From Vairimorpha necatrix (lineage: Eukaryota): DNA of 64,000 bases. Below are positions 1 through 64,000 of this stretch, piece by piece. The notes below the pieces were generated by a model. That model did no database searches. It had not been told where the DNA came from and saw only the letters and a program-made list of their open reading frames with translations. How positions within the stretch are numbered: position 1 is the stretch's first letter; each line of letters starts with the position of its first letter. The stretch lies in contig CP142734.1 in NCBI GenBank assembly GCA_036630325.1, forward strand, positions 992,001 through 1,056,000, in the 5' to 3' direction. The position numbers and the translations under genes are program-made.

Positions 1-840
1 TTTCAATTCTATTTTTATTGTATTATGTTTATCTTTCAGTGAAAATAAAAAAAAATTTACAATATATTGCATAACCAACAAATTTTAACTTTTATATCTT
101 TCATGTAATTTGTACAAATCAAGCCTTTCCGAGAACTTTTACGTAAAATTTAATCAAGTCGATTTTTAAAATTTTTGCATGTTTTAATTCAAAAAAAATG
201 TTATTTTTTATTTACCTGTTTTTACTTTCGTACTAAAACGCTGGTTGCCCATCTTTCTGGACTATATAAATGTTTTTCAAAGTCAAATTTAGATATTTAA
301 CTGCATCTTTGAAGATTAGACGGTTAGAAGTTTTTAACAACTACTTTTTGATGTATTCGTTTGAATATTTTGATAAAACAAAGTACACTAATATTCTAAA
401 TTGCATAGTTTTGAAATAATAACTGAACTCAAATTGTTGTTGCGTACAATTACAAGATGTAATATATCAATGAAAAAAGATTAATTTTATAATAGCAAGA
501 ACTTTGCATTCTCATTTAATAAAGTTAAAAAATTTATTTAAATTAAAGATTTGTCGAGATAATCAATTCATCTTTTAAATTTTTTTTAATATTTATAAAT
601 TTAGATTAAATTTTATATATACGTATTTTCTACCTTAAATTTTTATAAGACAACAAAATCTAAAAAATTTACACTGTTTATTTCAAAACTCTCAAATATT
701 GCTATATTTTTTTTGATGTTGAAGTTTAAAAATAATTTAAACACATTTGTCTTTTTTAAAACCATTATTTTTCATAATATTTTGAAGTATATTACATTAT
801 AACTTTACAAAAATGCTCATGTAATTTTTTTACATATACT

Positions 841-1362
841 TTATTCACTATTATTTTGTAAAGTATTATAATACGCTATAGTACTATGTAACAATGATTC
901 TCCTCTACTAGTATACTTTTTAAACACATAAGAATTAACTCTACTCATAATTTCCTCTCTATTTACACTTTCACTTATTTTTTTAAATTCTTCACAACTT
1001 GATTTTTCATATCCAACAAGTGACAATAAAGGTTTATCACTCAGATTTGTAAAATACTTTTTGGCGAATTCAATTCCTTCTTGTACTTTGTCATTAGATA
1101 TGAAGTCTATAAACGACAACTTAGCCAATTTAACAAATAGCTCGTCTTCACATGACAGAAAATCTTTCATGTATAGGAAGGCGTTATGGGACTCGTTGTT
1201 TTTTATAAAAAATATTAAGTTCCGCCTTGTTGACATGTCGTTTAATACCTCTTTATCTTCTTTGTTGTTAAGAAGAGTAAAAGTGGTTTCTGAACAAGAG
1301 AAATGAAGATGATCTTGGATGATCTTTTTTAAGACTAGTTTGATTTCTTTGTGTTTTTCCAT
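841..1362 (-). CDS. CTLH/CRA-domain protein, GID8/Twa1-like subunit of the GID/CTLH ubiquitin ligase (putative)
   Basis: 173 aa ORF with a CCC motif upstream (gcccttcgctcaaATG). LisH-like start (KIIQDHLHFSCSETTF) and CTLH/CRA-like segment (LFVKLAKLSFIDFI...VQEGIEFAKKYF...LSLVGY), recognised by eye. Confidence 0.6.
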   Translation of the reverse strand: MEKHKEIKLVLKKIIQDHLHFSCSETTFTLLNNKEDKEVLNDMSTRRNLIFFIKNNESHNAFLYMKDFLSCEDELFVKLAKLSFIDFISNDKVQEGIEFAKKYFTNLSDKPLLSLVGYEKSSCEEFKKISESVNREEIMSRVNSYVFKKYTSRGESLLHSTIAYYNTLQNNSE

Positions 1363-1625
1363 TTGAGCGAAGGGCAGTTGAAAGATAAAAAAATATATGA
1401 AAAAATTATAAAAAAATTATTTTTGTTAATTTTATCAATTAAGGTAATTTATAAAAAAAAATATTTGTTTTGTTTTTTTATAGAATATGATCTGTAATGT
1501 AAATATATTCGATAAGATATATTAAAACATTATTGATTTACAGTAATACATTTTTTATACTAGTAATAATTATTAACATTCATTTTATAAAATATTATTT
1601 ACAAATTATTATTAATTATTGTTTA

Positions 1626-2243
1626 TTAAATTACTTTTGATAAATATGTAAATAAACTTCCCCACACTACTTCACAAGCACTCATGTCTTTATTTATATC
1701 GTTTATAGTTACCGCCAGCATAGTTTTGTTTATAGTTTCTATAACATCTTTATATTTTTCTTCGACTTTCTTTTTTAATAGTGCAAATGGTTCCCAAGTA
1801 TATTCTTTGAAATCATTAGGAAGGTTTATTCTCTCAGAAGGCGTTATTAGTAAATTTAAATATTCCTTAACAAACTTATATGATTCATCTTTACTTTCAA
1901 GACATTCTTCAATTCCATTCTTCCTTGAAAATACAAAATTATTCAGCGACAACATAAAATTATCAATTATTATCTTTTTTATTGGTAATTCGTTTTCTAT
2001 CATTTTACTTCTCACGTTAGAATATATTCCAAGTGCTATTAATATGCTTTTGTATTGATCTCTGGTGTATCCTTTTCCCCGTGATTGTAAAGCATCAATT
2101 GCACTGTCAATATTGAGTTTATTGATGTGTTGATCAGTTATTGTTATTGTATTGGTAGACATAAAATAGTGCCAGTATAGAAAAAACATCAGTGACATGC
2201 TGAATGTGCAGACAAATATTAATAACTTGTTTTTATTGTTCAT
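1626..2243 (-). CDS. hypothetical protein with N-terminal transmembrane/signal anchor
   Basis: 205 aa ORF, ccccaatATG start context, hydrophobic stretch LLIFVCTFSMSLMFFLYW. Confidence 0.8.
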   Translation of the reverse strand: MNNKNKLLIFVCTFSMSLMFFLYWHYFMSTNTITITDQHINKLNIDSAIDALQSRGKGYTRDQYKSILIALGIYSNVRSKMIENELPIKKIIIDNFMLSLNNFVFSRKNGIEECLESKDESYKFVKEYLNLLITPSERINLPNDFKEYTWEPFALLKKKVEEKYKDVIETINKTMLAVTINDINKDMSACEVVWGSLFTYLSKVI

Positions 2244-2386
2244 ATTGGGGTATAATATAATAACTAATTTAAATGAAAAATTAAAATTAAAAAAATGATC
2301 AAATAAAACAAAGATGATAAATATTTTGTGTATAAAATTATTTAATTTTGTAAAAATAAATTAAGTCAAACTTTTAATGAACAAAA

Positions 2387-2469
2387 TGGTAACGGTGGGG
2401 ATCGAACCCACGCTATCAATTGATAAATGGATCTTAAGTCCACCGCCTTAACCACTCGGCCACGTTACC
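2387..2469 (-). tRNA. tRNA-Leu(UAA)
   Basis: Reverse complement reads GGTAACG TGGCCGAGTGGTTAAGGC GGTGGA CTTAAGA TCCAT ... GTGGGTTCGATCCCCAC CGTTACC A: paired acceptor stem, D-loop GG, anticodon TAA, long variable arm, TTCGA T-loop, no intron. Confidence 0.93.
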
Positions 2470-3345
2470 TTGTATGTAAGGTATATTTGGAATATGATGG
2501 GCTATATAAATGTTGAATTAATCTTTTTGAACTTACACATCAATAAATTTGCTTATATAGTCAATTTGATTCAAAGATGTTGCAATATGGGGATTGTATT
2601 TCGGTTATATATAGCCATTTTCTAGAAAAATTATTATAGGATAAAATAGTCCATATCAAAAGCAATAAATCCACAAAGACCAGAAAACAAAGTAATTCTA
2701 TTTTTATTTGAAGATTTGCATTTTAATGAAAATTGATTATATGGTAACAAAGTGCATCATATTGGTGATTTTCTAGATTTATTATTCATCTGGTACACTT
2801 TATTAAGAGACTTGTTGTTTGTATAAATAAACATGTAATACAAAAGTCAACATAGTCCTTTTTGGTGTCTCAGAGTTATGATTTTTATAACTGTGCATTT
2901 TGTGCAGCTTATTCCCAACTCAAAAGCATTTTATTTTTTAATATTAGAAGAACGTACATGAATATATAAGTCAATAATATGATGTTTTGTGTCTTAATCT
3001 ATTAAATATGTCTATACGTCTGGTCATTTTTTTCTTCTTTCTGGTATGATATTGTACGCAAAGGTCTTTATTCATAAAGCCTAAAAGATATTTAGGTAAT
3101 GAAGACAGAGATGTTTAAGTTATTTTTAATGATTTCTTTATGGATTAATATTGCATTTTGATTTCCCTGTAATAAATTTCTATTATTAATTCATATAAAA
3201 TCTTATACATCACATGATATATTTATCAGATAAATAAATCAAATTTATTATTTAGTTTTTTACATATTAAATATATATGTTTATATATTTTTTATATATA
3301 GTGTCATTATTAGTAAAAAATATTTTGTAATAAAATTTTTTTTTA

Positions 3346-3817
3346 TTATATTGAGCTTTCATTCCCGTTTAAATTTTTTATCAACTCACTTATTATTTCT
3401 TCATTATCTCTAAGACAGTCTAAAAATTCTATAGTTTCCTTATTAAAAAGTACTAAATCATTTATAAGCCTGTCACTTTGACTTTTAAATAAGTCAAGTT
3501 CTCTATTAAATTCGCGTATGCTATAACTAATACATTCTTCTGTTTCTAATGCATTATCTATGTCTTCTAATGTGATGCCAATATCTTCCGGTGTCTTATT
3601 CTTTAAGTTTACTGGTTCTTTCTTAAGTTTAGATGGTCCTGGTTGTTCCTCATCTTTTTTTGTCTTTTTAAGTTCTATGTTTTTTTTTTGATCGTCTTAT
3701 TTTTTTATCTATCTTTTTTATTTTAGTTATGAGATTAGAACTTAGAACATGTAGGGATTCACAATGTTGGTCTACGTTTATGCTTATTATTGTTGCTATA
3801 AAATATATTATGTTCAT
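3346..3817 (-). pseudogene. frameshifted ~156 aa gene (hydrophobic N-terminus, acidic helical C-terminus), absent from the ORF track
   Basis: ccccaATG at 3817 gives MNIIYFIATIISINVDQHCES... and stops just after an A10 run (T 3680-3689 on +). Removing one A joins it to an open frame ...DEEQPGPSKLKKEPV...KNLNGNESSI* ending at 3346. Confidence 0.7.
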
Positions 3818-4869
3818 TGGGGATATAAAAATAATTTTCATATATATATGATTAAAAAAAAATTTTACAAATTAATAATAAATATGCATACACTTAGTTT
3901 TTTAAAAATTTATTGCAACTAATTTACATATGACATTTGTACTACATAAATATGTCTTTTAAAACCACATGTTTATTTGATCAAAAAATCAATATAAATG
4001 ACATTTACATTAATTAAAATACGACATATTTCCAATAAACCTATTATGCAATATAGAATCTATTGCAATGAAAATTTAATCTCAAAGCAGCCTAGTCATC
4101 GTATGTATAAAATTTTGAAATATAAACTTTGGATTAAGTTCATGCATGAGTTAGTATGGAATTCGGATGCCATTCACCTTTATGAAAAAATTGTATAAAC
4201 AAACAAACAAATTGTTTTTCACAAAAATAAAAAAATATTTTGCATAATGCTAGAGAAAAAAACTGCAAAACAAGTTTTACTTGTTGTGAAGTCATTAGAA
4301 CATTGATTGATTTGCAGTAAGACGTACTATTAGCTTATATTAGTTGTGCCACAACTTGATTTCTCTCGAATTCCCTTTCTATACTGTTTTCTTCTCCCTC
4401 ACAATAAAAATGCATAAATTAACTGCCATCACACGATATTCAATCTCTCCTTACGATTTATAAAATTCTTGTTCAACATTCAGACTTGGCATATAATATA
4501 GATGAGGTTATATTCAGCCTTATATTATATGCATATTTTTATGCACTCCCCTTAGAAAATAGAGATTACTTTTTACATTCACCTTAAAAAATGTAAAATG
4601 TTTTTCAACTTCGCCCATTAAATTTAAATCATATTCTCAATATGAAATTCAAATATCATTCGCTCTACAGAATATGAATTATTCCACCAGATAATCAGAT
4701 ATTTTACTTGATGTCTTCAAATAGAATCTACAAATACTTTTTCTTATAGTCTATACATACCCCATGCCTCTTTTTTTACTTAAATGTATTATCTCCCCTC
4801 TAGAAATTTACTGTATGTTCTCTCATACTTATAGTTTTGCAATCTACATTCGTCTCTTTTTTTTACCCC

Positions 4870-5664
4870 ATGGTTCTTCCCAAAATTGAAGTTAATCAAT
4901 ACGTTGTTTTCAAAAACAATGAAGAATGGCAAGAAGGCCGTATTCTCGACTACACAAATACAAAACAAAAACTCATTTACAAAATCCTTTCTTTCAAGTA
5001 CTACACTGAGGTCGAGTTACATGACCATGTACTGGTCTCCTCGTCTGAGAATATTAAGAAGATTAGTAAATACAATTTAGAATCAGAAATATTAAACAAT
5101 ACTGTTATTAAAGATATAATACAGTATGATAGTGTACAGAAGAGTAAGGGGTTAAGGTATAGTAGTAAGGAGTATCCTTTGAGTAAGATAATAGTTAAGT
5201 TTAGTAGACATTTGGTTGATAATAAGATACACCTTAGTGGTGATGAGATAAATATGAGTATAGAAGGGATTTATGATATTATAAGAGAGATGGAATATAA
5301 TGTCTCGAATAAAAATATCTCTAATAAAGATAATGTTTTTAATAAAGATAATGTCTCTAATAAAGATATTGTCTATAGTAAAGATAATGTCCCCTATAAA
5401 AATCTAGATATATATAATAAAGATGTAGATAGCAATTTGGTAAATAATATTAATAAAAGCACTTTTAGACAGAATATTGATCCTAATATCGACGAAGAAG
5501 GTTTCATTTTAGGACTTAAAGTCTGTTACCTCACTATGAAATATTTCCTTAAACATGAGACATCTCTAGATGTCAAGAACACTGTCTACTCATTCTGCTT
5601 ATATTTCTTAGACTATTTAATAATAAACTCAGAAATTTATTATACCAAGACAGAATATATTTAG
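4870..5664 (+). CDS. MRG15/Eaf3-like protein (N-terminal chromo-barrel/Tudor-knot), putative
   Basis: Start moved from the track's 4837 to ccccATG at 4870. N-terminus VVFKNNEEWQEGRILDY...YKILSF resembles a chromo-barrel; helical C-terminus; internal NKDNV(S/F) repeats. Confidence 0.55.
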   Translation: MVLPKIEVNQYVVFKNNEEWQEGRILDYTNTKQKLIYKILSFKYYTEVELHDHVLVSSSENIKKISKYNLESEILNNTVIKDIIQYDSVQKSKGLRYSSKEYPLSKIIVKFSRHLVDNKIHLSGDEINMSIEGIYDIIREMEYNVSNKNISNKDNVFNKDNVSNKDIVYSKDNVPYKNLDIYNKDVDSNLVNNINKSTFRQNIDPNIDEEGFILGLKVCYLTMKYFLKHETSLDVKNTVYSFCLYFLDYLIINSEIYYTKTEYI

Positions 5665-5706
5665 ATCTGAAACATTTTATAATAAACATTTCCATTTATT
5701 TGAAAC

Positions 5707-6042
5707 ATGTTTTCTTTTCTTAATTTCCTGGGTCTTGTAAAGACCAGAAGATATGTTTATATTAGAAGTATTTTATTGAGACTACCTGTCTTAATATATT
5801 GCGAAATGTGTAGTGCACTAAGTCGGCCTATATTTATAGTAGACTCGTATGATATGGAGATCTGTACATTGGAGATAAACTTTTATACTAGTAGAGAGTT
5901 TTTAGGATGTTATGAGTGTAGGAATAAGATTGATATAAAGAGGTTTATATGTGAGAAGTGTGATAAGACAAGAGATGGGAGTAAATATTGTAGAGGATGT
6001 GGGAGACAAGAGAAATATTATAAGTGTACTAGAATAACATAA
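5707..6042 (+). CDS. Cys-rich zinc-ribbon protein, divergent paralogue of the two MCDPCC genes
   Basis: Four CxxC pairs (CEMC, CYEC, CEKC, CRGC) with the same spacing as 6333-6647 and 7775-8125. Confidence 0.7.
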   Translation: MFSFLNFLGLVKTRRYVYIRSILLRLPVLIYCEMCSALSRPIFIVDSYDMEICTLEINFYTSREFLGCYECRNKIDIKRFICEKCDKTRDGSKYCRGCGRQEKYYKCTRIT

Positions 6043-6112
6043 CAATTCAATGTTTAATAAAGTTTTATATATGTTTCTAAGATTTTATATGTATTATAAA
6101 ACACATATAAAA

Positions 6113-6304
6113 TTAATTAGAAAGATTAAATTAGAATGATTTAAATTAGTAAAGATTTGAATTAGTAAAGATTTAAATTAGAAAGATTTAAATTAGAAAA
6201 GATTTAAATTAGAAAAGATTTAAATTAGTAAAGATTTAATTAGTAAAGATTTAAATTAGAAATATTTAAATTAGTAAAGATTTAATGTATAATAAAGATT
6301 TAAT
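6113..6304. repeat. minisatellite, ~15-16 bp unit (AATTAG[A/T]AAAGATTTA), about 11 copies
   Basis: Directly visible tandem repeats between two convergent genes. Confidence 0.9.
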
Positions 6305-6332
6305 ATGATATATTTTTTCAATATTTATATTT

Positions 6333-6647
6333 TCATGGTGTACCACAGATCATACAGTAGTCCCCTTCAAAAGGTCGAGACACATGACATTCACTACACT
6401 CTTTCTGAATCCTACCTATCTTATTCTTACACCCTTGACAGGCCACATAAGGGTACCCCCTTATACAAGGAATAAGAGGTATAAAACACACCCGGAAAAT
6501 GTACTCATTTTTCCTGTACACAGGTCTGGTGACCTGTGAGCAGTACGGGCAGAATATTTTATCAGGGAGAATAGTATAACCAAAAGGCCTCTGTACGAAT
6601 CTACTCTTAGATTTGTAGTCTACAAATAAGCAACAAGGATCACACAT
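6333..6647 (-). CDS. microsporidian-type zinc-ribbon protein (zinc_ribbon_15-like)
   Basis: MCDPCC start; CPYC...FRVCFIPLIPC...CQGC...CSEC...YCMICG. Confidence 0.8.
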   Translation of the reverse strand: MCDPCCLFVDYKSKSRFVQRPFGYTILPDKIFCPYCSQVTRPVYRKNEYIFRVCFIPLIPCIRGYPYVACQGCKNKIGRIQKECSECHVSRPFEGDYCMICGTP

Positions 6648-7278
6648 GTGTAAAAATGATATTTTGTGTTATTTATAGAGTACTCCTTAAAATTAATCAA
6701 GGTGATATATCAAATTTAATTAAATTTGAGGCGTATATGTACTGATTTTATAAAGAAAAAGTTCAAATACATATTTGTAAGATTTCTATATGTGCGCCTT
6801 TCATTTGAATAAATATTTTGGAATTTACAGAAATATGCCTTTCTTTGATTCTATACTAGAAGTAATATTTCATTTAAGATGTGACCAGACTCCTTCTATT
6901 AAAATATAAGGCAGTAGGTTCTTAAGTTTTAAATGAATCATGTAGGACTTACACCTTTTTTACACATCTTGTAACAGTAGTAATATCGTACTATCAAGTA
7001 TTTAAGATTCTAAGTCCTTGGTTTAGCTTTAAATAGTGTATACTAAACTAGTACAGTTTCTATAGTACGACATGTTTATTACTATGATATTAAATATTTT
7101 CACTTCCTTTAGTATTATGCAATTAGACACTAATAGCTGAAGTACATGAAATAATTATACTTAGATGCCTAAGTAATTTAAACTTCCGATTTTGTCCTCC
7201 TTTGGAATTTAAACATGTACCAATTAATATTCTAGTTGATCAATTACTGTAATCTTGTATGTTCTTCCAATAGCCAAC

Positions 7279-7461
7279 ATATTGCCCCATGTGGGCCTTA
7301 TAGAAATTTTTAAAAATATTGCTTCGTGTGTGTCCTTATAGTTTTAAAATATTGCTCTATATAAGTCTTATAGTAATTTTTCAATATAATGCCCCATGTG
7401 GGCCTAATTAATATTGCTCTATATAAGTCTTATAGTTTTTACATGTTCTGCCCATGGGGTC
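7279..7461. repeat. degenerate ~30-37 bp tandem repeat (ATATTGC-Nx-CTTATAG), about 6 units
   Basis: Two copies of TGCCCCATGTGGGCCT and two of TATTGCTCTATATAAGTCTTATAGT, plus variants. Confidence 0.6.
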
Positions 7462-7774
7462 TCAAATATTTTTTTTAACTCAATTCTATAAATCCAAATA
7501 TATTTCAGACTGTTTTATCATTACAGTCGATATTATAAATTTCGATTTTATTCCGCCTTGGGCCCGTATAAAAATCATTAAAAGACAAGTTCCCTCTCAA
7601 TCCTTGTCTCAAATTAAATTTATATATTTTAAAATACATGCTAGATTTATATGTTATATTCCGTGTTTTTTACGCTATTACAGTGCATTTATAAATAGTG
7701 CATTTATAATACTCAAATATAATTTTTCATATATATCATATATATAATATAATATAATATATATTTTATTCCGT

Positions 7775-8125
7775 TTATTTTATATTTAGACTCCTCGCTT
7801 CTCCTCCTACTTTAGTCCCGCAGTTGGGACAATATTCCCCGTCAAAGGGTCTTGACACATGACATGCCCTACAGGGCTCCCCTCTGATCATGGGGATTTT
7901 AATGTAGCAATTATCACATGCTAAATATGCCTCACTACTCCAGCATGTACACAGGGGAATGAAGCAGAGTTGGAATTTGTAGTCGTCCTTCTTGTATTTG
8001 GCCTTAGTGACCATTGAGCAGTGGGGACAGAGGATCTTGTCTGGGAGATCAGGGAAGCCCGTAGGCTGAGAGATAGATTTAGTAGAGGGAGACCAGCCCA
8101 CGATGAGACAGCAGGGATCGCACAT
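7775..8125 (-). CDS. microsporidian-type zinc-ribbon protein (zinc_ribbon_15-like)
   Basis: MCDPCC start after ccccctggt; clear paralogue of 6333-6647 (LPDKI.CP.CS.VT, CFIPL, CHVSRPF.G.YC). Confidence 0.85.
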   Translation of the reverse strand: MCDPCCLIVGWSPSTKSISQPTGFPDLPDKILCPHCSMVTKAKYKKDDYKFQLCFIPLCTCWSSEAYLACDNCYIKIPMIRGEPCRACHVSRPFDGEYCPNCGTKVGGEARSLNIK

Positions 8126-8322
8126 ACCAGGGGGGACTGGGAAGTATTTAACATTTTAAAGGGGGAACAGTGCAATAAAAGGGGAAATTAAATTAAAATA
8201 GATTTGTATTATATTATATTTGATATATTAAATTTGTTTATTTATACTTATATATTATATCTTATATTACATATTATATATTACATATCTCATATATTAT
8301 ATCTCATATCTTCATCATATTA

Positions 8323-10884
8323 CTACTTATATGTACTGATTAGATATGTTATCTCTTTATTTTGTGCTCCTACATACGCTCCCTCTTTATATCTCACCAT
8401 ACAGTTCACTGGCCCAGTCTTAAATGACCCCACACAGAAGACACTGTCCTCACAGTAGTCCCAGTATCTCAGGGTACCATTTTTAGAGCCAGTGACGAAT
8501 GAGTCCGAGAGGGCGACCCCGCACTTTATCCACGAGGAGTGGGCATTAGGGACAGTCTTGACTATTTCCCCTTCTCTCCATCTCTTTAGGGAGCAGTCCC
8601 TACTGAGACTAAGGAGATCTCCTTTATATTTTATGAGACTATGTACGACATCAAAATGTGGGGGATTTAACAAATAAGCACTACTAACATTAGTACAAGT
8701 ATTAGTATTATTAGTACTACTTGTATTACCATAAATATTACTACTCTTTACATAACTCTGATTACATTGATTATTATTATTACTACTATAATTCTGTTTA
8801 CATTGATTATTATTTGTAGTGTCTATCATCTTGATGGTGTGATCCCTACTACATGTATATATTTTATTATTCTGCTCTTCTATACAGAATATTGTCCCAC
8901 TGTGTATCTTCTCACTCTTAATACTCATATTCCTTATATCTAATACACTCAGACTCCCATCTTCATGTCCAGTGTAAATTAAGTGGCCTCTCTTCATTAT
9001 ACAACTTATCTCATTCCTGTAAGCGTACAGGGGCATGCCTTTAGTCCTGAAATCCACTGTCTTGAGGATCATCCTCGTGGAGTACAAAATGGACTCGTCA
9101 CTGCAGAGGCACTTGATCCCCGCGTCTGAGCACAGGGTGGAGATCTCCCCTGAGGGACTCCGGACTCTGAGGAGATTATCATAGGAGGAGAAGATAAGAT
9201 GATCATTGTAAATTATCATAGAGTGGGGAATATACCCGAGGATCTTGTCTTTTACAACTGTGTCCATGAGGACTCTCTCTTTCCTGGGGGTCCAAAGGGA
9301 AGATTTCTTCTTTGGGGGACTTATATCAAAAGTGACGTGTTTTATTCTTTTCCATGATAATTTATTTTCTATTGTATTTATATCTGTATTTATATCTTTG
9401 TTTGTATTTATTTTATTATAGTCTGTGTTTTTGTCTGTATTTATTTTATTTTCGTCTGTATAAATATAAATCTTATTTTCGTCATTCACCTTATCCCCAT
9501 TTGTCGTATCTCCATCCCCATTCACCTTATCCCCATTCATCTTATCTCCGTCCCCATTCATCTTGTCCATATTTATCTTATCTCCGTCCCTTTTTATCTT
9601 GTCTTGATTTTTTTGGAGTCTCTCATTCTCATTTATTAAGTTCTGTACAAATGGGTGCTTAATTATCATCTGCGCTATATCTTCACTTTTTCCTTCTTCT
9701 TTCTTCCTCTCTATCTCATTCTTCATTCTTCTATTCTCTTTTATTAATTCTTCTACATCTTCACTCTTAATCTTCTTCATTCTCTCTCTTAATATCTGAT
9801 TCTCAGTACTAAGTCTCTGTATCTCTTTCTTTAATTTAATTATTTCATATTTACTTGTATCTACTTCTATATTCTTCTTAATATTCATTTCTATACTAGA
9901 AGCTCTACTAGCATATTTTAATGTATTATTAGTCTCATTTATATCTTTAGATATTGAACTTATACAAGCTATCATTAAGATATGTGTATTTAGACAAGAT
10001 TGTAATATACGAGTAAGTTTACTGTCTCTATAAGGAATATGAGATCTTTTTAAATATAAACTTGAGATGACATTACCAAGGGCTAAGAGACCAGAATTAA
10101 TAGAAATTGATTCTTTGGCTCTTACACCTGTACAAAGAGTCCTTTTAAGTCTCTCTGAACCCGCCAAATCTACGAATGATATTTTACTATACGAAATCAT
10201 ATTAGTAACGACATTTGGTGAGTTCTTATTATTAGTAACGACGATCTTACTATTAGAGATCTCATTTGATGAGTTCTTATTAAAGTTAAAATTCGTTAAT
10301 GTAAAAATGGCATGAGATCTTGATGATTGAGAATTCATATTTGTGGATTTTGTTGTTCTTTCTTGACATCCTTGTCTTAAAAGATTTGTAACTTCTTCTA
10401 AATTATAAACTTCTTTCTCAGTGACTCCTGCTATTATAACATCCCCTTTTGATTCTCTAAGAGACAGAGGAATCTTATGAGAAGAAAGTAAATCAATGAC
10501 TTCTTCATTATAAATTTCTATAAATGAACAAGATATTTTACAATCTTTATTAAATAAATATTCCAAAGATCTAGGAACAATCCCTTTACTACATGAATCT
10601 ATTAAGTCTAGATTGTTTAAAGTGTCATCTTCTATACCCATGGTGTATGTCTTACCAGATCCAGTTTGTCCATATGCTAATATTGTACAATTTTCACCTT
10701 TAAGAAATTTCTCAAGTAAAGGCACTACACTCCCTTCAAATATCTGCTTCTGAGTAGTAGTAATGTGGACTTTATTGAAGAAATACTTTTTAGTACCAAC
10801 TTGGAGAGAATTAGAATTTACTTCTAGAGATGATTCGAGACTTGGTTTTATGCGGATTTCAACATTTATATTTTTATTCTGCAT
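8323..10884 (-). CDS. kinesin with N-terminal motor, coiled coil and C-terminal WD40 repeats (kinesin-4/KIF21-like architecture)
   Basis: P-loop GQTGSGKT, switch I NSQSSRSH, switch II DLAGSE, HIPYRDSKLTRILQ. WD40-like C-terminus (TGHEDGSLSVLD, TCSRDHTIK, TGSKNGTLRYWD). Confidence 0.95.
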   Translation of the reverse strand: MQNKNINVEIRIKPSLESSLEVNSNSLQVGTKKYFFNKVHITTTQKQIFEGSVVPLLEKFLKGENCTILAYGQTGSGKTYTMGIEDDTLNNLDLIDSCSKGIVPRSLEYLFNKDCKISCSFIEIYNEEVIDLLSSHKIPLSLRESKGDVIIAGVTEKEVYNLEEVTNLLRQGCQERTTKSTNMNSQSSRSHAIFTLTNFNFNKNSSNEISNSKIVVTNNKNSPNVVTNMISYSKISFVDLAGSERLKRTLCTGVRAKESISINSGLLALGNVISSLYLKRSHIPYRDSKLTRILQSCLNTHILMIACISSISKDINETNNTLKYASRASSIEMNIKKNIEVDTSKYEIIKLKKEIQRLSTENQILRERMKKIKSEDVEELIKENRRMKNEIERKKEEGKSEDIAQMIIKHPFVQNLINENERLQKNQDKIKRDGDKINMDKMNGDGDKMNGDKVNGDGDTTNGDKVNDENKIYIYTDENKINTDKNTDYNKINTNKDINTDINTIENKLSWKRIKHVTFDISPPKKKSSLWTPRKERVLMDTVVKDKILGYIPHSMIIYNDHLIFSSYDNLLRVRSPSGEISTLCSDAGIKCLCSDESILYSTRMILKTVDFRTKGMPLYAYRNEISCIMKRGHLIYTGHEDGSLSVLDIRNMSIKSEKIHSGTIFCIEEQNNKIYTCSRDHTIKMIDTTNNNQCKQNYSSNNNNQCNQSYVKSSNIYGNTSSTNNTNTCTNVSSAYLLNPPHFDVVHSLIKYKGDLLSLSRDCSLKRWREGEIVKTVPNAHSSWIKCGVALSDSFVTGSKNGTLRYWDYCEDSVFCVGSFKTGPVNCMVRYKEGAYVGAQNKEITYLISTYK

Positions 10885-11639
10885 AAATAAAGGGCAAAAA
10901 AATGAAGAGTAAAGATGAATTTAATTATAAATAGGTTTAGACGATTAAGGAATGAATATGAGTAGATAAGTTTTAGACAGAGCCCAATGGATCAAATCAC
11001 AAAAAACATAATAATATTCTATGTTGTAGTTAGAACAACTCAGATGATGAAAATGTCCACGATAATCATTAAATTAAAAAACTCTGCCATGACTAGTGTA
11101 GAAAAGGCAAGCATCATATGGGGGATTTATTAAATATAAAGTACTTGAAGATACTTAAAGGTGCTGGGTAGTTATAGGCCTATGGTATGGAATCCTATTT
11201 AAGGGAAGAGAAGTGGGAGAATAAAATGATTTATTCTCTGCAGGATTCTGTAACACAGTGGCCAATAAAAAAGCCAGGCAGTTTAAGATGCCATGTGTGT
11301 GATACAGATGATTGTAGGGAATTTTAAAGATTCACGACAAGATGCCTCTCTTCTGGGGCTAAATATATCCCGTGTGTAGATCTTTCTGGACATAGATCTA
11401 AACTAGACTCGATTTGAGGTATAGATGGAATTTTATTCTAGTGGTGTCAAGTTGTAATGAACACGGCGGGGACTCTTATTGACTAACTTAATATAAAATG
11501 AGTATCAGTGAGTAAGAATCTCACAGTACCAGTTACATCTAGATACATCTTACTTACAAAATACATGTAACATTTATGATTATCATTTGTTGCTCTCGTT
11601 TCATGTTTTGTGTTTTATTGTCCTCTCATTTTTCTTGTC

Positions 11640-11885
11640 ATGATGCTCTTCGCTCTTTTTCTTAGTGCTTTTTCTCTCTCTAAAGATTTCCTTAGTGCCT
11701 TGAAGGAGGAGGACATTAGAATGGCGAGACACTTGATAAGTCACGGGATGACAGTCACTCACCCTGAGTACCCTTTTCTAAAGACCAGTACGGGAGAATA
11801 TACAGGACATGATACAGAGGAACTTAATGAAGAAGACAGACGGATGGCAAGACATTTATCCCTTGAGGGGTATACCGTCAATTAA
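11640..11885 (+). CDS. small secreted protein with duplicated EEDxRMARHL motif
   Basis: First ATG at 11640 (track starts at GTG 11610). Signal-peptide-like MMLFALFLSAFSLS; internal repeat LKEEDIRMARHL...GMTV / LNEEDRRMARHL...GYTV. Confidence 0.7.
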   Translation: MMLFALFLSAFSLSKDFLSALKEEDIRMARHLISHGMTVTHPEYPFLKTSTGEYTGHDTEELNEEDRRMARHLSLEGYTVN

Positions 11886-12082
11886 ATCTTTATTATATAT
11901 AATTAAGAATATTATTATATTATTAGTTTTTATTATATTTATATAATTATGTTTATATCATTATATAGGTGTCTTATAAAGACTAAATTTTAATAATATA
12001 AAAACATATTATATAAAATTATAATATAAAAACTATTATATAACATAATAAATCATTTTATATATTAAAAAGTTCTCGTTTT

Positions 12083-12724
12083 TTAATTAGTAGTCTTTTT
12101 ATTTATCATCATCTCTAACCACTTAAAAGACATGGCTAAGGGCCCCGTCAGTGCTTCACTACTCTCTTTCACTATACTAACCCACGCCACATTTACAGGC
12201 TGCTCTTCTTCACTCCCAGGGTGGTCAAATATCCCTGTCTTCTTTTTTATATCTTCACACCATTCTACATCATCCTCAGTCTTCCCACACAAGTCTATTT
12301 TATTCATCAATACTGCTATAGGCGCCTTCTTCTCAAACTTCCTTACTTCTTTATAAGCCACATTTACTTCACTAAATCTTTCTGGGTCACTTGTGTCTAC
12401 TATGAATATAATCCCATCACAATTGTAGAAATAATTAGACCAGACTACTCTGGCCTGTTTATGTCCTCCTACATCCACTACAGTGGCTTTTAAGTTGCCG
12501 ATTTCTATATCTGACTTACTTGCATGCCTAGTAGGCATGTATGTCTCATTTGTGCCCCGTTTGAGTTTTCTGACTAGAGAAGTCTTGCCTGCATTGTCTA
12601 TGCCTAAAAAGACAATTGAGGCGGGTTTAGTGAAGAGTTGTCTTATGAAGTTACCAAAGATGAAGTCGTATGTCTTTGATAATTTGTCATAGAATTTTGT
12701 ATAGAATTCTTTGACCTTGTCCAT
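12083..12724 (-). CDS. SAR1: small GTPase Sar1 (COPII)
   Basis: GIDNAGKT, DVGGHKQARVVW, NKID and C-terminal SFKWL. Start placed at gccccaATG (12724) rather than 12763. Confidence 0.88.
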   Translation of the reverse strand: MDKVKEFYTKFYDKLSKTYDFIFGNFIRQLFTKPASIVFLGIDNAGKTSLVRKLKRGTNETYMPTRHASKSDIEIGNLKATVVDVGGHKQARVVWSNYFYNCDGIIFIVDTSDPERFSEVNVAYKEVRKFEKKAPIAVLMNKIDLCGKTEDDVEWCEDIKKKTGIFDHPGSEEEQPVNVAWVSIVKESSEALTGPLAMSFKWLEMMINKKTTN

Positions 12725-12937
12725 TGGGGCAAAACAAAAAAGAAAAACAAAACACAATATCATATATATTATAATTATAATTGTAATATGTACTTATTGT
12801 ATTATATATACTTATTATATTATATATACTTTTTATATTATTTATAATTGTATTATCAAATACACAGTAATTAATATCAAGTAAAACATATTATCAATAC
12901 ACAGTAAATAATATTTAAAATATATCTTTTTTTTTTA

Positions 12938-13414
12938 TTAGAAATGCTTCTTACGGTTTATATTCCTTTTATACATAAAATCCACACTATCTGCTAAACT
13001 TCTATTCAATATTTCTTTATCTATATCCACAAAATAAGTCATAAAAAACAGTGCATCACATCCTTGTAAATAATGTTCTATCTCATTCATCACTGGTATT
13101 CCTACATTATCATCTATAGTAGGATCAAATATAATCTCAATAGACCAGATCTTATTATTTCCTTGTGTAATGTAAATAGACCCGAAAAAATTAAGATGGA
13201 AATTTCTAAAAGTAAAACCAAGGCCCTGATTTGTAAGATACATTTCTACTAAGCCGTATTTTAGTAAATGATTCCTGAAGAGAGGCAAGTGAATGGGGGA
13301 AATGTAGACCATGTTCAGTCTGATGTACCCGTCCTTGTCAAAAAGATCGAGGATCTTGGAACTTGTGGGGTCGAGGAGGAGCTGGTTAATTTTGTAGAGA
13401 ATGTCAGCGTCCAT
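12938..13414 (-). CDS. hypothetical protein (weak by-eye resemblance to LIM-domain-binding/Mfg1 dimerisation domain)
   Basis: ORF with cccctttttaatATG start at 13414; family assignment is tentative. Confidence 0.7.
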   Translation of the reverse strand: MDADILYKINQLLLDPTSSKILDLFDKDGYIRLNMVYISPIHLPLFRNHLLKYGLVEMYLTNQGLGFTFRNFHLNFFGSIYITQGNNKIWSIEIIFDPTIDDNVGIPVMNEIEHYLQGCDALFFMTYFVDIDKEILNRSLADSVDFMYKRNINRKKHF

Positions 13415-13587
13415 ATTAAAAAGGGGTAGTAAAAAAAACAACTAAAATTACAAAGTAAATATGTCAAATTACATAGTATTGAAATTGAAAGAGTCTTATG
13501 CTAGTAAAATTACATAGTATTATACTAATATAAAAAATTTGACCACATTTTTAATATAATTTCTAGACGACATTTCAATTATAGTAT

Positions 13588-15873
13588 TGTTACCAGAAGG
13601 AGAGCTGGTTATTGAAGAAGGCTTTTTATTAGAAGAAGAACTATATTTATTTGGCATGTTTATTCTATTTAAGATTTCTTAAATAGTTTTAGTTTCGGAT
13701 CTGAAACAATCATGTTTCAGATCATTATGATTTGTTTCATCTTTCAGTTTTAGTCTGATTATTGGTGTGTGCAACACAGCCGGTAACACTCTCCCCTCCT
13801 TAGAACAAGGCTTCACTTCCAGGGAAGATGTTATATCCTCCAATATATCGTAGAACTTTTCATTTATAAGACTTAAGGTTTCAAAGGTTCTTCTAGATGT
13901 TCTTTTTGTATTAAGAAATGATCCTCTGTACTTTTTATTGAAAGGTCTCTTCATGTTCCTATATTTAGTTGAGACTAAGATTTCCATTTTATGCATATTA
14001 GCAAGAAGAAATCTTGGTTTTACCTCTTCGTATCTCAAAGAATGTTTACTGAGCATGTTTCTGCTCTGATTATCCGATATTTCATTTCTAGATAATGTAT
14101 AGTAAGACATTATGAACTTTTTACGCGGCTTCTTAAATATATTAAATATTATTCTTTTAAGTTTTATTCTAATGTTATTCAACTCACAGTGCAGAACCAT
14201 AAATAGTAACTTCCAGGTCAGTATTGGTCTCATACCTTCATCTATTTTAGACATTATTTCGGTAAGCACGATCTGCACGATCGCTACTTCCTCGCTCACC
14301 GCGCTTTTATTCACAAATAAAAATGTTTGTTTCTTCACTTCGTGCTCGTAAATTTCTTTTCTCAGAAGAGTTAAATAGTATCGTTTTCTCGGGTCGAGTT
14401 GGTGGTTCAATTTCGCTACACTTAAGTATGTAGAACATTCTTTAATCACGGGGGATTGACATACTTCTTCAATCATGGTTTCTTTTGCTTTTGTTTCTTC
14501 ATTGCATAGGCGCACACCATCGTCTATTTTCGTTACGATCGAACTTAATGAGTCCTTGGTGCTCGTATAGTCGTCTCTTCCCGCGCTTTTATTTACTTGC
14601 GCATTGTTTGGGTTGTTTCCATCGTGTCCGAGTATAATCTTTTGTAAGCAAACAATATGCCTGCTGGTCGATGTACTCATCTCGGTTAATCTCAGATTTC
14701 GATACTGAAGTGAGGTCTGAGCTGTTTCTGTACTTGCTCTTTTTTTAATCCGCATATCTTCTTGTTTTGACACTCTTTTGTCTATACTCTGTGGATAGTT
14801 TCGAATGCATTGGCCTCCTTTAGCCCTTCTTAGTTTCTTTCTATTAACTAAGGTTTTATCAACAAATGAGTTAAATTCACCTGATCCCAGGCGCATTCTT
14901 ACTACATCGCCATTAACGGTTCCTTCGACTGTAGTATCGTTCGTGTCTCTTGACACCGGATCTGCCTCGATTAAAAACACCTCTATTTCCTCGTGTTTAT
15001 TGCAGTCCTTAAGCAAGTGCTCACCTCCGCACTTATAGCATACTACCTTTCTCAGACTCTCTTTCGTCCGTGTAGTATCTGGCCTCGAAGTCCTTGCTTC
15101 CCTTGGCCTATTCTGTTCAGGTCTCTGCCTTGAACTCTCAATAAATTTATGATTTCTCTCATAAATCTTTAGTACAACGTCCCATGACGTTGCCTCTTCC
15201 ACCTTTTCTTTAAGTGACGGTGGGAAATATCTAGCCAACTCCTCCGTAATTTCAGACACGCTAACTCCTGCTTTCTTGTTAAGCTTCATTAGTTCGTATA
15301 TAAAGTTTTCAATTTTCATATTTACAGGTCCAGAGTATAGTCTCTTATAAAGCATTTTAATGGGATTAATTCCCTCCCGGAATTCTTCTTTCCCATATTT
15401 TGTTAGAAATTTCTGTTTGAATTCCATATATCCTTCCACCTCGTCTTCAATTACAGCCTCATACCATAGAAGAGCTGATTCCCCTAAGTATCTCTTAATG
15501 TAATTGAGCAGTTTTATATCATTCCATTCTCCCTCGAGGTATTTAAATTGATTAATCCAGACCCATGCATTCTCGCCTTGGGTACCGTTGAATTTCACCA
15601 TTGTGTTAGTAGATATCCCTAATTTTTCTAGTAGGTGGCCCAATTCGTTGGATTTCGAATAGTTGTCGCCAGTGTTACCAGAAGGAGAGCTGGTTATTGA
15701 AGAAGGCTTTTTATTAGAAGAAGAACTATATTTATTTGGCATGTTTATTCTATTTAAGATTTCTTAAATAGTTTTAGTTTCGGATCTGAAACAATCATGT
15801 TTCAGATCATTATGATTTGTTTCATCTTTCAGTTTTAGTCTGATTATTGGTGTGTGCAACACAGCCGGTAACA
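13588..15873 (-). mobile_element. non-autonomous LTR retrotransposon (Ty3/gypsy-derived), 2286 bp
   Basis: Identical 201-bp LTRs (13588-13788, 15673-15873) with TGTTACC...GGTAACA termini; 5-bp TSD AGTAT (13583-87, 15874-78); PBS TGGCGACAAC next to the 5' LTR; PPT AAGGAGGGGAGAG next to the 3' LTR. Confidence 0.95.
13679..15742 (-). CDS. Gag with zinc knuckle fused to degenerate pol remnants
   Basis: 687 aa; capsid-like KFNG...WINQF...YLGESALLWY; CYKCGGEHLLKDC knuckle; protease site reads LGSGE (no catalytic Asp); no YxDD or integrase DDE found. Confidence 0.8.
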   Translation of the reverse strand: MPNKYSSSSNKKPSSITSSPSGNTGDNYSKSNELGHLLEKLGISTNTMVKFNGTQGENAWVWINQFKYLEGEWNDIKLLNYIKRYLGESALLWYEAVIEDEVEGYMEFKQKFLTKYGKEEFREGINPIKMLYKRLYSGPVNMKIENFIYELMKLNKKAGVSVSEITEELARYFPPSLKEKVEEATSWDVVLKIYERNHKFIESSRQRPEQNRPREARTSRPDTTRTKESLRKVVCYKCGGEHLLKDCNKHEEIEVFLIEADPVSRDTNDTTVEGTVNGDVVRMRLGSGEFNSFVDKTLVNRKKLRRAKGGQCIRNYPQSIDKRVSKQEDMRIKKRASTETAQTSLQYRNLRLTEMSTSTSRHIVCLQKIILGHDGNNPNNAQVNKSAGRDDYTSTKDSLSSIVTKIDDGVRLCNEETKAKETMIEEVCQSPVIKECSTYLSVAKLNHQLDPRKRYYLTLLRKEIYEHEVKKQTFLFVNKSAVSEEVAIVQIVLTEIMSKIDEGMRPILTWKLLFMVLHCELNNIRIKLKRIIFNIFKKPRKKFIMSYYTLSRNEISDNQSRNMLSKHSLRYEEVKPRFLLANMHKMEILVSTKYRNMKRPFNKKYRGSFLNTKRTSRRTFETLSLINEKFYDILEDITSSLEVKPCSKEGRVLPAVLHTPIIRLKLKDETNHNDLKHDCFRSETKTI

Positions 15874-15905
15874 AGTATCAAAAAATAAATTTTTTTTTTT
15901 TTTTT

Positions 15906-17783
15906 TTAATTGGGTTCTTTTAAATTCTCTAAAGCTGTCTGTATTTTATCCACTAAAAACCCATTAGTACTCTCAATCTTCATTAATATCTCCTGAAAAT
16001 CATATTTATTAATAATCCGTATTCTTTCTTCATACCCGTCATCTTTCCACGATAAATTAATCAAAATCCACACTAGTGACAGGTTAAAATCATGAATATT
16101 AAATAAATCTTTAAGTCTTAATAAAACATCATTGTCTTGTAACAACAAGTCTCTGAATTTTATATCATTTGCTGATATATTGACCATACAGTATAAAATG
16201 TGGATAAGTATCTTCTTATTGGTAGTGTTTATTAAGTGGATGAAGATTTTTTTGATTAAGTAATTGCTTATGTGGATCTTGTCACAGACTAGATTTCTAA
16301 TTAAATTGAATAAAACTTCCATCATTTGATTATCATAATATGAATTAGCACCATTACAAACTAATGTGTTATTATCTATATTATTATTATTATTAGATGT
16401 AGTAACATTATTTGATGTGGTATTATCTATATTGATATCTATATTATTAGATATATTGTTATTTGATGTAGTATTACTTAGTAAACTATTATTAGATGAC
16501 AGATTTAATGCATTATTATCTATACTGTTATTTGTGCTTTCTTCTATGTCACTTATAAATCCATTAGTATAATTTTCTGTAATATTTGTTTCATTGTGAT
16601 TAAAAATATTCTCAAACCATTCATCTCCATATTCTAAAAAGTTCATTTTACTCTCTACTGTATTATCATACAAATAATTCTTATATAACCTTAATATCTC
16701 ATACGGATACTCTCTACATCTCTCTACCTTCTCAAACCCTTTTAATTCAACAAAAATCTTCCTATAATTCCCAAACTCTAGTAATAAATTAGTAAAAATA
16801 TTCAATATAATTTTCTTATACGACCTTGTTATCCCTTTATAAATAATTTTATAATCAATATTACTATTTTCTTCTTTTAAAAATTTTATATTATCTTCTT
16901 CAAGTAAATTTAATAATATTTCTATAATAGGAAACTTTATAATTTCACTTCTTAACATAAATACTGATCTAGTTACATTTAATAAAACTAATAACGAATT
17001 TATATCTATAAAATCATTACTAAAATTTTTAAAAATTTTTGATAAATTTATATATTTCCTGTTTTCTTCATTATTAAGTGTCAAAATGTAATCTAAAAAC
17101 ATGTTCTGGTTTAATAAATCTAATTGTTTGTATTTTAAAAATTTTAAACCTTTATCATTATTTTTTAAAAAAAATGCTAAAAAAATTATAAAATTTTTTT
17201 CGTAAATACAATTTACATTAAAAATTTGTAAATCTGGATTTTTTAAAAGTAAAATGTTAAAAATAATAAATTTGTCTTTGTAACTTACAAAATCTAGAGA
17301 TTTTGTAAGTTCGTATGTATTAAAATCTGAATATTTGTAATTTAAAACATTTTTGATTGCTATAACACATGGACAATTTTGTTGAGAATTAGTTAATATT
17401 GAGGAATAAATATCAAATTTTTCTTGTAATTTGTATTTTGTACATATTTTTTTGTATATTTTGATGATTTTTATGTCCAAATATGTGTATGGATATTTTA
17501 TATTAGAAATATAAAGTTCTAACCTATTTAAAAAATTTTTAGGGATTTTTAGAATGTAGTAAATGTCAGTAATGACAGATATATCGTGAGGAGATAAGTT
17601 TATGAAGTTTGATTTGTTGTTTTTTGATAGTATGTCTTGTAATTCTAGATCTAGATTTGATTTTGGAGAATATGGAAGATTGTTTCTGAAATTAATTAAG
17701 TCTGGACATTTTACAGTGTTGATGTTTATATGGCCGATGTAGATGTCTACATTTGATATATGAGAATTTGTAAAATTGAACAT
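15906..17783 (-). CDS. armadillo-repeat protein, ARMC8/Vid28(Gid5)-like (putative)
   Basis: 625 aa. C-terminus ILYCMVNISA...SLVWILINLSWKDDGYEERI...LVDKIQTALENL resembles the ARMC8 C-terminal repeats as recalled. Asn-rich insert. Confidence 0.65.
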   Translation of the reverse strand: MFNFTNSHISNVDIYIGHININTVKCPDLINFRNNLPYSPKSNLDLELQDILSKNNKSNFINLSPHDISVITDIYYILKIPKNFLNRLELYISNIKYPYTYLDIKIIKIYKKICTKYKLQEKFDIYSSILTNSQQNCPCVIAIKNVLNYKYSDFNTYELTKSLDFVSYKDKFIIFNILLLKNPDLQIFNVNCIYEKNFIIFLAFFLKNNDKGLKFLKYKQLDLLNQNMFLDYILTLNNEENRKYINLSKIFKNFSNDFIDINSLLVLLNVTRSVFMLRSEIIKFPIIEILLNLLEEDNIKFLKEENSNIDYKIIYKGITRSYKKIILNIFTNLLLEFGNYRKIFVELKGFEKVERCREYPYEILRLYKNYLYDNTVESKMNFLEYGDEWFENIFNHNETNITENYTNGFISDIEESTNNSIDNNALNLSSNNSLLSNTTSNNNISNNIDINIDNTTSNNVTTSNNNNNIDNNTLVCNGANSYYDNQMMEVLFNLIRNLVCDKIHISNYLIKKIFIHLINTTNKKILIHILYCMVNISANDIKFRDLLLQDNDVLLRLKDLFNIHDFNLSLVWILINLSWKDDGYEERIRIINKYDFQEILMKIESTNGFLVDKIQTALENLKEPN

Positions 17784-18404
17784 TTAGATGAAGAAAAAAA
17801 TAAAAAATGATTTTATATGTTTTTTAATGTTTCAGGTTTGTAGATTATTAGATATGAGAAACCTTTTATATGAAAAAATGTTTTTTAATGTTCGGAGTTT
17901 GTAGATTATTAGATATGAGAAATATTATATATGAGAAATATATAATATGAGAAAATGATTTAATATGAGAAATTAACAAATGAAATTTCATATGAGAAAA
18001 TGAAATTTATGTTTCAAATTAACAAAAGATGACTTTTATAAAATATTGTGTTTAGTCGTTAATTTATATTAAATCAAAATGAAACATATTAAATATTACA
18101 AATAAAGCTACATTTTCTAGTAGATTAATTAATTAAAACTTATTATTTCATGATTATTGGTTTTATTGAATATTTAATTTATTTTTAAAAAGCAATTTTC
18201 TACAGAAGAGAATACCTATAGTTAGTTACATCCAAATTGATACAACTTAAAATAAATTTAAGATAACCTTATTATTCAAAACAACATACTTAGAATATAA
18301 CATATACAGACTTTTTTATACATATAGGGTTTTCATTAAATTTTGTTTATAAAATACAACAAACTCTATTTTACATTTTATGCAAAAAAGCTTAAATACT
18401 CCCA

Positions 18405-19388
18405 ATGTTTTATGCAAAAGATCTTTTATCAATGCAGACTAAATCCGACATTTCTCTCATTTATTATTTATCTACTACTGGTTTCTCCAGACGTATTAGT
18501 AAGAAGGACATTATAAGACTGAATATCAAAGACACTCTCGTGACTGTATTAGACCAGTCTTTTGCTCTTAGATTGTATGGGTTTATTCTTAAAGGCGTGT
18601 CTAAGGTTTACATATTAAAGATTACATATTTTGAGAATGAAGTTACCGATCTTTTAAATTTATTAAGAGTTCGTGTTTTAAAGAAGACTGTTAAGCCTAA
18701 GTTGTCGGTTAGTAGTGACGATGGGGATATTTATGATGGCGGGTTGTGTAGTGAGATAATTAATGATACAGAATATAATATGATGGAAGATTTTAATTGT
18801 ATAAAAAATAATATTAGTTGTATTAAGAATACTAATTGTATTAATACAGATTTGTATCTTAGTTCTGATTTTAATTGTATAAAAACAGAGTATAAAGTCA
18901 GGAATAATAAAATAGTAGACGAGAAGATAGAAGATTCCTCAGAATATTCTAGGAATATAAAGAGGCACAAGCCTCTTTATAAATTTATAAATATTAAAGA
19001 GTATCCTGTTTTCAGATTAATGAATAAGAAAGAATATAAAGATTCTTTGGAAGTGTACAGGAACAAGTCAAGCTCGAATTATCCATCACAGATCTTAAGT
19101 GAGTCGAAAATGTTCTCCAGTAGATTCCTGAATTTCTCTAGTAAATTTGACTCGAATATTTCTCTTGATGAGGATTTTAATATTAAGCAGGCGTCTTGTT
19201 ATTCCTCGGAATATAAAGTCCAATTACTAGATTTACTTCGGCCTGGGAAGTATTTCTCAGAGGTAGTCAGCGGGACAAGGAAGACCAAGGCTCTGATGTT
19301 TTATGAATTACTGAATCTTCTGAGTCAGGACTTAGTAGAATGTAGTCAAGAAAATGAGGATATTTTAATAAGCAGAGTGAGCTACTAA
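18405..19388 (+). CDS. Rad21/Rec8-family cohesin kleisin
   Basis: cccaATG start. N-terminal MFY...LL...ALRLYGFILKGVSKVY and C-terminal winged helix TRKTKALMFYELLNL...SQ...DILI. Confidence 0.85.
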   Translation: MFYAKDLLSMQTKSDISLIYYLSTTGFSRRISKKDIIRLNIKDTLVTVLDQSFALRLYGFILKGVSKVYILKITYFENEVTDLLNLLRVRVLKKTVKPKLSVSSDDGDIYDGGLCSEIINDTEYNMMEDFNCIKNNISCIKNTNCINTDLYLSSDFNCIKTEYKVRNNKIVDEKIEDSSEYSRNIKRHKPLYKFINIKEYPVFRLMNKKEYKDSLEVYRNKSSSNYPSQILSESKMFSSRFLNFSSKFDSNISLDEDFNIKQASCYSSEYKVQLLDLLRPGKYFSEVVSGTRKTKALMFYELLNLLSQDLVECSQENEDILISRVSY

Positions 19389-19674
19389 CAAAAGGGTGAT
19401 ATAAAATTGGCCAATTATCTACTTGTACAAGATAAACAAAAACATAATCTAAAATCTACAAATAAAGAATGAATTATCTAGAAAATTCAGGCATCATTTT
19501 TTATGCGCTGATTACTTCTTTGACTAAATCGATCTATTATTATCTAGAATAGATTTTTATAGTGTTTTAGAATGACTTTGTAAGCAAGTCAGTTTATGTA
19601 TATGTGGTTTTTACCCTTATTATAGTCTTCGTCTTGGACAAGTCAATCCAGATATTATTCTAGAGATATTTGTT

Positions 19675-22179
19675 TTAGACTGAATACCTCCGCCTTAAAT
19701 TCTTAAATTTCTTCTGGTCAAAATGCTTTTCAAATATCCCATTAGCCTTCCACTTCTTTATTATCTCCTTAGCCGACGAGAATCCACTCGCCACTATCTC
19801 ATCAAACTTCTTAAAATCCATAGTATGAATATTATCAAGAGCGGGCCTAAGTACAAATACTTGATTATTCTTCTCTAGAGCTTTCAGTTTCTTCTCTGAG
19901 CTCAGGAAAGATAATCTGTATTGTATCTCAGACATAGTAATATATTTCCTGACTCCTAGGAATTTATGGACTAGACCGACGAATCCATTAAAGGATTCGT
20001 CGTGCTCATCGTAGTCATTGTCTTCTATTGTGCCCACATCTACTGCTATAATCTTACTGACATTCATATTCATCATAATATCAGCAGGGACATTATTAAG
20101 ATACCCTCCGTCTACAAGGAAGCCCTTTGGGTCTACTACAGGCGGGACATATCCACAGAGGCCCATGCTCGCCCTGATATATTTCCAGGCTAGACCAGTA
20201 GTATGGACTTCTTCTTCATTAGTGAATAAATTAGTAGTAATGCAGAAATATTCTAACCAGAGATTCTGGATCAAGTCATTCTTAAATATCTTCTTCAGTT
20301 GCCTATTTAAGGCATCTCCCCTGAAAAGGGAAATAAGTGGGAAAGTCAGATCTAATAATATTTTCCATAAAGAATTCGCAGCAGAGCAGAACTTCTTGGC
20401 CTTGACAAATACAAATCCATTGTCGCACTCTTTACAGTACAGTGCCCCTATAAGGGCGCCCATGCTACTGCCGCCTATTATGTCTATAGGGATTCCTTCT
20501 TCTTCCAGTGCCTGTATGACTCCTATGTGGGCTATCCCTCTGGCTCCTCCTCCACTTAAAACTAGTCCTATTCTCTTGTCCATTAAATATCTCCCTAGTC
20601 TCTCATAATCCTTACTAGAGAAAAGGATCGTCTTACTGGGACTTAGCACATGATGCCACTTATTATATTTCTCTAAGATATTATTTCTATTCTTAATATT
20701 CTCATATAATCTAACATATTCTACATTATTAAACTTATAATTCTCCTTATTATTTTCTATATTGTGTCCCTTGTAAATCTTTTCTTCATTTTCTTGTTCA
20801 TCTTCACAGTCATAGCCTACGACTAAAATTATGTCACTAATCTCATGTAGGAATTTCGCCAATCTACTGTACTTATTTTCAATATTAATCAAAATCAAGG
20901 AATTAATCCTTGACAATCTATTCAAAAATTCACTAATTCTTAATTCATCTGAAACATCAAAACTAAGAAAGAAATCTTTCTTATCTAATAAAATACAATT
21001 CTCTATTGACGATTTCAATCTCCTACTAAATAAATTTATATTTGTAAATTTATTATTTGGTATTAAACTGACTATCTTTGTGTGTTGAGATAAAATCTTA
21101 TTGTTGAATAAGATTTTGTATGCTGAAACATCAAATCTCAAAATATGAGAAATTAAATCTTCTTTTATATATATTATATCACTCAATCTTAATACTTGTA
21201 AAAAATCATCTTTATCTTTTATACTTCCTTCATTTACATAAAGTAAATTCTTCTTTTTAATTTTATCATTAATTCTAAATATTCTCCAATCTGTACATAA
21301 ATCTATATAATGTATTATTGGTCCAAAATTCCTTAAAAAATCCACTTGGAAATTTCTAAGTGTAATTCCTTCATAATCTAAAATTCTCAAAATACTTATA
21401 TTATTACTTATAATTGTTACATTTTTATAACAATTAAAAAATAAACTAAAATATCCAAAAAAATCTCCTTTTTCAAATTTGTATTCTTTCTCATTATTTT
21501 TTATAATTAGACTTCCTTCTTCTATAAAAATTAAACTTTTCATTACTTGGAATTTATTCTTAAAAATCTCTTGATTTTTAAGATTTAAAATTTTATGATG
21601 AATTTCTAAATTTAAAACATTTGTCATAAAATCTTGTAATCTTAATTTATGATCTGGATTTTTCTTCTTGTTAAAATCTTTTTCTTTGTTGATGATAATA
21701 TCAGTGAAATCTAAATATTCACTTAATACTTCAAATACCTTCTTCTTGAGGCTGGTAAGTATCACATATTTGTTTATGCTTGATAAATCAACTTTCCAAA
21801 TTTTGCATTTTTCGTCTGCTTGGATATGCAAATTTTCCAAATTTATAGAAAAATAATTCAGTGCATAAAAATATAGATCAGTTTGTTGTTTTTTACAAAC
21901 AAACTGATTATTATGAAAAATACTAAAAGATCCTTTTTCAATATAAAGCATGTCATTTGGATTTATTATGTCTCCTTTATTTAAATCTATAATTTCTATT
22001 TTTAGATTATTAGTGTATTTATAATAAGGTATATTTTCTGTAATAGGAATTTCTTCTATTAATTCTACTTTTTGATTATCTGGTTTTTTCTCTAAGATTA
22101 TTTTTTTTCGTTTTGTTATTAATTTTTTCAAAATTATAATTCCTAAAATTAAGAATATTAGAAAATAGAATATGAGCAT
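19675..22179 (-). CDS. patatin-like lysophospholipase, NTE1/PNPLA6-like
   Basis: GGGARG, GSSMG and DGG patatin motifs; N-terminal TM helix; degenerate cNMP-binding-like regions (FIEEGSL...GDFFG). Start placed at cccctttATG 22179 (alternative 22236). Confidence 0.9.
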   Translation of the reverse strand: MLIFYFLIFLILGIIILKKLITKRKKIILEKKPDNQKVELIEEIPITENIPYYKYTNNLKIEIIDLNKGDIINPNDMLYIEKGSFSIFHNNQFVCKKQQTDLYFYALNYFSINLENLHIQADEKCKIWKVDLSSINKYVILTSLKKKVFEVLSEYLDFTDIIINKEKDFNKKKNPDHKLRLQDFMTNVLNLEIHHKILNLKNQEIFKNKFQVMKSLIFIEEGSLIIKNNEKEYKFEKGDFFGYFSLFFNCYKNVTIISNNISILRILDYEGITLRNFQVDFLRNFGPIIHYIDLCTDWRIFRINDKIKKKNLLYVNEGSIKDKDDFLQVLRLSDIIYIKEDLISHILRFDVSAYKILFNNKILSQHTKIVSLIPNNKFTNINLFSRRLKSSIENCILLDKKDFFLSFDVSDELRISEFLNRLSRINSLILINIENKYSRLAKFLHEISDIILVVGYDCEDEQENEEKIYKGHNIENNKENYKFNNVEYVRLYENIKNRNNILEKYNKWHHVLSPSKTILFSSKDYERLGRYLMDKRIGLVLSGGGARGIAHIGVIQALEEEGIPIDIIGGSSMGALIGALYCKECDNGFVFVKAKKFCSAANSLWKILLDLTFPLISLFRGDALNRQLKKIFKNDLIQNLWLEYFCITTNLFTNEEEVHTTGLAWKYIRASMGLCGYVPPVVDPKGFLVDGGYLNNVPADIMMNMNVSKIIAVDVGTIEDNDYDEHDESFNGFVGLVHKFLGVRKYITMSEIQYRLSFLSSEKKLKALEKNNQVFVLRPALDNIHTMDFKKFDEIVASGFSSAKEIIKKWKANGIFEKHFDQKKFKNLRRRYSV

Positions 22180-22551
22180 AAAGGGGTAAATTATGCAAAA
22201 TGTAAAGTAAAAATAAATAACAAATTTTTTTGACATTTCTCAATAAAGTTCATATTTTTAAATAAATTAATACATTTGATTAAAATTCTATATAACTAAA
22301 GATTTACAATTTGAAATGAATCTATAAAATTTTAATTTAGATGGAAATGATAAATTTTTAATACAAATAAAGAATAAACTTTAACATTATAAATATTTAA
22401 AATTATGAATATTATACATATAAATTTTACAAATAATTTTTTTCATCAATATTTTTATTTATGAGATTCTTCTACTCCACTTCCTTACTCATCTTAAAAA
22501 TTGGGGTAATAAAAATATAAAAATATCAACAAATATAATTTAAATAAATTT

Positions 22552-24270
22552 TTAATAAAGATCTGAATCAATTATAAATTCTTCATAATTCTTATAAATC
22601 TTCACTTCTTGTTTACTAAACCCTATAATCTTATCAAATTTCTTTAAATATTCAAAATTATGAATTATTAATAAAACTGTCTTATCTGTCAATTTAGTAA
22701 AAACTCTATTAATTAATTCTTTCTCCGCTAAAGTATCAAGATTGGCTGTCGGTTCATCAATTAAAAAAATATCTGCATTTTTTATAACTCCCCTCATAAA
22801 ACTAACTTGTTGTTTTTGTCCACCGGAAAGGAACTTACCACTTTCCCCCACGTTCGTCAAATATCCATCTTGTAATTTCGCGAAAATATCATGTGTATTA
22901 AACTCAATACATAAATCTTTAATTTCTCTATTAGTAATTTTTTTATTAGAATATTTCAAATTTTCTAATACTGTTCCTTCTATTATATAAGGATTTTGTG
23001 GTATATAAGAAATCAAATCTCTCTGTGACGTCACAGAAATTTCATCCATTTTTATATCGTCAATAAAAACTTCTCCTTCGTAATCATAAAATCTTAGTAG
23101 TGTTTTTACTAAGGAACTCTTCCCACTACCATTTTTACCGACTATCGCTACTTTTTCTCCTTTATTAATTATTAAATTTAATTTTTTAATTAATAAATTA
23201 TCTTTAATAAATAATGAGAAATCTTTAAATTCAATCTGTTGATTGAATTTTAAAATTTTTTTTTCTTCATTATTATTATCTAAATGTAAACCAACTAAAC
23301 TACTATCTTTTACATCTGTGTAAGTTTGAGTAAATCTCAAAATATTTTTACCAAAACTTTCCATATTGTTTTTTAAACTCATAACTAATTTGTGGTACAA
23401 AGATAACTTCCCGAAATCTGATAAGACAGAAAAGCCTCTACCTGTTAGTACTAAATAAATTATTATACTATTGGGCAATAGAGTCATTAATTTCTGTATA
23501 AAAGTAGATACATTACAATATGTATCAAATTTGAAATAAGATTCTTCTAGACTACTACATTTCTCATTTAATTTAGCTACTTCTAGGGTGTCATTATTAT
23601 AAGACTTGATGACGTCATAATTGTTTAATACCCCGTAAATTCGATTAGAGCACTCGTTCCAGTCTGCATTTGCGACTTCTCTTCGTCTTTTAATTATCAC
23701 AGAAGAAATTCCGCAAAAAATAAAATAACAAATCAATATAATTATATTAAACCCTACTACTGACAAAGATATCTTCTCATACATCCTACAATAAGTAGCG
23801 TAAATAAATATAAAGTTCCAATATCCATTCATTATTATTAATTCTATCAAATCTGTTATTCCTTTAGTTCTTCTTTCTATAATTGTATGAATTTTCCCAG
23901 ATCCAAGGCTGTGGTAGTCATTGTGGTGTAGCGCAATGTACTCAGAAGTGTGGATCTTAAAATTCTCTACGACAGTGCACTGTAAATAAACAGAGAAAAG
24001 ACATTCAGAAAGAAAAGTCAAAAAATAATGTGTAAGAATAAATAAGAGGTATAAACTTATTAATCTACCAGGAGTATTAGATTTTATATCTTGCATTATA
24101 AATATTTCTAGATTGTTTACTGAAGTAATAATGTAACTATGACATGAAGCAGACATATAAATTACCAATAAAATTGGAATTATATAAATTCTGAACATGG
24201 GATTGTATAGAAAATATTTAAGGATAATTCCATTTACGAAACTTTCTTCAGTTATCTTTTTCCGTATCAT
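22552..24270 (-). CDS. ABC half-transporter, ATM1/ABCB-like
   Basis: N-terminal TM domain; Walker A GKNGSGKS, signature LSGGQ, Walker B FLIDEPT. Confidence 0.92.
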   Translation of the reverse strand: MIRKKITEESFVNGIILKYFLYNPMFRIYIIPILLVIYMSASCHSYIITSVNNLEIFIMQDIKSNTPGRLISLYLLFILTHYFLTFLSECLFSVYLQCTVVENFKIHTSEYIALHHNDYHSLGSGKIHTIIERRTKGITDLIELIIMNGYWNFIFIYATYCRMYEKISLSVVGFNIIILICYFIFCGISSVIIKRRREVANADWNECSNRIYGVLNNYDVIKSYNNDTLEVAKLNEKCSSLEESYFKFDTYCNVSTFIQKLMTLLPNSIIIYLVLTGRGFSVLSDFGKLSLYHKLVMSLKNNMESFGKNILRFTQTYTDVKDSSLVGLHLDNNNEEKKILKFNQQIEFKDFSLFIKDNLLIKKLNLIINKGEKVAIVGKNGSGKSSLVKTLLRFYDYEGEVFIDDIKMDEISVTSQRDLISYIPQNPYIIEGTVLENLKYSNKKITNREIKDLCIEFNTHDIFAKLQDGYLTNVGESGKFLSGGQKQQVSFMRGVIKNADIFLIDEPTANLDTLAEKELINRVFTKLTDKTVLLIIHNFEYLKKFDKIIGFSKQEVKIYKNYEEFIIDSDLY

Positions 24271-24786
24271 GGCTTTTTGGGGTTAGAAAATATTTTTTTT
24301 ATATAAAAAAAAATTAAAAAATAATATGAAATTTAAAATTTAAATGAATAACGGCTTTTTAAATTTAAATAATAAAAGGCTTTTTTAAAATTAAACAACG
24401 ATTTAGTACAATGAGAGGAAAATATTGATTTTTAGTCAATTGTGAAAAAATAACGATCTTTAGTAAATTGTGAAAAAAATAACGATCTTTAGTAAATTAT
24501 GTTTTCCCTCCTTTTATAATTCTCCTTTTAATTTTGACATCTACTCTAAAATTTCAAGAATACTTTAGAAAGTTATTTGATGTATCTAAATAAATATTAT
24601 TTTATATCTTAAAGTTAATATTATAAATTGAATAATACTAATTCAAGTTGTTAAATCCATACAGTACATAAGAGATAAATTATTAATATGACAGTAAAAT
24701 ATTAAATTTTAAAATTATTAATATATATATATATATTAGATATTATAGTTTTATAGGGAATAAAAGTTCTTTATTAATTTCATCTA

Positions 24787-25710
24787 TTAAAACCATCCTT
24801 CATACCTAGGAATCTCCCCACTGTGATAATCTCCCAAATGCTCTCCATCTGAAGTAGAAATTGGCACGTGTATATGTCCCGAACTAGTAGACCCTGACAC
24901 TAACCCTGTACCATGACCATGGGATACGGAATGCGCTCCACCTGCAGATGAAGCTTTTTTATTATCATTAATTATACTAAATCTCCCTTTACTTGGATCG
25001 ACAACAGCCGAAGTTTTATTAACTGGCGCATTTTCATAAAATTTTTTAACTAATTCTGGATCTTCCACTAAACTTTCCATAGGACTTTCATTATTCGGTC
25101 TCTCATGTAAAAGCGCATTCTTTTTCTGCATATCGCCTTCAACAAGCGCAGCTTGTCTCAAATCATTCAACCTTTTCAATTCATACTCGTCATGTACAGC
25201 AAATCCAAATGTATGAGGAGTCACTGCTATAATCGGCATTATAGGTTTAACTAGTTCTTCTTTGGGAGAATGTAGTATAGCATCAATTTCCGCTTTCTTT
25301 TTCTTTAAAAGATTCGCTTTCGCTCTTTTTTCTTCTGCTTCAACTTGTTTTAATTTGGTTTTTTGTAGACTTGCTCTTCGACTAGCGTCGAGACTTTCTT
25401 TTTCAGATTCAAGTGCACTAACTTGTAGTTCTACTATTTGTTGGTCTACACTTTTAGCTGTACCAGTTTGTAAAGCGTTAGACAGGACTGGTATCGAAGT
25501 ATATGCTTTACCATCACCTTTGTGTAAAACATCTTCAGTAATTACCATGGCTTTTATACCAGTATTACCTAGATTATGATTTACAGCCGTACTTCCTTGA
25601 CCACTTCCATTATTATTTGTAGACTCATGGACGATGTGACTACCTTCTATAGAAGCATGTGTCTGAGCTATATTTTTGGATATGAATATTATAAATAAGA
25701 AATCGATCAT
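24787..25710 (-). CDS. hypothetical secreted protein (signal peptide, coiled coil, G/S/H-rich tail)
   Basis: 307 aa ORF; MIDFLFIIFISKNIAQ N-terminus. Confidence 0.8.
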   Translation of the reverse strand: MIDFLFIIFISKNIAQTHASIEGSHIVHESTNNNGSGQGSTAVNHNLGNTGIKAMVITEDVLHKGDGKAYTSIPVLSNALQTGTAKSVDQQIVELQVSALESEKESLDASRRASLQKTKLKQVEAEEKRAKANLLKKKKAEIDAILHSPKEELVKPIMPIIAVTPHTFGFAVHDEYELKRLNDLRQAALVEGDMQKKNALLHERPNNESPMESLVEDPELVKKFYENAPVNKTSAVVDPSKGRFSIINDNKKASSAGGAHSVSHGHGTGLVSGSTSSGHIHVPISTSDGEHLGDYHSGEIPRYEGWF

Positions 25711-25932
25711 TTCAATGTGTGTATCAGTAAAATTTATATTTAAGTTTTTGACGTTTCATGTTTTACGAATCGAGTTTTAAAATTTATTAACAAATGAAAA
25801 TTTAATTAAAAAACGAATAAAAAATAATATTAATAGTAAAAAAAACAAGTCACAGTTTTAATAGACATAATATTTATGATGTTTCGAAATTTGAAACACA
25901 AAATTATTAAGTACTTTCACTGTATAGAAATT

Positions 25933-26169
25933 ATGAGATTTCTTATAATTTCGTTGTCTTTAATATTAGGCAGATTAATTAGTAGGAAAGAAGAAGAAGC
26001 ACAACATCCTTTAGTACAAGAGTTTATGAGATCCAAGGAATTAGATAAAAAAATAAGAAGAGAGTTGATACGACCAATTACTCATGAAAATTTCCATGAT
26101 CCGAATGTACCACTTTATGAGCCTTTTAAATTGACAGAAGCACAACAAGATATTTTATTACAACATTAA
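25933..26169 (+). CDS. small putative secreted protein (78 aa)
   Basis: Internal ATG gives signal-like MRFLIISLSLILG followed by a hydrophilic body; track start is 25876. Confidence 0.65.
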   Translation: MRFLIISLSLILGRLISRKEEEAQHPLVQEFMRSKELDKKIRRELIRPITHENFHDPNVPLYEPFKLTEAQQDILLQH

Positions 26170-26477
26170 ATTTATATTAATATATTATTTAGCTTAGTAA
26201 GTTAAAATTTGGTAAATATATTTATTGGTTAATATTTGCTTAAATATATATCTGCCTAATTATTGGACTTATTTTAAACAAATACACTAAATTCGGCTAG
26301 TAAATTTTTTTAAATATTTTGATCTTTTTTTTACCCTTTAAAAATAAATGTTAAGAGCAATGAATTTTATAATTTTGTTGTGTCAGACGTTTATGACATT
26401 TTTATTTAATTTTTTTACACAAATGTTTTTTAGTGCTCATCTTTATAAAGTCCTTTAGCTCGTTTTTTACCCTGTAA

Positions 26478-26849
26478 ATGAATAGTAGAAATTTACCATT
26501 CGACTCAAGAGAAGAGACGAAATCTACTGCTTTTATAAAAGTAGATGATGACAAATTCAGACTTGTCTATACAAAAGCCAAAGGCCAGAATATAATTCAT
26601 GATGTCTTGAAAATTGAGATTAATAATCCATTAGAATATGTCATATCTGAAATCATGGATTTATTAAAATTACAAGTTTACAGACGAATTCATTTGTTTT
26701 TAAAATATAAATTTTTTACAGAGTTGGCTGATCGAATAGAAGAAATCTACGAGGTGCTTAAGACGAGTAAATATAATGTGAACTTTGTATTTGTAAGTAA
26801 GAAATATAAGGAAGAAGATTATATTTTATTATATGACATATATTTATAA
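26478..26849 (+). CDS. hypothetical protein
   Basis: 123 aa ORF with ccctgtaaATG start context. Confidence 0.75.
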   Translation: MNSRNLPFDSREETKSTAFIKVDDDKFRLVYTKAKGQNIIHDVLKIEINNPLEYVISEIMDLLKLQVYRRIHLFLKYKFFTELADRIEEIYEVLKTSKYNVNFVFVSKKYKEEDYILLYDIYL

Positions 26850-26967
26850 AGCTAATATAAATAAAATATATTTGTATACACAGATTTTCAATATTACTTT
26901 TTTTTCCAATATTAAAATTTTTTTTCAATATAAATCTTTTTAATATGAAAATTTATATTTTAAATGT

Positions 26968-28125
26968 CTAACAGAAACAACAGAAGTTCTTTGGTTGGTG
27001 ACTTGGCCCGATATTCTTCTTATACACTGTGCTCTTTAACTTATTTATCTTAACATCTGAGTTTGTATTCCCAAACTTAAAAGAAATTGTGTACCACCAC
27101 AAACTCAATAAATTATTCCGTCGTCTTCCATAGCCTTTTTCATAAAACTCGGCCACAGTAAACGCGCCTTCGGGATGTCCGCGTATTCCGCACAAAAGCG
27201 CATATTTGAACGACTGGTCAAAATTAGCAGACAATGTGTGGTCTACACCAGTGAAAAAAAACTTAGACAATAAATATTGAGCATCCATGTGTCCATTGTC
27301 TGACGCATCTTTGTAATATTCAAGAGCTAATCTCATACAAGGCTTTTTAGACAACTGACCCAGTTCAAAGGCCTTGCCTAGTCTATACTGTGAATTCGGG
27401 CAACCAAGGCGGGCGCCCCTTTCGTACATTTTAAAAGCGTACTCGTCGTCCGGGTCTATTTCAGTACTATTATAGTCCGACTCATAAACCTGACCTAAGT
27501 CATAAAAAGGAAAAGGATACGACCGATCAGCCTTATGACTAGCCAGCTTTAGGTAAAACAACCCAGTCTGGAATTCCTTAGTCGTATTCAAATCTCCACT
27601 TAGTAGAATTGAACCATACGTATGCATCCCATAAACACATCCAAGTTTAGCAGCACATCTATAAAAATATATTGCCTTAGAATATCCATTACTCTTCCCC
27701 ATCTCTTTCTCATACGCCTGCGCTAGTCTATAAGTCCCATATTTATTATTTTGTTTAGCAGCAACTACGTAATAATTAAAAGCAAATTTGATATTCCTAG
27801 GAATATCAAACAGACCTATTTCATAAACCATACCTAAAAAAGTTTGTGCTTCTGACGAAAACTTCTTATTTGACACAGTAGAAGCCATTTTTATTAAAAA
27901 ATCTAAACAATAAGAATTTAAATCTTTTACAAAACTTCTAACTTCTTTGTCTACGTCAAGTGGGTTTCTAAACTGGACTGTGTTGATTTCGCCTAAGCTA
28001 TTGGCTTCCATACTGAGTGAGTAATCTTTTATTAATTTGAAAATTTCTTTGGGATTTGGATCTTCTTTTAAAGAATAGAATCTGTTCTGGAATAATTTAT
28101 CATTAATTATTCTATTAGTATACAT
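26968..28125 (-). CDS. Sel1-repeat protein, Skt5/Chs4-like chitin synthase activator
   Basis: Multiple SEL1 repeats (AQTFLGMVYEIG, SQYRLGKAFELG, AQYLLSKFFFTG, AEFYEKGYG) and a C-terminal prenylation-like CCFC. Confidence 0.85.
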   Translation of the reverse strand: MYTNRIINDKLFQNRFYSLKEDPNPKEIFKLIKDYSLSMEANSLGEINTVQFRNPLDVDKEVRSFVKDLNSYCLDFLIKMASTVSNKKFSSEAQTFLGMVYEIGLFDIPRNIKFAFNYYVVAAKQNNKYGTYRLAQAYEKEMGKSNGYSKAIYFYRCAAKLGCVYGMHTYGSILLSGDLNTTKEFQTGLFYLKLASHKADRSYPFPFYDLGQVYESDYNSTEIDPDDEYAFKMYERGARLGCPNSQYRLGKAFELGQLSKKPCMRLALEYYKDASDNGHMDAQYLLSKFFFTGVDHTLSANFDQSFKYALLCGIRGHPEGAFTVAEFYEKGYGRRRNNLLSLWWYTISFKFGNTNSDVKINKLKSTVYKKNIGPSHQPKNFCCFC

Positions 28126-28472
28126 GCCATCATAGTGGGATTTCGGTTTATATTGTGGAAATAACCAATAGGAAAAAAAGAACTCCTTTTTTATGAAAGG
28201 GAAATAGAAAAATCAATATTTGGAGAAGAGTTGTAAAAATTTTATAAAATTGAATTTATAAAATTTTTTTTGTGGTAACTAATTTACCCAATTTTATTTA
28301 GGAGAGATGTTAATCAAAGTTGACGAATTAGCTTGGAATTATTAATTTGTTAAAATCAAGCAAATGTATTTTTTGATCAGAATACAGATGAGATTTTAAA
28401 TATCAAAATGATTTTTCCTTTTTTTTTATCAAGTAGATTGACAAACATCAATTAATACTTGTTACTTAAATT

Positions 28473-28605
28473 CAAATCTTTTACATTGTATTAATAAAAT
28501 TATAATAAAAGATTTGGCAAATCTTTTACATTGTATTAATAAAATTATAATAAAGATTTGGCAAATCTTTTACATTGTATTAATAAAATTATAATAAAGA
28601 TTTGG
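28473..28605. repeat. tandem repeat, 3 x ~44 bp
   Basis: CAAATCTTTTACATTGTATTAATAAAATTATAATAAA(A)GATTTGG three times, nearly identical. Confidence 0.92.
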
Positions 28606-28808
28606 AAAATTTTTCACTTGAAAATATTTAATGAAATATAAAATATTTTACATATTACAATTACAATTTATACAAAATTAAAAGTTGAGATTTTTAACTT
28701 GACATACAAAATTTTTTAAAGGTTTAATACAATGTTATATAAAATTTTAAACTACAAAATATTTCTGAAAAAAAAAATAATACTTGAGATTTTTATGAAA
28801 AATCATTT

Positions 28809-31325
28809 TTAATCTTTTTCTGTTACTAAATCCGAGTTATATTCCCTAAATTCTTGATTATGTTTGATTTTCTCAATCGTCTTATTAATAGCCATCACAA
28901 TATCCCCATTTTTTTTATTAGTTAAAATCTCAATAACTTTATCTCCCAGTTTATGACAAGAAACAATTCCAAGTACATTTTCAATGACATATTGGAAAAG
29001 TCTGTCATTTTTCATAAAACTTCTTATATTGTCAAAATTATCAAGAATATAATTAATAATTAGAGAACGGTGAACTAAATTACCAGAAAGATAAAGGAAA
29101 AAATAAATACTGTTATGTGGTTCAATCTCAGTATACAAAGATAACATTTTCTTCAGCATATTTTCTTTTTTCATATGGGCCAAGGAAGACAAAGCCATCG
29201 TCTTTTCGTCTGGTAATTTCGATTCTTTGGCCAATTTCCATAAATCGTCAAATTTGGCATCTGCGACTGACGAGAAAATTGACCGGATATATTCGGGATT
29301 TAAAGATTTGCCTTGTTTATAAAAATCAAAACCTTCATTTAGTTTTTGATTTAAATCTTTGTTATTTGTAGAAAATGCATACCAGAGCAGTAAACTATTT
29401 GAGACTGACTCGTCTGTTTTTAGATTTTTATTTAAGAAATCAATATTTTTTGCTCTTTCTCCTGTAATGTCCCAAATGACCTCATTTATATGATTTACAA
29501 CCCTCGTTTCATCTGAAAAAATACTGCGTATTTTTGATAAATTTGTCAAAATCGAACTTAAAATTTCCGGGTTACTTTCTCTAATAAAAAGTTCACTTAA
29601 AACAATCCCATCAATAGCCAACATTCTATTGCTAAAAATCAAAGCGAAAATGTCATTAATTAGATTTAACTTGTTACTTGTCGAAATATCAAGTTTTAAT
29701 AATTCGGCTAAATTTTGTAAAGGATACCTTACCCTGTAGAAACTTGAAGCTTCGTCATTAAATTTATAAATTTTACTCTTTTTTTGTAAAGTTAAATTTT
29801 TGTCAATCATCAAAATCGTCTCTGTGTTTTCTTGTTCTCCAAACCACCTGATTTTTAGAGGTATTTTCCATAAATCCCTATTATTCGTACCAGATAATAA
29901 AAATCTCTGCTGTTCAATATTTAAATTGAAATTCGTGTGGTCATCTTCAGTCTCTGAAGATGCCGAATTATTAGAATTTTCTGATGTATCTTTAATATTC
30001 AAAATTGGGAAGCCTTGTCTTGTAATCCAGTCATTCATAATAACTTGAACATTTAGTTCTTCCCGGAATGACATCCATAAATCGTCAGTAGAAGCATTTG
30101 AATATTTAAACTTGTTTAAATAATTCCTTATTCCTTCTTTGAATGCTTCTTCTCCTATGTAACCTTCTAACATTCTGATCATTGATGCACCTTTGGAATA
30201 CGAAATAGTATCAAAGATCTGATTAATGTCAGATGGTTTATTGACAGTCACTGCTATAGGATGAGAAGATTTAAGACAATCGTGTTTCATTCCCGACTCA
30301 ATGTCGTCATTAATAAACTCAGTCCATACATCCCAATCAATAAGATCTTTTGACAAATTATTCATTGCCAAATAAGAAGCCCAAGTAGCAAATCCTTCAT
30401 TAAGCCAGAGATCATTCCACCAAGACATAGTCACTAAATTACCAAACCACATGTGGGCTAATTCATGACAAACAGTAAGAGCAATATTCTTTTTAGATCT
30501 GAGACTACTAGTCTCTTTATCAAAAAGTAAAGAAGTCTTCCTGAATGTAACAAGGCCCCAATTTTCCATGGCTCCACTTACAAAAGTGGGAATCGTAACT
30601 AAGTCAAGTTTAGGAAGAGGATATTCGATATTGAAATATTCCTCAAAGAAGTCTAAACATTCTGCCGCTACTTTGGCAGGATATTCGCCCCAGTCCTTTT
30701 CATCTTTATGAGAATAGACTTTTATAGGAACACCTCTTTTCGTCTGCCACTCAAAGGCCTCAAGTTTCCCTGAAATGTAAGCTACAATATAAGTCGACAT
30801 TTTAGGCGTAGTATTAAAACAATAATATCCATCCTTAATTTCCTTTAAACTAGAATTACTTAATGCCCCGAATCCTTCTAAAGGCTTAATACTTATAGTA
30901 AATGCAGCTTTCATATCGGGTTGATCCCAAGATGGAAACGCCCTTCTTGCATTTGTAGGCTCAAAATCAGTGGAAAACAAATCATCTTCATTATATTTAG
31001 ATTTATAAAATCCCCACATATCTTCAGAATAATATCCTTTAAATTTTATAAATAAAATTACTTTGTCTTCACAACAAATTTCCCCATCTTGAATTTCCAG
31101 ATTTACAAAAGTATTTTCAGAAACAAAAGAAATTTGTTTTTCTTCATCATTGACAAATAATTTGACTTCTTTTAATTCCAAAGAGTCTTCATTAAAATTA
31201 AACTTATTAGTCTTTCTTAAAACTTTGAGATTTACTTCTTCTTCACCAGTAAAATGGTCATTTTCAATTTCTATTTTCAGATTGTAGTGTTCAGGTGCTA
31301 CGTTGTAATCGAGAACTTCTTTCAT
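28809..31325 (-). CDS. M1-family zinc aminopeptidase (puromycin-sensitive/Ape2-like)
   Basis: GAMENWG and HELAHMWFGNLVT...WLNEGFA motifs; start placed at cccttgcATG 31325. Confidence 0.95.
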   Translation of the reverse strand: MKEVLDYNVAPEHYNLKIEIENDHFTGEEEVNLKVLRKTNKFNFNEDSLELKEVKLFVNDEEKQISFVSENTFVNLEIQDGEICCEDKVILFIKFKGYYSEDMWGFYKSKYNEDDLFSTDFEPTNARRAFPSWDQPDMKAAFTISIKPLEGFGALSNSSLKEIKDGYYCFNTTPKMSTYIVAYISGKLEAFEWQTKRGVPIKVYSHKDEKDWGEYPAKVAAECLDFFEEYFNIEYPLPKLDLVTIPTFVSGAMENWGLVTFRKTSLLFDKETSSLRSKKNIALTVCHELAHMWFGNLVTMSWWNDLWLNEGFATWASYLAMNNLSKDLIDWDVWTEFINDDIESGMKHDCLKSSHPIAVTVNKPSDINQIFDTISYSKGASMIRMLEGYIGEEAFKEGIRNYLNKFKYSNASTDDLWMSFREELNVQVIMNDWITRQGFPILNIKDTSENSNNSASSETEDDHTNFNLNIEQQRFLLSGTNNRDLWKIPLKIRWFGEQENTETILMIDKNLTLQKKSKIYKFNDEASSFYRVRYPLQNLAELLKLDISTSNKLNLINDIFALIFSNRMLAIDGIVLSELFIRESNPEILSSILTNLSKIRSIFSDETRVVNHINEVIWDITGERAKNIDFLNKNLKTDESVSNSLLLWYAFSTNNKDLNQKLNEGFDFYKQGKSLNPEYIRSIFSSVADAKFDDLWKLAKESKLPDEKTMALSSLAHMKKENMLKKMLSLYTEIEPHNSIYFFLYLSGNLVHRSLIINYILDNFDNIRSFMKNDRLFQYVIENVLGIVSCHKLGDKVIEILTNKKNGDIVMAINKTIEKIKHNQEFREYNSDLVTEKD

Positions 31326-31394
31326 GCAAGGGTCAAAATTTTTTATTTTTATAGTTGTAAACAAATTTGTGAAACAACAAATTTTTAAGCCCCA

Positions 31395-44204: not shown

Positions 44205-47200
44205 CTAGCGTATGCTTTCCCGTTTTGAAAACGGCATCGAAATGTTTAGTTTTATAATATGTATTTCCCCTTTTAATTTTTTTAAGTTTCCATTTTGGGA
44301 TGATTGAATTTGACAGGATGAAGACATCTTTTTCGAAAATACTTTTAAGTAACATATAAGGAGTAAAGTTTTTAAAAACACTTATGAGTCATATTGAAAT
44401 AATTTTGGAGACTTCTAAGCTCAATTTTTGACACTTATATTCAAAATCTTTATTTGGCAATTATTTTTAAAATTTTTCTAGAAGGGTTAAATAAATTCTA
44501 AAAAACGATTCTGACGATATTTTAGAACTGAGTTTTACATAAAAAGAATAATATGAATTAAAATGCATTAATATATAATATACGCACTCACAATTATCAA
44601 ATTAAAACGTTAAAATTAAATTTGATATTATATTAACGTAAAAGGCTCAAAATGTACCGTTTAGAAATTTCAAAACCACAAAAAAGAAGGGTTAAAAATT
44701 AAATAAAATTCTTTTATATATATGACTAGCGTATGCTTTCCCGTTTTGAAAACGGGATCGAAATGTTTAGTTTTTTAATATGTCTTTGATCCTTGAATTT
44801 TTTTGAGTTTACATTTTGGGATGATTGAATTTGATAGGATGAAATCATCTTTTTCAAAAATACTTTTTAGTAACATATTAGGAGTAAAGTTGAGTTAAAA
44901 ACACTTTTGAGTCATATTGAAATAATTTCGGGAACTTCTAAGCTCAATTTTTGACACTTATCATCAAAATCATTATTGGTTGAATGTTTTTACAATTTTT
45001 CGTGGAAGGGTCAAATAAATTCTAAAAAACGATTCTGACGATATTTTGGAACTGAGTTTAACAAAAATAATAATCAAAATTAAAAAGTATTAACTAATAA
45101 CATACACACTTAGAATAATCAAATTAAAGCAATAAATCTATATTTGATATCACAATAACACAATAAGCTATAATAAGAAGTTTAGATTTTACAAAATCAC
45201 AAAAAAGAGGGGTAAAAAATTAAATAAAATTCTTTTATATATATGATGATGACTAGCGTATGCTTTCCCGTTTTAAAAACGGGATCTAAATGTTTAGTTT
45301 TTAAATATGTATTCCTTCTTTTTATTTTTTTAAGTTTCCACTAGCGTATGCTTTCCCGTTTTGAAAACGGGATTAATGTGTGTGCGCATTGCATTTTTCT
45401 TTTGATTTACCATTTTGGGTTGGAATAAGAAAAGGAGAGAATATAATTCTTAACAACAGTAAATATTAGATTATTGGCAGACTTAAATACAGAATTCGAT
45501 TCAAATTATTATATAAAATTCAATGCTATAAATTCTAAATGTTTTTTAGTCAAAATTTGACACTTATCATTCGAAATCCGAAATGGTTAATTGTTTTATG
45601 AATTTTTGTGGAAGGGTTAAATAAATTCTAAAAAACGATTCTGACGATATTTTGGAACTGAGTTTTACAAAAAATTTATAAAAAACAAAAAAGTATTAAC
45701 ATATAGTATACGCATATACAATTGTCAAATTGAAACATTAAATCTAAAAACACTATTTTTATAACTTAATAAGATCAAAATACATAGTTATAAAATTTTA
45801 AAACCACAAAAAAGAGGGGTAAAAAATTAAATAAAATTCTTTTATATATATGATTTTGGATTGAATGAATTTAAAAAGGAGAAAAAATGATTTTTAAAAA
45901 TACTGTTTAGTATCATATAAGAAGTAATGTTGTTGTAAAACATTTTATAATCTCAATGAGATAATTTTGGAACTTCTAAGCTCATTTTTTGACACTTATA
46001 TTCAAAATCTTTATTTGTCAGATGTTTTTACAATTTTCCGTGGAAGGGTTAAATAAATTCTAAAAAACGATTCTGACGATATTTTGGAACTGAGTTTTAC
46101 AAAAATAATAAATAGAATAAAAATGCATTAATATACAGTATACGCACATATGATAGCCAAAATCCTCCTTTGAGCTTATATTTGATATCATAATAACACA
46201 ATAAGCTATAATAAGAAGTTTAGAAATTTCAAAGTCACAAAAAAGAGGGGTAAAAAATTAAATAAAATTCTTTTATATATATGACTAGCGTATGCTTTCC
46301 CGTTTTGAAAACGGGATTGATATATTGTTCATAGCATTTATTTCTACTTTATTTTTTGAGTTTCCATTTTGGGAAAAATAAATTTGAAAAGGAAAAAACA
46401 TGAATTTACAAAATACTTTTTAGTAACATATAAGGAGTAAAGTTGAGCTAAAAACATTTAATAATTATAATGAGATAATTTTGGAAACTTCTAAGCTCAA
46501 TTTTTGACACTTATATTTTACTTATTTTTTGGTTAATGTTTTTGTGAATTTTTTCTAGAAGGGTTAAATAAATTCTAAAAAACGATTCTGACGATATTTT
46601 GGAACTAAGTTTTACGAAAATAATAATCAAAATAAAAATGCATTTACACATAATATACACACTTACAATATTTATATCGAAACATTAGATGTAAATTTGA
46701 TATTTTTAATACACAATAAGCTGTAATAAGAAGTTTAAAGTTTACAAATTCATAAAAAAGAGGGGTAAAAAATTAAATAAAATTCTTTTATATATATGAT
46801 GACTAGCGTATGCTTTCCCGTTTTTGAAAACGGGATCTAAATGTTTAGTTTGCTAATAATATGTCTTATATCCTTAAATTTTGTTGAGTCTCCATTTTAT
46901 GAATGAATTTGAAAAGGAGAAAACATGATTTTAAAAAATACTTTTTAGTAACATATAAGGAGTAAAGTTGAGCTAAAAACATTTAATAATTATAATGAGA
47001 TAATTTTGGGAACTTCTAAGCTCAAGTTTTGATACTTATATTCAACTTTTTCTTTGGTTAATATTTTTGTGAATTTTTTCTAGAAGGGTTAAATAAATTC
47101 TAAAAAACGATTCTGACGATATTTTGGAACTGAGTTTTCTAAAAATAAGAATTAAAATGAAAATGCATTAACATACAGTACACGCACTTATGAAAGTCAA

Positions 47201-48900
47201 AATCCTTCAATGAGTTTATATTTGATATTACAATGGCACAATAAGCTATAATAAGAAGTTTAGATTTTACAAAATCACAAAAAAGAGGGGTAAAAAATTA
47301 AATAAAATTCTTTTATATATATGATGACTAGCGTATGCTTTCCCGTTTTGAAAACGGGATCTAAATGTTTAGTTTTTTAATATGTATTTCCCCTTTTGAT
47401 TTTGTTAAGTTTCCATTTTGGGATGAATGAATTTGAAAAGGAGAAAACATGATTTTGAAAAATACTTTTTAGTGACATAAAAGGAGTAAAGTTGAGCTTA
47501 AAACATTTATTAATTATAATGAGATGATTTTGTGAACTTCTAAGCTCATTTTTTGACACTTTTATTCAACATTCTTTTTGGTACATGTTTTTGGGATTTT
47601 TTTCTAGAAGGGTTAAATAAATTCTAAAAAATGATTCTGACAATATTTTGGAACTGAGTTTAACAAAAATAATTATATGAATTAAAATGCATTAATATAT
47701 AATATACGCACTCACAATTATTAAATAAAAACGTTAAAATTAAATTTGATATTATATTAACATAAAAGGCCCAAAACATATCGTTTAGAAATTTCAAAAC
47801 CACAAAAAAGAGGGGTAAAAAATTAAATAAAATTCTTTTATATATATGACTAGCGTATGCTTTCCCGTTTTGAAAACGGGATCTAAATGTTTAGTTTTAT
47901 AATATGTCGCTCCTCGGTGAATTTTGGTATGTTTCCATTTTGGGATGATTGAATTTGACAGGATGAAGACATCTTTTTCAAAAATACTTTTTAGTGACAT
48001 AAAATGATCAAGTTGAGTTCAAAACACTTATGAGTCTCATTGAAATAATTTTGGGAACTTCTAAGCTCAATTTTTGACACTTACATGTAAGATCTTCATT
48101 GGTTATATGTTTTTGCAATTTTTCTAGAAGGGTTAAATAAATTCTAAAAAACGATTCTGGCGATATTTTGGGACCAAGCTTTCCGAAAATAACAATCTAA
48201 ATAAAAATGTATTAACATACAACATACGCATCAACGATAGTCAAAATACTTCATTGAGTTTATATTTGATATTACAATGGCGCAATAAGTTATAATAAGA
48301 AGTTTATATTTTTTAAGACCACAAAAAAGAGGGGGTAAAAAATTAAATAAAATTCTTTTATATATATGATGACTAGCGTATGCTTTCCCGTTTTTGAAAA
48401 CGGGATCTAAATGTTTAGTTTGCTAATATGTCTTATATCCTTAAATTTTGTTGAGTTTCCATTTTTTGGATAACTGAATTTAAAAAGGAGAAAACATGAT
48501 TTTGAAAAAAACTTTTTAATAACATTTAAAGAGTAAAATGAAGTTGAAAACACTTATTAATCTTAATGAAATATGTTTAAAACTCTTACAGCTCAGTTTT
48601 TGACACTTACATTCAATTTCTTCTTTGTATTTTGTTTTTAAAATTTTTCTAGAAGGGTTAAATAAATTCTAAAAAACGATTCTGACGATATTTTGGAACT
48701 GAGTTTTACAAAACAAAGAATTAAAATGGAAATGTATTAACATACAGTACACGCACATATGATAGTCAACATCCTTCCTTGAGTTTATATTTGATATTAT
48801 AATAAGTTAATAAGACCAAAATATACAGTGTGGAAATTTCAAATTCACAAAAAAGAGGGGTAAAAAATTAAATAAAATTCTTTTATATATATGATGATGA
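44205..48900 (-). mobile_element. array of nine ~513-528 bp non-autonomous Helitron-like elements
   Basis: Units: 44205-44725, 44726-45252, 45253-46284 (interrupted), 45341-45853 (nested), 46285-46802, 46803-47327, 47328-47849, 47850-48372, 48373-48900. On the minus strand each starts TC(ATC)nATATATATAAAAG and ends in hairpin TCCCGTTTT-C-AAAACGGGA + 9 nt + CTAG. Flanks are A and T with no TSD. Confidence 0.85.
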
Positions 48901-48941
48901 TTACGGAATTACATATAGCATAAATATGGGAGGTTGGTGCT

Positions 48942-49020
48942 GTATAAACGAAAACCAAGACATAAATACTGCTGAATTCCCTATATATTGTAGTCATTTT
49001 AATATGCAAATATCTTCCAT
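48942..49020 (+). repeat. left copy of 79-bp direct repeat flanking the MULE
   Basis: Matches 50756-50834 at 78/79 positions. Confidence 0.93.
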
Positions 49021-50755
49021 CGGTAACCGTAAATTCGCCTGTAGGCGAATTTACGGTTTTTCGCCAAAAATTAAAATTTGCTCGTTTTTTCGCCAAAAAA
49101 AATACAAAAAAAAATTTATTGGTATTAAGAAAGAAATAAAAGATTTGAAAAGCTTTATTATAATTTTAATTAAAATTTATTGGTTATAAAAAAAGCATTT
49201 ATAATAAAAATAGGTTTATTGAATTAACTTATTCGCATTTGAAATTCACGTGTTGCAGTAAAGCATTCATGTACTCTTCACGAGAATAATGTTTATAATT
49301 TTTAACGATTATTCTAATTTTTTCCTCCGCTTTTTGGGTTTTTTTAGCTTCAAATAATCCTTTTTTATAACGTTTTAGATTATATATATCCATTTCTTCA
49401 CAATCGAGTATTCTTGAAATAAAAAGAGCGATATTTGGATTTCTTGTCTCCATCCTCTTGTTTATGGTTCTATTCCAGCTTTCTGCATTGTTAGAAGTCC
49501 GAGGAATTTCATTTTTTACCCTATCAAATACATTCCAAAAATTTATATAGGCGACAGCTCTCCCACCATTATCTTCTCTAGTTACATGGGAAACTAAATA
49601 ATTATTTTCAAAGTATAACTGAAAGTTAGCTGTGGTTGTAATTGAATTATCTTTTATAAATTTCTTAATATCTTCATAAAAAACCAGAACATCTCGTATT
49701 GGCACAAAAGCTAATCTAAGAATCTTTTTGAATACTAGATTATAGTTAGAATCGTTTTTAAACTTTTCTATGTCCCCCATTGCCCCGACTCTTTTATAGG
49801 CTGCCTGCCCAAGATGAAACAAGCATCCATTACAGTTTGCTCCAGGGAAAGATATTCGTAATGCATTGACCAATCCTCTCTCAAAATCAGTCACAAAGTT
49901 CTTAACATTCATAGTAACTAATTCCTTGCATTTATCGAAGGCTCTAGAATATGACCTTTCACTTTTTCCCTTGAGTAAAATATAAATGTATGGAAAACTT
50001 TTGCCAAATATATGTCCATGAAAGACGACAATTTGGTAAAATCCTTGAGGAGAAGATTTAAACGTTCCATCGACAACGAACGTATCTATTTTTTCAATCA
50101 TACTTTTTTTGAATTCTGAAAAAAATATTATAAATCTATCATTATCCTGCATACCACTATCAAATCTAAGAAAACGATTTTTTTTAGAATCTACTTGCAG
50201 GACTTCGGGTATATCCATAATGCAACCAGTTATAAATCCGAGTCTTGAATTTCTTGTTCGTTTGATTGTATCTCTTAAATATTCTATGGAAGGCATTTTA
50301 GTAATATCTAAGCTGGTTGACAATGCTGGGAGTTGTTTTTTTATTATTTCTAATGAGTTTTCATTACTTGTAGCAACTTGTTCTTTTATTTTTTTAATAG
50401 TTCTTTTAAACATGCATTTCTCAGGTACTGGTTCATGTGAATGAATAACTTTTTTAACGATTTCGTTTTGTTCATTCATTATAATGGCACCTCTACAAGA
50501 CCTATTACTGCACCTCCATCGCCTAGTGCCGTCCTTATTGTAGTCTAAAGTGTATATCTGATCTTCATAGATAAGATTTTGCCCTCCACGTTGACCTTTA
50601 AAAATTTCAAAGTTGTCGTTCAATTTTTTTAAGGGTAGATTTTCGGCGAAAAAAAAGGAAAAATTTTATGGGCAAAATTTTTGGCGAAAAACAACCATTT
50701 TTGAACTTTTGGCGAAAAACCGTAAATTCGCCTGTAGGCGAATTTACGGGTACCC
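49021..50755 (-). mobile_element. Mutator-like (MULE) DNA transposon, 1735 bp
   Basis: Terminal inverted repeats of ~50 bp or more (CGGTAACCGTAAATTCGCCT.. / ..AGGCGAATTTACGGGTACCC), each with an internal palindrome and subterminal TTTTCGCC repeats, enclosing a transposase ORF. Confidence 0.92.
49229..50623 (-). CDS. FLYWCH-MULE DDE transposase
   Basis: WRCSNRSC...HSH zinc finger; VVDGTFK, VTDFERGL, GCLFHLGQ, RTSNNAESWN motifs; the frame opens at TTG, not ATG. Confidence 0.9.
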   Translation of the reverse strand: MNDNFEIFKGQRGGQNLIYEDQIYTLDYNKDGTRRWRCSNRSCRGAIIMNEQNEIVKKVIHSHEPVPEKCMFKRTIKKIKEQVATSNENSLEIIKKQLPALSTSLDITKMPSIEYLRDTIKRTRNSRLGFITGCIMDIPEVLQVDSKKNRFLRFDSGMQDNDRFIIFFSEFKKSMIEKIDTFVVDGTFKSSPQGFYQIVVFHGHIFGKSFPYIYILLKGKSERSYSRAFDKCKELVTMNVKNFVTDFERGLVNALRISFPGANCNGCLFHLGQAAYKRVGAMGDIEKFKNDSNYNLVFKKILRLAFVPIRDVLVFYEDIKKFIKDNSITTTANFQLYFENNYLVSHVTREDNGGRAVAYINFWNVFDRVKNEIPRTSNNAESWNRTINKRMETRNPNIALFISRILDCEEMDIYNLKRYKKGLFEAKKTQKAEEKIRIIVKNYKHYSREEYMNALLQHVNFKCE

Positions 50756-50834
50756 GTATAAACGAAAACCAAGACATAAATACTGCTGAATTCCCTTTAT
50801 ATTGTAGTCATTTTAATATGCAAATATCTTCCAT
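50756..50834 (+). repeat. right copy of 79-bp direct repeat flanking the MULE
   Basis: GTATAAACGAAAACC...ATATCTTCCAT, one A/T mismatch versus 48942-49020. Confidence 0.93.
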
Positions 50835-51395
50835 ACCTGAAAACTAAAACATTTCTATTAAATTTTCAATTGGGATTGATAATTGTATATTTAATAAAAA
50901 AGCGATTGTTAAGATATATAAAAAATTTAGCACCAGTCCATCATCAAAACTAAAACTACAATTTTTAATCGTATATTGAAGTATTTTATCACTGCTTTGA
51001 TGAACTACTTTTTAAAATTTTTAAAGTTAAATATAAGTAACTCATGGATAATGTACTTCATACTTTTATTTCTAATTTATATCAAGAGATCAAAATGGCA
51101 TAAATAATCCTTCAAATATTATACATTTTATGATGTTCAAACTTGTTTATACGTATGTGTAGTTAAGTTTTTACTTCTTATGGTGGTAACTAGATATATT
51201 CCCTGCCCAAAAAAATCACCACATTATACGAAACAATTTTTTCCACTTTGCGATTATATACGCATAAAAAAGAACTAGTAAATTTGAAAACAAGCAATTT
51301 AATGTTTTTATTACCTTGGTGCGAGCTAGAATAAATAGTAATATTGTAAAAAGACATTTCAAGTATTTATTATTGTCATTAAGTCATAATTTTTG

Positions 51396-52228
51396 GGGTG
51401 AAAGATACCACAGTACCCCCATTTGAGGGTGTTTACTTTATTTTTTCGAACCCCAAAAACGAAGTGCAAAATAAAGGAGGAGCAGGAAGGAGACAAAAAT
51501 TACTAAGCACTTACGACATTAAAAATAACAAATAAATATATATTTATGTACAGAATTATATTTTAATACAAGTTTTAATAATCATTTTAAGTATTGTGTC
51601 TTTTTTGTCCTTCTTATATTTTCAATTTTTTTTTAATTTTTGGTTTATTATAAAAGTAGATTTTCTTCAAAAATCTACTTTTATGATAAAACAAAAATTA
51701 AAATTATAATATTATTTATTTAAGAAAATTTAAATAAATATTCAACGATCTATAAAGATTGTTAAATCAAAAAATTTAATTTAAAATTTGAGAAGTTACT
51801 AAGAAAATATACTTTTATGAATATATTCTTTTTTAAATTGAATTTCGTACACAAGAGTATATTTATTTAATGTTTTTTATATTTAAAGATGCAAGTAATT
51901 TGAGTGCACCTGATTGCTTCTCCTTTATTTTGCACTTTGTTTTTGGGGTTCGAAAAAATAAAGTGAACACCCTTAGAGGGGGCGTGTTGGTCCGCAATTC
52001 TAAAAAATCAGAAGGGTAAAAAATGCTTGTTAATTTATATAAGTGTAAAAACTTGTATTAAAATATGATTCTGTACATAAATATATATTTATTTGTTATT
52101 TTTAATGTCGAAGTGCTTAGTAATTTTTGTCTCCTTCTTGCTCCTCCTTTTTTTTGCACTTAGTTTTTGGGGTTCGAAAAAATAAAGTAAACACCCTCAA
52201 ATGGGGGGTACTGTGGTACCCCACCTCC
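51396..52228. mobile_element. non-coding long-TIR element (MITE/foldback-like)
   Basis: ~170-180 bp inverted repeats (about 51396-51575 and 52048-52228); TAATTTTTG duplicated on both sides (51387-95, 52229-37); no ORF. Confidence 0.85.
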
Positions 52229-53666
52229 TAATTTTTGTTATAAAAATAAATTTAAAACATAGTTTATCTAATCTATATGGTCATGACATAACAGTAAAAT
52301 AGAAATATTGTTTGAAAAAAACTAAGCTACATTCTGAATAGAAATATTATTTGAAATTTTATGATCCAAAAAGGATCTGTTTGAGGACCAAGTATCATAG
52401 ATGTGCGCAAAAATGCCAATTAAAAAACCAACTATGTATTTTTCAAATGAGTTGATTTAATATTAGAAAATATTTGCGAAACTTTTTTTATCATTTTTAG
52501 TGCTAATAAACATTTTTATGGTAAATATTTTTTAAACATGTCATTTGCCGACCTTACTAAAAAAATTTGTATGATAAATTTAGTTTAATGACTGAAAATA
52601 TGTTTTTGTTTCACTATAATGTCCATAATAATTTTTTGGTCTTAAAATCTTATAAAAAACCCCGTGTTTAAAAATTAGTTACTAATGAATTTTATAAAAA
52701 CTAAATCATCTTTTTTGTAAATTTTTGATACGCTAGAAACTATAATTAAGGATTATCTTGTACCATTATTTATTATGAATATGTTCTAATGTCATAAACA
52801 ACGATTATTATTTCATGTGGAGTGAAAACATTATGTATTGCTTCCATATTATTGATATATCTATATGAAAAAACTAGAAAAAAAAACTATGTTAAATAAA
52901 ACTTACAGTTAGTATTTAATTTACATACGATTTTTAAATACATATATTTTATTTCTTGATATCTATCGCAATATAATCACCGAAATGGCGTCTTATCTTA
53001 AATAGACTAGATGATACAACAAATTAGATTTGAAATTATTAAAATCTAATATCGTAATAACATTGAGTATTTTTTGATTATACATGTCTATCATTGGATA
53101 TTCTATCTATAAATAATATAATAAGACGATTAAAAATAAATTTCCTTTCGAAGCATTACAAAACAAGGTATATTGAAAGATAATTTGCAGGCATACCCTG
53201 TGTATTCTCTTAAATATTTTTTTTTAAAAAAATATCAAACAGTTTTATCTGACACATGTCAACCAGTCAAGAAAATATAAATTTTCTGAAAATTTTTATT
53301 ATTGGCTATAAACTGCAAACAAGTTAAACAAAACCACCTTTATATTTTTACAAATGTTTACTTAGATTGTGTTTATAAGTGTATTGTTATAAATATCTTA
53401 GAAAATAAGTCATTATGACTAGAAAATTAGTGAAAATAATGCTTTTTTCAGTATTTAGTTTATTAAAATTTGATTTCAATTTTTTATAGACTTTTTATAT
53501 CTAGCCATCAAATTTCAACCCTATTTTGTTTTAGATCCCCTTGCTCATATTTTTTTGTGTTAACAAATTATTATGATTTTTGATTGCAAAAAAATTCTAT
53601 AATACATAAATTTGCCATTTTTTTATAGGATTTTGATTAAATCCAAATAAGCGAGAGTTACCCCAT

Positions 53667-55895
53667 ATGGATGTCGTTAAATTTGCTTTTACTATTTTAT
53701 TTATAAAATCGGGTCAATATGTTTCTAATCAGATAAATTTGGTACTAATAAAAAAAATAGAAAGCGGTGATTATACTACAATTGATTATGATAAACGATA
53801 TTTGAGAATTTTAATGGATTTTGATATCAGACAAAATAATATTAATGTTTATATTGTTGTAGAGATCAAAGGTTTTCAAAGAAGACAGGAAACTAAAAAT
53901 GTAAAGATTAATTGCACTAACAAATCTATTTTAACTGTAGTTAAAGAATTTAAACACATTATTTTATTGGAACATAGAAATTATTGGCTGATTATAACGT
54001 TTTGATTTATAATCCGTTATTTTTCCAAGTTCGTCCTATTTTTAAGAACTTAATTGAACATATAAAAAACGAAAATATCAAACAAAAAAAATTAAGACTC
54101 AAGGATGAACTATTTTATGAATACATCATGGAAAATGATGTCCTTTGGTACAAAGTATTTACAAATTTAAAATTTAAGACTAGCATTGTCCAGGGTAGAT
54201 TATGTTTTCCACAATCTCCAATTTCTTATATTAAAAGGAGCAATTCCCGCTACATATGTATTTGTATAAATATAGACAAGGTTCATTATTTCTTTGAATT
54301 AAATATCAAAGAACTTGGTTCTGAAAATCTTATTCCACATACAATTATGATAAGAGAACATATTAATGAAATTGACCACCAAATATGTATTCACCTTAAA
54401 GAATTGTATAAATTTATATATGTTGATAAAATCGTTAAGCGTAATATATCTTATTTTTCGGTTTGTACGTTAAATAAAATTGAATTTTATCACAATATAT
54501 TCAAAATTAAAATGGATAATGACGAAATACGTTTTACACAAAATTACAAGGAATATATATATTCTTTACAACATGAAGCCATTTTTACAAATTCGACATC
54601 TTTGGAATTTCAAGAGTTTTTTAGAAAAACCTATTATATAAAGACTTTAGGTGAATGTCATAACGAAGTGGAATTGCTTTTTAGATTATTAGAAACAGGT
54701 GGTCGTGCAGAATTCTTCTTAAAAAAAATCTTAAATAAAAGAGGAAGTGCAATTTATTTGATTTTACTTCAAATATTGTTGTCTGATAATTTGTATAAAG
54801 AATTTAATCTAAGTAAAATTTTAAGAAACGAAGAATTTGATGAAACATCGAAAAATCTGCTTATAGAAAAAATAATAACAAATTTATGCAATTGTAGTTT
54901 TTTAGCGAGTACTTTCCTGATAAAAATCTGTTTATTATTGGAAGTTGAACGTTTTATAAATGAAAATGATGTTAGTGATAAACCAATATTATTAATTTTG
55001 AGCAATATCGCCGCTCTTATCAAGAAAAAAGCAGGGTTTATACCATGTGATAATCAATATAATGTCACTAAAAAGATCGATTTAATTGAAATATTCCACG
55101 TCGCTGTAAAATTTCATCTTAAAGATATTCAGGCATACATGAACAATATATGGAAGCAAATTTTTTCGATAACATCATTATATACAGGATATGAGCAAAA
55201 TTTGTGTATACTTGAATATGTACATTTTTATATTGAAAAAGATAGAGTTTTTGATTTTTTTTGCTTAAATAATATTTTAGTTGAAAATAATAATGAAATA
55301 TTAAGAAAAAAATTATCAGAAAACACAAGAAACCAACGTATTAACGAAGCACTATATCGTTATAGAAAAGAATTGAAAATATTGTTTATAGTTTTTATGA
55401 AAAAAGATTATCTACGGCACTATGTAAAATTAAGCATGATGCTTTAAATAAAAAAATTAATTATTTATATGATAAAAATAGAACTAAAATGTTTGAAAAA
55501 CGATTACGTCAAAACGGAGTAAATGTAATTGAAAAGATCTTTAGTAATAAATGTTTGACAGAAGATGTATCCAATGTATCGGCAGGAATTAATGCAGAAT
55601 TGCTTTATGAATGTAAAAAAGACGAACTTGAAATTTTCTCTCGAGATTTAAACAAGTTAATTAATTTAAATATAAGAAATACTATAAAAAATGATTTTTA
55701 AATATCTCTTGAATCTCTTTTGGACAATGAAATTAGTAACAAAAAAATTTTTAAAGAATTTGCGGAAAAAAAATTAAAAAAATTCGAATGTTGCTGTGTG
55801 AAAATGAATTATCTGAAATTCTGAATGATTACAATATAGGAGTGAAATTTCACAGAAATTTAACCAAGATATTGGAAAATTATGATAAAAAATAA
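53667..55895 (+). pseudogene. multiply frameshifted secreted-family gene, probable paralogue of 37154-39038
   Basis: ccccatATG start. Consecutive ORFs 53667-54005, 53984-55447 and 55489-55701 lie in different frames, followed by a further coding-like tail. Shared patterns with the 37-kb gene (W..YN...Y.PL; LLFRLLETGG vs LFYRLLHRRG). Confidence 0.6.

Positions 55896-64000: not shown

Follow-up and report, generated by a model that had tools for sequence, protein, structure and literature searches.

A tandem array of probable non-autonomous Helitrons with one unit nested inside another in Vairimorpha necatrix

How does a complete repeat unit come to lie inside another unit of the same tandem array? 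The question is raised by a 64-kb stretch of Vairimorpha necatrix DNA (the window, 64,000 nucleotides in full), in which nine units of one orientation form a single array. We delimited this array by motif searches and a profile (Table 1). Tandem Repeats Finder (maximum period 500) missed it, because the units exceed the longest period that the program considers. The nhmmer search found full-length units only and no truncated ones in the array region, and the array starts and stops exactly at unit termini. On the minus strand, the array is flanked by an A before the first TC and by a T after the last CTAG. The spacers at the inter-unit junctions are 0, 3, or 6 nt long, and CTAG is joined directly to TC at three of the seven junctions.

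Table 1. Positions of the array, its units, and their features in the window. The 5' and 3' parts are named in the Helitron sense.
Feature	Positions	Strand	Remarks
Whole array	44205..48894	minus	8 head-to-tail units of 515-522 bp and one nested 513-bp unit; both ends are unit termini
U1, 521 bp	44205..44725	minus	Hairpin weakened by one stem mismatch (6-bp stem, -7.1 kcal/mol)
U2, 521 bp	44726..45246	minus	From MAFFT and nhmmer profile
Spacer TGATGA (TCATCA on minus) between U2 and U3	45247..45252	minus	
U3 (host), 3' part, 88 bp	45253..45340	minus	Hairpin and CTAG end; loop base of hairpin changed
U4 (inserted), 513 bp, probable non-autonomous Helitron of a divergent subfamily	45341..45853	minus	Complete
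U4 palindrome, 19 nt, 8-bp stem, 3-nt loop	45354..45372	minus	13 nt separate it from the 3' end; matched exactly on the plus and minus strands
U4 conserved internal block (approximate coordinates)	45609..45666	minus	Common to 9/9 units
U4 5' terminal block (left terminal sequence)	45804..45853	minus	Nearly invariant across units
U3 (host), 5' part, 431 bp	45854..46284	minus	Starts with TC at 46284
U5, 515 bp	46285..46799	minus	Followed by TGA spacer, 46800-46802
U6, 522 bp	46803..47324	minus	Mosaic, partly U9-like and partly U5-like; TGA spacer next, 47325-47327
U7, 522 bp	47328..47849	minus	Mosaic with U1-like ends and U6-like middle
U8, 520 bp	47850..48369	minus	Followed by TGA spacer, 48370-48372
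U9, 522 bp, 5'-most unit	48373..48894	minus	Plus strand: TGATGA next, then unique DNA
Flanking base	44204		A on plus, T on minus, right after the last CTAG-3'
Flanking base	48895		T on plus, A on minus, right before the first 5'-TC

The initial annotation had described one unit as split by another, and all of its coordinates turned out to be correct. A 519-bp unit, U3 (45253-46284), is interrupted at 45340/45854 by U4, a full 513-bp unit (45341-45853) that runs from CTAGCG... to ...TATATGA on the plus strand. AGTTTCCA terminates at 45340, and TTTTGG picks up again at 45854, so the outer pieces of U3 measure 88 and 431 bp. In silico excision of U4 left 519 bp that aligned end to end with the seven array neighbours, without a gap at the join. 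The MAFFT alignment of the rejoined U3 with the other eight units showed no base lost or doubled there; the lone gap column at this point is due to an extra T in U9. A parse independent of MAFFT was obtained by searching the whole window with nhmmer and a profile HMM of the unit. It assigned 45253-45340 to profile positions 1-88, 45853-46284 to positions 88-520, and 45341-45853 to positions 1-520. Both methods agree on the nesting.

U4 lies between A and T of U3 (host site CCA|TTT) in the same orientation as its host. The nesting had been taken to fix the element termini exactly. It does reveal the ends of the element, but an A is found both at 45340, the base before the insert, and at 45853, the last base of the insert, with an overlap at profile position 88. 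The sequence alone therefore sets the boundaries of U4 only within 1 nt. Two alternatives, a one-base shift of the frame and a 512-bp element that duplicates a single A, are set aside only through the canonical Helitron ends. The claim that no target sequence was duplicated or lost holds in that the rejoined host aligns cleanly, but a 1-bp duplication of A is inseparable from it without outside knowledge of Helitrons, and 'no duplication' is thus to be read through the Helitron model. In this single event, the insertion separates A from T and duplicates no target base, subject to the 1-nt A/A ambiguity. The site had also been ascribed to the minus strand; the position between A and T stands, but AT is its own reverse complement and says nothing about the strand. 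The A|T dinucleotide alone is weak evidence, because it is found at 66/518 positions in the host (12.7%). The nesting exceeds chance in two respects: the insert is full-length, with neither end off by a single base, and the two host breakpoints coincide. We infer that each of these has a probability of about 1 in 520 under random breaks.

Inspection of the unit ends on the minus strand showed a 5'-TC start in 9/9 units, each opening with TCATATATATAA, and a CTAG-3' end in 9/9 units, which fits the CTRR criterion. All nine carry a 19-nt palindrome 13 nt from the 3' end, within the size (16-20 nt) and the upstream distance (~10-15 nt) used to recognize Helitrons. In eight units, the hairpin has an 8-bp stem with a folding energy of -9.3 kcal/mol, and none of 200 shuffled sequences folded as well; the 6-bp stem of U1 was equalled by 3 of 200 shuffles. 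The stem sequence does not vary among the units, and covariation consequently gives no support. The palindrome of U4 is likely the transposition terminator. Terminal inverted repeats were not detected when the 5' end was compared with the reverse complement of the 3' end in three units (445-499 of 500 shuffles reached the observed score), and none of the units contains a long open frame.

The ends described above match those of Helraiser, a published active Helitron. Canonical non-autonomous elements of the Helitron1 type, such as HelibatN, which is mobilised by Helraiser, resemble the present units in the 5'-TC and CTAG-3' ends, insertion at A|T without duplication, the absence of inverted repeats, and the lack of coding capacity. 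The palindrome near the 3' end is 19 nt long in both cases, located 13 nt from the end here and 11 nt from it in Helraiser. Head-to-tail tandem arrays are also on record for the canonical group. In contrast to HelibatN, the host is a microsporidian with a GC content of ~25% and the array consists of strongly diverged, mosaic units instead of near-identical copies; the likeness described here is one of structure.

These findings indicate that the ~520-bp units are non-autonomous canonical Helitrons on the minus strand and that U4 transposed cleanly into U3, a reading to which we assign a probability of about 85%. The view that single units are independently mobile, already put forward in the annotation, which named no transposon family, gains support from the Helitron termini and the hairpin in 9/9 units and from the exact nesting at A|T. 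The family assignment is putative and based on structure. None of the 34 open frames scanned in the 64-kb window matched Helitron_like_N or PIF1. Rep/Hel open frames are described for N. bombycis, N. ceranae, and other microsporidia (PMC4202319; PMC3486916; PMC5012567). The 64-kb window contained no solo copy or empty site, and the profile gave no matches outside the array, where blastn yielded four weak fragments out of 104 HSPs. Neither a 22-nt exact pattern from the 3' end nor a degenerate pattern of 35 nt representing the internal block matched anything in a collection of genome contigs that consists of bacteria and archaea only, a result that says little about eukaryotic relatives.

The less ordinary point about the array is that its units are mosaics diverged by 12-31%, with nearly invariant ends. 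The eight array units show pairwise identities of 76.4-88.4%. U4 is 68.8-73.1% identical to the other units, and its alignment columns ~100-230 are essentially unrelated to theirs. Variable columns amount to 17/136 in the two termini and one internal block, as compared with 287/408 elsewhere (Fisher p = 1e-33). The 5' terminal block has 4/50 variable columns, the internal block (columns 295-345) has 9/51, and columns 513-544 are invariant in 9/9 units. Adjacent units were not more alike than others (82.4% identity versus 82.3% for non-neighbours/all pairs, permutation p = 0.45), and the identity tables gave no recurring pair or triplet of unit types that would mark a higher-order repeat. U6 and U7 are clear recombinants, with corrected p values of about 1e-8 and 8e-8, respectively.

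With these data, we considered how the array was formed. Tentatively, and with a confidence slightly short of even odds, we propose that it is not one decayed rolling-circle concatemer, but that diverged members were inserted serially in the same orientation, with recombination adding to the pattern. Near-invariant ends combined with diverged interiors favour serial insertion in one orientation over an origin as a single rolling-circle concatemer, and decay in place is disfavoured because of the uneven distribution of the variable columns. The spacers of 0, 3, or 6 nt are likewise unlike the constant junction of a concatemer. Three considerations count against serial insertion. Since U6 and U7 are recombinants, gene conversion involving dispersed copies could likewise have preserved the ends where they stand; the conserved blocks may be selected for some role at the locus; and the published explanation of such arrays is rolling-circle generation (PMC12001565; PMC5876387).

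The strongest competing account concerns the formation of the array only, not the Helitron identity of its units. One or a few rolling-circle events, through read-through of the 3' terminator or repeated replication of a circle, would have produced a concatemer that later diverged and underwent recombination or gene conversion, with U4 arriving afterwards as an ordinary insertion. We regard this course of events as possible, at clearly less than even odds. Tandem arrays of Helitrons in plants, bats, frogs, and flies have been explained in this way (PMC5876387; PMC12001565; bioRxiv 10.1101/2021.06.02.446622). The circles of Helraiser bear the same precise CTAG-TC junction that occurs at the direct junctions of this array; the units are all full length and share a single orientation, and the mosaic units show that recombination acted. 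Against this, the array units are 12-24% apart, yet their termini are almost invariant, a pattern that neutral decay in place cannot generate. The variation in junction length and the lack of any greater similarity between neighbours than between distant units also speak against a concatemer. Helitron-derived arrays and satellites in Myotis, maize, Xenopus, and on the Drosophila pseudoobscura Y are similar in that whole elements are repeated in head-to-tail order, the 3' end of one directly meeting the 5' end of the next; they are ascribed to rolling-circle replication, whereas the conserved ends, divergent interiors, and variable spacers found here better fit serial insertion.

The remaining alternatives concern the nesting itself. 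The array could be an ordinary satellite and the nesting non-transpositional, either because an excised circular monomer was reintegrated at a random break or because of a complex rearrangement. The units are tandem, non-coding, and AT-rich, and eukaryotes commonly form extrachromosomal circles from tandem repeats. However, circles formed by recombination open at an arbitrary phase, while the insert is bounded exactly by TC and CTAG, as are the array boundaries. The ends also carry the full Helitron signature, the termini are the constrained parts of the conservation profile, and the array starts and stops in phase, which makes this origin highly improbable. A classical satellite grown by unequal crossover was rejected. 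Such a satellite is expected to end at arbitrary phase, to have its most similar units side by side, and to diverge evenly over the unit; here the ends are in phase, neighbours are not the closest relatives, and divergence is uneven. The annotation had rightly noted that unequal crossover cannot yield the nesting: crossover or collapse joins homologous positions, and a full unit at profile position 88 is not expected from it.

An assembly artefact deserves mention, since tandem repeats are easily misassembled, but the chance that it explains the nesting appears minimal. Collapse or misjoining of repeats falls at homologous positions, whereas here a full unit of ~72% identity sits at position 88 of another, and both junctions are base-exact at the element's own termini, which an assembler has no reason to make. 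Equally remote is a different transposon class, that is, the 512-bp element with a 1-bp A duplication formally permitted by the A at 45340 and 45853, or an element of the Helitron2/Helentron type. The match of the 5'-TC and CTAG-3' ends and of the hairpin spacing to canonical Helitrons is close, and we know of no transposon class that combines a 1-bp duplication with such ends. Helitron2/Helentron non-autonomous elements, such as DINE-1 and the oyster Cg170 carriers, are also rolling-circle elements and often carry or form tandem repeats. These elements carry short inverted repeats, terminal or subterminal, and target T|T sites, in contrast to the present units, which lack inverted repeats of either kind and have an A|T target; this type was discarded on both grounds. 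A MITE was dismissed as well, given the absence of terminal inverted repeats and of a 2-10 bp target duplication.

For the preferred reading, a non-autonomous Helitron transposed into a resident copy, the steps of transposition are drawn from Helitron biology established by experiments with Helraiser. A Rep/helicase transposase, with its gene at another genomic locus, would nick the source copy between the flanking A and the 5' TC. One strand would then be peeled off in the 5' to 3' direction as far as the signal formed by the hairpin and CTAG. The peeled strand would give rise to a circular intermediate, which would be joined into an A|T site that by chance lay within a resident copy. Under serial insertion, new copies would enter at the 5' end of a resident copy, either at its A|TC junction or at A|T sites of a small TCA microsatellite located there.

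A more far-reaching version, which we find doubtful, is that the array represents a satellite in the making by 'self-homing' at the cleavage site of the transposase itself (the A|TC junction or the adjacent TCA|TCA). It would grow by one diverged member at a time, with no change of orientation and without rolling-circle read-through or unequal crossover, and the same element type would also explain a Nosema ceranae repeat described in 2009. The latter was presented as a 'novel dispersed repeat' that is non-coding, found on 250 contigs, often tandem, and unclassified in that description (Cornman et al. 2009, PMC2685015). It was reported to comprise two or more subtypes with unclear boundaries and a well-conserved internal motif (PMC2685015). 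N. ceranae belongs to the same microsporidian clade, and the core of its repeat is about 700 bp as opposed to about 520 bp here; the two are compared by description only, as a lead. Lep1-like non-autonomous Helitrons of Nosema bombycis (PMC4038834) likewise have a 5'-TC end. They are about 200-450 bp long, with a 3' CTRY end and acquired sequence, and their presumed origin is the insect host; this likeness, too, is drawn from the description.

Helitron tandem arrays, insertion at A|T, and Helitron genes in the Nosema/Vairimorpha clade, to which the host belongs, are all already in print. Nesting at A|T is textbook behaviour for Helitrons, as are their arrays, and nothing is overturned. The base-level ends provide a means of annotating a microsporidian non-autonomous Helitron family genome-wide, rather than as a satellite or unknown repeat. 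The locus indicates that a Helitron transposase was active at some time in a lineage noted for its reduced genomes. If serial insertion targeted to the ends is true, it would constitute a second route from Helitron to satellite, beside rolling-circle over-replication.

Two further ideas on the units were dropped. A motif of the internal block that resembles part of the 5' terminal sequence was considered as a copy of the 5' end, but the local alignment of the first 55 nt with the rest of the unit was no better than that of shuffled sequences; the observed score was reached by 48, 97, 104, and 184 of 300 shuffles in the four units tried. An RNA family was rejected after an Rfam scan of 43900-49300 (E <= 1), which gave two matches far under the gathering scores, attributable to chance: snoR09 (29.5 bits versus 50) and mir-7563 (28.9 versus 80). 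The mir-7563 match falls in a neighbouring MULE inverted repeat.

The array at 44205-48894 comprises nine ~520-bp units, all in one orientation. On the plus strand, the unit starts with CTAGCGTATGC and ends with TATATATATGA. Eight units (U1, U2, U3, U5, U6, U7, U8 and U9; 515-522 bp) lie head to tail, the ninth (U4) lies within U3, and both array ends are element termini. The 11-nt start motif had nine plus-strand matches and no minus-strand match. A window search for the 17-nt end motif returned nine exact matches, all inside the array region, and six others with 1-3 mismatches, 4.2 of any quality being expected by chance. The hairpin motif gave 20 matches (both strands counted) at nine places, all within 44218-48405, against 0.12 expected. 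Tandem Repeats Finder did not call the array because of its period limit of 500. In the remaining 59 kb, the unit profile HMM detected no unit copies or fragments, and only 4 of 104 blastn HSPs fell outside the array, all weak and short.

The initial annotation had described U4 as nested in U3 at an A|T dinucleotide, and its coordinates proved exact. We excised U4 in silico and aligned the rejoined U3 (519 bp) with the other eight units. The join showed neither gap nor surplus, and the single gap column there reflects an extra T in U9. A whole-window scan with the profile HMM yielded a parse that agreed with the manual coordinates, without analyst input. Its one-position overlap arises because A is both the base preceding the insert and the final base of the insert. 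The sequence alone therefore places the ends to within one base, and insertion without duplication is indistinguishable from a 1-bp duplication of A. Thus, the clean join stood, but the claim of exactly fixed termini without target duplication had to be relaxed by this one base. A|T accounts for 66 of the 518 junctions of U3 (12.7%) and is self-complementary; taken singly, the site is weak evidence for insertion. The nesting rises above chance because both ends of the insert are intact to the base and the two host breakpoints coincide. The observation was confirmed, and its interpretation as transposition of a single unit was supported.

Features of the array and its surroundings (window coordinates)
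Feature	Position	Strand	Remarks
U3, left piece	45253-45340		host unit before insert; profile positions 1-88
U4	45341-45853		513-bp inserted unit; profile positions 1-520
U3, right piece	45854-46284		host unit resumed; profile positions 88-520 at 45853-46284
Spacer	45247-45252		between units
Spacer	46800-46802		between units
Spacer	47325-47327		between units
Spacer	48370-48372		between units
TGA x2	48895-48900		after last unit
MULE element, compact	49022-50754		starts 128 bp right of array
MULE inverted repeats	49022-49098 / 50678-50754		77 nt, 83% complementary
FLYWCH-MULE transposase frame	49229-50623	minus	464 aa; FLYWCH zinc finger and MULE transposase domains
Foldback-like inverted repeat, large	51416-52207
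Foldback arms, pair one	51416-51512 / 52111-52207		97 nt, 97% complementary
Foldback arms, pair two	51514-51622 / 52002-52110		109 nt, 83% complementary
Ty3/gypsy-type pol frame	57234-60752	minus	1172 aa, intact-looking; protease, reverse transcriptase, RNase H and integrase domains
Open frames without Pfam match	13679-15742, 15906-17783, 24787-25710, 37130-39038, 42726-43859, 53984-55447

On the minus strand, the ends are 5'-TC...CTAG-3' in 9/9 units, and a 19-nt palindrome finishes 13 nt short of the 3' end. As single-stranded DNA, the palindrome folds into an 8-bp stem in eight of the nine units (-9.3 kcal/mol; 0/200 shuffles as good); that of U1 has one stem mismatch and a 6-bp stem (3/200 shuffles as good). 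No inverted repeats between the unit ends were found in the three units tested, where 445-499 of 500 shuffles scored at least as high as observed. The array contains no long open frame; the longest on either strand is 69 aa, without conservation between units. A precedes and T follows both U4 and the whole array on the minus strand. TC/CTAG ends, a palindrome near the 3' end, an A|T site and non-inverted ends define canonical Helitrons, and on this basis we read the units as non-autonomous members of that group. Helraiser, a reconstructed active element, is reported to have 5'-TC/CTAG-3' ends, a 19-bp palindrome 11 nt from the 3' end, A|T insertion and circles with a precise CTAG-TC junction (PMC4778049); A|T insertion without duplication is described as a Helitron hallmark (PMC4778049; PMC4038834). 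We accordingly read the U4 nesting as an ordinary case of a Helitron inserting into a resident copy, inside a Helitron array. It is a further instance of a known element type; only the non-clonal composition of the array merits a genome-wide look.

The eight head-to-tail units share 76.4-88.4% pairwise identity, and U4 shares 68.8-73.1% with them. U4 has the common termini, and its alignment columns from ~300 onward (the plus-strand-end half) match the others at 61-100% identity, depending on the segment; at columns 101-200, identity drops to 44-52%, essentially unrelated sequence. Shared termini with an unrelated segment are the usual picture for Helitron subfamilies. Across the units, 17 of 136 columns vary in two blocks at the termini plus one internal block, versus 287 of 408 elsewhere (Fisher p = 1e-33), and the longest invariant runs are columns 1-18, 307-323 and 513-544. 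The internal block of ~50 nt (columns 295-345; 9/51 variable) is nearly as conserved as the termini and is kept in each of the nine units, even the divergent U4 (about 45609-45666). Its resemblance to the unit 5' end was not above chance, and Rfam returned just two sub-threshold matches, assigning it no role.

Neighbouring units are no more alike than non-neighbours (82.4% vs 82.3% identity, permutation p = 0.45). U7 is U1-like at its ends and U6-like in the middle (U1/U6/U1; corrected p about 8e-8), and U6 alternates U9-like and U5-like segments (U9/U5/U9; corrected p about 1e-8); two further triplets were weaker as recombinants (0.03 and 1). Such recombinant units, mosaics built from a few segment variants, indicate frequent exchange between copies. 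Spacers of 0, 3 or 6 nt separate adjacent units and consist of 0, 1 or 2 copies of TGA, which reads TCA on the minus strand. In Helitron sense, these spacers repeat the element's first three bases; they may represent variable 5' ends, or what is left of a host TCA microsatellite hit by insertions.

Helitron tandem arrays with head-to-tail junctions are already in print, rolling-circle replication being the published explanation (PMC12001565; PMC5876387; bioRxiv 10.1101/2021.06.02.446622). A single rolling-circle concatemer decaying in place would predict even divergence and constant junctions, but the divergence is very uneven along the unit and the junctions vary. Serial insertion of diverged family members is therefore favoured over such a concatemer. 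Insertions would target the A|TC junction at the resident copy's 5' end, which combines an A|T site with the transposase's own cleavage site, or else A|T sites in a short run of TCA at that end, with recombination among copies as a further contributor to the pattern. The conservation of the unit ends could also be maintained by gene conversion with dispersed copies, or by selection on the array locus itself.

Published accounts report Helitron Rep/Hel frames in N. bombycis, N. ceranae, Hamiltosporidium, Vavraia and Trachipleistophora (PMC4202319; PMC3486916), Lep1-like non-autonomous Helitrons in N. bombycis (PMC4038834) and tabulated Helitron content for Nosema species and forty newer microsporidian genomes (PMC5012567; PMC12558613). 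Among the best literature matches, judged by title and abstract, we found no description of microsporidian arrays of non-autonomous Helitrons. Unit patterns had no matches in genome contigs, of prokaryotes only. In the N. ceranae genome paper, a dispersed repeat present on 250 contigs is left unclassified; it is non-coding, 'often occurs as tandem copies', and has two or more subtypes and ill-defined boundaries (PMC2685015). Compared by description, it resembles our unit in being non-coding with tandem copies, and it may be an element of this kind. The conserved promoter-like motif it is said to hold (PMC2685015) may or may not be related to our internal block.

The array is set in a transposon-rich stretch, in which the foldback-like repeat may be another non-autonomous element. 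None of the 34 window open frames searched against Pfam (20 + 14 frames) carries a Helitron Rep or PIF1-type helicase domain, and the Helitron transposase, if still present, is outside the window. Seven open frames of 279-687 aa had no Pfam match at E <= 0.001; one of 377 aa (42726-43859) stops 346 bp short of the array. Two short tandem repeats bear no relation to the Helitron array: 3.2 copies of a 44-bp unit (96% matches) at 28473-28614, just downstream of the aminopeptidase gene, and 12 copies of a 16-bp unit at 6115-6303.

The window has a GC content of about 25%, and its long uninterrupted frames code for eukaryotic proteins, among them kinesin, Rad21, HECT and M1 aminopeptidase. Among named relatives, the aminopeptidase best matches those of Vairimorpha bombi (66% identity) and Nosema granulosis (56%); many other microsporidia come next. 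The host therefore belongs to the Nosema/Vairimorpha clade of microsporidia. Two relatives at 35-40% identity, standing among the microsporidian matches, carry the labels of bacterial or archaeal metagenome bins (Romboutsia sp., Nanoarchaeota); they may come from eukaryotic contigs that were misbinned.

Follow-up and report, generated by a model that had tools for sequence, protein, structure and literature searches.

The region 44205-48900 (4.7 kb) of the window, the whole stretch of 64,000 nucleotides of Vairimorpha necatrix DNA analysed here, carries on its minus strand nine non-coding units of about 520 bp belonging to a single repeat family. They are probably short non-autonomous canonical Helitrons, and their cluster would have been built by several events involving family members that were already diverged and recombinant. 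Eight units are arranged head to tail through seven CTAG/TC junctions (the slash marks the boundary between units), and the ninth (U4n) is nested within U3 (Table 1). A preliminary description had presented all nine as one stack; the nine units and their ends stand, the tandem arrangement only for eight. Tandem Repeats Finder, which handles periods of up to 500, missed the array because of its longer period.

Table 1. Positions of the repeat units, their 3′ hairpins and the internal conserved block in the window.
Feature	Position	Strand	Remarks
U1	44205..44725	-	521 bp; 3′-most element; one hairpin mismatch; (TCA)1
U2	44726..45252	-	527 bp; (TCA)3
U3, 3′ part	45253..45340	-	88 bp; hairpin and CTAG end; nhmmer profile positions 436-523; separated by U4n
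U4n	45341..45853	-	513 bp; most divergent copy; inside U3
U3, 5′ part	45854..46284	-	431 bp; profile positions 4-436; joins 45253-45340 once U4n is removed
U5	46285..46802	-	518 bp; (TCA)2
U6	46803..47327	-	525 bp; (TCA)2; one additional A in the hairpin loop
U7	47328..47849	-	522 bp; (TCA)1
U8	47850..48372	-	523 bp; (TCA)2; largest consensus departure in the conserved blocks (6/140 positions)
U9	48373..48900	-	528 bp; 5′-most element; (TCA)3; preceded by host A on the minus strand
3′ hairpin TCCCGTTTTCAAAACGGGA, U7 example	47341..47359	-	pattern match and fold
Same hairpin structure, other units	44218-44236, 44739-44757, 45266-45284, 45354-45372, 46298-46316, 46816-46835, 47863-47881, 48386-48405	-	
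Internal conserved block, U6 example	47091..47134	-	44-nt pattern; 8/9 units at ≤3 mismatches; U8 copy more changed

Ends and insertion sites of the units

On the minus strand, all nine units start with TCA (5′ TC(A)n) and end with CTAG, which fits CTRR. The 5′ motif TCATATATATAAAAGAATTTTATTTAA and the 3′ motif GGGAAAGCATACGCTAG each have nine matches in the window, all of them within the array (0.00 and 0.02 expected by chance, respectively). A 19-nt hairpin, composed of an 8 bp stem and a 3-nt loop (-9.8 kcal/mol; z = -4.68; 0/200 shuffles fold as well), is present in 9/9 units. Six units carry the perfect form TCCCGTTTTCAAAACGGGA, and the variants comprise one stem mismatch, one loop base change and two longer loops. 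The corresponding pattern gives 16 strand-matches at nine sites, versus 0.03 expected. The spacing between the hairpin and the end of the unit is 13 nt, i.e., nine nucleotides (AAGCATACG) and then CTAG. Canonical Helitrons are defined by a 5′ TC, a 3′ CTRR, a palindrome of 16-20 nt located about 11 bp from the 3′ end and insertion between A and T without target-site duplication (TSD), as given in PMC4067079. Every canonical-Helitron sequence mark that can be tested in the window is present in the units.

The array as a whole is flanked on the minus strand by A (complement of T at 48901) and by T (complement of A at 44204). No flanking duplication is present at these outer ends, in agreement with the preliminary description, which had placed the array between A and T without TSD. 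The nested copy provides a direct view of a Helitron-style insertion. U4n is bordered inside U3 by an A (complement of 45854) and a T (complement of 45340); neither a TSD nor a loss of bases accompanies the insertion. Removal of U4n exactly restores U3 in the alignment, and nhmmer independently places the U3 split at profile position 436. One family member has inserted precisely at A/T inside another, a point in support of the first reading of the sequence.

The same reading had explained the variation of the 5′ end, (TCA)1-3, by A/T targeting at or within this end. This explanation fails because insertion within a resident (TCA)n only shifts TCA from the resident to the newcomer, and the arithmetic is against it: the eight tandem units carry 15 TCA in total, none has zero, and the (TA)4 that follows is intact in 9/9 units. 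We count the excess of TCA units against our own best explanation as well. In addition, TCATATATA contains other A/T steps besides A/TC.

The longest stop-to-stop frame within the array is 80 aa long, and frames of 105-106 aa are found only where the listed span enters the right flank. No Pfam match was obtained for two frames within the array and two others running from its 5′ edge into the right flank, and neither a Helitron_like_N nor a PIF1-type helicase domain was detected among 50 scanned frames of the window. The tRNA scan detected no tRNA in the array. Across the remaining ~59 kb of the window, the nhmmer profile and both terminal motifs revealed no family copy. A collection limited to bacterial and archaeal contigs yielded 0 matches to the invariant 22-nt 3′ end and 0 to 25 nt of the internal conserved block, and a 74-aa junction-spanning frame, used as query against a protein collection, retrieved no candidate sharing three words. 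Elsewhere, the window encodes an M1 aminopeptidase that is 66% identical to that of Vairimorpha bombi, and its Pfam matches are eukaryotic, which places it in the Nosema/Vairimorpha clade of microsporidia. In Rfam, the MULE end gave a sub-threshold match to mir-7563 (28.9 bits versus 80).

Conserved blocks and mosaic structure

Pairwise identity between units ranges from 64 to 87%. Three conserved blocks were delineated, at the 5′ end (50 nt), in the interior (56 nt) and at the 3′ end (34 nt). Variable columns amount to 17/140 in these blocks versus 288/403 elsewhere, a contrast whose Fisher p-value is inflated since the block limits were picked after viewing the alignment. The mean pairwise mismatch is 1.3-4.8% in the conserved blocks (about 1.4% for the termini) versus 20-29% elsewhere. 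U4n departs from the consensus at 1/140 positions of the conserved blocks and shares 45-57% identity with the other units over most of the 3′ half (alignment columns 301-515). As this independent arrival keeps the blocks, their conservation is a property of the mobile lineage and not of the locus. The possibility that the internal block is a copy of the 5′ end was rejected: 13/14 positions match, yet 114/2000 shuffles score equally.

Units that lie further apart in the array are not less similar (Mantel r = 0.10, p = 0.31). There is also no age gradient along the array, as estimated from departures from the conserved-block consensus, 1-6 per unit (rho = -0.31, p = 0.46).

The units are recombinant mosaics. 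Segment trees conflict, with support, across units, and adjacent informative sites show more compatibility than after shuffling (0.39 versus 0.56; 0/5000 permutations reach the observed value). AU tests of the tree conflict gave p = 0.03-0.26, weak values for clades selected after viewing the trees; these tests being post hoc, mosaicism rests on the site-compatibility test. Among the best supported tree pairs are some of adjacent units, namely U5-U6 and U1-U2. U1-U2 and U7-U8 are each other's best matches (87% and 84%), a likeness that may reflect the copying of certain units in pairs. Duplication of the pair was rejected as such: U1-U2 and U7-U8 are 70-100% identical in 50-nt steps, the sole long tract of at least 90% identity lies inside U1/U7, in addition to the termini, and the likeness corresponds only to subtype sharing.

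An array produced by run-on should be composed of alike units that later decayed uniformly. The units described here are 64-87% identical, diverge mainly outside the three conserved blocks and are mosaic. The earlier argument that a single recent run-on fails for this array is borne out by the divergence of the variable parts, as compared with that of the termini, and by a similarity that ignores unit order. Because the units are mosaic and show no distance decay, one recent run-on and simple neutral decay in place are both disfavoured.

Origin of the array

By the accepted Helitron mechanism, a nick at A/TC would be made by a Rep/helicase transposase whose gene lies elsewhere, one strand would be unwound up to the hairpin-CTAG end, and the ends would be joined as a circle with a CTAG-TC junction. 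The circle strand would then integrate between A and T, the target not being duplicated. The seven CTAG/TC junctions of the array are identical to the known Helitron circle junction. The most likely route to the array would be integration at or beside a resident copy. The enzyme already binds and nicks the A/TC site of such a copy, which would make this site a natural target. Serial insertion beside residents is a plausible route among several, and some of the junctions may be due to multimeric circles or to a bypassed 3′ end. We infer that the conserved 5′ and 3′ blocks are cis signals of the transposase.

A bolder version, which we put forward only tentatively, is self-homing: a transposase sitting on a resident 5′ block could use the resident A/TC nick for the incoming circle, so that arrays would grow singly at their 5′ edge and donate mosaics, with the internal block acting as a third cis element.

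It is unlikely, in our opinion, that the units form an old local array, produced as identical units by one run-on or local tandem duplication, which later diverged in place and were reshuffled by unequal crossing-over and gene conversion, with the blocks kept by local selection. The nine copies are all located at one place in the window, all seven junctions correspond to the exact unit junction, conversion between units would yield the observed mosaics, and the supported tree pairs include the neighbours U5-U6 and U1-U2; moreover, textbook accounts derive tandem Helitron arrays from run-on (PMC4067079; PMC12001565). However, the 15-20-fold contrast in divergence between blocks would require selection in place, of which we see no sign. 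In Rfam, no RNA family exceeds the threshold in the array (the top match, snoR09, reaches 29.5 bits, E = 0.29, as compared with a gathering score of 50). The conserved blocks are also present in U4n, certainly an arrival from elsewhere, and sequence distance does not grow with array distance.

Arrival of the whole 4.7-kb block, or of large parts of it, as one composite Helitron is rather improbable. The block does have a 5′ TC, a 3′ CTAG and A/T flanks without duplication, and there are precedents: transposition using the ends of two different copies in bat (PMC4224331) and, as described in PMC3789558, silkworm Helitrons newly formed by combining others. The likeness of U1-U2 and U7-U8 hints at pairwise movement or copying, but it is not stronger than the subtype sharing observed among single units, and a composite merely shifts the origin of a heterogeneous array to another locus. 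Finally, a host tandem array unrelated to transposons (small RNA genes, satellite or regulatory repeats) ending in TC and CTAG by chance is very improbable: the internal 56-nt block is conserved, and a conserved promoter-like motif is described for a tandem or dispersed non-coding repeat of Nosema ceranae (PMC2685015), but the nested copy has defined ends and was cleanly inserted, all four Helitron sequence hallmarks are present, and Rfam and tRNA scans gave nothing above threshold.

Known Helitrons and microsporidian repeats

The units share with canonical (Helitron1-type) non-autonomous Helitrons the TC and CTAG ends, the 19-nt palindrome, A/T insertion without TSD and the absence of coding capacity. 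They differ from them by the variable 5′ (TCA)1-3 and by a third, internal block of 56 nt that is as conserved as the termini. To our knowledge, a conserved internal block is not a requirement in canonical Helitrons. With Helentrons/Helitron2 and the HINE/DINE-1 elements, the units have in common the rolling-circle type, the 3′ palindrome and a number of terminal bases that varies from copy to copy; however, Helentrons/Helitron2 are described as inserting at T/T and as carrying subterminal inverted repeats, in contrast to the A/T target of the array units (PMC4067079). Membership of this group was rejected, given the A/T targets and the fact that 0/14 inverted-repeat pairs in U6 link both ends. 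Membership of Replitrons, which have short direct terminal repeats (PMC10288648), was rejected as well: no direct repeat links the ends TCATATA... and ...ACGCTAG.

Tandem Helitron arrays are known in bat and silkworm (PMC4067079), and head-to-tail arrays are reported for Myotis lucifugus, Bombyx mori, Arabidopsis, the Drosophila pseudoobscura Y and Xenopus (PMC5876387; PMC4067079; bioRxiv 10.1101/2021.06.02.446622; PMC12001565; PMC11934779). The TC/CTAG circle junction is described as precise, and head-to-tail junctions as occurring in genomes (PMC5876387). As in these arrays, whole elements are joined here 3′ to 5′, with the junction of the Helraiser circle (PMC5876387). The published arrays are ascribed in these sources to termination bypass, which yields like units; those of the present array are 64-87% identical, mosaic and without neighbour effect, in contrast to what this mechanism would give. 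Distantly related Helitrons directly adjacent to each other are reported in bat and maize (PMC4067079); they are a precedent for adjacency. The present units, by contrast, are all members of a single family, and eight of them follow one another with exact junctions.

Among microsporidia, Nosema ceranae and N. bombycis are reported to carry ORFs for Helitron helicases (PMC4202319). Apart from the work of Cornman et al. (2009), our literature search, which covered sources other than subscription journals and supplements, gave no prior description of the family in microsporidia. These authors described in N. ceranae an unclassified non-coding repeat of ~700 bp, dispersed or in tandem, on 250 contigs (PMC2685015). 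By this description, it comes from a related host clade and resembles the present units in being non-coding, often tandem, divided into at least two subtypes and endowed with a well conserved internal motif. The comparison is one of descriptions, and the N. ceranae core is given as ~700 bp with undefined boundaries, versus ~520 bp here (PMC2685015).

The array clearly exemplifies a kind of repeat that is already known, tandem Helitrons and adjacent unrelated Helitrons having been reported before, and it leaves the known Helitron mechanism unchanged. For such compact microsporidian genomes, automated pipelines give only an overall 'Helitron load', as presented in PMC12558613; for one of them, the V. 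necatrix array defines precisely where the copies of a non-coding repeat family end and how they are oriented, and it documents a natural insertion event. It is also a natural test case for the origin of tandem Helitron arrays, one that the usual run-on account does not fit. The repeat of N. ceranae left unclassified in 2009 may be explained by this family (PMC2685015). If self-homing is true and the N. ceranae repeat belongs to the same family, such elements would be a main repeat class of the clade.

Structure and class of the array units

The array consists of nine minus-strand units of about 520 bp, numbered from U1 (3'-most) to U9 (5'-most), with the layout 5' TC(A)n-ATATATATAAAAG ... TCCCGTTTT-C-AAAACGGGA-AAGCATACG-CTAG 3'. 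Unit boundaries were set by the positions of exact motifs together with a profile search (nhmmer). The 3' and 5' motifs each occur nine times in the window, all in the array (0.02 and 0.00 occurrences expected by chance, respectively), and the unit hairpin, with an 8-bp stem and a 3-nt loop, has a folding energy of -9.8 kcal/mol (z = -4.68), a value equalled by 0 of 200 shuffles. On the minus strand, the whole array is flanked by A and T with no duplication. The preliminary description had recognised these features, i.e., a TC start, a 3' hairpin and a CTAG end in each unit and an array set between A and T without target-site duplication, and they are borne out here. Its picture of a stack of nine was correct in number; one unit, U4n, nevertheless lies outside the row, inside U3, and only seven CTAG|TC junctions are present.

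The TC end of U4n (45341-45853) is preceded by A and its CTAG end abuts T (minus strand). Once it is removed, 45253-45340 and 45854-46284 together align column for column with the other units as an uninterrupted U3, and nhmmer independently placed a break in U3 at profile position 436, where its two pieces adjoin. U4n inserted as a complete element between an A and a T, nothing being duplicated or lost.

Canonical Helitrons start with TC, end with CTRR, have a palindrome of 16-20 nt lying about 11 bp before the 3' end and insert between A and T without duplication (PMC4067079); the units show each of these features as far as sequence can reveal them. The marks of Helitron2/Helentron elements (T|T target, subterminal inverted repeats) and the direct terminal repeats of Replitrons (PMC10288648) are absent from them. 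We conclude that the array is a genuine cluster of canonical, non-autonomous Helitrons with sharp boundaries, in which one nested insertion is preserved.

No stop-to-stop reading frame in the array exceeds 80 aa, frames of 105-106 aa appearing only where the scanned span extends into its right flank. Two frames inside the array and two running from its 5' edge into that flank have no Pfam match, a protein-level search with an array frame gave no match, and no known RNA family or tRNA was detected in the array. Two scans of bacterial and archaeal contigs, the domains covered, found no sequence of the array family.

Genomic surroundings

The window has a G+C content of about 25% and its genes are eukaryotic and intron-poor, with kinesin, Rad21, patatin, ABC transporter, M1 aminopeptidase and HECT ligase recognised in a Pfam scan. 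Among named proteins, those nearest to the M1 aminopeptidase are from Vairimorpha bombi, at 66%, and Nosema granulosis, at 56%, which places the source of the window among microsporidia of the Nosema/Vairimorpha clade. Four long ORFs have no Pfam match at E <= 0.001; one of them, of 377 aa, ends 345 bp from the array.

The surroundings of the array are transposon-rich. A MULE-type element lies about 40 bp beyond its end, and directly outside the inverted repeats of this element stands a direct repeat of ~80 bp (79/80 identical; about 48942-49021 and 50756-50835), far exceeding the usual MULE target-site duplication of 8-10 bp.

Features of the window, in window coordinates
Feature	Position	Strand	Details
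Zn_ribbon_15 ORF	5704-6039	+	small; paralogous to the next two
Zn_ribbon_15 ORF	6336-6668	-	small paralogue
Zn_ribbon_15 ORF	7778-8155	-	small paralogue
16-nt tandem repeat	6115-6303		12 copies, among the three Zn_ribbon_15 ORFs
Kinesin ORF	8323-10884	-	853 aa; N-terminal motor domain; weak WD40/beta-propeller matches, residues ~620-810
Long ORF	13679-15742	-	687 aa
Long ORF	15906-17783	-	625 aa
Long ORF	42726-43859	+	377 aa
Helitron array	44205-48900	-	nine units
MULE-type element	48942-50835		contains the transposase gene
MULE terminal inverted repeats	49022-49098 and 50678-50754		77 nt, 83% complementary
MULE/FLYWCH transposase gene	49229-50623	-	FLYWCH and MULE domains
Foldback or MITE-like structure	51416-52207		about 790 bp; arms 97 nt (97% complementary) and 109 nt (83%), 379-nt centre; extra partial arm copy at 51915-51982
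Long ORF	53984-55447	+	487 aa
Ty3/gypsy polyprotein ORF	57234-60752	-	1172 aa, intact-looking; protease, reverse transcriptase, RNase H, integrase domains

Conserved blocks and mosaic units

Pairwise identity over whole units is 64-87%, with U4n as the outlier (64-68%); as the preliminary description argued from the heavy differences between units, this divergence rules out a single recent run-on. Variable columns number 17 of 140 in three conserved blocks versus 288 of 403 in the remainder. Mean pairwise mismatch is 1.4% in the 5' block (50 nt), 4.8% in the internal block (56 nt) and 1.3% in the 3' block (34 nt), versus 29%, 26% and 24% in the three variable stretches, a 15-20-fold contrast that does not depend on a formal p-value, which is inflated because the block limits were chosen after the alignment had been seen.

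At the 140 conserved positions, departures from the consensus number only 1-6 per unit. U4n certainly originated elsewhere and, over alignment columns 301-515, which make up most of its 3' half, is only 45-57% identical to the other units, yet it departs at just 1 of 140; it is therefore in the mobile lineage itself that the three blocks are conserved. Conservation of this kind would be expected if the blocks are cis signals for transposition, but not under neutral decay at the locus. The block pattern rules out one old run-on with neutral decay afterwards.

The internal 56-nt block (copies within 44489-48703) is as conserved as the termini, the nested immigrant included. Canonical Helitrons are not known to require any internal sequence; transposase binding, a promoter or another function are candidate roles for this block.

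Sequence distance shows no increase with separation in the array (Mantel r = 0.10, one-sided p = 0.31): neighbours have a mean identity of 82.4% and units at other spacings 79.5-85.3%. Similarity following array order, which would have spoken for old tandem duplication, is not observed. Trees of the three variable stretches conflict (support as ultrafast bootstrap/SH-aLRT): the 5' stretch pairs U1 with U7 (91/90), the middle stretch pairs U5 with U6 (92/91), and the 3' stretch pairs U6 with U9 (92/99) and groups U1, U2 and U8 (99/98). Clade tests between stretches, picked after the trees had been seen, are weakly significant (p = 0.03-0.26). A site-compatibility test gave a clear result: 39% of pairs of neighbouring informative sites are in conflict, versus 56% with site order shuffled, a value as low as that observed being reached in 0 of 5000 shuffles. 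The units are recombinant mosaics, with partner switches located at or near the conserved blocks.

The pairs U1-U2 and U7-U8 match each other best in both directions (87% and 84%). The sole long tract of at least 90% identity between these two pairs lies within U1/U7, besides the shared termini; we read the resemblance as segment subtypes held in common, and it does not prove that units were copied in pairs.

Assembly of the array

Since the units are heterogeneous and mosaic, the usual run-on origin is unlikely. The best fit is with several separate arrivals of family members that had already diverged; one arrival into the family, U4n, is directly visible. Helraiser circles have a CTAG-TC junction, and the A|TC boundary is where the enzyme cuts (PMC5876387); this established chemistry provides a mechanistic reason for clustering. 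A transposase nick at the A|TC boundary of a resident would be chemically the same as its cut in an A|T target, and an incoming element joined at this nick would produce an exact CTAG|TC junction. We infer this joining from Helitron chemistry; insertion next to kin is a reasonable but unproven builder of the array, and the window sequence gives no order of unit arrival.

Some or all of the junctions could possibly derive instead from a heterogeneous array that was formed beforehand and then transposed, or from 3'-end bypass (PMC4224331). An old local array maintained by selection at the locus is also possible; it would require a host function, of which there is no sign, and does not account for the presence of the same blocks in the immigrant U4n.

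The number of TCA at the 5' end is one in U1, U3, U4n and U7, two in U5, U6 and U8, and three in U2 and U9. The preliminary description took this variation to fit A|T targeting at or within the 5' end. Insertion within that end would move TCA from resident to newcomer and leave some residents with none; no zero-TCA unit exists, the eight tandem units total 15 TCA, and the (TA)4 following the run is intact in all nine units. A better fit than this targeting would be slippage of the terminal trinucleotide repeat, or cuts made at one or another of the successive A|TC steps.

Tandem Helitron arrays or head-to-tail junctions are described in bat, silkworm, plants, Drosophila and Xenopus (PMC5876387, PMC4067079, PMC12001565, PMC11934779, bioRxiv 10.1101/2021.06.02.446622), and distantly related Helitrons directly adjoining one another in bat and maize (PMC4067079). 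Helitron helicase ORFs of three families are described in Nosema ceranae and of one in N. bombycis (PMC4202319), and Cornman et al. (PMC2685015) list Helitron with the most frequent coding elements in N. ceranae. An unclassified non-coding repeat of N. ceranae, of ~700 bp, often tandem and matching 250 contigs, occurs as at least two subtypes and includes a promoter-like motif that is conserved (PMC2685015); it may be a relative of the array family. In a literature search that took in few subscription journals, we found no paper describing the array family and none classing this repeat as a Helitron. The array is a further example of an already known kind of Helitron, its heterogeneous, mosaic units being set against the usual run-on origin.
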